From NCBI RefSeq assembly GCF_031769215.1, contig NW_026782366.1:310001-374000 (forward strand): 64,000 nucleotides of DNA, in the 5' to 3' direction. Below, piece after piece: positions 1 through 64,000 of the stretch. This DNA is from Ylistrum balloti (lineage: Eukaryota). The notes beneath the pieces were generated by a model, which did not search any database, had not been told where the DNA came from, and saw only the letters and a program-made list of their open reading frames with translations. Within the stretch, counting starts at the first letter, position 1; every line of letters begins with the position of its first letter. The position numbers and the translations under genes were made by a program.

Positions 1-485
1 ACCTGTTTGAATTAAATATTGTTATTAAATATTTACTGTTACACTAAAACCAACATATTCGCATTTTACAACACATCTTATGTCTCGGAAGAAAAACTGT
101 ACATGTAGTTAATATTAAGGTGACTATGCAGTGTCATCCTGTTTGTTCCAAAACTGAAAAATCAGGTAACATATATTTTGGGACAAACAGGATTTTGCAT
201 GTATAAGTCTGTAATGGATAAGAAAACAAACCAGCAATTAATCTACTAAGAGTTTTATTTAAAATACAGGTAAATTTAGCACTACATACCACTATAATAT
301 AATGTACATTTTATATAATTATACAATTATACTTACAACATAATTTAACTTGAATGGATGTGATATAGTATACATTTCATGTTCAACTATACAGTTCAGG
401 ACATAACTATAGAAATAAATGAAACTGATAAATGAACACAATTCAAAATAAAACGAAATCAGTCCATGTGCAACAGGTATGTGGC

Positions 486-1792
486 TCAGTCTCCGTAGTT
501 GATGTAGTCGATGTCGTTGTTTCGTAGGAGAGTTTTCAGTTGGACAAGACGGTCATTTAGCATTCTATAGCGACGTCTCTTCGGCACAGGCAGTCCTCCA
601 GCAGCACGTTGTAGGCGGTTAATGTAATTGGTAGCTTGAATGTCTTTCAATACTCTGAGGAATATGAAGATGTTTGGATGTGCATGTGGGATCCTTTTCT
701 TGAGTTTGCTATGCCATCCTTCCAAGTTGTTTGCGGTCCTGGGTCCATCGTTGTCAAAGTGGTTCCAAACCTGTCGGTCTCCCTCTATCCATTGGGTGGT
801 GACGTAGTCAGTGACGTCTTCAAGGTCCTCCAAGGCATTGAACCAGTAGTCCTCGACGTGATGTGGTGGTATTAGTGGAGTGGAAGAACGGCGCCTCGGC
901 GAATCAGATGGTGGATGTCTTTATTTTCTTTGAAGTAGGTCTGGAGCCCAAGTAGCTGGGTCTTTCTCCAAATACACTGCGTGAAATGAAAGAAACAACC
1001 TTTCACCGTAATCCCTGGAAAGACGGCTTTGGCTGCATTCTCGGCGGCAGATTCGAAGCCCATGAAAACTGTAGATGGGTTGAGTTGAAGTAGCAGATCC
1101 TCCATCGTAGATTTTAGCTTCTCCATGAATCTGGTGTAGATGGTTTTCCCGGTAAAAGGGGCGAATACGAGCGGGTACATTTGATCATCTATCACAGCAT
1201 GGATCGTGTACAGCTGGCTGAAGAATCCTGGGCATGTGTAGAAAGTTCCATCGCAGTAGAGTGTGTCGGTAGTTAATAGAATCTCAAGGTTTGTTGTAGT
1301 GGCAAAAGCTAGCATCCGTGTGTTGTCACTGTTGTCGAATAGGAGAAACTGGTCCCCGGTGTTGGTCTGTGTCCATTCGTCCTCTAGAATAATCTCTGCT
1401 GCGGAGGTTGGGAGCTTTGGTAGAAGTTTTGCTCTGCTGTGGTAGAGGGATGTCTTACACGATGTGTAGGTGGGTATCTGTTGTGCATCTGTACTTTGCC
1501 AATTTCTTCGTCATAGATGGTTGGTACGGGCTTCAGTTCCTCTCCGTGTCTTTTCTTAATGTTGTTCATTAACTTCTGTACTTCTTCGAAGTGGTTGGGT
1601 GGATGGTTGTGTTGGAGACCTAATTTTACTGGGATGTCATTTGTGGTGGTGATTGTTGCAGGGCAGTACCGAATGCAGCATCTCCAGTAGGTGGTGTCTC
1701 GGTAGTTGTTCTTCACTCTGTAGCGGAATCCGGTAAAGTCCTACCCCTCGCTTGTTGGTTGTGAACTGAACTTGAACTTAATAGTTTGCCAT
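486..1792 (-). pseudogene. FLYWCH + MULE DDE transposase pseudogene (frameshifts and stops)
   Basis: Three consecutive minus-strand ORFs: FLYWCH finger (GFRYRVKNNYRDTTYWRCC..CPATI...HNHPP), MULE core (LYCDGTFYTCPGFFSQLYTIHA...VKGCFFHFTQCIWRK) and C-terminal RTANNLEGWHSKLK motif. ATG at 1792 is followed by in-frame stops and frame changes. Confidence 0.9.
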
Positions 1793-2072
1793 GTTTACGA
1801 TGATACTGTCCCCTTCCAGTGTCTGAAATACATATGCTTTTCAGCTTGGGTATTTCTACTCACTCCAGATGGCTTGGAAGTTCACCTCATCCTGTTGGTG
1901 ACTACTGTTCCAGTACAGTTATGCATACCTAGTTTGGGTGTTCAATTACTATATAGGGCTTAGATGTTCACTACTTCCTCTTATTCCACTTACCTGTCTT
2001 AGGCAACCATTTGTATTTTTCACAAATTTTTAAAATGTGACATTAGATATTTTAAATATGAATTTTTAAAAT

Positions 2073-2092
2073 TATATATATATATATATATA
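2073..2092. repeat. (TA)n microsatellite
   Basis: About 10 TA units inside the AT-rich upstream region of the MULE element. Confidence 0.9.
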
Positions 2093-3284
2093 AAATACTA
2101 AACGAAATTATATAAAATATTTTAAAGATATATTTTAACAAAATCATTTGTTTGTGATATCCAATTTAACTTATTTTATTTAATTAATATTAATTATTCA
2201 TACATGCATATATATTAGTTTATGTTATAATAATATTTGTATTTGATTTTTTTCAAAATGTTTCAAATAGCTTTACGGTTTACCTGTGTAAGTTTACCGG
2301 TGTAAAATTTTGGACAAGTTCTTTACCTGTTAAAACAACACACACAGGTACTGTAACTGTTATAACAACGCACTGCCCTATTTGTGTACATAATGTTTTT
2401 GGGACAAACAGGACATAGATTTTTTCAGTTTTGGGACAAACAGGATTAAACCGACTAACCTTCAACTTTACCTTGATGGATATGCCGTTTAGCAATTAGT
2501 GGAAGACGTATCGGAAGTGTCTGAGGTCATAACATGTGTGTGGGTGTTTCTTATATCTATCTGGTGATCCGTTTATCCTAAACATGAAAACAACCGACTG
2601 AAATGACAATATTGTTCAATATTTCTTCCTCGTTACGAAATGCATTTTAAGGCTTGACACAATTACACTCCTAAGCCTTAATTTGAGATAAATCTTGTAT
2701 GCCTATATCTAGTATATCTTGGACACAGTAATCCTGAGAATGTTACACGTATATATTTACATATATTTGTAAAATTTACATCTTGTTGAAGCAGTAAACA
2801 TCATGTCACTTTAACACCACGCCATATTTTATCGACATGTTGTTTTTAAATAAGTATTTTTATGAAAATGAAAGAAACTCACGTGACAACAGGGATTAGG
2901 GAAACATAAAGTCTTGAAAAACAAAACAACTCCGTGAACGCGTTTGTGCTAACCTCTAAGCTTTCTTAGACATACAACACATGAACCCAAATCAAAAGTG
3001 AATTTTATATTGCAGAAATGAAGCAGACTCAGGTTGAAATCCCAGCGTCCCGTCGTCATTTCATGTTTCTTCTCTAATAAATCATTTTTAATGATTGACA
3101 TGATTCCAGTCCCATTGATGGAATTTGGTTCATTCGAGACACAACAGGATCTTAACACCGATCCTCTATACACATACATCTGTACATAATAATGAGCTCA
3201 AATCTAGGTCTCAGGTGTCACACACTACATACCGGACATCCTGGAAACATTCATTATGAATAAATCTACCGACATAAATATATA

Positions 3285-3420
3285 CTTACCTTGAAAGATT
3301 AGACAAAAAAGAATCAGGATCAAGCCACAAATACAGTGAAAATATCCCTGCTTCATTCCGTTTCAGTCAGTCCTTTCCGTTAACTAGGTGTTGTTGATGG
3401 AATATGTGACGTCATATATC
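3285..3420 (-). promoter_or_regulatory. Possible promoter and non-coding first exon of an unidentified leftward transcript
   Basis: CRE palindrome TGACGTCA near 3407-3414 in a CpG-richer patch, and a strong minus-strand donor AAG|GTAAGT at about 3290. No coding partner identified. Confidence 0.25.
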
Positions 3421-4423
3421 TAGAAACAATTCGTGGTTAACCCGGTCCGTTGCCCGCGGCAGTTTATACGAATTACAGACCATTAACGTCAATGATGTGA
3501 CAGCTTATCGCCTACCAAATCCTGTTTCATGAAATATCTGGTGTACAAATCACGAGTATATTAATAAATGTAGTGTTTTTTTCAGGAAAAGTTACCTCAA
3601 TAAACAGTCCTACAGACATGTTGTTCGATATGTTTCCTGCAGATGTGATATATTGTACATATATCTGTCATATCAATACATAAATTTCCCTTTATTAACT
3701 TCAAATTAAATGTTGATAAGGTTTTCACATTTAGATTAAAGGATATTGTTAATTATGTCATTTTCCCAAAATTTCATACTATCATGTTCAAAGTCGTCTA
3801 AAAAAACTCTAGGCCATGTACGAAGTTTAGAACATTGTTATTTTTCTGTTGAAAAAATTAAACAAATTAAGAAATAGGAAAAACATGTCTATGTCAAACA
3901 CCGATGCTTATTGTGTAAACAAGATATAGTGCCCGTCGTGTCTTACTTTAGCTGTCGCGCTATGACATTACACGGCAAAACATGATTATTTTTTATAAAG
4001 AAGTCTTAAACAAGTCTGCACAGAAATTTCGATAAAGGTGTTTGAATGTCAATTCACAATAACTATGGGATGTAAGTATTTTCGCTCTCCAGTAAGCAAA
4101 GCTCTCAAACAAGGCTCTCAGACAACTGAACAGCCGACCCTGCTGCGCACAACTGTCATGATAAATGTGGCTATTCTGAAATAATCACAGTAAAAAAGAT
4201 ACTTGAAAAAAAGTATTGCATCAATGGTAGATTAGACATATCTTCTTTTTTTTCAAATTACATCACAAACCAAAACAGCGATCTACATTTCCCTCGATAT
4301 AAACGCATGCTAATTCGTGATTTTGAAGGTCGATCAATGCAAAAATGCAATGTCGATTTTGTGTAAAAGAGATTTTTTATTGTTTTTATTTGGGAACGTA
4401 GCATTTCTTGGATTGACCAAGAT

Positions 4424-6170
4424 TTATGTGGCAGGTGTTGTCAATTGAAGCCAACTTTTCTCTTCCGAAATAAGCCATGTTTTCCTTGTACTTTCGGTGT
4501 GGTATTTAGTCAAAATTAAGATTTTGTTGATATGATTGTGTTTCCTTTGATTTTTATACCCCTTGTCCGTTTCTTTAATCTGACACCGTAATGGCTTATC
4601 GCTGTCTCTGGAAAGACATAGTCGTGCTTCCTTGGGTACCTGTCTTTTGTCAGTGCAAATAGGCATGGCTAAGGAATCACATTCGAAGGACTCGGTAACA
4701 CATCATATATTGAAATCAAGAAGCCTGTAGCCTGCCATCTTCCAGATGACGCTCCAGGACACATTCAACTACCTTTCACATCCTTCCAATGAATCCAGCC
4801 ACCATATTGCTTTTTAACAGCTTTCACTTGCCTAGTCTCTTCTTCCCTCACTGTAATATCTGCCTGAGCCATGTCTCACCGTGTCCGTTAGTTAACACTG
4901 CTTTGTTGTAATCATGAAACGGTTCCTTAAACAAGACGTTCTGATGCACAATCCACAGTGTTTATCTTGATCTTCACCGTCACTAACCTGATTGGAAGTT
5001 GGAATCTGGTTTCTTTCCCAAATAATTGCGATCCTACACTATGAAAGCTCCGAGGTACATTCAAATCATGCTACAGATACCCAATGAGATCTTCTTCATT
5101 GCACGAGTGGCACTTTGTAGACCAGCAATTGCCACAAAGACATTGTAAGTACTCCATGCTGGTGTATCCAAGCATTGAAATTCACTGGTTGGACACTTCA
5201 ATCCATCAACTCCATAGAGTACCCACTGCTTTCTCCTTTCCATGACGCTTTCTCTATCATTCGTCATTCAGATCCACGTGTCAAGGTTCTTCACTGGTTT
5301 TTCTGCGACTGTATGGTTATAGTACCTTCATATTCACTTATTTAAACCACTCATCCTTCACCATTTCTGCCTTCATGACGAGATAACGGGACTTCACTGG
5401 CTTGGTCTTCATCGATTGTTCCGTGTGACTATCTCTTTAAGGTCTCTAACGACCCCCACCTCATTTCAATCACTGCCTCCGTCATATCATCTATGAAATA
5501 TAATTATCTAATGTCCGTCGCCATACAAGACACTATTTTTACCTTCTCTAAAATTTAACCACCTGAATCATGACTGCTGCAGAGAACACCTAGTGATTAC
5601 CCAATCTTCCATTCTCAGCAAAGTTGTCTTACATGAATCGCATATGGAAAGAATCTTTTTACAACTTAGTGAACTTCTCCGGTACATTTGTCAGCTCATC
5701 AGGTCAAGTCAGTATGCTTCAACGTCAGTCTTGTTCAGCCTTGCCTCTTTAGCACAGTGTTCCACGCATCCAGACAATCCGAAAATACCCCGTTCTGTAT
5801 AGAAGTATCGATATACTTTTCTAGTATGGACTTTTTCAACTGAATGGACACTTTACTCCTTCAAGAAGAGGTATCAGGCATTCCTTGAGGTGTTCCAGTT
5901 GTCGCCAATCGTCCTCTTCCGCAAACCAATCGTAGTAGTTGCCACTAATTCGTCACTATATGGAGGGCTGTCCTTATAAACTTGATAAAACATGCTTGGG
6001 TTCAGGTGACGTTCCCGCCCTTGTCTCCATGATTTTCTGATTCGCTCTTGTAGATTCTTCCATATCTGAGAATTTTGTAAACTCTGCTAGTACCAGTGTC
6101 TTCTCTTTCCCGATCACTGTGTTCCTCCTGTTCATAAAAAGTCTCTTGGCGGTCTGGAATGGGATTTAGA
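4424..6170 (-). mobile_element. HERO-like (R2 group, RLE-type) non-LTR retrotransposon relic
   Basis: Frameshifted minus-strand translations give KARAGTSPEP..YQVYK, YIDTSIQ-GIFGLSGCVEH, AY*LDL, FNAWIHQHGVL..SLW, YGGWIHW, IYDVLPSPSN and RYPRKHDYV. These match the RT, thumb and CCHC-region motifs I recall for HERO elements. Confidence 0.75.
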
Positions 6171-6239
6171 CCTAATCCGCCCTATTTCCATTACTCTCCT
6201 ACCTATTCCATGGGTTTGTTTTGGCATTTCTTACCCTTA

Positions 6240-7990
6240 TCAATTAATATGTCAAAATCTTCAAGTAAATCTATTTAATATTAATCATAGTGACATTCTT
6301 CATAAAATCATTTTTACTAAAAAAGATCCAATACAGAAATATCCCTGTCATTTCATAAAATTGCTTGAAGCTTATACCGCAAGAACATTTGTATTTCAAA
6401 CAAATAACTGAATATAGACTACTCCCTCGACATGTTCTTCTCCTAATGATAACCATGGTACAACTGGGCACATACTAACTGACGACTTACGCTTTCTTCA
6501 AAACGTTAAAAATGAGAGTTTTTCATGAAGGACGAGAAATATTGTGAACCCCCGTCAATTTATTGGAATGAGAATTTCGTGATATGTACGGATTGTGGAA
6601 AACTATGTCAGAAAGTGGGTGAAACTACAGCATAAGCATTGAATTTACTTTCCGAGTGTATTAAATCATTTCTGTCCATCATTCTTAAAAGAATAAGCAG
6701 CTTGAAGCCTAATAAGAGTCTGTAACCCTTGATCCTGATGTTGATCGCCACGATTTACATGATAGGCATGTTATTGTGCCTGCAGACAAGGTATCCAATG
6801 ACTCGATTCTTACATTTCATTCCTAAAGGAACTAAACTGCTCTTTAATGACGTAAACCCTGCTTAGATATCATTGAATCTTTCTAAGGAAAAAATACTGG
6901 TTAATTTCACTTCACTTTTATAATAATTAAGATTATCCATTAATGAAAAGGACCTCGCTCATTTTTTTGGAATCCCAAACTTCACAAGAATCCAAATAAA
7001 CAGTGTTTTATTGATTGTTCATAAGAGTTGTTCCATCAAACACAATATCGCTGCTTCTTGCTTCCATTCTCAGAATTATTGAAATCTCCGATTCAGTTTT
7101 GTTAGGATACTATTTATTGAAGAAGCACAATTATAGTATGTGTATTTAAAAGAACTCCAAAGAGTTTTTGAACAACCTTGAACATCTTCTTCCAGAAGTC
7201 AATTCTGCTACAAGAACATTTGACACTGTACACTACCATACACTGTTCCAAAATAAAGAGCTCCTATCATTTTCTTGTTATGAGAGCTTTCTTTTCAAAG
7301 AAAGAGGTACAGCAGTAAAAGTATATAACTGGGAACTAGACTAAAATGTATGTTGTGAAAATGCATCCAAATCAAAGGAGTGATATACGAAAGAAAAAAA
7401 TATTGCATTTTTGGTTGACAATATCTGTCCAACCTGGTGATACATAATACCTTCCAACAAATATATAGAGGACGAAATCATAAAAATCATCTCGTTTCTG
7501 GTCGACAACATCTCTGTCAAGCATGGTGGTAAGATCTGTGACAGACTATTGGCATACCTATGGGAACTTCTTGTGCCCCTCTGTTGGCTGACTTGTTCTT
7601 GTTTTCATATGAGGCTAACTTATGGAAGAAGAGCTTATCAAAACAAATCACAAAGACTTTACACAGTCCTTTAATACACTTTCAGATATACATGTATCGA
7701 TGATGTCATTTCTTTAATTAACAAAAGATTTGTTGTCCATTACCATTGTAGATACAACAGACTCTTCCATTTTCTTCAATTTTCCAATTCTTTTTATGAA
7801 AACAGCCCTGCATTCCCATCTTATGATGTTTATATATCAGAGGTAATTTTCTGGAGGGTGTTCCCATTATCACCAATGATAGACAACTAAAAACACGAGT
7901 TTCAAGAGATGCAGGTTTATGAAGATTATGGAAAAATTTTAAGCTGTCAATGATCTCATTGGGTTATATTCTATTTCTAGAAAGAGTTTG
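6240..7990 (+). mobile_element. Penelope-like retroelement RT relic
   Basis: Degenerate plus-strand motifs GHILTDDL, HVIVPADK, WNPKLHKNP, KNSKEFL, QTIGIPMGTSCAPLLADLFLFSYEA, FRY-IDDV and PAFPSYDVYIS, with many stops and frameshifts. Confidence 0.85.
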
Positions 7991-9756
7991 ATGCTAGATG
8001 TTTGGTTGTTGTTAACTTTGTTGTCATTTGGGAATGTGACATTACTTACTTAGAATGACTAAGCTTTATATGGTAGGTGTCTTTGATGAGGCAGAGGACA
8101 TTTAACCCTCCTGGAACACGTTTACTTTACATCCTCTTGGAGTCTCTGTGTAAATTTTTCTTTTGTTCATATTTTGTGCTCGATTCAACAAGTTTGAATC
8201 AAGATTGTATTGATGTTGATATTTCCATTGTTGTTTTTCTTATCACAGAGAATGCTCTCCAGCTTGCTAAACCTGAAACCCCCATTATGGTTCCTTCCAA
8301 CTGTTTCTCATCTCTCAATGTTGTCCCTATGCTAAATAGCCACTGATATCCCAGAGAGATGATACAATAATGTACTGGTTGATGCCTCAACTGAATAACG
8401 CTACTTTCAAACTATGAGATTCAAGTCCTAGTAAGTTTTCATGTCAAGATTTTGACTTTTTTAAAGCTCCAACAAAGTCCAAATATTTTCTGCCATTCTG
8501 GAGTTGCAGTCTTCCAAAGAAAGTTGAGAGCCTGCATGGTATGGAACACCTACACTGGCTCAGCTTTTACTTACAGCATGTGCTATAGGAGATTATCTCA
8601 GGCGCTTGACAAAAGAAACAACAACGGCTGTGCCTTAGCAATATATCACTATTTATCTATGAAAGTGTGACACAACAATCATTCAATATTCAAATAAATA
8701 TCACTCACAACTCAGCACTTCAATTCTTAAATTCAGCATCAACAGTTGGTAGAAGTTGAGACAGTTCAGATTTCTTGTTATACACCAAAATTTTTGGATT
8801 TTCTTTACACATTTACTACATTTACAATTCATCATTCTTGTATAATTACAGGAAAAAGTGATAACTTACAGGACTAATATCATTAATAAATATTAATCAA
8901 GTTCTTTACTTTCCAATGCAAAAACTGAAATATTTGAGGATTCACTTTTCCTTTTGTCTTTTCAACAAAGAAATTTATCACTTATTTCATGGTGGAATCA
9001 TTCAATTATGGTTTGACTTTATACTACATGAAAACTTATAAATTATATATTTATACAATAAAATTGTTGAAATGAAAACTTTCAATAATTTACTGTTACC
9101 ATACACAGATCTGTAGCATAAACTTACTCTTAAAGCTTATAGTATATAAATCATCTGTCATACAACAAAAAACAAAACAAAAATTACTGAGTACCTATCC
9201 AGAAAACTCCTAATTCAGATGATTTTGCCTGGAATCAACGTGTCTAGACTTTCGAGGGTCCAATGTATATGGTGGTGAATCTTTCTTTTCCATGAATTAT
9301 GAATTTCAAAAAAACACTTTCATCATTTGGTTTGTGAGTAATCTAGAATTGTACAAAATATGTATGACTCTATAAATCATTGATTGAACCATCTTCAAGA
9401 ATATGATTGACCTATACGCAAACATCACAGACATTTCACAGATATTTCACATGATATTAACACTAACATCAATTAAATCAGGCTAGAACTACTGCAGACT
9501 AGAAGAGAATTAAGAGGATGTGTACCTTAAATGGCAGAAAAAATATTAGTAGAGAGTCAAAATATTAACTGAATAAGCAATGTTGAAAAAATCTCAGCAA
9601 ATAATCAAAATATTAACAGATTAATTATATTGTGCATTGGCTATATATATCACAGTCATCTTAAAAACACTTTGCTCATGATAATGAATAGGATTATCTC
9701 CCTTGATCTTGTTTATCTGCTGCCCGAATCATGCACACACAACTTCTAGGAATGGA

Positions 9757-12700
9757 TCACATGTTCATTGAAGCAAAAACTCGCGGATAGTTCTCAAAAA
9801 ATCCCTACAATAAAATAAGAAAATGCAATAATATCAATGTCATCCAAGTTTTGATATATCTATAAGTTTTGATATATCTATAAGTATTGATATATCTGTC
9901 TATAAGATATTTTGTAGGTTTCACATGGCTTGTTGAGATAATTTCTAATCGTAACAAGATCTTGAATACATGTTATGCAAATGTAGCAAATCAATTTGAC
10001 TGACACATTATTCTACAGCTGCAACCTGTCTAAAAACAATTAAACTACCTTATCAAATACTCAGCATACAGATTCAGAGTTGAGAGAATTTGTTTTTAAC
10101 TGGTGGCATTGTTGAAGTTTTAATCAATTTTCAAAGTACCAAATTACTACTAATTGCAACCAAGTTTGAATTATTTCCAAATAAAAATGAATAAAATGTA
10201 CTAAAAAGTTGTCATTTTACTATATCCAAACTGTGGTAAACTTCAGTTAGTGTTAGTCATAGGAAAGAAAATGAATCATTTTCACACTCAGAATACTATT
10301 CCATCTATGTATTATAGTATTTGATTCCTGCAAAGTTGCATGGATGTGAAGGTTTGACCTCTCCCGTCCCTAAAATCATTATAGAATCGAAATGTCATCT
10401 TAAGGTTATAAATTTGAATTAATTTTGTATTATTTCCAACTAATAAAGAATACAATATACTCAGAAGTAACATTTTCCTATACAAGCTATAGTCAACTTC
10501 ATCCCCTCCCCAGGGGTGAACATGATGCCCCAGGGTCATGCATTCAAAACTTTGATAAAGCACCTTAAGATTCCTCAATCTAGAACATGTATATGTTTCC
10601 TGTATATCAGGATCTGAAGAAGATGATTGTGGAAATAATAGCAAATTTGTCCCTTTTTGGTCACCCCTCAATGATCCTGGTGTTGGGGAGCATATCCTTC
10701 ACAATTTTGGTACATCTATTGGTATACTTGTCAGAGATGAAAGTGGCTGGCATTGGAAAAGGCAGAAATCCGCCGATCGGCGGAAATTTTTCATCTCTGT
10801 TGTAATTCAACTATAGCTTTCAAACGTTTGACTGATGTAAGAGTTATCTTCCTTCGTATTATCGATTTGACAATACCGGAAACTCAGTGCTCGTAACTGC
10901 TCAATGTTTAATTTTACAGTTTATAAGGGCATATAAATCGAAGGATTTAAAATCGGAGTTGATGAAGATTGCTTAAAAATAAAATGCATCATCAAGACAT
11001 ACCTAACCCCCCAACCCCTGAAATTTTCTCACCGGATTTGTATCGATCTCAAAAATGACCAAATTTGTCATGAAAAAGGCAGAAATCCGCCGATCAGCAG
11101 AAATTTTTCATCTCTGACTTGTACAATAACAGCAATGAGCAAAGTCCTATTTAAGTGTAAAATCAATAAGATCACTGCTAAAATAGGATGTTTACAGTGG
11201 GATATGTGTGCTAGCTTAGGAATTTTAGCTTCCCAGTGGACTTGTTCCATCAAATTAATGGTTGTGCATTATTGTAAATGAAATAAAGATTTCTTTTCAT
11301 TTTTAGTAGACATATGTATCTGTTAAAAAAAATAGAAATGTTATCAATTTTACAACAATTGTGAAACAAGTTATTTCAAATTATGCTAATCACTCGGCCC
11401 GGATGTAAGCACGCAAGGGGTGTTCAAAAGACACACACATGAATATCACTATTTAATACAATTTCAGAATCTGATATATTAGAGATATTGTAGAATTAAA
11501 CAGCATCATACAGCTGACGGACCAATTAAAACCTGGTAAGGAAGATTTTTCTTTATGTTGTTTTTCTTTCGTTATTTTCTTTTTCTGTATTGCGATGTGT
11601 ATCGTAATTTAGATCTTGTATCAAATATGTATCATTTTGTGAAAAAATATAGCCCTACTTGGGACCTTGACTCAGGTGGCCCAATAAGCAAATACTTTTA
11701 GCACAAATGTACTCAGCATTATGTTTATTCATCTTTCAGGACTATTTGTCCTGATTCCTCTAACCTGTCCCCACATGGTGAAATGGGGAGATGAAGTGTT
11801 ATGTTTGGATTCAGACTTACCTGGAATAACTGAATACCCTGGTAGATACTAGAAGTACAGCACATCTCACGGATAGAATGCATGCTAAGCTGTGGTGACC
11901 CAATATCAATGGTTGGCATCCCCAACTTGGCTGACATGATTGGGCCAATGGTGGAACCACATGGGGAGTCATTCCTCACCACAAAGTCCTAACATATAAC
12001 AGAAAAATGTCATCAACACTCGGAGAAATGTTGCTTTAATCTTTTACATTACATCCCTTAGTATCAAGAATGTGCAAACACATTAACAGCTACACATACA
12101 AAATAACTTAATTATGGTAAGATACTAAGTGGATTACTCTAATTTCACTTGACAACAAAAAGGATTTCACCCTCACAGCATAATTACTAAGCAATAAATA
12201 TCACTCAATGTTCAGATCATGGTGTCCTCTTTATACATTCAAGGTAATTTTTTACTAGATTTGGGTAGCATAAGTATTCATACAAATAACCAGCACATAA
12301 TTAACTTTTTTTAAAAAAGATTTTGTCTAAAAAAGTCAATTTGATTTTATCATTGTAGTCTTTCGATATTACTGACGGTCAATCATAGCTATGTACTAGT
12401 TTAGTATGTCTCTCCACCAAGAGTCTAAGATTCCTCTGACAACCCATAATCAGCTGATAACACACAGATAATGTAAAGTTGTGGATTTGAGCTAGGTACA
12501 GGTTTTATAACTTTAGATGTTCCTTTGAAAGATTTCAACAGAAAACCACAAATCATATCCACATAGTTCCAAGTTCCAAACATGACATAAAACTTGTACC
12601 AAAACAGAGTAAAATGTGATTTCTGTGTCTGTGACATTTATCACAGGCTTATTAATGGTCTCTTACCTGTAATGGCACCCCAGCAGTCTTAGCCACCTCT

Positions 12701-15700
12701 CTCAGAATAGCGGTGGTAATGGCAGTTGTTGCATAACGCTGATTAGAATTAAACTTTACCACATATCCCTGTTATAGAAAAGAAACCCACGTCATTCTGT
12801 CTTTTATCTTGTATAAGGATGAGGAGGGGAACTAAATTAAACATATTATTAAATATAGCGTATGTAACTGTTTACAAATAACTGTGAACTCTTGATACAA
12901 TATTCAACTTTGAATTTGTCATACGTCGATGTAACTTGATAAAATCAAACTTGTGCTGAGGATATAAAATGATTCATTGACACTGAAAGCTTGTAACATC
13001 AATACATTATTATCATTTTGATCTTTAAGTCTTAAAAAAATAACTTACCACCTTGTCCATCACTCACATAAATGTATTATGGTAGTTATATCATGTTCTA
13101 CACTGCATGTCTGGGAGATCAATGTAACATTCTCATAGTGTTTGTGACAAATATCAATATAATGTATTACACTGCAGGTCTCGCAGATCAATGTGACATT
13201 CCCATAGTGTTTGTGACAAATATCAATATAATGTATTACACTGCAGGTCTCGCAGATCAATGTGACATTCTCATATTGTTTGTGACAAATATCAATATAA
13301 TGTATTACACAGCAGGTCTCGGAGATCAATGTGACATTCTCATAATGATACCCATGTGTTTGTGACAAATATCAATATCAATAACAGGCTAAACCTTTGA
13401 TCGTAGAATATAGACCTTACCTTGTGTAATCCTGGCTGATGATTACTCTCATGCTTTTCACTGAAATGGGATATAAAGTGTTCTTTCAATCAATTGCAAA
13501 TTCATAGAAAATCAATTTCTCAGAGCAATGTTCCCAGCTGCTATATCAACTTTCACATAAACAACATCAAACTGAATTATTTTAATCCTTAGTTTTGTAA
13601 ATATATCCAGCGGGAGGTGTGAACAGATAATCTAATTTTGTTGACAAGTATTAGTATTCCTTACGCAAATTGATGTAAAAAGTGGAAACAGAAAATATTA
13701 CAGGTTTAAATACTTACGCATAGTTGGGATGAACTGCATGGGCCTGGTCTACACTCATCATGTAGGATTTGGGCATTGACTCTTCAAATGCTGTGCTGCT
13801 CCCTCCAGCACTGAGGCGGCGGAGAACAAGCTCCTGGAGAGTGGATGCTGCACCCTGCGCACTCTGGGACCCCACCTACAGATACAAATTAATAAATTAT
13901 AAATTGACTTGTGTTTACATCTACAGCCACTCTATGGCTATAGCAAAATTGAGAATATCAATGTTTTGCAACTGTGTAATTGGGAATACATGTAACATCC
14001 ATGCACTGAGGCTTCAAATTGACTGTGATATGGGAAATTCAAACTTGGTTCAGAAAATGTGAAATTAACAAAAATTCACACCATAAAACATGTACACATT
14101 GACTTTGGGCCCATCGTAAATAACAAGTCCATTGGTTTGAAGAAATTTGAAATCAAAATATTACATTATTGTATACATTTAAAAAAAACCTGAATATCAA
14201 TTCTGACAGACTATAAGAAAGTGAAAACTGTCATACAGAGCCCCCATCAATCACTTGCAGTGGTGACATGTACAGCTTACCTCTTCGTTGTCAAACAAAC
14301 AGATGAGACGGATGTTTGGGTCTTCACTCAGGCTGTTCCCAATGCATGACTCAATCAAAGCCTACAATAGAGGAAAACAGATGAGCCATATGACAGCTGT
14401 ACATTTACAAAAGTGTATCGCGCTGTAGATTTATTCTTTGTTCTTAAACTTACCCCCCAACCACCCACAATGGAGTAAAACAAATTGTATGTCCTATTAA
14501 CATTCACACCATCAATCATTTAACAAGGTAGAAGTATAATTTACAGAAATTCATGATGAAGTCTCCAGGAAAACATCCTGCTAATCAATGGCTTCATAAC
14601 ATTTTGTTTTATTTATTTGTTTTTTTTTTAGTTGCTCTTGCTTGTTCAAATTTATGGTCAAACCAAATTCGGAGTATGACTTTCATTTCATGAAACTGAC
14701 CTAAATATTTCAATTGCATGAACTTAGCTAATTACTAACCAGATGCCAAATGGGCCCTTTTCTAAAATCATGGCTTGGGGATTTGGTCATTCAGAACTGA
14801 GAAAGTTTTAATACACTTGACCCCTGTGACCCTGAAAGTGGTCAAGGCCATTCTATAGTCCTTCACTAAAGAATGCTCTTTGTCTAAAGTCATGACACTG
14901 GGCCTTCTCTTCATTTAGAAGTTGAATGAAAAGCGAAAAACATTTTACTCCTTGACAAATACAATAATTAATCTAGACTTTTTGTGATTCAGAAAAACCA
15001 CATTTGAAAGCCCTTCATGCCAGCATTCTACTGATGCATTATCTCTGTTGCTTGCATGGCTTACATGGATCCCAAATGAAGAAACTGTTTTCCTACTCTT
15101 TTTTTTATCCATTGCTTCATTCTGGATTCATTTTAATTTCAACTTGTGGAAAACATTACCTCAGTTGCACAATAAGCATTTAGAAGGTTGTCCAGTCGTG
15201 GTGCAAAAATGAACTCCTCTAGAATTCCACCGATGGCCTGTAATATCAAGTCATTGTTAGTATGAGATCATTAATGAACTTAAATAGTTTAAATCTATGT
15301 GTCATTTTTCCCCATCTATATTTATTCTTTGTTGCCCTTGATATCTATGAAGACCACCTTGAAACTATGGAGCTCAGGGAACAATCTGATCATAAATATC
15401 AGAGAAAACCTAATACATGTATACCATCTGGATACAAGGGTAAGTGACAATACTTACAATACTTTGTGAAAGGTTTCTAAAAGTAATGTTTATCACTTAA
15501 ATCTATGACATTCATTAAAGTAGACTTGCTATATACATATTACATAAACTGATTTCATATATAAATGTTTATTTGTAATCAAGGATTAGTTGCTAGATGG
15601 TGTTGTTAACGATGGTGCTGAGATGATCACCACTTCTTTACACAGGCAAAAAAACTTACAGCTGGTTGTGTGTCTGCGAGACAGAGTTCAAAGTCCAACA

Positions 15701-18700
15701 TTTGATCTGGCTGGATATCGAGTTCATCACAAATCAACTTCACTAGTAATGGCTGATGTTTAAGGCACTGTTAAAAATAATGATAAAAACTGGGCACACT
15801 TCTACTTTGTATATTGCCTCAATGTTGATATCACCAACTTGCTACATCTCTACCTTGTGTGTTGTTTCAATGTAGGAAGCACAAACTTGATAATCTTCTA
15901 CAGTGAACGATATTTCAATGTAGATAACACAAACTTGGTATTTGTCTTATTTGATAGAATTCACTTTACAAGTTAAATGGGTGATTACAGGTGTACTTTT
16001 ATCAACAAAGGGAGTTAAGGTAAAGCACACCATTCTTAGGTGTGTAAGAGATACCCCTCTCATCAGTGGACATACAAAAGAATAAATGTAATTATCTGAT
16101 TTGACAAGTAGAGTTTAACACAACAGTATACTATAATCCTGTGGATATATATCATAGCTATTTATGTAGTTACAATATAAACAATTATCAGAAAGCAGTA
16201 GATCTAAGAATTATTTAATGAACTTTCTGGGGAGAGGCACTGTAGGACTTGTTTTGTGAAATCAACTGAATCAACATATCATAAACAAACAAATCTGGTA
16301 TTCATAGAGACAAGAAACCAGAACTTTCGACCTTTGGACATTAAAGAGCAATCCTATGTAAGTAATTTTGGTGAAGAAGCACTGTATCAAATTTGTGTTG
16401 AACAGGCCACCCAAACCAAAAATTGAAACAGAAGTTGGATGAATGGATACAAGTTATTTCGTTTAACACAAATCTGGTAGATCATGTCACACCCAGTCCA
16501 GTTTCTGCTTTTGTACTGTGCTTGACAAATTTAAAAGCTACATTACTCTGCTGATATAAAGTACCTGGTTGTCACTGATTTACATTCTTGCTTCACTTAT
16601 CAAGTATAATAATAAACATTTGAAGGCAGCAATGTATCAAAATGTTTGATTGGTTATGATTTTGAAAGTGACCTTTCAAAATAGTTGGTTTCTCTAGTCA
16701 GGTCCTTCTGTACAAAGAACTGTATTTACCTGGGGAGTGAAGCCTGGAACATTAGTCTCAGAAATCCCAGAATCACCTTGGAGTTCTGCCTGTACAGCTG
16801 TAGCAAGGACAGGACATCTGTAGAACAAAGAACCCAACTTCAGCGAGAGCAAATAAAAAGATATTGATGAACTATCATGACTATGAAAATGGCACTGTCT
16901 ATAGATCCTTTGGTTTTCAAACAGGCTCCAACTCTTTACATCACAGAATTAAATCCAAAATGACACATAAGTTCTCCTTCTCATCCAAAATGACACACAA
17001 TTTCTCCGTCCTATCATTTGGCTGGATAACAAAACTTATTCACGAATATGACATTGTACAGTGCTTATCTTCTATTCGGCTCCAGTGGTGTACAATATTT
17101 GAAAAAGCCCAACCAATTTTTGGTAATAATGCCCAAAATCTCTGACAACCATGTAGAGAGTACTTATCCCATTACTATAAAATCTGTTATCAAAGCGTAT
17201 GTTCCATAACGTTCAGATATTTCAACAGTTGAAATAAAATTTCACATCATTTAAAGCTCTTCTCATTAAATGAAACTCTTTTTAATTAATTAATTGATTT
17301 AAAAGGTTTTATGTCCACTGTCCTAATTCATATTTCTTCCAATTATACCCCGTTATGTACCCCACTCTGATAAAGAACCCTCTGATTCACATACACACAC
17401 ACACACTAAAATGGTGGATATTTGAAGCAGAGAATAAGGTAGTCATGTTGTTCAGGTTTCTAAATACCATACAAAGACAATCAAATTATACACCATAACA
17501 TCGCTTACACATGCGTTTCCTTGTTGGGGCCGAACTTTTCGTTGTGATCTCTCATCAGGTGGATACATATATTGGGCACACGAAGGATTGGACGCTCAAC
17601 ATGTATAAGGCGATGATCAATCTTGTCCTTGTTCTGATGAAAGAAAAAAAAATCTCAGTAAAACCAATCTCTTGGTGTGTCATCAAAGGATAGCTCTTAT
17701 ATTTCTGTCAATGTAACAGAAAATTTGTTAACCCACACCTGGAGTTGTGTTTAAATATCACCAACACAGAAAGATACAGGTAAACTATCATACCCTTGCA
17801 GGCAGTTGGCCAAACACTAGTCATATTTTGGTGAAAGTGTATATTGTCAGAAATAAATGCCAAGTATGATGATATCTGATAAATGCAAATACATTGCAGG
17901 TAATGGAAATCATGTTTATATTTATTTTGCCTGTGCAGTAAATGCCATTTGATATCCTCTAACCAAACAAACTAAATCTCAATATCATCACTCAAGCTAT
18001 GTTATTTAATAAACATACCCTGACAAGCACACGTCCAGCAATAGTTAGGTCTCGGTCAAACCATGTGTGCCAGATACCTCCACCATAACACTCAACACCA
18101 ACCATCTGGTACCCAACCTTGTTCTTTTTAGAATCAGGTTTCACCTGACAAGAAAACAGTTTGGTTTATTACCTTTTTTTTCTTACATAAGTACGTCAGA
18201 GAGTTTAATCAGTTTAATTTAGGAAAAGGTCGATTCTCTGACGAAAAATCCTTGATACATATTCATTATCATGGCATTTTTTTCCTTTTCAAATCTGAAA
18301 ATTAAAAAGTTGATGGACAGTTTGCAAATCTGTGTATTGTAGTTTGTTTGCTATGGAAGACATACAGTACATATTCGAAATAAATACAATCACTGATCTG
18401 TACTTTATACCTTCAGACAAGGACTATCTGTGTGAGCTCCAACTATACTGAAACCATTGCCTGGCTTAAATTTTCCACCGACAGCAAATGCAATGATAGT
18501 GGACTTGTTTCTGGTCAGAAAATACTGCAAGACAAATTTATTTACATGTCACCAACACAATGAACCATCTAAACAATATTAAATACACAATAATATATCT
18601 CATTAACTGCATTATCATTATACTCTACCACATATCATGAAGTGCACTAACTCATACATTTCCATTTGAAGATATGAGATGTAAATGATGTGGATTTTTT

Positions 18701-21700
18701 ATTTATAGTTTGAAATCATCGATTAATATGAATTTATGAGATTTTATAGCAAAGGGAGATAAATTTGATAGAAGGTCTTGTTTCTATATATTACATTCTT
18801 GTACCAAAAATCAATGAACCATGACTATCATTCAATGGTTCCTTTTATCCTGATTTTGTATAAAAATAAACAAAAACAATATTGCTCTGCATCACTAAAT
18901 CATTTATTACATGCACTAAAAACATCCTTCCTGGGGACCCCACTTTTGAAAAATCTATATGCAGTATTATCATTGTTGTTCCGCTGACTCCTACAAAGTA
19001 TATGAATACATTGTGCAATGTAGTCAGAATAGAATGCATTATTTCTCAAATCCTCATTAGGTAATAAGATCAACCAGTGGTGAGATTTTGGTAACTTTAT
19101 CAAAAAAAGAAAACAAAAACTGTGCTTGTCTTCTTACCTTCTGTTGTGGTTTAATGTCCCATGCCTGAGTTTCTTGTAATTCCTTAAATCCAGACCTCAG
19201 CAGCATTTTGGAAACCTCATCTACAGCTGTCAATAAAGACAGTAAAAGGCAAATTGATCAGAAATCTCTTGATCTTCAAAGTCACTGCTTGAAATTCCAT
19301 CACAGTCAAAAGTAAAGATCATGTCAAAAGATTTTTTTCCCATATCAAAAATGATGTTTACTTCTTTTCAATATTGCAATATCAAAAAGCACCATCAATA
19401 TCTGTACTGGCAAATCACTGCTTATTCTGAAAACCAATATCAGAGATCAGTCAGGGATATCCCTGTTGTTTCATAAGAATTCTCTCAGTACCAGAAGTAA
19501 ATATATCATTATTTACCATGAAAAGGGGACGGACTCTTGTTGATGTAGTTGATAAATTGCTTGGCTGCACCCAACACAGTTTCCTTGGAGGCCGCCTACA
19601 ACAATTAATTATGTTTTAATCATCTAGCATCTAGCTGTCAATTTAAGATTTGTGGTATAAAAAATTACAATTTAATTAAGTGTCTGATATTTTCTTGATA
19701 CATAACATTAACAGCACCACACATCAGCATACAGCATCTAGCTTCAAAAACCTGATCAATTACACTATCCCAGTCTCCATTATCAAAACAAGAGGCCCAT
19801 AAGGCTTGTATCACTTATCTGGTGTTGGTTGGCTGGATTTTTTTTTATTCAAACTCAAGGAAAATGAATTTGAATGGTTTATATATATTTCTTCTATTAG
19901 TTCCCACCCCTCTGCTCTCATGGGGGTCAGTGAAACCAATTATAATAGTCTCCTTCACCTAAGAATGCTTCAGACCAAATTGGGATAGAATCCTGTCATT
20001 CTTACGGAAGAAAAAGGAAATATCTTGAAGAATTACTCTGTTTCCCCATTGAGTACCATTCCTCCTACACCTGGGGGCAAAGACCAATTGTTTACACAAA
20101 GCTGATTCCTCTTCACCTGAGGATGTTTCGAATCAAACTGTGACAGAATCCTGACATTCTCACAGAAAAAAAGACTTAAAAGAATTTCACAAGTTCCCTT
20201 TTTGGCCCCACCCCATGGGGTCCAGACACAGTGTATATAAAATTGATTCTTTTCTTCCAAAGCGGCACAGAATTCTGATATTGCTACAAAAGAAGAATTT
20301 TCAAGAATTTGCTCTGTTGCCTTGTTGTGCCCTGCCCCTCTGGCGCCAGGGGGCCAAGACCCATAATTCATACAAAATTGATTTCTTTCATTCAAGGGTA
20401 CTTCAGACGAAATTATGATAAAATCTAATCATTCCTACAGAAGAAGAAGGGTAAAGAATTTGCTTAATTTCCCCTTTTAGCCCCTGTTCCTCATGCCCCA
20501 GATGGTTCAGGCTCACCATTTATACTAAATCTGGTCAAAATCTGCTTGATCATTCATAACTAATAACAATTTACAGAAAATATTGACGGAAAAGCTCACT
20601 TGGCCCTTCATGACAGCCAGGTGACTTAAAAAAGCAACATTTAAGAAATATCTTGTAGTTCAACAACACATAACTGACTATGCCTTACATGTTTTTATTT
20701 TTTCAACTCTTGTTGTACTACTTTTGACACTGTCACTTAGAGTCAGAGGTTTAATAAAATTACTCAAATCGCCATAACTTATCTTACTGGTTATCTATTC
20801 ATTCAGAAGGGCTTGTCTAGATGAGTTAATTCAATATCCACTCTGATAGGGGCATCATATTACACTTCAATATATGCCCAGTAGTCAATAGGTATTTATC
20901 TAGACATGCTCCTGTGACTGATAATGTATAACAATAACAGACTTACAAATGTGTAACTTGGTACCAAAATTTGTTTTTTCATCAGTACTGACAGAACTTT
21001 CATCAGTACTGAAACAACTTCTGTAAGTAATGAAACTTCCTAATGGGTATTGTACCATACACACAGACACCTAAGCATCATACTTTGTTTGCCAAGCTCT
21101 GTCAATGAATTTCAACCAATCGTACATAAATCAATTGAAATGTGGATATTCTATAAGATTTATCAAAATTAACTAGCCAGTGAAACAAAGCATATTTCTA
21201 AAAATGTATCAACAGATACGCCATCAAATTCGCTCACCTAAAAATGAGAAATGTATATTTGAAATGTGACTGCACTTTCATTTCTGATGACATCACTACA
21301 CCAAATACTTCAGCTTATAGTGGCCAAGAAGTACACATATGACAAAAATCATTATTTGAACAGGAATGATTTTGATTAAAACATTTTTGAAAAATCAAAA
21401 TCAAATCATAGTGCAAAAGGAAAATTTTTTGTGCACTGAAAGTGCAATCTTGTTAACAAAGTTGCTAAAAATGCAGGAGGTTGAAGTTAGAAATTTAGTA
21501 GGAAACAATAGCTGACAATTGTATCATATGTTCCTTTGTAACTTTATTTTTATTTTACTGGAAAGCTAGACATCCTTGCAGCAAAATTCCACAGTGAGAG
21601 CTATAATTAGATGCATGCATCTATTTCTCAATAAAACAGGATTGGCTCAATAATCTGTAATTAATTGCTCACACAAGAGCCAGGACATAGCATGTCAACA

Positions 21701-23270
21701 AGTTTATTAAAAAATTTCACATATATTTATCATATGGTGTTAATTACAGCTATTTGGAGGTGTACATTGAACTTTTTTTATGTATTTCTCCTTATCAGCC
21801 TGTAGAGATGGGTTAAGCCATTAAAAATTAAAAGATTTCGTACATTGATTTACATGACTATAATTAAAATTTGATTGTCACAAGTAGATTAACATTATTG
21901 AAAATGCTAGTTTGATGAAATTCCAAGTGTTTTAAATTATACTATGAACTGTCTATGCCATATCCAGACAAAACAAAATGCTAAAGAATCTGTGTTTTTG
22001 GCTTCACTTGTCTAAAATGCAAAGCGTGTCAAAAGGTTATTTGATAACTCCCACACAGATTAGGTGTCTGGTGTTAGTTACTATATAAAGACTGCAAGTT
22101 GCATTGTGTAAGGGAAGTTGTCTGAGTCATGTCCTGGTCATGTGCATTTCATCATTCTGCTTGTCTATGCTTGCATTACATAAAGAGATTATTGTGTTTA
22201 GTTCCGGTCTATTCATAGGCCAAAACTTGTTGATTTACTCAAACTAAACTCTTTGTAAAGTGTCAAAGACCTGTTTTTTTTTTTACATTTCAAAATTAAG
22301 TTTCGTTTTTTTTATAAGGACTTTTGCATCAAGACGAAAATAAATTGCCATCTAAAATGCCATTGGCATCTTTTTCCCTGAATAAGGAAATATTTTTAGG
22401 TAAACATCTTAATTTAACAAACTTTTAAAATAAAGTTTTTTCATCAGTTGGTCTACAACTCGCTAGTTGCTTCAATCCGTGGATGCAGGGTCACAATGTT
22501 TTTTTTATAATATAATTATAGAGCTTCTGTAAACTAAACGGAAAATGAATTTTAACCATAACAATATAATTTTGAGTCTGGTGAAGAGAAACACTGTGTG
22601 TCCCTGTTCCGGAAACATTACTATACTATACTATACTATACTATTGTATATTTTGTTGTTTATCCCACTGGTACCCGATAACTGGATTAATTAATTGATT
22701 AACTAAAAAAACACCAATTTATTGACATGTTCCCTTCGTCTATAAAATGTGAAAGACATCAGGTACCCGAGAACTGAATTAATTAATTGATTAAGTTAAA
22801 AAAAAAACACCAATTTATTGACAAGTACACTTAGTCTATCAATTAATTAATCCACTTCTCGGGTACCTGTGGTTTATCCCTACCGACTCCTAAATACATA
22901 GCGGTCGCGAACCGTTGTCTACACGATACAGTACAATCATTTCTACATAAAGTATGATGTCTAAGTTGGTGGTTTAATCAATATCTTTCCGATCAGTGAA
23001 CGATCTTAATGCAACACGACTACAAGATTTCAAAACTAATTCTAACACACTGAAAATTGTAACCATTGTTGCTTGTAAACAGACGCCGCCCAACGTCATG
23101 TGACACAACAGAGGTAAGACTGGTTCCAGCAAACTCTGAATGACATTTGTGAAACCGAAAATAATTTGAGTTTATGAGCGAACGTATTAACGTGTTAAGA
23201 TGTGACGACATTGCAGTAGGCTAAGATAATTAATTCTGTGAATGCTATAAAGAAATTAACAGCTTACCAT
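9757..23270 (-). CDS. DNPEP: Aspartyl aminopeptidase (M18 family), 14 coding exons
   Basis: Exons 23270-23268 (ATG only), 19595-19517, 19226-19138, 18524-18411, 18144-18019, 17633-17509, 16817-16730, 15767-15660, 15237-15160, 14361-14281, 13875-13718, 13460-13421, 12768-12667, 11988-11821 and 9804-9757 (15 segments counting the ATG exon). All introns GT-AG and phases join. Motifs [48 protein letters not shown]. The ATG-only first exon is inferred. Confidence 0.97.
10330..11260. mobile_element. Degenerate bivalve HINE/MITE-like non-autonomous repeat, interrupted by a younger MITE
   Basis: Core-repeat-like text (CCCCAGGGG, CCCCAGGGTCATG, AATTTTGGTACATCT, GAAGAAGAT) resembling the elements at 19785 and 47898. 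Boundaries approximate. Confidence 0.5.
10732..11116. mobile_element. 385-bp MITE with 11-bp TIR and 6-bp TSD (hAT-like)
   Basis: Starts CAGAGATGAAA and ends TTTCATCTCTG. ACTTGT flanks both sides (10726-10731 and 11117-11122). An internal copy of the right end lies at 10756-10799. Confidence 0.8.
13070..13380. repeat. 66-bp minisatellite, about 4.5 copies, in a DNPEP intron
   Basis: Repeating TGTTTGTGACAAATATCAATATAATGTATTACACTGCAGGTCTCGCAGATCAATGTGACATTCTCATA; 22-aa periodicity in the ORF track. Confidence 0.95.
19785..20632. mobile_element. HINE/CvA-type non-autonomous element with internal tandem core repeats
   Basis: Begins AAAACAAGAGGCCCAT and ends GAAAAGCTCACTTGG...CCAGGTGACTTAAAAAA. 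Internal repeats (CAGACCAAATT/CAGACGAAATT, ATTCCTACA, AGAAGAA). These termini are typical of bivalve Helentron-associated elements. Confidence 0.75.
22666..22871. mobile_element. 206-bp MITE with about 30-bp TIR and 8-bp TSD
   Basis: Left end CACTGGTACCCGATAACTGGATTAATTAATTGAT; right end ATCAATTAATTAATCCACTTCTCGGGTACCTGTG. GTTTATCC on both sides (22658-22665 and 22872-22879). A second copy of the left end lies at 22760-22822. Confidence 0.85.
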
Positions 23271-23401
23271 TTTCTTGTCCACTCTTCTGTGATGGAGATA
23301 ATTTCCTGGAAATTGATTTCGGCGTCATCCAAACGTTTTGTGAAATTGTGTTTATCCAGGCACACATTAAAACCTTTAGACGACGCTTTGAAAGTTTGAA
23401 G
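23271..23401. promoter_or_regulatory. Compact bidirectional promoter / 5' UTR interval between DNPEP and NEMP
   Basis: Only 131 nt separate the inferred DNPEP ATG (23270, -) from the NEMP ATG (23402, +). Confidence 0.65.
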
Positions 23402-26400
23402 ATGGCGCTCAAATTGATTTGCGGTCAGAGTTCAAGGGGCTCTCGTACTGGGATGTCTATGATGTTTGTTGTGTGGACGGGTTTTCTATTCTTAACTATT
23501 GTATCAGAATCGGACCAATCTACTGAACAAAAATGTAAGATGTCGTCATATATCTTTATATCTTTCCTTTCAAACACCTATGACAAATATGGAAAACCCG
23601 ACTATTCCCGAATTGTGGCCATTTCGTAGAATCGTACTGAACCCAGTAGGTAGTTTCGGTACTTATGAAAGCCGTTTCGACTCTTCATGAAAACAAACTT
23701 CGATGGTATCTTGAAAGTGCATTTTAAATCCCGATGTTCTTTGTAATATATTGAACGATATTTTATTAAAATCTCATAAAGAGATTACAGACCATGTCCA
23801 GGAAATATGTTTTTCAACATGTAGAGGCATAACTGTGATTTAGACATTGGGCATGGATAATCCTATAGCTGATATGTCATATCATGATTGTGTAATATTA
23901 TTTCTGGGATATGTTTTTACGAATATTTCTATGGTGTCACTTTCTTTTAGGAAAGTTTAAGAAGAACACGAAAGTGGAAACAAGGCCCACTGGATACTTA
24001 GTTGGAAATATTTGTGTTTGTTCACAGAGCTTTGAAGATCTCAAAACCCACTCTCTTTCTATTGATATCTATCTTTTTTTCTACCTTCATCTATATAACC
24101 TTGCATTGGTGTGACAGCATCAGACTGATCATGACTGTCTTACCAGACTCGAAGAGGTCCCTGTAGTTACGCCATTCTCCAGACATTTACTGAAACCTTA
24201 TCCAACTCTGACAATATTTTAATTAGCACTACATGGACAGAGTCCAAGATTCATAGATGTGGGGATAAAGACTTATGGGGTAGATATTGATTCTAAGAAA
24301 AAAAATCTCCTTATTTTGGGCTGACAGTGGTTAACAAATATACAGTAATATTTCTGTTGTGGAAGACATTGTTCATCATCAAAGAGGCCATGTGTATATT
24401 GAAGATTACTGTTTCTACTACTGTTCGCTTCACAGGGACTTGGCACAAATTCTCAACCCACAGTCCATTTCATATTACAGTCACTATAATACTTGTAGAT
24501 GTGGATTTGAAATTTGTGCAAATCCCTCCTTGTGGTTAATTTTGAAAAGGTTAGTAATGTACTTTAAATCATAAAAACCTTAACTCTATCCTTTGATATT
24601 ACTGTGCCAGTACTTATTTGATCAGAATTTGAAAACAACAAAATATTTTTTGAAGTTTGAATAATCAGATAATGTTTAAACACTGATTGGAACATCATCT
24701 GCAACAAGCCCAATACCACCTTACTCAATTAATCTCTTGGCAAACACAAAATTTACTTTATTTGAAGTTATCATCAGTATTTCTGCCAACCAACAATCTC
24801 GACACTCTTAGACAAACCAAGTATGTGTGTGTGTGTCCAACTTAGAGATATTTTTTGTATGTTATGTTTGCTTTGGGATGATGTTTCTAATGCCATCTTA
24901 TCACAGTACAGAAACTGTAATCCTCAATCAGACAAAATCATATTCTCTTTCAGGCTTCTAAAGTGAGCAATTCTGATTCAGTGTCTTGCTTAAGGATACA
25001 ACACTATTTACAGACCTTGAACCCCCTACTTCACAATCACCAGCTAGTTGATAGCTTTACATTTATCATTACATTATGATGCCCACAAAGTTGTGACAAT
25101 CTGTTCAACAGTTAGTATGTGTACCTAGAGTAATGGCTTGACTAACAATAGAAGGGACATTGGTAAAAATGTGTTGTCATTGCAATTGAAGATAAAGGAT
25201 AGAACAGCACAAGAAGTAAAAAAATGATTATAATGTTATTCCAATGGGACAGCCACATTTATGGAGCTGTACAGGACTATTGTTACTGACAACAAACACA
25301 CTTAATGGAAAGTATTTGTAATAATAACTGAAGTCTTTTATGACTCTGATTCCAAAACATGCCATATGTAATATATGTGAACAGAATATGGTAAAAATGT
25401 CTGCAGAGCGTTATTATCATGACAACTGCAAATATAAAGACAATAAATGATACAATTTTCCTGTTTGATTAAGTAATTTTAAATTAGATTAACTTTAGTT
25501 TAGACCACATAAAGGTGCACTTGTAAAGGGTGCATTAAATTGAACTGCATTTTGGCTGATGTACTCGTAGCACAGATGTTTATGATAATGTCTACAAGTC
25601 AAACATGGGATGGCATTTACAGTCAGATGGTTGTTGCGCATTGCAACTGTAGTATTAATTTGTATGTATGGGAAGAAGTCATCATGCAAGTGATAATGTC
25701 ACATTACAAAATTTATATAGATCACATTAATCTCAGTCAACTGTAAAGTATACATATTTTTGGTTGTTTCAGGTTCCAGTCTAACTTTGGGATATAAAGA
25801 AGAAGTCTCATTTAATTCTAAAGAGCCACAAGAGGCTGAGAGATTTGCCAATCATTGGCACTGTTACTGTTACGAAGGACAAGTACAGTATCTACATCTT
25901 CTCTGGTCCAACCCAGTGGTATGTTAAAAACACATTTAAAGTTTGTCTGCTCTGATAAATACCATTTGATACATTATCTTAGATTTAACATTTTTCGGTT
26001 TCTCACAAATATTACCTTATGAATGAAAAGTATACCAGGACAAATACACTATGCTTATTTGAATTATCAGCATTGTTTTATGTGCATGTTATGATAGAAT
26101 TATCAGTTTAATGGAGAAAAGAAAATATTACAGATGTGTAAGAAATGACGGTTTCTGTTTATTTGATTATTTATGAAATGTTTATTAATCAGAGTAATTC
26201 AAAGTTCAGCAACACAAAATTTACACAAAAGCATGTTGATCATAATTGATTTCATGACAGGCATGGGACAGAAAATTTTGTATGGAACAGGAGATCTGGT
26301 GGTGTGGGACCAGGAATTTTGATGTATGGAACAGGCAACCTGGTTGTGTGGGACAGGGAACCTTGATCACATATGGGACATGGGATAATGTTATTTGTGG

Positions 26401-29400
26401 GGAAGGAAATTTTGATTTGTTGGACAGGAACTATGAATGTGTGGTAGAGGTAATCGGGATGCATTGGACTGGGACAATGATATGAAGGATATGAGACCTT
26501 GAGATGTAGGGGCCTGAGTTTCTTGATGTGTCGCACATGGACTTTGATGTTTGGGGCAGGACACTTGGATTCATAGGTCAGGAGACCTGGATGTGTAGGA
26601 TCAGCAATTTGGATGTATCTGATAACAGACCTTGGTGCATGGGACAGGAGACCGTGATCATTTGTAAAATACAGGACCAGATTGTATCTATGTGTAGGAC
26701 AGAGATTTTAATTTGTGAGGCTGAGAGAGGGGATCTGAATTTGTGGGACAAGAACCATGATTTTTGGCAGGGGACCCTAGATGTGTGATCTTGAAATATC
26801 TGGGAAATGGGATCTAAATTGGTCAGGTGATCTGACTATCAGGTTGATATCTGAATAGTTAGTTTTGATTGTTCTTCTTTTTCAACAGATCAAACTTCAG
26901 TTTGCTAACAACACAATACCAGAACAGTTCTTCAAAATTAATGGGGATTCTGAGGAGGAAATCTGGAAAAAGAAAGATGCCCCCAACCCATTTCTCAGCT
27001 TAATTCAGCGATTCAATCTTATCTTCAACAAGGATAGAGAGGACGTATCACTGAAAGCATTTAACAAGAGTTGTGTGGCAGTGCAAACAGATTCATCTTA
27101 CAGTCTCTCTTTCAGTGTTAAGTGTGAGTACACAGATTCCTCTTATAATCTCTCTTTGTGTCAAGTATGAGTATAAATTTCTCTAATAATTTGTTCATTG
27201 ATATCAAGTGTGAGTACACACTCCTATAAGATGATAGTACAAACTCCTGAAATCTCCTCTTTAGTGTTAATGTAAGTATAGTCTCCTGTTAACTCTCCTT
27301 GAGTGTTAGTGTGAGTAGAGACTCCTATTTTCTCTTCTTTATTAATGGTCAGAACATGCTCCTTTGTGTTCCCCTTTAGTGTCAAATATGAGTTCAGATT
27401 CCTCCTACAGTCCCTTTAGTATTAAGGGTCAGAGCACATTTCTGTTATCTCCCCTTAAATACAGACTCCACCTTTAATATCTTCTTTAGTGTCAAGTGTG
27501 AGTTCTGATTCCACCTATAGTCTTTCCATTAGTATGATGGGTCAGAACACATTCCTGTAATCTCCCCTTAACTGGTAAATGTGAGTACAGACTACTCCTA
27601 TAAACTCACCTTGGGTGTCAAGTGTGAGTTCATACTTCTCTTATAATCTCTCCTTTATTTATGTGTAAGTATAAGCTCTTACTATCATCTCTTCTTAGTG
27701 TTAAATCATCTCTATAATCTCTCCTTTAGTATTAAGACCCCACCTGTAATTTCTGTATCATCTAAATCTAAAAATTTTGTAATTCTTCATGATTATACAT
27801 TTAATGTGTAGTAAATCCTCCTTATTGTTGATTTGAACTGTACAGTTGATTATCTCCTTCAGTAATGTGACTGTGAACTTCTATTGTGTTAATCTATCAT
27901 GTCTGATGTTTATTTTTAAGATTGTAATGTGATTATTTAATAATTTGTTTATCAGGAAAAAAAAAACAGAAACTTACCTGTAATTTGCTTGTACACATCA
28001 GGATGGTACAGCAGAAGGCACAGATGTTGTTTATAGTCAAAATGAATAACTGGTGTCATCATTGTGTTTTAAAATAAGTGTATCTACTTTAACTAATTTA
28101 CTGAGAGTTGCCTGTTGTTGAAGGGTAAATATTTGTTATTGTATCAGCTATTTGTCCCCAATCACATTGTTATATGTGAATGTTTGTTCTCATGCTATGG
28201 CAGATATTGTAAAATTTACATGTGAATTTTAGTGCTAAAAGAGAATGTATTAATTGTGCTCTCCTTAAATATTGTGAAGCAAAGTTAGATTAATTACAAT
28301 GGCTACAGACACATTGAATTTTAATAGACTCCTTCATGTTACATGTATGTTAGACAAAATCAGTATTGTAGAGGAGAGTTTTTGTTTACAGATGTTGAAC
28401 TGTGGTATGTAGCATACCTGACTGCTGGTATCGTTATCTTCTTATCAGGCAAGAGCTGGAGTCAGTAAGTATTCACACACACAGACAGGCACGCACGCAC
28501 ACACACACACACACAGAGAGATATATATCACTGATCATTTGATATACTTCCATAAAAAACATGATGGACTAGAGCTGAAGAGCCAAATGTTTTTAGAATA
28601 TATACATAATGCATTGTCGAGGATGTTATTTTATGTAATACCTATACTATAGTATTGTATGCCTGTGTTACAGTAATACCTATCTACACTATAGTACTGG
28701 GGTAACTATAGGTGTAATGGCGTCCATTATATTCCTCCTGATATTTCTCAGAAGACTGTTTCCTGAGGTAAGCATTAGTATATTTAAGCATATTTCAATT
28801 CAAGGAAATATCAGTGAAATGGATATTATGAAATTTCTTTTGTACTAATATATACACTTGTAAATTTTGATTTATTAGTCAGAATGTAGAACTACAACAG
28901 TGAAATATGATTTTATTAAAGGAAAGCATTTCTTAGTTGTGATTACTGATACCTATTCACATTTGTAATTTCAACAAATGATGTATGTTTAAATCAAATG
29001 AAAAAATACTCAGTTTTTGTAACTTGGCTGTCGAAGCAGGCTTACAACCATCATTGCTCTTGATAGAAAGTATAGTACATGAATACATACAAATTAACTG
29101 TTTTTGTTTTAGAGTCTTCGAAAGGTCAGCTACCTTATGATTGCAGCTGCTACTTCAACATCTGTCTGGTTCTGGACATATTTCCTGAATCAGATTTTTG
29201 ACCCAGTTACGGGTACACTGATTCAGTATTGGCAGTATATTTTGGGCTATGTCATCTTGACAGGCCTGATTAGTTTCTGTGCCTGCTACAGGTACGGCCC
29301 AGTGACAGACACTCGCAGCCTCAATCTTATACAGTGGTTTATACAACTGATTGGACTGTTTCTAGTGTACCAGGGAACACAGATCCCTGAGTTATCAGTG

Positions 29401-31212
29401 GCCATCATCGTTGTGTTAGTGACACTGTACAATATTCCTAAAGGATTTTATCGAAATAGATTTACCTACTATCTTAGGTGAGTTGGAATAGAATCTAATA
29501 GAATCTTACAAAGGTCTGTTCCATAGACGAGGATATCTGACCTCAAGTATTAGAGTTTGGCTGGTCAGCAGGAGGGCTACTTAGTGCTGACCAGCCAAAT
29601 TCTTACTCCATGAGTGAGAGATCCCTGTCCACAGAATAAATGCTTGTATGATTATTTTTTGCAAATTCTTAAAATAAAAAACGTAAAATTGATGTAAAAC
29701 CTATTCACATCATGCCATCCTCAATGTGCCATTAAATTGATATAAAAATTTGTACTGTGAGCAGCTTCATAGCATTTGTCAGCTGTCATCCCTTACCTAA
29801 TGTCAGATAGCATTATCCAATTTCTGGTAGGAATCAACTTATGTGAGAATCGTAGAGCTTATTAACACTGATTCATGAATGTTTCATGTTTATAGAAATA
29901 TTTGAATAGTCACTAAAGGTAGATTCAACTTTTGTTACATGTAAAACTACCAGTATATGATTTTATTTTGTAAAATCGATACAACAGTTCAGGTATATTT
30001 TAAATGTTTCTTGTTGCAAAAATTAATTATCTGACTTGAATACTTTATTGTGACAATCTACATTCAAGTTGTTTCTTCTTTCCTTGGTAGATGTTTATGT
30101 GTTTCCTGCTCATCTTACTGTACTTTAATCGAAATTCTCTTCTTTACAAAGTATACATTTTCATGCGTACACAAAGAAATATTATAATTACAACTTACTT
30201 ACTGTAACCTATTTGGAACTATTGTGATATAACTGTGGTCTTTCCCTGTTTCTTTTTAATTGTGAAGGACTTGTTATGATTCAGGTTCAAGTTTTTCACA
30301 CCTAAACGGAAGTTTCTGACTGAAGAAGAGTATAACAAACAGGCCAATGAGGAGACTAAGAAGGCACTAGATGAATTGCGTAGCTTCTGTCAGAGCCCTA
30401 AATGTGACACGTGGAAAGTTGTTAGTCTTCTGTCCACACCAACAAAGTAAGTCATAGAGGGAAAGTGGAGAACTGTGAATTTTAAAATATTATATCACTC
30501 AGGAAAAAACTTGTTCAGTCAGTCTTGTAAACATATTTACATTTCTGGAGTTGATCACATCAGGAGGCAAGTAATAAAAGACAATCATATTTATTAATTG
30601 AATTCTGTGGACCCACATCACAGTCACAGAGGTGGAATGTGTAAAAATCTTCAGTATTCAGACAAATTGTTCTGAGTGACCAGATGGCCCAAGGTCATGA
30701 TAATTTGCCCTGTGGCTTGTCTGAATTACTGGCTATTATTTATGTTGTTCAGTTGAATTAATTTGACCTACTTTCTAAGTGAAATGGTTAGATATGTTGA
30801 AATCTTAAAGGAACTTTGATAATCAACAGGACCAGATCTATGGTAATTGAGATCTGTATGGGATAAGCATGAAAGTCACATGAATAAAAAAAATCTTACA
30901 AAGTTTTCTTATACTATATAAAAGATGAACAATAGAGGCCCAGTTAGCTTCTTATTACTCCAGTGATTTCTGTTGCACAACTCCAGAACAGATGCTTAAA
31001 GCATTATTAAATTTGCCTTAAATTTGAATTTATGTAAGGAATAAAACTAGTGTTATGTTAACAGGTTTGCCAAATTTGTGGAGGGGGATTCTTGGCACGT
31101 TACAGATGAGGAACTACTGGAATACGACAGTGGGCCAGAACCATTACCACCAGGAGACCTAGATTCTTCAGATGAGGAGGATGAAATGGACTTCATACTG
31201 AGTTCACCTTAA
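23402..31212 (+). CDS. NEMP1: Nuclear envelope integral membrane protein (NEMP/TMEM194 family), 8 exons
   Basis: Exons 23402-23534, 25773-25918, 26889-27123, 28392-28464, 28674-28767, 29113-29477, 30285-30446 and 31065-31212; phases join. Signal-like N-terminus, HYSTGVTIG, YRYGPV and FLTEEEY..QANEETKKALDELRSFCQSP..DTWKVVS motifs, acidic tail. Confidence 0.93.
26270..26790. repeat. Degenerate 21-bp G-rich minisatellite in NEMP intron 2
   Basis: Recurrent GGGACAGG(A/G)ACCTTGATGTGT-like units; 7-aa periodic short ORFs on both strands. Confidence 0.7.
27088..27760 (+). repeat. Degenerate tandem array (about 42-45 bp) derived from the NEMP exon 3 end plus splice donor
   Basis: Exon end CAGATTCATCTTACAGTCTCTCTTTCAGTGTTAAGT|GTGAGTACA recurs as CAGATTCCTCTTATAATCTCTCTTTGTGTCAAGTATGAGTA and further diverged copies. 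Confidence 0.8.
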
Positions 31213-32220
31213 ATTTCATATTCCAAATGCACAACATGATGTATTAGAAGTATTCATGAAACATGTGGACTCCCATGTTCAACTCAAGACACCTTACCAC
31301 CATTGTTCATTAATTTCCTCAGAGACGAAAAAAAATGGAGTGGTTCTCCAAGGCTTTGAACTTCATATCAACCTTTAGCTTTTGTACTTGTTAAGATAAA
31401 TGAAATATGACTTGGATGTGATGAGAGGTAGCTGTTAGTTTTGAGAGAAGAAATTTGTCAGGCAGTAAGCCCATGCCATGTATTAAGCCCACCCAAAGTA
31501 AACAAAAGAAAAACAGCTCCTTGTTTGTTAAGTTTGGAAATTTCTTTATATTTCACTTTAAAATCATGAAATTTAATTTCTTGTAGCTTTAAATGTTATG
31601 TTTGGAGTATTGTACATATCTAGCATAAGGCTGCTCAGTAACATTGATGTTGTATGGTTTATCTACAACTCCAAGCTTTAACCTTACTGTTTATATATAT
31701 TGATATTTAAACAGCTAAGTGTATTAATGACTAGGACCCGGGGTGGGGGTGGGGAAGGAGGCACAGTGTCCCTCAATGTCTTAATCGTTGCAATCCTGAT
31801 GAACCTGCTCTCTTTGGATAAAAATGTAAACAAGAGGTCTTACTTGGGTAATCCATGTAATAAAGCTGATAGTAGTAAGTCAGACACAGGAGGTTCTTTT
31901 CAAATCAAGGGCAAGCTGTTATCAGAACCATAAGTGTACATTTTATTGTTTAAGTATTTGTTAAATAAGGGAGTGCATAAGTATCATCACATCGTCAAAT
32001 TAGAACTGAACTTGAACAAGAATTAATGATTATATAGTAAATGGTTTACATATGAGATTGATGGAATAAACCGTCCCCATGTTAAGTGTGTGTAGATAGA
32101 ATGTAGGACTCACTTATAGGATTAATAGATCAACTATCCCCATAGTTGAGTGTGTATTATAGCATATAAGTTGTGTTAACATCATGTATAAATGCTTTTC
32201 CTATACAGTTTTTGAATGAT

Positions 32221-32500
32221 TTTTCACTAAATTGAGTGTGTGTATATAGCATGTGTAATGGTTGAATGATTTTTCACTTAGTTGAGCGTGTGTAAATAGC
32301 ATGAGTAATGGTTGAATAACTTTTCACTAAGTTGAGTGTGTGTAAATAGCATGTGTAATGGTTGAATGACTTTTCACTTAGTTGAGCGTGTGTAAATAGC
32401 ATGTGTAATGGTTGAATGACTTTTCACTAAGTTGAGTGTGTGTAAATAGCATGTGTAATGGTTGAATGACTTTTCACTAAGTTGAGTGTGTGTAAATAGT
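32221..32500. repeat. 50-bp minisatellite, about 6 copies, downstream of NEMP
   Basis: TTTTCACTAAGTTGAGTGTGTGTAAATAGCATGTGTAATGGTTGAATGAC at 32221, 32271, 32321, 32371, 32421 and 32471. Confidence 0.95.
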
Positions 32501-33078
32501 ATTAGTGTAAATGGTATGTGTGTGTATATTGTTTGCCTTGTCATTGATAGTACTAGTATCATTACTCAGTTTGTGTTGATAGTTCACTAGCTATTGTTAG
32601 GAAACATGTCGCCCCTTGTGATGTTAGAATTGTTTATCTGATTATTAATATTATCTCTGGCAGAGTGCTGCTCTCCTATTTAAAATTGTTATCCCCGATT
32701 TCAAGAGTGCTTCTTCATATTTTTTTCAATTCAGAAATGCTTTCCCTGGGTATAGTTCTTATGTTTTGTCTATACCATTTTTGTTATTGATAATGAATGA
32801 ATCTTAGTACTGGTAGTCAGTAATAGTCAATGTTTGTAGTGGCTCCAGTCACATCGAACAGATGCTAACTTTCTGAGGTGACAGTATTGGGTGACAGTAT
32901 GGTGGTGACACTGGTGCTATGTAATGATTTGTAGTGGTTCCTGAGCATCTTTTACACCTGATAGACTCCTTTGAAGACTTGGGTTTTGTAGTCAGTAATG
33001 GTCACAAGAATCAAAAGTCCATATATACAATCAGTATAAGATTTAAGTATGACGCTTCAAATGATTACAAGGTCACCT

Positions 33079-33161
33079 TCATCAGACAAATGACCAGTGT
33101 GATGCATACTAGCACTGATGTACAAAATCATAAAGAGTCTCACTGGTCATTTGTCTGATGA
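33079..33161. repeat. Perfect 21-bp inverted repeat with 41-nt loop
   Basis: TCATCAGACAAATGACCAGTG (33079-33099) and CACTGGTCATTTGTCTGATGA (33141-33161). Confidence 0.9.
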
Positions 33162-33390
33162 CCACAAAGTCATCAAAGCATCACACTTAAATCTTCTACT
33201 GGTTGTGTTTTCGGAACTTCTATTCTATTGATATTACCAATTTGAAGAAAAATTTTCCAAAGTGATGGTCACTTTTGGTGGTGGCTTCGGAGTACCTGCC
33301 ACATCTGACTGATGCCAACTTCCTGATGTGACAGTGGGTAAAGACAGGGGTTTTGTGGTCAGTAATTGATTCTTCTCCTTCATCATATTC

Positions 33391-33508
33391 ATAGCTCCAA
33401 CTTGTCAAGACATACTAGATTGATCTCTTTGGAGAATTTGTTTTGTGTATAGCTCCAACTTGTCAAGACATACTAGATTGATCTCTTTGGAGAATTTGTT
33501 TTGTGTAT
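33391..33508. repeat. Exact 58-bp tandem duplication
   Basis: ATAGCTCCAACTTGTCAAGACATACTAGATTGATCTCTTTGGAGAATTTGTTTTGTGT occurs at 33391 and 33449. Confidence 0.95.
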
Positions 33509-36393
33509 AAAGCCATTGTTTCTTTGAGACAATAATTTCACATTTTCACTCAGCGCCTGTTAGAGTTACCGTGAATGTACTTACTATAATACATTTCTTT
33601 TTGGTAAATTGGGTCAATAATTAATTTGCACACAGTAGTAACATTTTAGTGCAAAATTTTCGCTATGAAAAGTGCTAATATAAGATCATTGCTAAAATAT
33701 GTGTGTTTACAGCATAGATCTTTTGAGCAGATGTGGCTCAGGAATTTTTTAATGCTTCCCCGTGTCTATATAGCAATGTAAAGATCTCAGCATAATGTTT
33801 CAGTATTTATATTTAACACAGTTTTTAGTACTAAGTCAATATTGAACTAACTATTTCTGTTTTAGTGCTGTAATCAGTATAGTGTTTACATTGATTTTTG
33901 AATCTATAAGTTACCTTTTCACTTAAATCTGTGTACAGAGTAGATTTGTTGTATTCATGTGTAGAATATTTCAGTATATGTTTATTTAGTCTTTTCCCAT
34001 TAAAGCATTATTGAGTCTAGAAATGATTATGTAATTCATGGCAGCTATGTGGTGAATGCTTACATTTATGTATCTAGCACTCCCTAAGACAAAGTGTGTA
34101 CTGTTTTCCTTCTCTGTGTTTACTTTTATGGAAACTGTTCCAGAAAATGTCTTCAGTTCAATAGGTAAAAGATACATAAGAGACCTATTATTTGGAGTCA
34201 TATCAGACATTATTCTGGATAAGAAACATTCCATTATTGTTTTTTTTTCTAGAGTTATGGGGTGACAGCTTTATAGTCCATGTGCCATTCACTTGCTCCA
34301 GGTTGTATCTGAACATCAACATGTCACCAAATTTTGTATGGATTGACCTCCTTTGATGATAAATGTGTGTGAAAAATGAGTTTTGTTACTCTATTATGTA
34401 TAGAGTTTTGGTCCTTGTATGTCGAGGACCATAGGCAATATTTTAGAATGTTTTCTAAAGGAGTGGCAGAGAGTTTAATACCTAAATTAGGTCTTGTACC
34501 CAATGATTTCCAGAGTTCTGGCCTTTTTTTGTTTTATTTTCCTACAAAGTTTGTTCAGAAGGGTGGAATTTTTTATTGGTTTCAAAACCGTTTTGAATAT
34601 CATGTTAATATGTCCTACCATGGCGGCTTTCAATACCCTTATTTCACAGTATAACCGAGCTTGCGTGTGCTTAAATATCACAAATTAATTGTCCTCAAGG
34701 GCAAAGGTTGCATTTCAGCATATTGCAGGACGGTGTTGTGTGACTCAGAAAGACACTGATTGTTGTACAACTCCACATGACTGCTAGCTTCTGTACATTG
34801 AGATTCAGGTGATAAGAATAGCTTCGGAAATATTGATATTTAACATAAAGAACACCTATACAACCATAGGAGCATGAAAAAGGTTACAGGGTAAGATGAT
34901 GGTCTGGTATGCCATCACTGAATGTTACGCACTTGGAATCAGTTTCCTGAATATTAGATAAGGTACTATAGAAATGGATTATGGTTGTGAAATGTTAATC
35001 AGAATCTAGAATATTTTGTGTACATTGTAAATCAAAATTTTCTTTTTATGATTACATTTGCATCTTATTTACAGGTACTAAGCTTTAAATCATGTATGTT
35101 TGATTTAAACCACAAAGTACTGATCAGTAACCTCCTTATATAGTATTTGATTTCATTAAGAACAGAAACATAATAACTATCAGTTTTGACTTTTAACTAC
35201 GCAAAGTTCCAGGGGTTATAATCACTCTGCATCAGATTGTTAGTGATTGTTACTCCTGGAATTTCAAGGATGTGGCTTTTAAGATTAAACTTTATTATGG
35301 AACAATCGGTTTGGAATGATGTGCATCAAAAGTTAGATGCAGCAATCAAAATCAACATTTTGGAACATTGATATCAACAGCTACACATTATTCTTAAAAG
35401 CCTAAAAAATCCTTCTTTTCAAAGTTTGTTTCAATGGAAGTTTTGTACTCTTTTGCCTTTGCCTTGTATTAGGATTGGTAATTTTTTAAAGATTCTTTAA
35501 TGAGAAATAATAGTTAAATGGACTCACTCTGTTAAATAAAGTACAGCAAATTGATGTTACATTATGCAACTGAATTATTAGAATTTCTTACCGATTTGAG
35601 CTGTGTGTTGCCATGTGTGTTTTCAAATGAATAAATTATTTTTAATTTCCTGTTTTTGACTTTATTTTTATGAACTTCTTAATGGTTGTGGATTATAAAT
35701 TGAACCGAAAATTTTTGCCTGGGCATGTTGTCTGTTGCTTATATAGCAAAGTTGCTGTCAACTGCTGTCTGTCATTTGGTAACTACCTAGTCAAAACCAA
35801 GAGATAAAGACTTCAGCCAGGAAATATCCAAGGTAGTACTCATAGAACCTTAGTAAAAAAAACTCGGGTATATATTTTTTGACAATTTCTTTATTCTCCT
35901 CTCTTTTCAGGATGTATCATAGGCCCGCGTGTACTAGTGTTTTTGTCATTGGTCGCGACACTGTATCCTAGGTATTGTATGACATTTAAGGGGCCTCCAA
36001 TGTTCATTAGGTACAAACCATCAGAATTTCCTCCTTACTCATTACGTTTCAAATAACAATGGACAGATTCACTACATCAACAAGCATTTGCGCTTTTACC
36101 TAGCGAAGTGCAGAATGGTTGAGTCTAGCCTCTTTTATATTTCATTCTCTGAAAGCTACGCGCGTCTAATTCTACATCATGTTTAGAATTATCGCCCTTG
36201 TGGTCCCATGCAATTTCCTGCAACAACTCCATGCGTTCGAAAACGTTCAAGACACCACTTATTGTTTAACACCGCAACAGGAACATTTTTGTAAATGCCT
36301 TATATACAAAAAATCTGTCATTTTAAAACTTGATGATTCTCTGAATTGTGTGATGACAAAGTAGTACCGAGACGGAAAGTATTTTCCAAAGAA

Positions 36394-39300
36394 ATGGCAA
36401 TGGAATTGACTTTCTTAGGCACAGGATCGGCCTATCCGTCGCCTACCAGAGGAGCGTCATGTATAGCACTTAGACTAGGTGAGCCTATATCCTTCTCTTA
36501 CCAGTGAAATACGTAGTAAAACTTTCATTATGAGACACAGACTGTGTAAAACTTCAGGCTCATGGGATCAGGAACATCTCCAAGTTTAGAAAAAATCCTA
36601 CAGTACTAGACCAATAAGTAATAAATCATAGTTCGAGAGCCCTGACACCTGTGTAAAACTGACAAGTTGAGACTGTGTCCCTCCCCAAGATTGGCTTTAA
36701 TTATATTAAACCACAAACAAATGCAGTTGGTCCTAGTAAAGATAAGCAATCTCTTAAACGTCATAATGTCCGAGAAATAGTAGACTGTGGATTTTTACTT
36801 TGGTTGTTAAATACCAGGTGCCCGTGGAAAAATTCAGAAAGTACATCTAAAACTTTATCACTCCCTTGACACTGTGGTCGCCATTCTAAAAATCAGAAGT
36901 TAAGATGTCCCTCTTTTACGACTGTGGTTATGCATATAAAGCTCAGATGGTAAGATGTCCCTGCCATACGACTGTGGTTACCAGGTACACTTCAGTTCAG
37001 AGTTAAGACTGCCTCTCTCCTGCAACTATGGTTATGCATATGAAGCTCAGATGAGAAGACTGTGTCTTTTCCTTTTCTAGGGTTAGCTATTGGTTTTTTT
37101 ATACAGCATTAATTGTGTTGTCTGTATTGTGCATAAAATGATATTTTGCTGAAATAAAATTGTCGAATAAGTATTATATTTACAGTATTGAAACTCAGAA
37201 AGTAAGACTATGTAATAATGAAACTAAGATTGATCTAAAAATTTAAACTATGATTGACTAGTCATGATCCTAGGAAAAATAAACAGTTATTAATTAAATT
37301 AATGACATTGGAAATTGATATTTTAGAAGGGTTCCTTTTTGGAGGATGGAATAAAAGGAAAAAAACACATTGTAACTAAAACGATTAAAGAAAAACAAAA
37401 TTCTATTTCATGAATTTGACAGAAAATGTGTCTGTTTTTCATCAAGCTTTAGGTAAAATTGAAATCATTTGTACTATTTAATAAACAACCTTTACAGTAG
37501 CACTAGGTAAAACCTAGGTATATTCCTTGCTGTCTCATTTAAGCCATGTTATGTATTGATGTTTTCAGAAGAGGCTGGTGTATGGCTATTTGATTGTGGA
37601 GAAGGTTCACAGGTACAGGTGATGAAGAGTAATGTAAAACCAGGAAAGGTTTCCAAAATATTCATCACTCATCTCCATGGAGACCATGTAAGTTTTTTTG
37701 GGAATGTTTGACACCATATTGATCTGTTTCCTCTGTCACCTTGAATATATTACATTTATTCTGTTTCCTCCATAGATGTTTGGACTGCCTGGCCTAATGT
37801 GCACGATCAGCCAGAACAATCAAAGAACTGATCCTGTCGAAGTTTATGGTCCAGTTGGCCTGCGGAAATTCTTGCGGGTCAGTTTGGAATTGTCAAGGTC
37901 ACTGCTTGGGTTTAGTTACACCGTCCATGAACTGGAATGTTTGACCAGTCAGTATCCAGATGATTGGAACGTAAGTCCTACAGATTTAGCTGATATCTAG
38001 AGACTGGATGTTTGATGTTCTTAATGGTCTCCTGTTAAAAAGCAATATATCTAATGAATGTAGGAGAATTTTAAGTGCAGACACAATGTGTATTGCCATA
38101 CCAGAAAGTATCAATGTACACTTGCGGCATATAATGAATGTATTCAAAATGGAAATGAATAAAACTTCAGTATTATTTTCATACAAACTGGATTTTAAAC
38201 TGATCAAAAATTGATTTTAATGCTGCAGCCATGTTAGACATGGCTGATGGACTTCCATTTTTATCTGCATTTTGAAACCATTCATTTATTAGTAGTTTTT
38301 GCCAGAATATGTTTGATCAAAACATTTGGCAGACTTTTGAAAATGTATACCTTTGTACTATGGTTGGGTTAATTGATACAGGCTTTTATTCTCCTTGACT
38401 CTTCATATCACTTGGCATTGTCTCATTGACAAACAATGACATCATGTACCAATTTATCTTGCATTAAACCTTTGCCTGATATTAAGGACAGTATCAGTAG
38501 AAACAGGGATTAACACTGCTCTACTTTAAAGTCAAAGGTTATGTATTGTTTCCCTATGACTCATATGTAATGGTTGTGTATCAGAAGAGATGGAAGGTGG
38601 ATCATTCATCTTCAAGCTCTAGATGTCATCCCAATGAGATAGATGGCACCACATTACAACCAGATCAGAACTCAGTCTGGCATCTGTAAGTGTTACTTCA
38701 AATAGGGGAAACTGTATTTCACTATTTACTTGACAACATATTGCTATTGAAACATATAAAATTCTGATTCAGAATAATGAGGTATTTTTATTATGAAATA
38801 GCATTTGGTAGGGTTATCACTAGGTATTGGCTTGTAATGCCTGCCACCTTGATCAGAAACTGACCACATGTATTAGAAATAAACAATTTTAGAAATCATC
38901 AGATTGGCCATTTGTAAATGTTTTGTTGTTTCATAAATTTTGTTCTTATTAAAGTATTAAAGAATTACAATTTCGCTTTCTTTGGTTGCTTGCCTTCCAT
39001 CCACTGTTATCTGTCAGGAAATATTTATGGAAAATGATAATTCCAGGGTAAGGTTTCTTTTTCAGTTTCTCTGATGATAAGATGGAGGTATCAGCAATTT
39101 GGCTAAAGCACAGGATTCCTTCATTTGGTTTCATTATTCAGGAAAAACCACTTCCAGGAAAGTAAGTTTGCTTTGAAACATAGTCAATTTTACTCAAATG
39201 CTTTATATAGTTTATGAAATAAAGGAAGAGGGAGTCTCAATTTTACTAGAAATACTTTCATTCCCAAGGGATTGAAGATCAGGGGGCATATTGTTTTTAT

Positions 39301-42300
39301 ATGCCGCCGGAGGCGGTTGTATATTGGCATCATCTCCGTCCGTCCGTCCGTCCGTCCGTCCATTTCTTGTGAAAGATTAGTATTTCTGTTTTAGTCAACT
39401 TTGTGGGGATTTGACAGGAGTCAGTATTTCAGCAAAAAATCTGTTAAACAAATGGTGTACATAGTCTAGTCATAGAATGACAGTTTTGAATACGGTAAGT
39501 AGATTCTGTTGCAAGTTTCCTTACTTCCTTAATAAAAATTAACAATCTCGAAATTGAACAGTTTCTCACATAAGAGCACCAAATATCTTTATCAAATAGA
39601 TTAAAATTATTACTTTTGAACCAAATTTGGTACAAAAACATTTGTCAAACTTCCAGGTCTCAGGTAAGTGTAATAGACTTTAAAACTGTGGAGGGAAATT
39701 ATATCTTTGGTTCTTTCAAACAACTTTAATTTTTACTGAAAAATTTGAACAATATTCAGTATATTGTTTTTATTTATGTTCAATATTGGTAAAAATTTAG
39801 CTGTCAATACAATTGTACTTCGCAGAGCTTTTGTACTTTGATAAGAAACTAAAAGTTAGAAACAGGACAGAAAAAATTCCCACACGTGGTATTGTGGATT
39901 TAAATGTATGATTTAGTTGCATTTTCCTTTCCTTCATTCGTAGAGTGTGTTCCATGTTCTCTGTCTCTTAGAACCTTTTAGAAAATGCCTTCTTATTTAG
40001 CATGTGCATTTCTAATGCCTTTTCCTACACTTTCAATGTCTTGCAAAAATGCCTTTTAATTGAATATTGTAGCCCTCATAGTTGATTATCCTCTATGAAT
40101 GGCTATCCTTCAGGGGTATAGTGTTTTTCAAGAGTATCTTGTTTCAAGTTATAGAATAATAGGGAAAGGAGTCCCAAAGTCAGGTTAACTGAAGCTGTGA
40201 TAGGGATGCACATAGTCTCACAAATAATGCTATATCAAAGATGCTGAAATGTTTGTAAAACTTGCCTTATCCAGATTGGACCCAGTGAAACTGAAGGCAC
40301 GAGGACTCAAGTCTGGCCCAGAGTATGGAAAATTGAAGCAGGGGTTATCTGTCACTCTTCCTTCAGGGGAAATAGTAAGTGTAATGTTGATGGTTTACTA
40401 GGCACTTGCTTTTCCTTATGGGGAATTGATAAGTGTTGTGTTAACTGTTTATGAGACCCTTCCTTAGGGAGAAATACTAAATATTGTGTTAACTGTTTAC
40501 AAGACCCTTCCTTAAGGAGAAATAGTAAATGTTGTGTTGACCGTTTACGAGACCCTTCCTTAAGGAGAAATAGTAAGTCTTGTGTTGTTCGTTTATGAGA
40601 CCCTTCCTTAAGGAGAAGTAGTAAGTGTTGCGTTGGCCGCTTAAGAGACCCTTCCTTAAGGAGAAATAGTAAATGTTGTGTTGTTTGTTTAAGAGACCCT
40701 TCCTTAAGGAGAAGTAGTAAATGTTGTGTTGACCCTTTAAGAGACCCTTCCTTAAGGAGAAGTATTAAGTGTTGCGTTGACCGTTTAAGAGACCCTACCT
40801 TAAGGAGAAGTATTAAGTGTTGCGTTGACCGTTTAAGAGATCCTTCCTTAAGGAGAAGTATTAAGTGTTGTGTTGACCGTTTATGAGACCCTTCCTTAAG
40901 GAGAAGTATTAAGTGTTGTGTTGACCGTTTATGAGACCCTTCCTTAAGGAGAAGTATTAAGTGTTGCATTGACCGTTTAAGAGACCCTTCCTTAAGGAGA
41001 AATAGTAAATGTTGTGTTGTTCGTTTAAGAGACCCTTCCTTAAGGAGAAGTAGTAAATGTTGTGTTGACCGTTTAAGAGACCCTTCCTTAAGGAGAAGTA
41101 TTAAGTGTTGCGTTGACCGTTTAAGAGATCCTTCCTTAAGGAGAAGTATTAAGTGTTGTGTTGACTGTTTATGAGACCCTTCCTTAACGAGAAGTAGTAA
41201 GTGTTGGGTTGACCGTTTTTATGATTGTCATTGTGATCTCATTGAAAAATATTCTTATTTCTTTGTGCGATATGCAGCTGGTCATGTTTGATGCTTGCTA
41301 GTTGGTTCTGTTGTCATAAACTTTGAGGATGTGATATTGATTGACCAAGATTTACTTGGTGGGCGTCGCTGATGAAGCAGAATATGTATACTCTTCTGGA
41401 ACACCTGGCCTTTTTCTCCTTGTACTTTTTTCAGGACTGTCCATGTAATTCTACCTTTTGTTCATATTTTGCCATGTTGACATGCTGTTATTTTCTTGTT
41501 ATTTTTTTTCTTCCTACATAAAGATCCCTTCCATGTGTTGTGCTGATGTATAGGATTAAGCCTTTGAGTCATTTACTTGTTCCTAGAAACTGAATAATCT
41601 TTGTCGTTCTTTATTATTTGACAGTAGAAGACACAACACATTTAGAAAGTTGCACAAAAATCTGTTTTCAGATAAAACCAGAAGAAGCCTTAGGCCCCCC
41701 ACGACCTGGTCGAAAGATTGTTATCATGGGAGACACTTGTGATTCATCAGAGCTCTACAAAATCGGTCGTGATGCAGACGTCTTGGTACATGAGGCTACG
41801 TTGGAGAATGAACTTAAGCACAGTGCAATTGAAAAAGGCCATTCCACACCAGGTATGTAAGCATTTTAACAAATGTCTTCAGGGCTACAATGTACAAACC
41901 TTACATCCTGGTGTAGTGTGTAAGTCTGTTCAGAAATAATTACTTTCTTAAAAATAATTTAGCCTGTAATATTCTGATTACATAAGTTTGAGCTGGCCTT
42001 CAATGAAGGCGTTACCTCTATTGATTTAGAGGGTACGGACATTTTGAGGATGGATAAGTCATTTATGGTCAGTGTTTCCAAAAATAGTTCTAGCTCTGAT
42101 GGACTGTCAAATTTTCACAAATTTCACATCACAATCTGTCCTTGTTCTGATCTGTTGAGTTTACCCATGCCAGATCAATGACCAGGAGACTAACAGGGTG
42201 TTCAATGTCAGAGGGATCAAGTTGACATTTCAAATATTTAAATGGTGTCTCAGTTCTAGATGCCTTTTGACTGTAATTTATAACTGGTACGTTTTCCTAC

Positions 42301-43784
42301 AATTTGAGTTTAGCATCACTTGACATGAGTAGATCAATAGAATTTAGATGTACTTAATATGTATACTGTATGTACAATGGTCTCCAAGGATTAGGTCATT
42401 ATAGAAACCTACCAGCAGCAAAGGAAATCTCTTTCATCAGAGTTACAATATTTCTGTTTACATTTTCTGTTTGTAGGTGATAATTTTGATAAGTGATTGA
42501 TTCTTATTTGTTGGTTATCATACCCTACCATAAATATTTTATTCAAGAAATACTGCATGAGTGCTGCCATTTCATGATTTTGTTTGTTTTGTAGATATGG
42601 CAGCTAGACTTGCATCAGAGCTCAAAGTTAAACAGTTAGTTCTTACTCACTTTAGTCAGAGATATAAACCAATGGCTGCTGAAATCAAGGTAAGTTTGAC
42701 TTTCTGAAGTACTGCTTTAATATGAGAGATTGCTGGTTGGACATTTTATTATCTTACATTACCAAGGCATCTGTAAAACCATTAATGTTGTTGGACTTCT
42801 CTCGGAAACTTTATTTGTATTCACGTTTAAACAACTTTACCAAACATACTTTTTACTATGTATGTTGTTTTCCTAATATGCTTGTATTTAAGAGCGAATG
42901 AAAATTATACTATTGGTCAACAAATGTAGACAGTGTAGAAAGTCCAATATTTTCAGGTCACTTTCTTAAATGATTTTTGTTTTATGTTGACAATACATAC
43001 CATAACATAATCTATTATAATTTTATAGTGTGATAATATTTCTACTTGTGTTGTTTATGCTCCCCAAAATTTTTGAAGGAGCATATAGTCGCTGCCTTGT
43101 CCATCCGTCCTTTCTTTACCGGAGCATAACTTTGCCCACAGTTCAGCAAGGATCATGAAACTTGGTGTATACATAGATTATACTAAGGGGATGTGCAGTG
43201 TACCAAGTTCAGGGCCCACAAATACAGAGTTATTGACCTTTATTAAAGTTTTGTGTCTAGAGCACAACTTTAAATTGCTTCCCATTAAACAAGGATAATA
43301 AAACTTGGTGTATAAATTGATCATATAAAGACCATGTTCAGTGTACTAATGTTCAGACTCGCAACCCTGTATTGCATAGTTATTGCCTTTCGTTGAAATT
43401 TTGTGTCTGGTACATTACTTTGCCTTATTTAGGATAGTGAAACTTGATGTTTTTATCAGTCATACATCCCTCAGTTACAGAGTTATTGCCCTTCATGTCA
43501 GGAGCATAAGCTTTGCTTACTTGAAAACCAGGATCATGAAACTTAGCAATTACATTGGTCATAATGAGAGAATGTGCTGTATACTAATGTTAGGTCCCAC
43601 AAAACCTTAATTTTAGGAGTATAAGCCTGTGTTAAAATTTTGTGTTGTATTCATACAGGAAGGAGATGAGACTGTGAAAAAGTTACGTCTTGAGGCAATG
43701 GAGATTCTGAGAGACGACCAAGTGGTGGTGGCTGATGACTTCATGTCACTAAATATCCCAATGAAGTCTGCTGCAAATTCCTAG
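36394..43784 (+). CDS. ELAC1: Ribonuclease Z short form (zinc phosphodiesterase ELAC1), 9 exons
   Basis: Exons 36394-36478, 37569-37687, 37776-37970, 38585-38685, 39066-39161, 40275-40374, 41672-41852, 42595-42689 and 43659-43784; phases join. Motifs [37 protein letters not shown] exosite, [20 protein letters not shown]. Confidence 0.97.
36870..37060. repeat. Degenerate tandem repeat (about 50 bp, about 4 copies) in ELAC1 intron 1
   Basis: Recurrent TAAGATGTCCCT...ACGACTGTGGTTATGCATAT.AAGCTCAGA. Confidence 0.75.
39294..39640. mobile_element. HINE-like element end with (GTCC)n microsatellite
   Basis: TTTTTATATGCCGCCGGAGGCGGTTGTATA hairpin followed by (GTCC)6 at about 39338-39361. Right boundary uncertain. 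Confidence 0.65.
40355..41220 (+). repeat. 48-bp minisatellite (16 copies plus degenerate ones) seeded by the ELAC1 exon 6 end and donor
   Basis: Unit CCCTTCCTTAAGGAGAA(A/G)TA(G/T)TAA(G/A)TGTTGTGTTGACCGTTTAAGAGA at 48-bp period from 40457 to 41177. Prototype CTCTTCCTTCAGGGGAAATA|GTAAGT at 40355-40380. Confidence 0.93.
43054..43617. mobile_element. HINE-like element with internal tandem cores
   Basis: TTTATGCTCCCC...GAAGGAGCATATAG subterminal hairpin, GTCCATCCGTCC, then repeated GGAGCATAACTT / CATGAAACTTGGTGTATA / AGAGTTATTG cores. Confidence 0.75.
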
Positions 43785-45909
43785 CACACCTTGTTTTATT
43801 TCGAAATGTGTAGGATTTACGTACCAGGATTTCTAGGCTGGATCAAGGCATTATGCTGGTATACAACAATATACCACAGTCCTTTTGTTTGCCCAAGCAA
43901 TATATATTAAGGGTAAACAATGTCATCATCCCAAATTCTAGTAAATTGTTTGATCCTATCAATGAGACTACTCAACCATGTAAATTAACATGGGTATGGT
44001 CCATCCATCTGTGAGGTCAATCTTCTCAGGGATAGTATCAAAGCCAACCAGAACTCAATAATGGACAATGAAGCCCAAGGAAATATCTGTCAGCAATCAC
44101 TGAGTTTTGTTTTTGGCACTTTTGATGTAACTAAGGCAAAATTATTACAATTCAAAAGCACCCATGAGTATGGCCACCAATATTATATTATATTGCTGAT
44201 ATTTTGGAAGGGTCAGATAAAGCTTCATACTAGGTACCCTAGTATTCATTTTACTTGAGTGCACTGTGACAGTTCCTATGTAATGTCATGTTTATATAAG
44301 ACAGTTTAGTTCAACCTCCATGGGAGTAGATAAGTGGAGGTAAAGTTGAACAAAGACAAGATTTGAAGAATCATCTATGTATAATAGGGAAACTCGTCCA
44401 TTGTGCCTTTCTGGCCATTTGGCATCAAGTTCTAAAGGTTAATATGGGAGATAAGAGAATGTTTTAAGACAAAAAAAAAAAAAAAAAACCATGGAAAAGT
44501 TTCCTCAACAGTGTTAAAACAATGTTTTCAATTAAGTACCAAAATTTGATTTTGCTATCCTCACAAATTTTCAAGTTCTTGTATGGCTGTAAAATATCAA
44601 TTTCAAGGCTATGGTCAAATGGAGTGGAATCAACATGCTTAATAAATGTTACAGGTACTTCTTAATCTAAACCGGTTAATGTGTTACTAGCAGATACATG
44701 TATTATGGAGTAATTCGATATAAAAACATTACAAGGAAAATTTGTTGCTAAATATTGTTAATTGATCATTTTATATATTGTTGTATTAAAAAACTGAGTG
44801 CAAATCGTACTTTTTGTTCTGATTGCTCTATTTTGTGTACTGACTGAAAAATATGGATCAAAATCATTTTGAGGACATTTTGTGTGGGTTTGCGTGTAGG
44901 CTGGCTTATTGTACTCATGTCCTTCTAATCTGCCATTGTGTTCGTCCATATTGGTGTCAATGTGAATCAATGTTATATGTTGAAAATATCTAATAGATTT
45001 GATTCATATTTACCCCATAATACCATAATGGCAAGTTCTACACCAGATCAGATTTAGATTTGTATAGAGTTGGGCATGTCTTCTACACATTTCCTAGTTT
45101 TCATATATATTAAACATCAATACCCCTCTTCCCCTTAAGATGTATCTATATATTTTGTAGATTATCTATGATTTTCATAGAACTTCTTTATTATTGGTTG
45201 ACAACTAGAAATGTATGATTTTGATTGTCATTGCTAATGAATTATCTGAAAAATTTCTTTCTGGGGTATCCCATCATAGATATGAAAATATTTTGAAGTG
45301 ATTCCACACCACAATACAGTTTTTGCCCTTTACAGGCCACGATGACAAATTGTCAAATTACTAGAATGCTTATCAGTATCATTATTTCATGACTTTGCAG
45401 AAGATGTCAAATGTGACCTTTGACCCTTAAGCTTGTCCAACATAATAAATATAGCATTATGGAGTAAACATGGAGCAAATCTGTTGTCAGGTTCTCAAGA
45501 AATGAAAAATTACGGGATCACCTTCGCACAAAAAATGAAAATTTGATAACAGGTAGTGAAAACTATATATAAGTATCTCTAATAATTTCTGGCATATTAT
45601 ACATCATTCCATGATTCAATGCAAAAATAGCAATATTGAAATAATACAAAGAATTTGTAAAATCAAAATTTTAATTTAATGTCAACAAAATCCAGTGTAA
45701 ACAAATAACAAATATAGTAAAATATCTGAAGGCAGACAGCATTGTCTGTAAACAGAGTATCTATTATAGCACAATGAACATCTTATGGTAGTGTACATGT
45801 AAGTTTGGTAATCTCACAACTTTTTTTATTAAGTTAAGAGGATTGCCCAGTTCAGTCCTTTATTTTTTTCATTTATTTTAATTTTCCTGTTTGGTTTGAA
45901 TCTTTTACT

Positions 45910-48900
45910 TCATATATCCATGCTATCACCATTTTGTGAGAGTTCATTGCCATTGTGATTCTCTGAAGAGCTTGCAGTGAGCGTGGATGATGTGGTGGAG
46001 AGAGGAGTTGATACAGACACCTCAGATGTTACAACAGACTCTGGTGTTGATGCAATAGTACTACTTGTGGTTGGTCTGGGACTAGTTGTAGCTAAACACA
46101 CACGTGGACGATTGTGAAGATTAGTAAGGTCTACCTTCCCCTGCAAGTGCTGAAGTAACAGTGGTCCATATGCCACCTTCTTTTCTTCTTTGGTGTCATC
46201 TGACCAGGGAGAGGGAGATGATGATGAAGAAGCAGATGACATATTTGAAGAAGACTGTTGTTGGTCAAGATGAATTTTGATACTGAGATCAGAGTCAATT
46301 AAATGTTTTGAAGGCATCAGGTTCTGTAATGAGTCTTGTCCAAAGGACATGGGATGGTCATCGGGCTCTGAACCAGAGAAAATTGACTCTGGAAGTTCCG
46401 GGTTTTTGGACAAAAGATGATGAGCCATTGCATCCCTGGCTTGCAAGGCATCTAGATGAGGTAGCAAGATGTCTTTAGGCAAAAGCTCTGCTTCATCAAG
46501 GTCAAGCTCATCATCCGTCTCCTATAACATACAAAACAAGTCAATTATAATAACCATGATTGAAGATCACAAAGGGGTATAATGTTTTAGTGCAGCTGCC
46601 ACCAACCAGCCATCCACATCATCATTTCTCAGCGACAGTGCATTTTTTCAGTGGACTTATTAAACAAACTTCAAAAGTCAACTTTCAACTCAAAACTTCA
46701 CACACTGCTTTCTTATAAAAACTGTTCTTGCTACTTTTGGACAACCTTTCAAGAGAAAATAAGGTCATCATTATTTCAAACAGAAAAGTAATTTCAAATC
46801 TTACTTGAGTTCTGCTCTATAACTGGAGTTTCCCTTGAAAAATACAAACCAGTCCCTGGACATTGTTGTTAATGTTAAAACAATTTACATTACATGAGAA
46901 CTTAATTTACTTTTCTGTAATGAAAAGATATTAATTCCTTGTTAGGAACTGCTTACCTCAGGTTTGAGAGGAAACCTTGTCTCCATATCCTTGAGTGAGG
47001 AGTGGATTGGACAGCGGGCATTGTCTTCTAGAGTGACCACAGGCTGACCACACCTACCTCCACCAAACTGACAAGGTCGGTACAACACCTGATACTGGTC
47101 AGTCAGAATGTCTACACTGAAGTCAAGTTCTAATAATGGTTTCACATCTCTTTCAAACACAATCAGTATAATTTTTTGGACTGTTCAAATTTCATACATA
47201 TGATGATAAAAAAAGTTGCTTTGCTTCTGTGTTTAGCACCAAAAACACATAATTAATGCATGTACTGTGAAATCAAATGATGAATAATGAAATTCAAACA
47301 CCTATGTAAATTATTAATTGTAGGAATGTAAGGAGAGAGGTCTCAAATCAATTTTTCAATTATGCAAAAAATAAATATGTTATATTAATTTATAAATAAT
47401 GACAAAAGTTCTATTAACTTTCCAAAGTTGAAGGATTTTCAGGAAAACAGATGTTAATAGTATTAAGATGACAGTATGGTCAAAACACAATTTAACAGAA
47501 GTTCTGAATTTACAAGGATACGTTGTGAACAGTACTTCGACAGTGGCAGGGCTCTGTGGGAACACTTATTTCCATCTTCAACATATACACACTTTGGATA
47601 GGATGGCGGTCGGTAATTGGCCCCCTCAGACACAGCGATTCTCCTCTGCTTTGACTGACGATGTAGCAATGCTTCCTGGAAGGGAAGAGGAGATATCCTT
47701 TATGTCCAATTATATATTTCTTGTATCAATTTAACTTTCCTAGGATATCAATCATCAGAGTTTTGTAATATTACTGATAAGAAAACAATGCTGTACCTTT
47801 CCATGCCTTTTGTGGTATCGCTTGAGGGCCTTTAGTTTAGAGTATTTGTCTCTCGTCTCTGGACCTTCTTTGTAAACAGATAAACTTCCTGCAAAATAAA
47901 CAAGAGGCCCAAGGGCCTTAACAATCACCTGAATCACAATGCTCTTCTTGTAGTATGTAAGAGAAGTAGTAAGATAACTTTAATTACATTGTACATGTAA
48001 TACAAATGTAAGCTGTACATTACATTAACTGCCATCCCATGCCAAAGCTTCTACTTTGTTTGAATTTGTTTGAATTAATAGAAATTACAATCAGACATGA
48101 AATTTTCCTATACAAACTTTATAGTAAATTTTATCCCCTTCCCTGGGGAAACATGAGACCCTGGGGTCATCAAATTTACAATTTTGTAGAGAATCATAAG
48201 GTCTTTCCATCCATGAAAAATATTAAATTCTACCATACTTGGGTATTTTTGATTTTTGAAGTTTCAATCAATCTGATTCTTTTTAGGCCGTAACTCTATC
48301 CAATTTGGGGTGGGGACCATTGTATTTACAGTTGTGGTGGCCATGGTAGCAATGACCAAAGCAAGTTGATTTATTCCAAATTTCAAATAAACTGAAGAGT
48401 TGTTTAATTTTGTGATGGTCTCAGTTCGAGAGAATTCAAAGGTATTAAACTTAGTGCATTTCTATCAAATGTATCAATGTATACAAACATACTACATACT
48501 TGTAAGAATCTAATTCACTGTAAAAATGTTTGCTGCATTTCTACTTTTAGCAAAATATAATCCCTGGTGAATATTACCCATTATACAATAATGCTACTTG
48601 TACTATTTAAAGGAGGATGGCATAAAAAAGTGATAGTGAATAGTACTTGAAACTTCCAAATGCCATGTAAAGCTCCAGGCACACATGTTTTGGAACATGA
48701 CCTGCTTCTTTCAAGTGGAAGTTGGTACTCTTGGGGAAATGTAATGCAAATCATCATGAATACTCATTGATCATGTTAACTCTTGGGCGGTCATATGGTC
48801 ACTATGTTCCATTTTGAACAGTTTAGAGTGGACATGGCAGCATTGGAACAGAATGCAATAACGTTCTTTCTGGATTGCTCTTTCATGGTTTTTCATTCTA

Positions 48901-51900
48901 GATCATCTCAAAATGTTGATATGTGACTGGGGATTTCACAAATTCTGCTTGTGAATGAAAATTTACTTCAGAAAATCTAATCACATTCATTTGTCATTTA
49001 CTACATTAAATCTTTTAATCTTTAACCATTTGTGCTTGGGAAGACAATACGGTCTTTTACAAATACCATCTGTACTTGATAGACAATAATCTCACAAAGT
49101 CCTTGACGTCAAGGGTCATCCATAATGACCTTTTGCTATCCTATAAAGGGGATAATATAAAGGGTTTTTTTCATTCTTTAAACAAAGCACAGTTCCACTT
49201 GGTTATATGTTAAGTGTATATTACAACTTGGCGCAGTTTCATCTGAAAAAATTTGAAGTGTACATGATATAATTCTTACCGAGAGATTCTTTCTCCTGTT
49301 TGTGAGTGTGCAAGTATTTGCGTCGTTTTTCCTTCATGATGTGTTGAAGTCTTTTGAACTGGTCAATGTAGAGTGACTGTAGACGAATGAGTTTATCCCG
49401 CATTACCAGGGCCACCTCCTCTGCTGTGTACACACCAGCATGTCTTAAAACAAACATGAAAGTAAAAATATTTAAATGTTTTAAATTCTTTTTTAAAATG
49501 ACTACCAGAAAGTGAATATTAATAATGCACATCTTGACAATAAATAAACCAATGCGTTTTTGCTTGTACATTTCAATATCAAGGTTTACTTAAATCAGCA
49601 AGAATCGTTCCACTATAATCTTGCCAGTTAAAACATAATTTTGTTAAAAAACACACTTTGATTAAAAATTAAAATTTAAAATTCTGCATCATTACTTTGA
49701 CAAATCAGATGACCCTTATCAAGTGCTGATTGTTACGATTCATGAGTAAATAGAGTTATGAAATGGTGGTCTTACTTGAGTAGGTCCTCCTGATCACTGT
49801 CTATACTCTCTGGGTCACTGTCGCCATCCCCTCTCCAAGCCTGGTCCACCAAAGGAGGCTCAACATCAGAGTCCTCAGAACTAGCATACTCTGCACACAA
49901 ATAGTAATTTACTTTAAAGGTTAATAGCAATAGACAGAAAATATTCCAGCATACTCATTAGTAAAGCATAGTAATAAGAGTAAGTCATAGTAATACTGCA
50001 ATACACCATCTACCACAGAGTAATAATAACCAGGGAGAGAATATTGAATAGTAAAAAAAATAACTAACAAAAGCCACAGAATTTCAGCTTTTGCTTTTTA
50101 ATATAAATGCTGCCTCAGCAGACAGTTAAACATTTTACTATTTGCCTCAGCCTGACGTGCGGTGTCCACATTAAATTCAGGAGCAAATCAAATGGCTTCA
50201 TCACTGGCATAAATGCTTTGAATACATTACAGTAATCTTATTATCTAATGTTATTATGGGGATTTTGGCAACTACTACAGCATGATTTCTCTTAGTTACC
50301 TAACTTACTTGTTGTTTGGGGTTTTTGTATTCTTTAACTGAAATTCAGTAATAAAACTACATAAAACTGCTTTTTATGATGGGTTATTTTAACCATCATA
50401 TACCTCATATGTATGCATAACCAACTGGATGCTGCTTTCATACATAAAATAATCTAATCTATAGTTGTATAATTTCACTGGGTTCACATTACATATCTTG
50501 GATAGTGTTAGTTTATATACATGTCTATACATTGTTACCAATAAAGAGATAATTTGTTTCAACATTAATAACTGAGATAATGATGAAATGTAAAACTCTA
50601 TCAAAGTTATAGATCAACTTAATTTTTTTCATGATGTCAAGAATCTACCATGGAGAATTCTATGACTATAATCACAATAATTAAGTAATGACTAATGTGT
50701 TGAAAACTGTGTCAAATTTATCGGACAGGTAAACTTCTAACAAATCATGAACCATTACCAATCTATTCATGAAATCCTTCCAGCCCTAAATGCAATCAGG
50801 CTTGGGTTTCAAATACTATGTTTTCTACTTTCAAATTGCTCAAGCAAAATCTTTAAGTGATATTACATGATACAAGTTTGCCTCAGCCTGACGTGCGGTG
50901 TCCACATTTAATTCAGGAGCAAATCAAATGGCATCATCACAGGCAATAACAGATTTCTATAAATAACCTCAGCTTAAACAAGAAATTCCAGGTGGCACCC
51001 ACCATTGTATGATCCTCACTAGTTCTATTTATTTACAATGATATACCTTATTTGTTGTAGCCACAGTACTTTGTATTTTTGGTACACTTAGGTTTGTGTA
51101 TGATAACATAATGAACATCCCTGACATAACTTCAGAACAAATAAGATCATTTAAGACAATAGTATCAGTGAAAATGTTGAACGCTCCTTGACAATGATTT
51201 TTTTGGACATAAATTTCAACATTAGACATCCTGGATTGTGTAAATTTATACTCAAGTATAAAGTTCTGCACATGTCTGTACATTGTTACCAATGAAGAGA
51301 TAATAGCATACATTTTTGCGAGATTTTGATTCCTAGTACAAATATTAACGATATCTGAATTTGTTTCATCATTAATAACTGAGATAATAAAGAAATGTAA
51401 AACTCTATCATAGTTATAGATCAACTTAAAATTTTTCATGATGTCAAGAATCTACCTTTGAGAATTCTATAACTATAATCACAATAATTAAGTAGAGAAT
51501 AATGTGTTGAAAACTGCGTCAAATTTATCGGACAGGTTGAAAACTGCGTCAAATTTATCAGACAGGTAAACTTCTAACAAGATTACGGCAAATTATGAAC
51601 CATTATGTACCTTTGAAGAATTCTATAACTATAATCACAATAATTAGTTACAAGATTACGGCAAATTATGAACCATTACCTAGTTATTCATGAAATCCTC
51701 CCAGCCCTAAATGCAATCAGGATTGGGTTTCAAATACTATGTTTTGTACTTTCAAATTGCTCAAGCAAAATCTCAAAGTGATATTACATGATACAAGTTT
51801 GCCTCAGCCTGACGTGCGGTGTCCACATTTAATTCAGGAGCAAATCAAATGGCATCATCACAGGCAATAACAGATTTCTATAAATAACCTCAGCTTAAAC

Positions 51901-54408
51901 AAGAAATTCCAGGTGGCACCCACCATTGTATGATTCTCACTAGTTCATTTCTCTTATTCACCCTGATATAACTTGTTTGTTGTAGCCACAGTACTTGGTA
52001 TTTTTGGTACACTTAGGTTTGTGTATGATAACATAATGAACATCCCTGACATAACTTCAGAACAAATAAGATCATTTAAGACAGTAGTATCAGTGAAATT
52101 GTTGAATGCTCCATGAAAATTGTGCATTATGTTTAATCTAATGAAAAGATTTGCTACCATGTTTTACCACATTCTTCTGAACTTTCACAGTTAGATAGAA
52201 AAATTAATTCATCACTTTAATTACCTAAGGGCTATTATTGTCACAATTACTGTTTAATGATAACACAGATCAACATTTGAGAATTCTACAGTTGTTAAAC
52301 AGATTACCAACTAAAATATGAATGTTCTGTTGTGATTATCCCTTTCTGCTATTTGCAGATATTACAATGTTTCTGACAGACAATTAATTATATATCTAAA
52401 TATTCCCAATAATATGAGAAACGAAAGTATTGAAATCTGTGTCAATGATATCTGATAGGCAAGCTTTGAACCAGATGATAGCAAAATGCAATGCCCAAAA
52501 TGTTATCAGGTTTGGATTTCAAATACAATATTCAAAATGTTCATGCATGAAAGATTCCAAAGTAATTTTACACAACACAAGTACACAAGTTTGCCCAGTC
52601 TGATGTGCTGTGTCCACATTCTATTCAGGAGAAAATCTAATGGGTTTTACACAGACATACACATAATATCAATGCAATGTTTTTTTTAACTGAAAATACT
52701 GAACAATAATGAAAATATCATCACGAACTTAGTAATACAGATGATTAATAATGACATTTAATTAGAACTAAATCTGAAAAATCAGAATTCCTGCCAGCTC
52801 TTCAGAACAATATTCCAGTGTATTTTCCCCCCTTATATTTCTGCAACATGTCCTCTTCCCTGATGGAAAAGAATCAGACTATATGAAAAATGTAACCAAG
52901 TCAGCTGGAGCCAAGAAGACAGGTCAAATGAATGAGTGGTATTCAGTAATTTCTGAAGTTTGGTGTTAAACCATCTCAGCACTTGTCTGATAACTCTGTG
53001 ACCCATATTTTAAGGATTCCAGGTTACTATGCTAATAAAGAATCAGCTGTCAAAATACCCAAATGCTATGCTTTCAGAAGAATATGTGTACATTTTAATT
53101 AATAGGAAACATTTTTTGAAATAAAATGAAAAAAATACGAGTATTGGATGCAAGATTTGCTTCAGACTGACGTGCAGGTATCCACATATTGTTCAGGTGC
53201 AAATCTTATCTTTCATCATCAGCAAATCTTCAAATTCGAACAAGATACAATTGCATTATCTATAAATATTGATAGTAACTTCATTTTACAAACAGTATGT
53301 GACCTAATACTTACCTAGGACTTTGCTGGCCACACTGTCAGAATAACCCTTGATTCTTCGGCTGTCCTGCACACCTTTAAAGTGATCCAGGTCCTCTAGC
53401 AGACTTTCAGCGGTCTCTTTGGGTTGTGCCTTTCTAGTGGATCTCTGCCGAAGCAATACTGCTCTTCGTGAATGTTCTGCACAGTACCTGTAACCATCCA
53501 TTTTAGACCTTATTTATTAAGTCGTGTTAAATGAACATTCTACATGATAAACAAAATTCTGGAATGAACTCTTTCATGCTATATGATTCAATATTGCAAC
53601 GAGTTGTAATTATTCTAGAGGATATTTGCATGTTGAAATACAAACACACACACATTATCAAATTGGACAATACAAAACTTAACATCAACATATACCTATA
53701 AACATATAGAAACTTCATTATCAAAATTCATTATCAGACTTTCTTTTTCAACTTCCCATGAAATCATACAGGCACACTACACTGTCCCATATTTACAAGT
53801 GTTGATTTAACCTACCACCAACTGTACATTTATAAAACAAATATTAATTGTGGCTGTTGCAGGTTTGTTGTATATTTGCATCATAATTTTCCCCCCTATA
53901 TGAACAGTCACCCCACTGATTTATAATGGAATAATCTGATACATTACTAACACTACTAAAGCTAGTGCTAGGTATAAGAATAAATGTATACAGCAGTAGT
54001 GTTGCCCTGCTAAACGTAACAAATATTTAAACACATAGGTTAGAACTGACCAGTATGCCAGCATGTATAACTAACCTATCAAAGCTAAACTACTATTGCT
54101 TTGAAAATAATCTCTACAAATGTATCTTAAAATAATCCTCACAAGTCATCTGAATATTTCCAAGAGCCTTACCCATCTTTCCTATCAGCTTTTGGTGCTG
54201 CATTCAGACACCGTTTTCCATTTTTGCTTGAAATAAAAGCACACTGTTTGAATGGTGCATTTTTGTCTTCAAGAATGTGTCTGATGCAATAATCATAGCT
54301 ATCAATTCTGTTGTGCATACAAGTCCGATGAGTGTAATTACAGAAAACTCCTTCTACTGGCTGACGAAGGCGTCGCTGGCTTGGAAGTTGACTTTTGGAT
54401 TTCAGCAT
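45910..54408 (-). CDS. KANSL2: KAT8 regulatory NSL complex subunit 2, 8 coding exons
   Basis: Exons 54408-54173, 53487-53315, 49890-49776, 49443-49280, 47888-47797, 47675-47522, 47111-46957 and 46521-45910; phases join. Motifs [88 protein letters not shown]. Confidence 0.96.
47112..47521 (-). other. Putative U12-type (minor spliceosome) GT-AG intron of KANSL2
   Basis: Donor GTATCCTTG at 47521. ACTTGAC branch-like motif at 47128-47122, about 11 nt before the acceptor. No polypyrimidine tract. Confidence 0.75.
47898..48627. mobile_element. HINE-like element in a KANSL2 intron
   Basis: Begins AAACAAGAGGCCCAAGGGCCTTAAC..TCACCTGA, has CCCTGGGG core repeats and ends AGGAGGATGGCATAAAAAA. Confidence 0.7.
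50143..50209 (-). ncRNA. Box C/D snoRNA copy A (predicted guide for LSU rRNA A at the yeast Am876-equivalent site)
   Basis: Minus strand TGCC-A-GTGATGA...GATTTGCTC-CTGA (D')...ATGTGGA (C'-like)...GCACGTCAGG-CTGA-GGCA; canonical 4-bp terminal stem. Confidence 0.85.
50879..50945 (-). ncRNA. Box C/D snoRNA copy B
   Basis: TGCC-T-GTGATGA...CTGA...GCACGTCAGG-CTGA-GGCA; C box at 50940-50934, D box at 50886-50883. Confidence 0.85.
51800..51866 (-). ncRNA. Box C/D snoRNA copy C (identical to B)
   Basis: Same sequence as copy B; C box at 51861-51855, D box at 51807-51804. Confidence 0.85.
52592..52658 (-). pseudogene. Decayed snoRNA copy D
   Basis: Homologous spacing retained (GATTTTCTC-CTGA, ATGTGGACAC, GCACATCAGA), but box D is CTGG, box C is lost and the guide is mutated. 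Confidence 0.7.
53152..53230 (-). ncRNA. Box C/D snoRNA copy E (divergent, 10-bp terminal stem, two rRNA-complementary guides)
   Basis: AAGATTTGCT-G-ATGATGA...GATTTGCAC-CTGA...ATGTGGA...TGCACGTCAGT-CTGA-AGCAAATCTT. Confidence 0.9.
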
Positions 54409-55605
54409 TTTGTTTCAACTGACAAAAATAAAAGTATATTCCAATTGATAAAACATATAAGAAATAACAGAAAATATATCTTGTTGTTGACATGTGTTGG
54501 CTATCTAGGCAAGCCTTCATCAGAATGAAATTAATAAAATTTGTCCTTAGGTTAAACTTTTAACTCAGCCTTGATATCAACTGTATGTATAGAAATCATA
54601 AACACATCTCCAGATCAAGGCAGACAAGCATTCAGTCCTTAACATAACACAATAATTGTAAATCTTTATGCAAGCAGATATATCGAAGAGCTTGGAGTTA
54701 GCCCTTCACCAGCAGGGTAAACATAGTATTTCTCTTCTTCAATTGCTTGAATCCTCACAGTAGTCTAGTAGGAGTTTAATGTTGATGGCAAATGTGTACT
54801 TACCGTTTGGGTATCAATTTCCCCAATCACTATCATATAGTATATCACTATCAGTAATTATTCATCACAAAAGAAACTCTAGGTTCATGCTACTGCTGAG
54901 CTGACCAAGTTGTCAAACACAGCTTCAGTAAATGCAAAATACAAATGTAAGCATAAGTCTGAAATGAATAATTTCATTTCTTTACTATACTGTATAACAG
55001 GCATTGCATTATCTCATTTTTCTTCAAAATAACTTTTGGCAAGTCAGAGGTTAAAAAGCAACTGAGACGGAGTTTTTCATCATGGGATCCAGTAATTGTA
55101 GCAGCATGAAGCAACGAAAATTGACCAAAGATCTGTTGCTCCTATTTGCAACACTTGGGATCTCCCTTCTTCACCACTGATTTTAAAGGACAAAATATTT
55201 TATGACTAGAGAGCCTGGTTGGCATACATGAACAAATAGACATTTACAATAATTAATTTGATATGATATACAAGTAACTCTATATTCAATATTTTAATAT
55301 ACAGTATATGAACTGAGGTTTTAAATATAGTAGTAGTAAACAAATATTATCGGCTTAGTGTAAGATACTGTATATTTTTTGGAAAACATACGTGAAGATG
55401 GAGAAAGGTAATAAATATGTCTGTTTGATACTTATACGTACACTTTTCAAAAGTAAGAGAAAAGATACGAATAATATTCTTGAATAATACAACGCACTAT
55501 TTTTCTCGGCAATGCGCAATCGTAAACACCAGGCAGTGAATAGGTGTGTACTTTTCCTTGAAGTTGATCATGCTTTCAGACGATTTTCGAATCCTATTTA
55601 CTTAC

Positions 55606-56018
55606 TATTGCTAAAATAATGATGGAAAACGATAGCAAATGACTATTTGCATGTTTCAATATTGAAAACAAACAAAAATAGCAACAAAATTTGCTCAAAT
55701 ATACGTACATTAGTAACCACTTCTAGGCCTAGTCGACCACGCACATGTCACCAGTTTTCGTATAAATACACCCGCATTTCTAAATATCAGTATCAATTAT
55801 TGTATTTATACAGAAAGAATTCTGTTTTATAAAACAACAGCCTTAGAAAATTATGTTTTGAAGAAATATTCCACTAAATTCTGATATCTATACAGAGCTG
55901 AAATAAAGTTCATTAACAAAAATTATCTTAACAAATCATGTGCTTGTAAAATCTCCGCCCGAGCTATAATTTGAAAGTTGAGCATGCGCTCTTGCGGTAT
56001 TTCCTTGGTGCTGGGTAA
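55606..56018. promoter_or_regulatory. Probable bidirectional promoter between KANSL2 and cyclin T
   Basis: Minus-strand donor AG|GTAAGT at about 55605 suggests a KANSL2 non-coding first exon; cyclin T ATG at 56019. CpG-richer patch with CCGCCC and an NRF1-like GCGCATGCTC (minus strand) near 55980. Confidence 0.5.
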
Positions 56019-59000
56019 ATGGCGGGGGAGCGATGGATTTTCACCAATTCGCAACTTTTGGATACCCCCAGCCGAAAATGTGGGATAGATAACGACAAAG
56101 AACTGGCATACAGACAACAAGCTGCCAACCTGATCCAGGAAATGGGACAGAGCCTCATAGTGTATCCTGTTCAGGAGAAAGTTGGCAGTGAAGTGGTGTG
56201 GTCGAATCGTCACCGGTTTGGTCGCACCATTTTCTATTCTGTTGTGCTATGTTGTCTAAAATCGTTCTTAAACACATTTAACGAGTTCAAAGAAAGCCAA
56301 TTGAAAACCATTCATTAATTTCATGCAAATTAAAGAGCTAAAACACGAAATAGTGTGAATTATCATACATTTCTTTGATTTCCCCAATGCGTAATATAGT
56401 AGCCTAACTGATGACCTCATTTTCGTCAATGGATACCGGCGCATTGATTGTAAAATTTCCCATAGTAAAAGACCACGTGCTTCTCCGCTAATTATTACTA
56501 TAGCAGTTGACTGTGTTATCCAATATTGACATATTTTGGTGTATTTGTATAGGAATGTAAAATCCGCTCGCACATCAATAGTAGAAATCTGCATATTTTT
56601 TATATAAACTGAAATTCATGCACTTTGTTAAATTGATGCATTAATGTTCGGCCAAGATTGTTTAACTAGGGTCCACCCAGTAAGTAATTATGTGAATCTC
56701 GAAAAAGAACAGTTTTTTTCCTGTTTCACAATTTTCTGAACAAGTTGTCTTCTAGATCTGAAGCACAGCAACATGCCACATTTAATATGACAAACAGTAT
56801 ATTAAAACCTTAACCAGTACCAGAACCCAACTATGTATCAACACTGCCATCGTGTACATGCATCGGTTCTACATGTTCCACTCCTTCTCCAGGTTCCATC
56901 GCAATGTAAGTAACAAGAAAGTTACAGACCTCTGAGAAGTAATATAACCTTGTTAATATACATTATCTGATGTGTTTGATTTGGGAATATTAAAAAAATG
57001 TGGTTCAGAAATTGATTCTTCAAATCTTCACATGGCAAAGGGTATCCATCTTTCCAAAGATGCCTGTCAGTTTACATAATGTATCTGAATGTAAGGTTTC
57101 AAAATCCTGACATGACTTCTAGATTTCATATGGAGACTTAGAATCCACTTAGAATTGTTGAAATCTTTGCCAAATGGTTGATACTTTAAATAGGAAATTG
57201 CACAACTTGGTGAATTGGTTGAATCTCTTCTACTTTTAGATAAATGTAGTAAAATACCAGTTCCAAAATGATAAAAGGTTAACATTAATTAGAACCACCA
57301 AATATGATTATATTGATATGATTATCAGATTTTTTCCTCCATTATTTCAGTCCATGGCACCTGTTTGTCTGTTTCTTGCCGCAAAAGTAGAAGAGCAACC
57401 TAGAAAACTGGAACATGTTCTCAAACTAGTCCACAAGTCACTACACAAAGATGGCCCTTTTGATGCCAAAAGTGATGTAAGTAAACTGAAAAAGCTAAAC
57501 AGTGACCATTTTGGCACTGTCCATCCAATTTAATCATAATGGTGCTATGGTCAACCTTTTTCATCATTTGTTTCTTTGTCATTTTAAGAGACTTCATCAC
57601 AGTAAATCTAAAGAAATTGAATGCAGTTTACATCCTCAATTATGTCTTCATATATCTGTACTCATAATCAAAACTGAGTATCCAATTTGACTACTCAGAT
57701 TGTTTCCAAAACACTTACATAGCACTCATAATATATTGCTCATGACAAATTTCAGAGGCATTTATAGTTGATAGAAGTTATTTGCATCAACAGCAGTGAT
57801 CACAGCTATGTTGAACACTTTTTGCTTTGAAATGTAATTTTGTTTATTGAATATAGTTTATAATGGCAGTTTGCTTAAACTTAATTAAGTACAGGTTTGT
57901 CATTTTGCCGTCAATATTTTCCTTTTTGGTCTCCTTTACAACACAGACTTGCTTATCAGCTTTGAGTTAGCAGAGGATGGGGATGTTTCCTCATTCCTAC
58001 AGATATGGATTCACTATTTGAGATATTTCATGGTTTATACTGACTTCCTGTCCTAATCATTGGATTATTCTATGACTATTTTGGCGATTTCTGACTTTGT
58101 AGTGACTGTTTTTGTTTGCCACCACTTTCCACAGGACTCTTTATCGTTCATAGTACTTTAACAAATTCTATAATGCATGCATTGACAGTTCCTTCTTGAG
58201 CATTGTTGAGAAAGAAAAGTCGTCCTGTTATATCTTTACTTGACAAATGGGATTGCCATATATTGTTTAATCAAATATCAGTTTTTCAGGTTATTTCTTA
58301 GCAAATTTTGACCAAATTTTCCCATAAGGACCAGTGCTACATCTTTGAAAACAAATCACTCCACCGGGATGTTACTTTAATGATTTTAGGATGACAATTG
58401 TATTGAAGTTTTTTCTACTCTTTAACTTGTGTTTCAATGCAAAATTTTGATAATTAACTTTTTTTCTCTCTCTTAGTTATTTAAAGTTTCTGGCAAGTTT
58501 TGAACTGTGTGTTTTTCATCAGACTTTGAACATATATGTTTCCCAGGCTGTTATTATTTAACAATGATTCACATTCTTAATTGAGGATCTTTTCGAGGAA
58601 CTTTTCAGCTTGTTGATCATGATGCTACAGTTATGGAGTTGATTTAAATTTCTGACATATTTTAGGTTTTTTATTTGTTGTACCTCACATTCTATAGGAG
58701 ACTATATATGTGTTATACAAGCATTCTCTAGTTACAAATGTGTAAGGTGTTTTATAGCTGTTATACATTATGTTTGTTTGCTGTTAAAGTTTGACAAGTA
58801 AGAAATGAAAAAATTATGTTGATGTTAGATACTACTTTGCTTATGTACAGATCATATATGTATGTATTTCCAGGACTACCTTCAACAAGCACATGAACTG
58901 GTTGTGAATGAAAACATCCTTCTACAGACTTTGGGTAAGGACTTACTGGCTAAGTTATTGAGAATATTTTTTATGTACCCAGGAGGAAATGGCAGGGTAT

Positions 59001-62000
59001 AAGTTTGTACAATATGATCATGATCCTTTCTCCACCAAATCTAATTTCATTCTTTTTCATATGAATGTTTGCTATCAATAGAAAAAACATACAAAATTGT
59101 TTGTCACAATACGCAGTGTAAAAACTTCAATGTATTACTGTGTACATTTTCACTTAATTTAGCCTGTTTATCAATCTGACAAAAGCCACAGAGTTTATAA
59201 CCTGCAATAGTACCTCTGACTGAAACCTTGAGTCCTGGGATGGGATAGCTGTTTCACTGGAATAATGCTGAGTGAAAAGCCAAATTTGTTTAATAGAATG
59301 ATTTTTACTTTCCAGGGTTTGACCTGACTGTCGACCATCCCCACACCCATGTGGTCAAAACATGTCAGCTGGTTAGAGGTGAGTTTTGTGCTGAGTAGAC
59401 AACAGTAATAATGATAAAGTGTTGTCAACACACCTAATATGTACTTCTGTGTTTGAGTGTCATTTGTTTGTCATGCTTTTTTTTTTAATTTGATACTTTT
59501 AATATACAAAAAGATGCTACTCTTCTCGGCCTATGGTTTTTACTGTAACTGAGATTTTTACTGTAATTGATGAAATTATATTTTGATTGTTAACTCATCA
59601 AGAGTTGAAATTCTTAGCTTTATCGCAAAGTAACCTAGAAATACTAAATTGCACTTCCTTCAGAAAACATCCCTGAAATTTCAGAAGCTGAAAGTAGTCA
59701 TATTCAGATCATTGAGATTATTTTCATTAAAATGTTCTGATCAATTAAAAAAGACTGTATTCTTTGGATGTGTCATATTATTAGTCCTGTGTGCTAGTGA
59801 TGACCAGAGATACTGTCTGAATCATTAAGTCTACATGTGTGGCAACACTCCTTCTGTCCTTGATTTGATACTCTGAGCAATAGATATTGTAAGGGAAGTT
59901 TTCCTCCCAAACAAGGTTAATAAATATATTAATATTTCACATCATGCAATCTTTATGTATATCATATATTTTAACGCTATTCCTCTTTTCTAAATTCTAA
60001 ATTCTGACCAAAAGGGCTGTCTGAAATTTCTCCATTTCTCGAATTAGACTGAAAAAATCCAGCTTTTCCTCCTTGTGTAGTATTCTCCTAATTCTTGATC
60101 AGTTCATGCTATTGTGAGGGCAGAGTTGCATATTTAAGTGGGTTCTTGTGTATCACAGTACTCCATATATGATAATTGTCTGTTAGAATGATTAAGTGGC
60201 AAACATGTAATGTTCTGTTAACTTCTAATACTTAGCTTTGTCAGGTGGGAGGTCTTTGTGAAATGCTATAACAGAATTATTAGCACTTTGCTGGGGAAGT
60301 TTGGAGATGGTATGGAAATTTCTGCATTACAAAGTACATTTGTAAGAGCTCCCATAACATTATGAAGCTACATCTTCATTGCTTTGGATTGTTTTTCAGG
60401 CCAAGGTCACTGGCTAGAAATAGAAAATTAGTTTTTTCCTAATAATAACTATCCTTTGCCAAACCATCATACACTTAATTCAAAGTGCTTGCTTGGTGTT
60501 GCTTTTCAGGTTCAAAGCTCAGACAAGCTTGATTTTAAAAATATAGAAAAATCTCCAAAAATAACAAAAAAAGAATAAGTCGGTTAGGGAAAGAACCTGT
60601 CCACTATTGTGATGTTTCTTATTTGCACACAATTTTATGTGTAACATTTTCTTAACTTAAGAACAGTAATTAACTTAAGAACAGTAATTAACAGGTGACA
60701 TATTTTATACCATTACAGGTGTAGTTTAGAATGCCATATGGAATGCTGCTTTACATGGATTAAAAATCAAGAGTGGATGTATTTGTTAATTTATGTTGAT
60801 GTTTGAAATAAATGTTTGCGTTGTGATACCTAGCATTCACAGATATGTAACATGATATCTCCATTCAAATCTCTCTTGTGTGATGGATGAGCTCAGACAT
60901 TATTTAAATTTAATGATTTTTGACTTCCCTGACTCATTTATTCTTAATTTGTTATAAACTGTTTATATAACAAAAATTTGTTTTACAAAGTTCAAGTCTT
61001 CAAAATAACATTTGAGTATGTTACTTTTCAAATAGATGAGATATCTGTAGTCAGAAGTCATTAATCAGTAAATAGTTTGGGTGTAGGTTGGTCAACATGG
61101 TAATATGCAGGAATTAAGACTGGTGAGTTTAGAGTTTATTGAGAATTTTCTGATTATTAATGTCAGCAATTCCTATTCAAAGAAAAGGTTTCAAATGCAA
61201 ATAGACACTTGGTATCATGGTTTGCAGGATTTGGTAATTTTATGAAAACACTGGTAAACAAAATCAAAATAGTTCCCAATCAAGAAAATGTAAACCTTAC
61301 CTGGAGAAGATTTCAAGTGCATTTTAAATTTAGGGGTGTTGTTGCACAGGCTAATGGTGGCATATGTTTTCTTTCTCTCTGCCCCCACACTTGTGTTGCC
61401 TGTGACCTTGACCTTGTGCCCATCACCGCTGTGTGTCGACTCCGATGTGCCTATCACAGCCACCAAGGATCTCGCCCAGACGTCCTACTTCCTGGCAACA
61501 AACAGGTGCTCACATCAATGTCACTCACCTCTCTCCAGCAATATTTATATAACGGGTCTAAAACATTTTCTCTATGTAGCCAATATCGGCATTTTCACAT
61601 GTTCCTTCCAATGAGCAAAATGTTGGCAGTTCTGTTTATTGAAGAGAAAAACTATTAGAAGAAAATGTCAGATTTGGCTATGTAGTCTGAAAGTTTGAGT
61701 CCTGTAATTATTAAAGAAGGCAAAAAAAAAGTGAGAGAAACAAAATCATGGTTCATTTAATTTCTTGTACCAAGATGAATTTGTATTCTGTAAATTGTGA
61801 GTACTTCATTAAAGAAAAGTTGAGCTATGATTTACTTTTGAGAACAAGGTGGTGACTCATGTCCATTGTAGTGGACAATATCTTATTTGGAACTTTACCT
61901 CATCACCAAATTTATTTGAAAAAATATCATGATCATCTGTCTCATCATCTGAAAAGCACTCTAAATGTCTAAAATGAAAATGAACTCTTGCAAAGTATGC

Positions 62001-63344
62001 AGGCACTCAGACTTGAATGCATGTTGCATATTCAGAGAGATTTATTTCAAGATAAGATATTTTTTGTCTGAGATTGTGATATATTGATATTTATATACAT
62101 CAGTTAAATTGGATTTATCATAAAATGTTGAATTTTAAATATGAAGTGTTTAACTTTATAATATAAATGGAGAGGGAACATATTTGATGCATGCTTATAA
62201 TTGTTTGTATTTCAGATTCAATGCACGTATGACTGTGGCAAGCATATTGATGATTTCCTGTCTTTGAAGTATTCCCTCAATATTTCAATACTTAAATGTT
62301 AATCTTTCCATAAAGCTTCTTATTAAATTTGTGATAAATGTAATTGCAGCCTTCATTTGACTACCATGTGTCTGCAATACAAGCCAACAGTTGTAGCCTG
62401 TGCCTGTGTACATCTAGCCTGCAAGTGGTCCAGCTGGGAGGTAAAAACCTTCTCATCAGTTTAGAATATTATCTTGTAACCTTAAATGCAGCTATTCTAC
62501 AATAAGACAATATTGTCTGTCTGTCTGTCCATTTGTTTCTTTGTTACTGCACAATATCTCGTTCTGTTGGACCAGTTGCTCTTTAAACTCCTTCCTGTGC
62601 TTGCTTGCAATTGCTTTTAAGGTCAGGAAATCAAAGATCAAGGTAACTGTTACTGTCCGTACAGAATCCTTTACTGCACAATATCTCTCATTTCTGTTTA
62701 GCTGGTTTCACTCAGATTTAATCTGTAGCTTTTTCATAGGAAGAGCTTGCTTCAAGTTGCTTTTCATGTTAAGGGATCAAAGGTCAAGGTCACTATTACT
62801 ATAAATAACTGAAAACATGAAATAGATAATAGGTCAATTTAAGATATAGTGAAATTTGTAGTTAACTGATCCCCTATGGAAATGAGGCACCTATTTATGC
62901 AAACATGTTATTATGAACCAGAATGATTTGGGGGAGGCAGGGGGGAATGTGATTACTCTGATACCAATGTTGACATTCTGGTTCTTAACTGCTAAATAAT
63001 GTTGTCTCTGGATAATGTATCAAAAGATGATTTGATGATGCAGTAGGATATCAAAGATAATAAGAATCTCAACACACAATTAATTACTACTTTGTTTGCA
63101 GTTTTTGATGTCAATATGCAATATGTCATATATATTTTGTATTCAGCACTTCTGAATGGTTATTGTTTTATTGAGGTAACCTTCCAGCACATGCTGCACC
63201 ATTTTGAAATCACTATTAGTTTCATTTTGAAAAGAAACAATTTTAATTTTTGGATTTCTTTTGATTTAAAGATTCCTCGATCGAGCGAAGGCAAAGATTG
63301 GCACTGGTACCTGGACAAAAATGTAACGGTCAAATTACTCGAAG
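56019..63344 (+). CDS. CCNT: Cyclin T (P-TEFb subunit), first 8 exons; gene continues beyond the window
   Basis: Exons 56019-56161, 56824-56905, 57351-57476, 58874-58934, 59316-59378, 61460-61505, 62350-62440 and 63272-63344; phases join. Motifs [103 protein letters not shown]. Confidence 0.97.
56162..56823 (+). other. U12-type (minor spliceosome) intron 1 of cyclin T
   Basis: Donor GTATCCTG at 56162. Branch site CCTTAAC at 56808-56814, 10 nt before the CAG acceptor. No polypyrimidine tract. Confidence 0.88.
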
Positions 63345-64000
63345 GTAAAGAATTTAATCACAAATTTCTAGATTTTAGACACTTTTTTTACTTCAAGCAA
63401 ACCCACAGAATTTTATTTCCAAGTTAACACCAATCACATATACAATGCATTTTAGTGCTGTCCCAACCACCCACAAAGAAAAAAATTCATCTTGAAAAAT
63501 ACATTTTAAACTTTTCTTCAAGTAGATGCAATTGAGCTGAAAATTAATGAGGATGTTAAGGAACAGACACCAACAACAAGATTATTTTTTGAGAACCTAG
63601 TCAAAAAGTTCAATATGAAGACCTTTTTGTATCATGATTATGCAAATTTTTGTAACTGTTTTGATAATTTGATAACTTCTCCTACTGCTATTGTTGGTGT
63701 TATGTCATATATAGGTGTTTATAGTCCATGGGCCTCTTGCTTATTTTATGGTGTCACAAAAACTTTCATAAACTTGAACTTCTATATTCCTTATGAACTA
63801 TTCACAGTGATATATTGGTACAAGCTTATGCTTTCCATGCATTTGTATCCCACCATCATCAGATGGTTGTCTGTTCAAATAACAATTTGTCAGTTGTCAT
63901 AATGTCTTTATCCATTGTTAAAACAATCCTTGTTATTGCTTTTTCTTCGGAAGCACTGTATGGACATTTCTTTATATAGATATCTCTTAGATTTTGTATG

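Follow-up and report, generated by a model that had tools for sequence, protein, structure and literature searches.

One intron of the KANSL2 gene of the scallop Ylistrum balloti carries five homologous units of about 70 nt, all on the minus strand, of which four are intact and one is decayed. These units are most probably genes for a family of box C/D snoRNAs that would be released from the KANSL2 pre-mRNA intron, with the guide upstream of box D predicted to direct methylation of an A in the large-subunit (LSU) rRNA and an antisense element upstream of box D' probably acting as an accessory.

Five snoRNA copies in one KANSL2 intron

We searched the window (the whole 64-kb stretch of Ylistrum balloti DNA that was analysed) with the pattern GCACGTCAGNCTGA, allowing at most two mismatches, and used 100 shuffles as control. 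The pattern has five matches between 50147 and 53175, 5/5 on the minus strand; the shuffles give 0.45 matches on average, and none of the 100 reaches five. The splice sites at 53314 and 49891 enclose all five copies, which are sense to KANSL2, as the sequence-only reading had proposed. The intron borders were read from the sequence as CTAG/GTAAGT (53315/53314) and TGTGCAG/AG (49891/49890), and for the flanking exons B and C orthologues were located in eight further KANSL2 loci of molluscs. The host protein contains two zf-C3Hc3H domains (Pfam). Candidate mini-exons can also be picked out between the copies in the sequence. Table 1 lists the features of the locus.

Table 1. Features of the KANSL2 locus and its snoRNA copies in the window
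Feature	Position	Strand	Remarks
KANSL2, coding part within the window	45910..54408	-	ORFs, Pfam, named KANSL2 relatives
KANSL2 exon	about 54408-54172	-	
KANSL2 exon	53501-53315	-	
Host intron of KANSL2	49891..53314	-	GT-AG, 3424 nt; exon B (...SDSVASKVL) to exon C (EYASSEDSD...)
Copy 1 (type A), intact box C/D snoRNA	53154..53228	-	CM R1 80.8 bits
Copy 1 terminal stem, 8 bp	53228-53221 with 53161-53154	-	
Copy 1 box C	53219-53213	-	
Copy 1 D' antisense element	53212-53197	-	core GATTTGCAC immediately 5' of D'
Copy 1 box D'	53196-53193	-	
Copy 1 box C'	53186-53181	-	
Copy 1 D guide	53180-53166	-	
Copy 1 box D	53165-53162	-	
Copy 2, decayed pseudocopy	about 52588..52660	-	boxes C and D lost or altered, guide mutated
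Copy 3 (type B), intact box C/D snoRNA	51798..51867	-	box D 51807-51804; CM R1 88.4 bits
Copy 4 (type B), intact, same sequence as copy 3	50877..50946	-	CM R1 88.4 bits
Copy 5 (type B), intact box C/D snoRNA	50141..50210	-	CM R1 86.8 bits
KANSL2 exon	49890-49775	-	
KANSL2 exon	49406-49242	-	
KANSL2 exon	about 47900-47790	-	
KANSL2 exon	47669-47466	-	
KANSL2 exon	47160-46945	-	
KANSL2 exon	46482-45913	-	

The alignment of the five units bears out the earlier description of four canonical units with k-turn stems and identifies the fifth as decayed. In the four intact units boxes C, D', C' and D are all present, as (R)UGAUGA, CUGA, UGUGGA and CUGA, respectively, and there is a terminal stem of 4-8 bp whose 5' strand stops exactly 3 nt short of the GA of box C and whose 3' strand follows box D directly, i.e., in the k-turn register expected for the box C/D class. 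Their single-strand folds are no more stable than those of shuffles, which is what is expected of C/D snoRNAs, and the terminal stem is retained in the intact copies. The decayed unit, copy 2, has GUGUAAAA (DNA GTGTAAAA) where box C is expected, CUGG (CTGG) for box D and, in the guide, an A in place of a G, and its MFE fold lacks the terminal stem. It is 75% identical to the other units, a value that does not exceed the 74-83% of its flanks, so copy 2 is a pseudogene.

Copies 3 and 4 belong to a tandem duplication of about 921 bp with flanks 93-96% identical, copy 4 being the second unit; in an independent DNA run, one contig skips 910 bp and joins 50739 to 51650, in the region of copy 4. The likeness of copy 5 to copies 3 and 4 is restricted to the 69-nt body (alignment 50141-50209), and the 3' splice site follows about 250 nt downstream of copy 5. 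In vertebrates, the assembly of intronic C/D snoRNPs is favoured about 70-80 nt from that site; no copy lies there, the last copies being about 250-1000 nt away.

Conservation and history of the family in scallops

Intact copies (n = 29) were collected from the KANSL2 genes of Ylistrum, Mizuhopecten, Pecten and Argopecten; the orthologous genes of the latter three hold 9, 8 and 8 copies, respectively, in arrays that sit between orthologous KANSL2 exons. Box D' (CUGA), box D and the 9-nt guide are invariant in 29/29 intact copies. Box C is nearly invariant (the variants are UGACGA in My2, UGAAGA in Ai5 and Ai6, and UGAUGU in Ai8), and box C' is degenerate (UGUGGA, UGUUGA or GGUUGA) with an invariant G..GA. 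The inner four pairs of the terminal stem are paired in 96-100% of the intact copies of the four genera, with three compensatory changes across the helix (CG to UA twice, UA to AU once). In Argopecten, several copies show decay of the D' element or a weaker box C. Between the four genera, first-copy orthologues can be aligned over the snoRNA body only and their intron flanks are unalignable, so the invariant boxes and guide indicate that the units are under strong purifying selection.

These observations bear on the explanation that the units are repeats without function, whether an intronic satellite, a snoRNA-derived retroposon or pseudogenes, and look C/D-like only by descent or chance. The tandem arrangement, the lineage-specific lengths of the repeat units, the clear decay of one copy in the window and the lack of a known Rfam family matched above threshold would all suit such repeats. 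We nevertheless consider this explanation very improbable: the likeness between genera, like that between copy 5 and copies 3/4, ends at the borders of the snoRNA body, the boxes and guide are invariant against variable loops and flanks, the stem shows compensatory changes, and the one copy without intact boxes, copy 2, has diverged as fast as its flanks, which shows what neutrality looks like at this locus.

In the tree, type A copies form a cross-genus clade (93/98 support) and type B copies group by species. Judged from these sequences, the common ancestor of the four scallop genera already had two paralogues, types A and B, in the intron. Type B would then have been amplified by tandem duplication independently in each lineage to give 4 to 9 copies per gene, and in Pecten and Argopecten it is present in a second KANSL2 intron too. 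The probable effect of this amplification would be more snoRNA per host transcript.

Predicted rRNA target

The 9 nt before box D, GCACGUCAG, are complementary to LSU rRNA CUGACGUGC, where pairing was judged on the Rfam LSU_rRNA_eukarya consensus. Nine pairs are invariant and copy 1 has a tenth, which puts the duplex among the shorter ones of its class (the norm is about 10 nt or more); its predicted energy is -17.8 to -19.1 kcal/mol. CUGACGUGCAAAUCG stands in capitals in the consensus, and the target stretch was found in more than 120 metagenomic eukaryotic LSU contigs. The fifth position from box D falls on the A of CUGACGUGC in 29/29 copies; in the consensus this A is at the closing pair of the loop CGUGCAAA, an 8-nt hairpin loop. 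The guide is therefore predicted to direct 2'-O-methylation of the LSU A equivalent to yeast 25S Am876, which is guided by snR72 (PMC8053091), in agreement with the assignment made earlier from the D guide. The same reading knew of no human equivalent, and in the homologue table of PMC2780460 snR72 and snoR72Y are entered and none is given for human; the Drosophila Nm map has no site at the Am876-equivalent position (PMC11014333). As far as this literature shows, an animal lineage would be new for an Am876-type target.

We propose that each RNA folds only into the short terminal stem and the C/D kink-turn and would assemble with Snu13, Nop56, Nop58 and fibrillarin. GCACGUCAG would then pair with the rRNA, and fibrillarin would methylate, at its 2'-OH, the A that faces guide position 5. 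Alternatively, the RNAs could bind the pre-rRNA hairpin mainly as a folding or timing chaperone, or act on another RNA, and the predicted A would go largely or wholly unmethylated. This would fit the shortness of the guide, the coverage of both halves of the hairpin by the two antisense elements, which would hold it open, and the fact that flies and humans do without Am876-type methylation; but the invariant 9-mer lies in the exact register that places a known yeast and plant Nm site at position 5, and the boxes for fibrillarin placement are intact in 29 copies, which makes this alternative distinctly unlikely in our judgement.

A conserved antisense element upstream of box D'

The conserved D' element is a new observation of this follow-up analysis. 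Its core GAUUUGC (GAUUUGCAC in type A) pairs with rRNA GCAAAUC, which adjoins the guide target and forms the other half of the target loop together with its 3' strand. The contiguous pairs number 7-9, and only 1.2% of shuffles of the D' guide reach 7 pairs in a 33-nt window. The core is nearly invariant across genera and shows no covariation with changes in the 3' stem of the snoRNA itself (Ai1, My2). Part of it could also pair with the 3' strand of the same RNA (copy 5 centroid fold), so an intramolecular role is possible.

The D' element probably serves accessory ('extra') base-pairing: by pairing with GCAAAUC it would help to open the hairpin and would stabilise the short guide duplex. It resembles the extra base-pairing described by van Nues et al. 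2011 (PMC3116282), which stimulates methylation, especially with short guides, in that rRNA beside the target pairs with a conserved element that is not part of the active guide, with an overlap of 1-2 nt with the guide site, next to a short guide. In type A the overlap is 5 nt, as in HBII-316 (PMC3116282). Unlike that extra pairing, the scallop pairing is predicted from sequence and its element is at the canonical D' guide position, so a second methylation is possible.

Under the D'+5 rule such a second guide would address the first A of GUGCAAAUC, six nt downstream of the first target (yeast about A882). The rRNA sites of the two guides overlap by 5 nt in type A, so full pairing of both at once is impossible, and the RNA, at least in type A, would have to bind separately for each of the two neighbouring residues. 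In Ylistrum, Mizuhopecten (two copies) and Pecten, the type A copies form nine contiguous Watson-Crick pairs abutting D', and the D' duplex is predicted at -14.3 kcal/mol; box D' does not vary, and box C' retains its GA. Against this, methylation at that A was not found in the yeast (PMC8053091) or Drosophila (PMC11014333) material consulted, most type B copies are mismatched at positions 1-2 beside D' and keep 7 pairs only, and some Argopecten copies are without a D' element while the D guide is kept. Yeast snR72 has a conserved C'/D' motif with no known methylation target, and is counted among the snoRNAs in which the adjacent guide is inactive (PMC3116282). On balance a second methylation guide seems rather unlikely, and the accessory role is preferred.

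Comparison with known guides

The sequence-only reading had suggested a search of the Rfam covariance models, with snR72 and snoR72Y among them. The best match is plant snoZ122 (RF00343), which has the same guide and ranks first for type A copies in two genera, at scores below the gathering score of 38 (32.4 bits for copy 1, 29.5 bits in Mizuhopecten). No match at gathering level was obtained in the window or in three other scallop loci, and no snR72 or snoR72Y model is among the matches with E up to 10. The Z122 alignment is carried by box C, guide, box D and stem, with low posterior probability in the interior.

Z122 agrees with scallop type A in every position of box C, the guide GCACGUCAGU and box D. 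Z122 is longer (89 positions) and has one continuous guide of 13-14 nt, AUUUGCACGUCAGU, whereas the scallop D guide has 9-10 nt and the complement to GCAAAU(C) sits before box D' instead. The shared guide may reflect common descent or convergent evolution. A more far-reaching interpretation, which we offer tentatively and consider rather unlikely, is that the scallop RNA is a 'split-guide' snR72/Z122, in which the plant element has been divided between the D guide (CUGACGUGC) and D' (GCAAAUC) and one snoRNP would clamp both halves of the hairpin loop; the D' half of type A would be a full 9-bp guide and could methylate six nt downstream, and an Am876-type site would exist in a bilaterian lineage.

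Yeast snR72, Neurospora CD5 and Arabidopsis snoR72Y are of the same class, with a guide upstream of box D and the same predicted nucleotide (25S/26S Am876 and equivalents) (PMC8053091, PMC2780460, PMC3116282), but homology of the scallop RNAs to these three beyond boxes and guide was not found. Gene organisation also differs: snR72 belongs to a polycistron with its own transcription (snR72-78) and CD5 occurs as a lone intronic gene, while the scallop genes form multi-copy arrays in introns of a protein-coding gene.

Host gene and intronic arrangement

The orthologous human gene hosts snoRNAs as well (SNORA2A/B/C and SNORA34; PMC6466398), and SNORA2A had been correctly named as an H/ACA snoRNA of human KANSL2. 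These human snoRNAs are H/ACA pseudouridylation guides placed one per intron, and those of scallops are box C/D. A conserved host locus with different cargo had been suggested from this, but the scallop family is absent from KANSL2 of five non-pectinid molluscs (Pinctada, Ostrea, Mytilus, Solemya and Haliotis), and an Rfam search of the Mytilus and Haliotis loci found no known snoRNA. The sharing of the host between human and scallop thus looks coincidental, and KANSL2 hosting in scallops looks like a pectinid event and not an inherited host role.

The placement of several snoRNAs in one intron had been presented as unusual, which was overstated, as this layout is already known and not new. 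The relevant passages of PMC2780460 (citing Liang 2002 and Huang 2005) and PMC8351944 describe several snoRNAs, often isoforms, in one intron of rice and Drosophila; as in scallops, two or more snoRNA genes share an intron and are sense to the host. The scallop arrays differ from these clusters in the phylum (Mollusca), in the copy number of 4 to 9 by genus and in the spread to a second intron in two genera.

Significance

The analysis predicts a 2'-O-methyl A at CUGACGUGC of mollusc 28S. The Am876 site is known from fungi and plants, is absent from the Drosophila map and has no human guide listed, so the prediction bears on ancestral presence with repeated loss as opposed to re-invention; an Am876-type site in a bilaterian lineage, if true, would either go back to the ancestor of eukaryotes, with repeated losses, or have been invented anew. 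The split-guide interpretation, if true, could add a second ribose methylation where none has been reported in yeast or fly. Accessory base-pairing has been shown experimentally so far only in yeast, and the conserved D' element offers a natural candidate for it. The scallop loci cover four genera with 4-9 copies, in two introns and from two old paralogues, and are a natural series in which the birth, amplification and processing of intronic snoRNA arrays may be followed, and in which one may ask if copy number compensates for a modestly expressed host gene.

Box C/D snoRNA units in one intron of KANSL2

In a pattern search the shared motif GCACGTCAG-N-CTGA marked five units, each about 70 nt long (five matches, as compared to 0.45 expected from shuffles; none of 100 shuffles reached five), all of them inside a single GT-AG intron. 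Copies 1, 3, 4 and 5 carry the full set of boxes listed in the table, and their terminal stems are in kink-turn register, ending 3 nt short of the GA of box C and starting again immediately behind box D. In copy 2, box C is gone, box D has become CUGG and the guide has a G>A substitution; since this unit is as similar to the intact copies (75% identity) as its flanks are (74-83%), it is a pseudogene and gives the neutral rate at this locus. The identical copies 3 and 4 are held by a tandem duplication of about 921 bp with flanks 93-96% identical, and the likeness of copy 5 to them is confined to the 69-nt body. Judged from the sequences, the units form a genuine box C/D snoRNA family that is kept by selection, with predicted expression and methylation.

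The window contains no N. It matches the locus retrieved for the Ylistrum balloti protein without a difference along its full length, and so derives from this scallop. One contig from an independent DNA run skips 910 bp, corresponding to one tandem-duplication unit with copy 4 (either a copy-number polymorphism or a repeat collapsed by the short-read assembler); the contigs of this run otherwise confirm the region.

Positions of the features discussed (window coordinates unless the KANSL2 locus of Pecten, L004, or of Argopecten, L006, is named)
Feature	Position	Strand	Basis
Five homologous units	53228 to 50141	minus	pattern search, whole window
Box C, (R)UGAUGA; copies 1, 3, 4, 5		minus	alignment of units
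Box D', CUGA; copies 1, 3, 4, 5		minus	alignment of units
Box C', UGUGGA, degenerate; copies 1, 3, 4, 5		minus	alignment of units
Box D, CUGA; copies 1, 3, 4, 5		minus	alignment of units
Array intron	53314-49891		GT-AG
Junction in independent contig	50739 to 51650		independent DNA run
3' end of copy 1	53165-53154		
Candidate 27-nt exon and its duplicate	51706-51680, 50785-50759	minus	AG...GTAATG pair
Cyclin T-like gene	55900-63500	plus	Cyclin_N, CycT2-like_C
Pecten, five copies in later intron	L004 10974-15790		exon mapping
Argopecten, six copies in later intron	L006 6848-9613		exon mapping
Argopecten, weakened box C (Ai5, Ai6, Ai8)	L006 7944-8618, 9527-9613		

The minus-strand exons of the host code for two zf-C3Hc3H domains. 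Its identity as KANSL2 was reached via exhaustive HMMER search and cluster names; a word-based protein search returned no match for the 65-aa exon adjoining the array intron, and comparisons of single host exons with ESM Atlas and PDB were uninformative. The statement in the sequence-only reading that human KANSL2 also hosts snoRNAs is borne out for SNORA2A (PMC6466398). A cyclin T-like gene lies head-to-head with KANSL2 in the window, and such a neighbor was called in all four scallop loci. CCNT1 also adjoins KANSL2 in human, and the KANSL2-cyclin T pairing would then be an old microsynteny.

Two paralogues in scallops

KANSL2 loci of nine molluscs were compared by scanning for the guide (the nine nt before box D) together with box D, which gave 9 copies in Mizuhopecten yessoensis, 8 in Pecten maximus, 8 in Argopecten irradians, and 4 plus the pseudocopy in Ylistrum balloti. 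In the alignment of 29 intact copies, no change is seen in box D', box D or the nine nt of the guide, and hardly any in box C and the inner stem; the loops and flanks are variable, and the terminal stem shows three compensatory changes. The first copy 3' of exon B (the exon upstream of the array intron) is orthologous in the four genera, and a 670-nt alignment of these first copies shows conservation bounded by the snoRNA borders, with the surrounding intron unalignable. We rejected an origin of the units as a repeat or transposable element, given conservation that is bounded by the snoRNA body, with boxes and guide invariant and flanks variable.

In a tree of the copies, the first copies (type A) form a single clade (93/98 support) and the remaining intact copies (type B) cluster per species, from which we infer two paralogues older than the four genera and a separate amplification of type B in each lineage. 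The repeat unit is shortest in Mizuhopecten, at about 290 nt, and longer in Argopecten (480-590 nt), Ylistrum (920 nt) and Pecten (1150 nt). According to exon mapping, every copy of Ylistrum and Mizuhopecten is in the intron between exons B and C, which holds 3 copies in Pecten and 2 in Argopecten; the others of these two genera are in a later intron, before exon E, that ends at the second zinc-finger exon; its counterpart in Ylistrum and Mizuhopecten has no copies and measures just 100-200 nt. Box C is weakened in some Argopecten copies (UGAAGA in Ai5 and Ai6, UGAUGU in Ai8), and the D' elements (conserved nt before box D') are decayed in Ai5 to Ai8, with D guide and box D intact; these copies may be on the route to pseudogenes.

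A covariance model (R1) trained on the 29 copies gives each of them 72-101 bits and the pseudocopy 65 bits, and finds no match at the KANSL2 locus of Pinctada, Ostrea, Mytilus, Solemya or Haliotis. In view of this absence, the earlier proposal of a conserved host locus with exchanged cargo does not hold up. The Rfam search suggested in the sequence-only reading returned C/D families in permissive mode, all of them sub-threshold, and nothing at the gathering threshold in the window or five related loci. The best match of type A copies (two genera) is plant snoZ122, with 32.4 and 29.5 bits as compared to a gathering score of 38; on these scores we class the RNA as similar to snR72/Z122 in its mode of action, and not as a demonstrated member.

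Layout and processing of the arrays

Between the last copy of each array and the exon that follows there are about 250-1000 nt, a spacing to the 3' splice site unlike that of vertebrates. The spacers between copies would be cut endonucleolytically, or short unannotated exons would part the copies. Some 90 nt 3' of copies 3 and 4, an AG...GTAATG pair (catttAG/GGCTGG.../GTAATGg, slashes marking the exon borders) could delimit such exons, and we regard these candidates as a lead only; if true, they would put each snoRNA at the canonical distance from a 3' splice site. In Mizuhopecten (L003), a similar CAG...GAG/GTAAAC pair is seen about 120 nt downstream of most type B copies. Type B copies of Mizuhopecten and Pecten are also followed, about 10-60 nt downstream, by a stretch of the form GTGTAAAATAATAATG...GAACCAATTRACA, weaker in Argopecten and in Ylistrum copy 2; this shared stretch suggests some homology, or a processing signal, past the 3' stem. 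The presence of several snoRNAs in one intron, which the sequence-only reading had presented as a departure from a one-per-intron rule, holds for all five copies; the emphasis was overstated and the layout is not new, as clusters with several snoRNA genes per intron are known from rice and Drosophila (Liang 2002 and Huang 2005, as cited in PMC2780460; PMC8351944).

Predicted target in LSU rRNA

In a metagenome scan the LSU stretch was found in more than 120 contigs; one metagenomic contig is eukaryotic LSU rRNA by Rfam, the consensus having CUGACGUGCAAAUCG in capitals. Viral contigs gave 48 matches to the 15-mer, none of them beside the conserved LSU motif, and these were taken to be chance. 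The snoRNA segment GCACGUCAG pairs with CUGACGUGC of the Rfam eukaryotic LSU consensus, used as the rRNA partner in place of scallop 28S, and position 5 from box D faces the A of CUGAC, which in this consensus is the 3' nt of the helix closing the 8-nt loop CGUGCAAA. The yeast equivalent is 25S-Am876, guided by snR72 (PMC8053091). The target of the scallop family can be predicted confidently from sequence, and the core of the earlier reading, box C/D snoRNAs (by boxes and stem register) directed at the Am876 equivalent, stands.

The snR72 homologues given in PMC2780460 include Neurospora CD5 and Arabidopsis snoR72Y but none from human, in agreement with the earlier remark that no equivalent human modification is known. 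For Drosophila, no RiboMeth-seq site is tabulated in the interval that corresponds to yeast A817-G908 (PMC11014333), and term searches of a zebrafish RiboMeth-seq paper, a review of 2'-O-methylation diversity and an Arabidopsis review found no mention of the Am876-type site.

A second antisense element before box D'

The conserved core before box D' is GAUUUGC; type A copies of three genera have GAUUUGCAC there. The core is complementary to (GU)GCAAAUC of the rRNA, which abuts and slightly overlaps the D-guide site and takes in the latter half of the loop plus the first part of the loop's 3' strand. Within the 33 nt of rRNA considered, an uninterrupted run of seven pairs is reached by only 1.2% of D' guide shuffles, and the predicted duplexes have energies of -10 to -14 kcal/mol. 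Extra base-pairing beside the target is known in yeast and human snoRNAs, where it often overlaps the guide site by 1-2 nt, typically accompanies the shortest guides and can raise methylation as much as five-fold (PMC3116282); the scallop D' element likewise would pair adjoining the target with slight overlap. Accessory pairing with rRNA is the most likely role of the element. As a less likely alternative, D' of type A copies may guide methylation of the A six nt downstream. Pairing of D' with the snoRNA's own 3' strand, to which the core is partly complementary and which appears in the centroid fold of copy 5, is disfavoured because D' stays constant, without covariation, where the 3' strand has changed (Ai1 and My2, an Argopecten and a Mizuhopecten copy).

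The 3' end of copy 1, CUGA followed by AGCAAAUC, resembles the rRNA target CUGA-CGU-GCAAAUC itself, and the 5' stem of this copy repeats the D' core GAUUUGC; the likeness could be an internal duplication, an alternative conformer or a coincidence.

The scallop RNA has two elements over the rRNA stretch that plant snoZ122 (consensus guide AUUUGCACGUCAGU) covers with one continuous guide. An Am876-type guide in an animal, and this bipartite antisense arrangement, would be the points of moderate interest.
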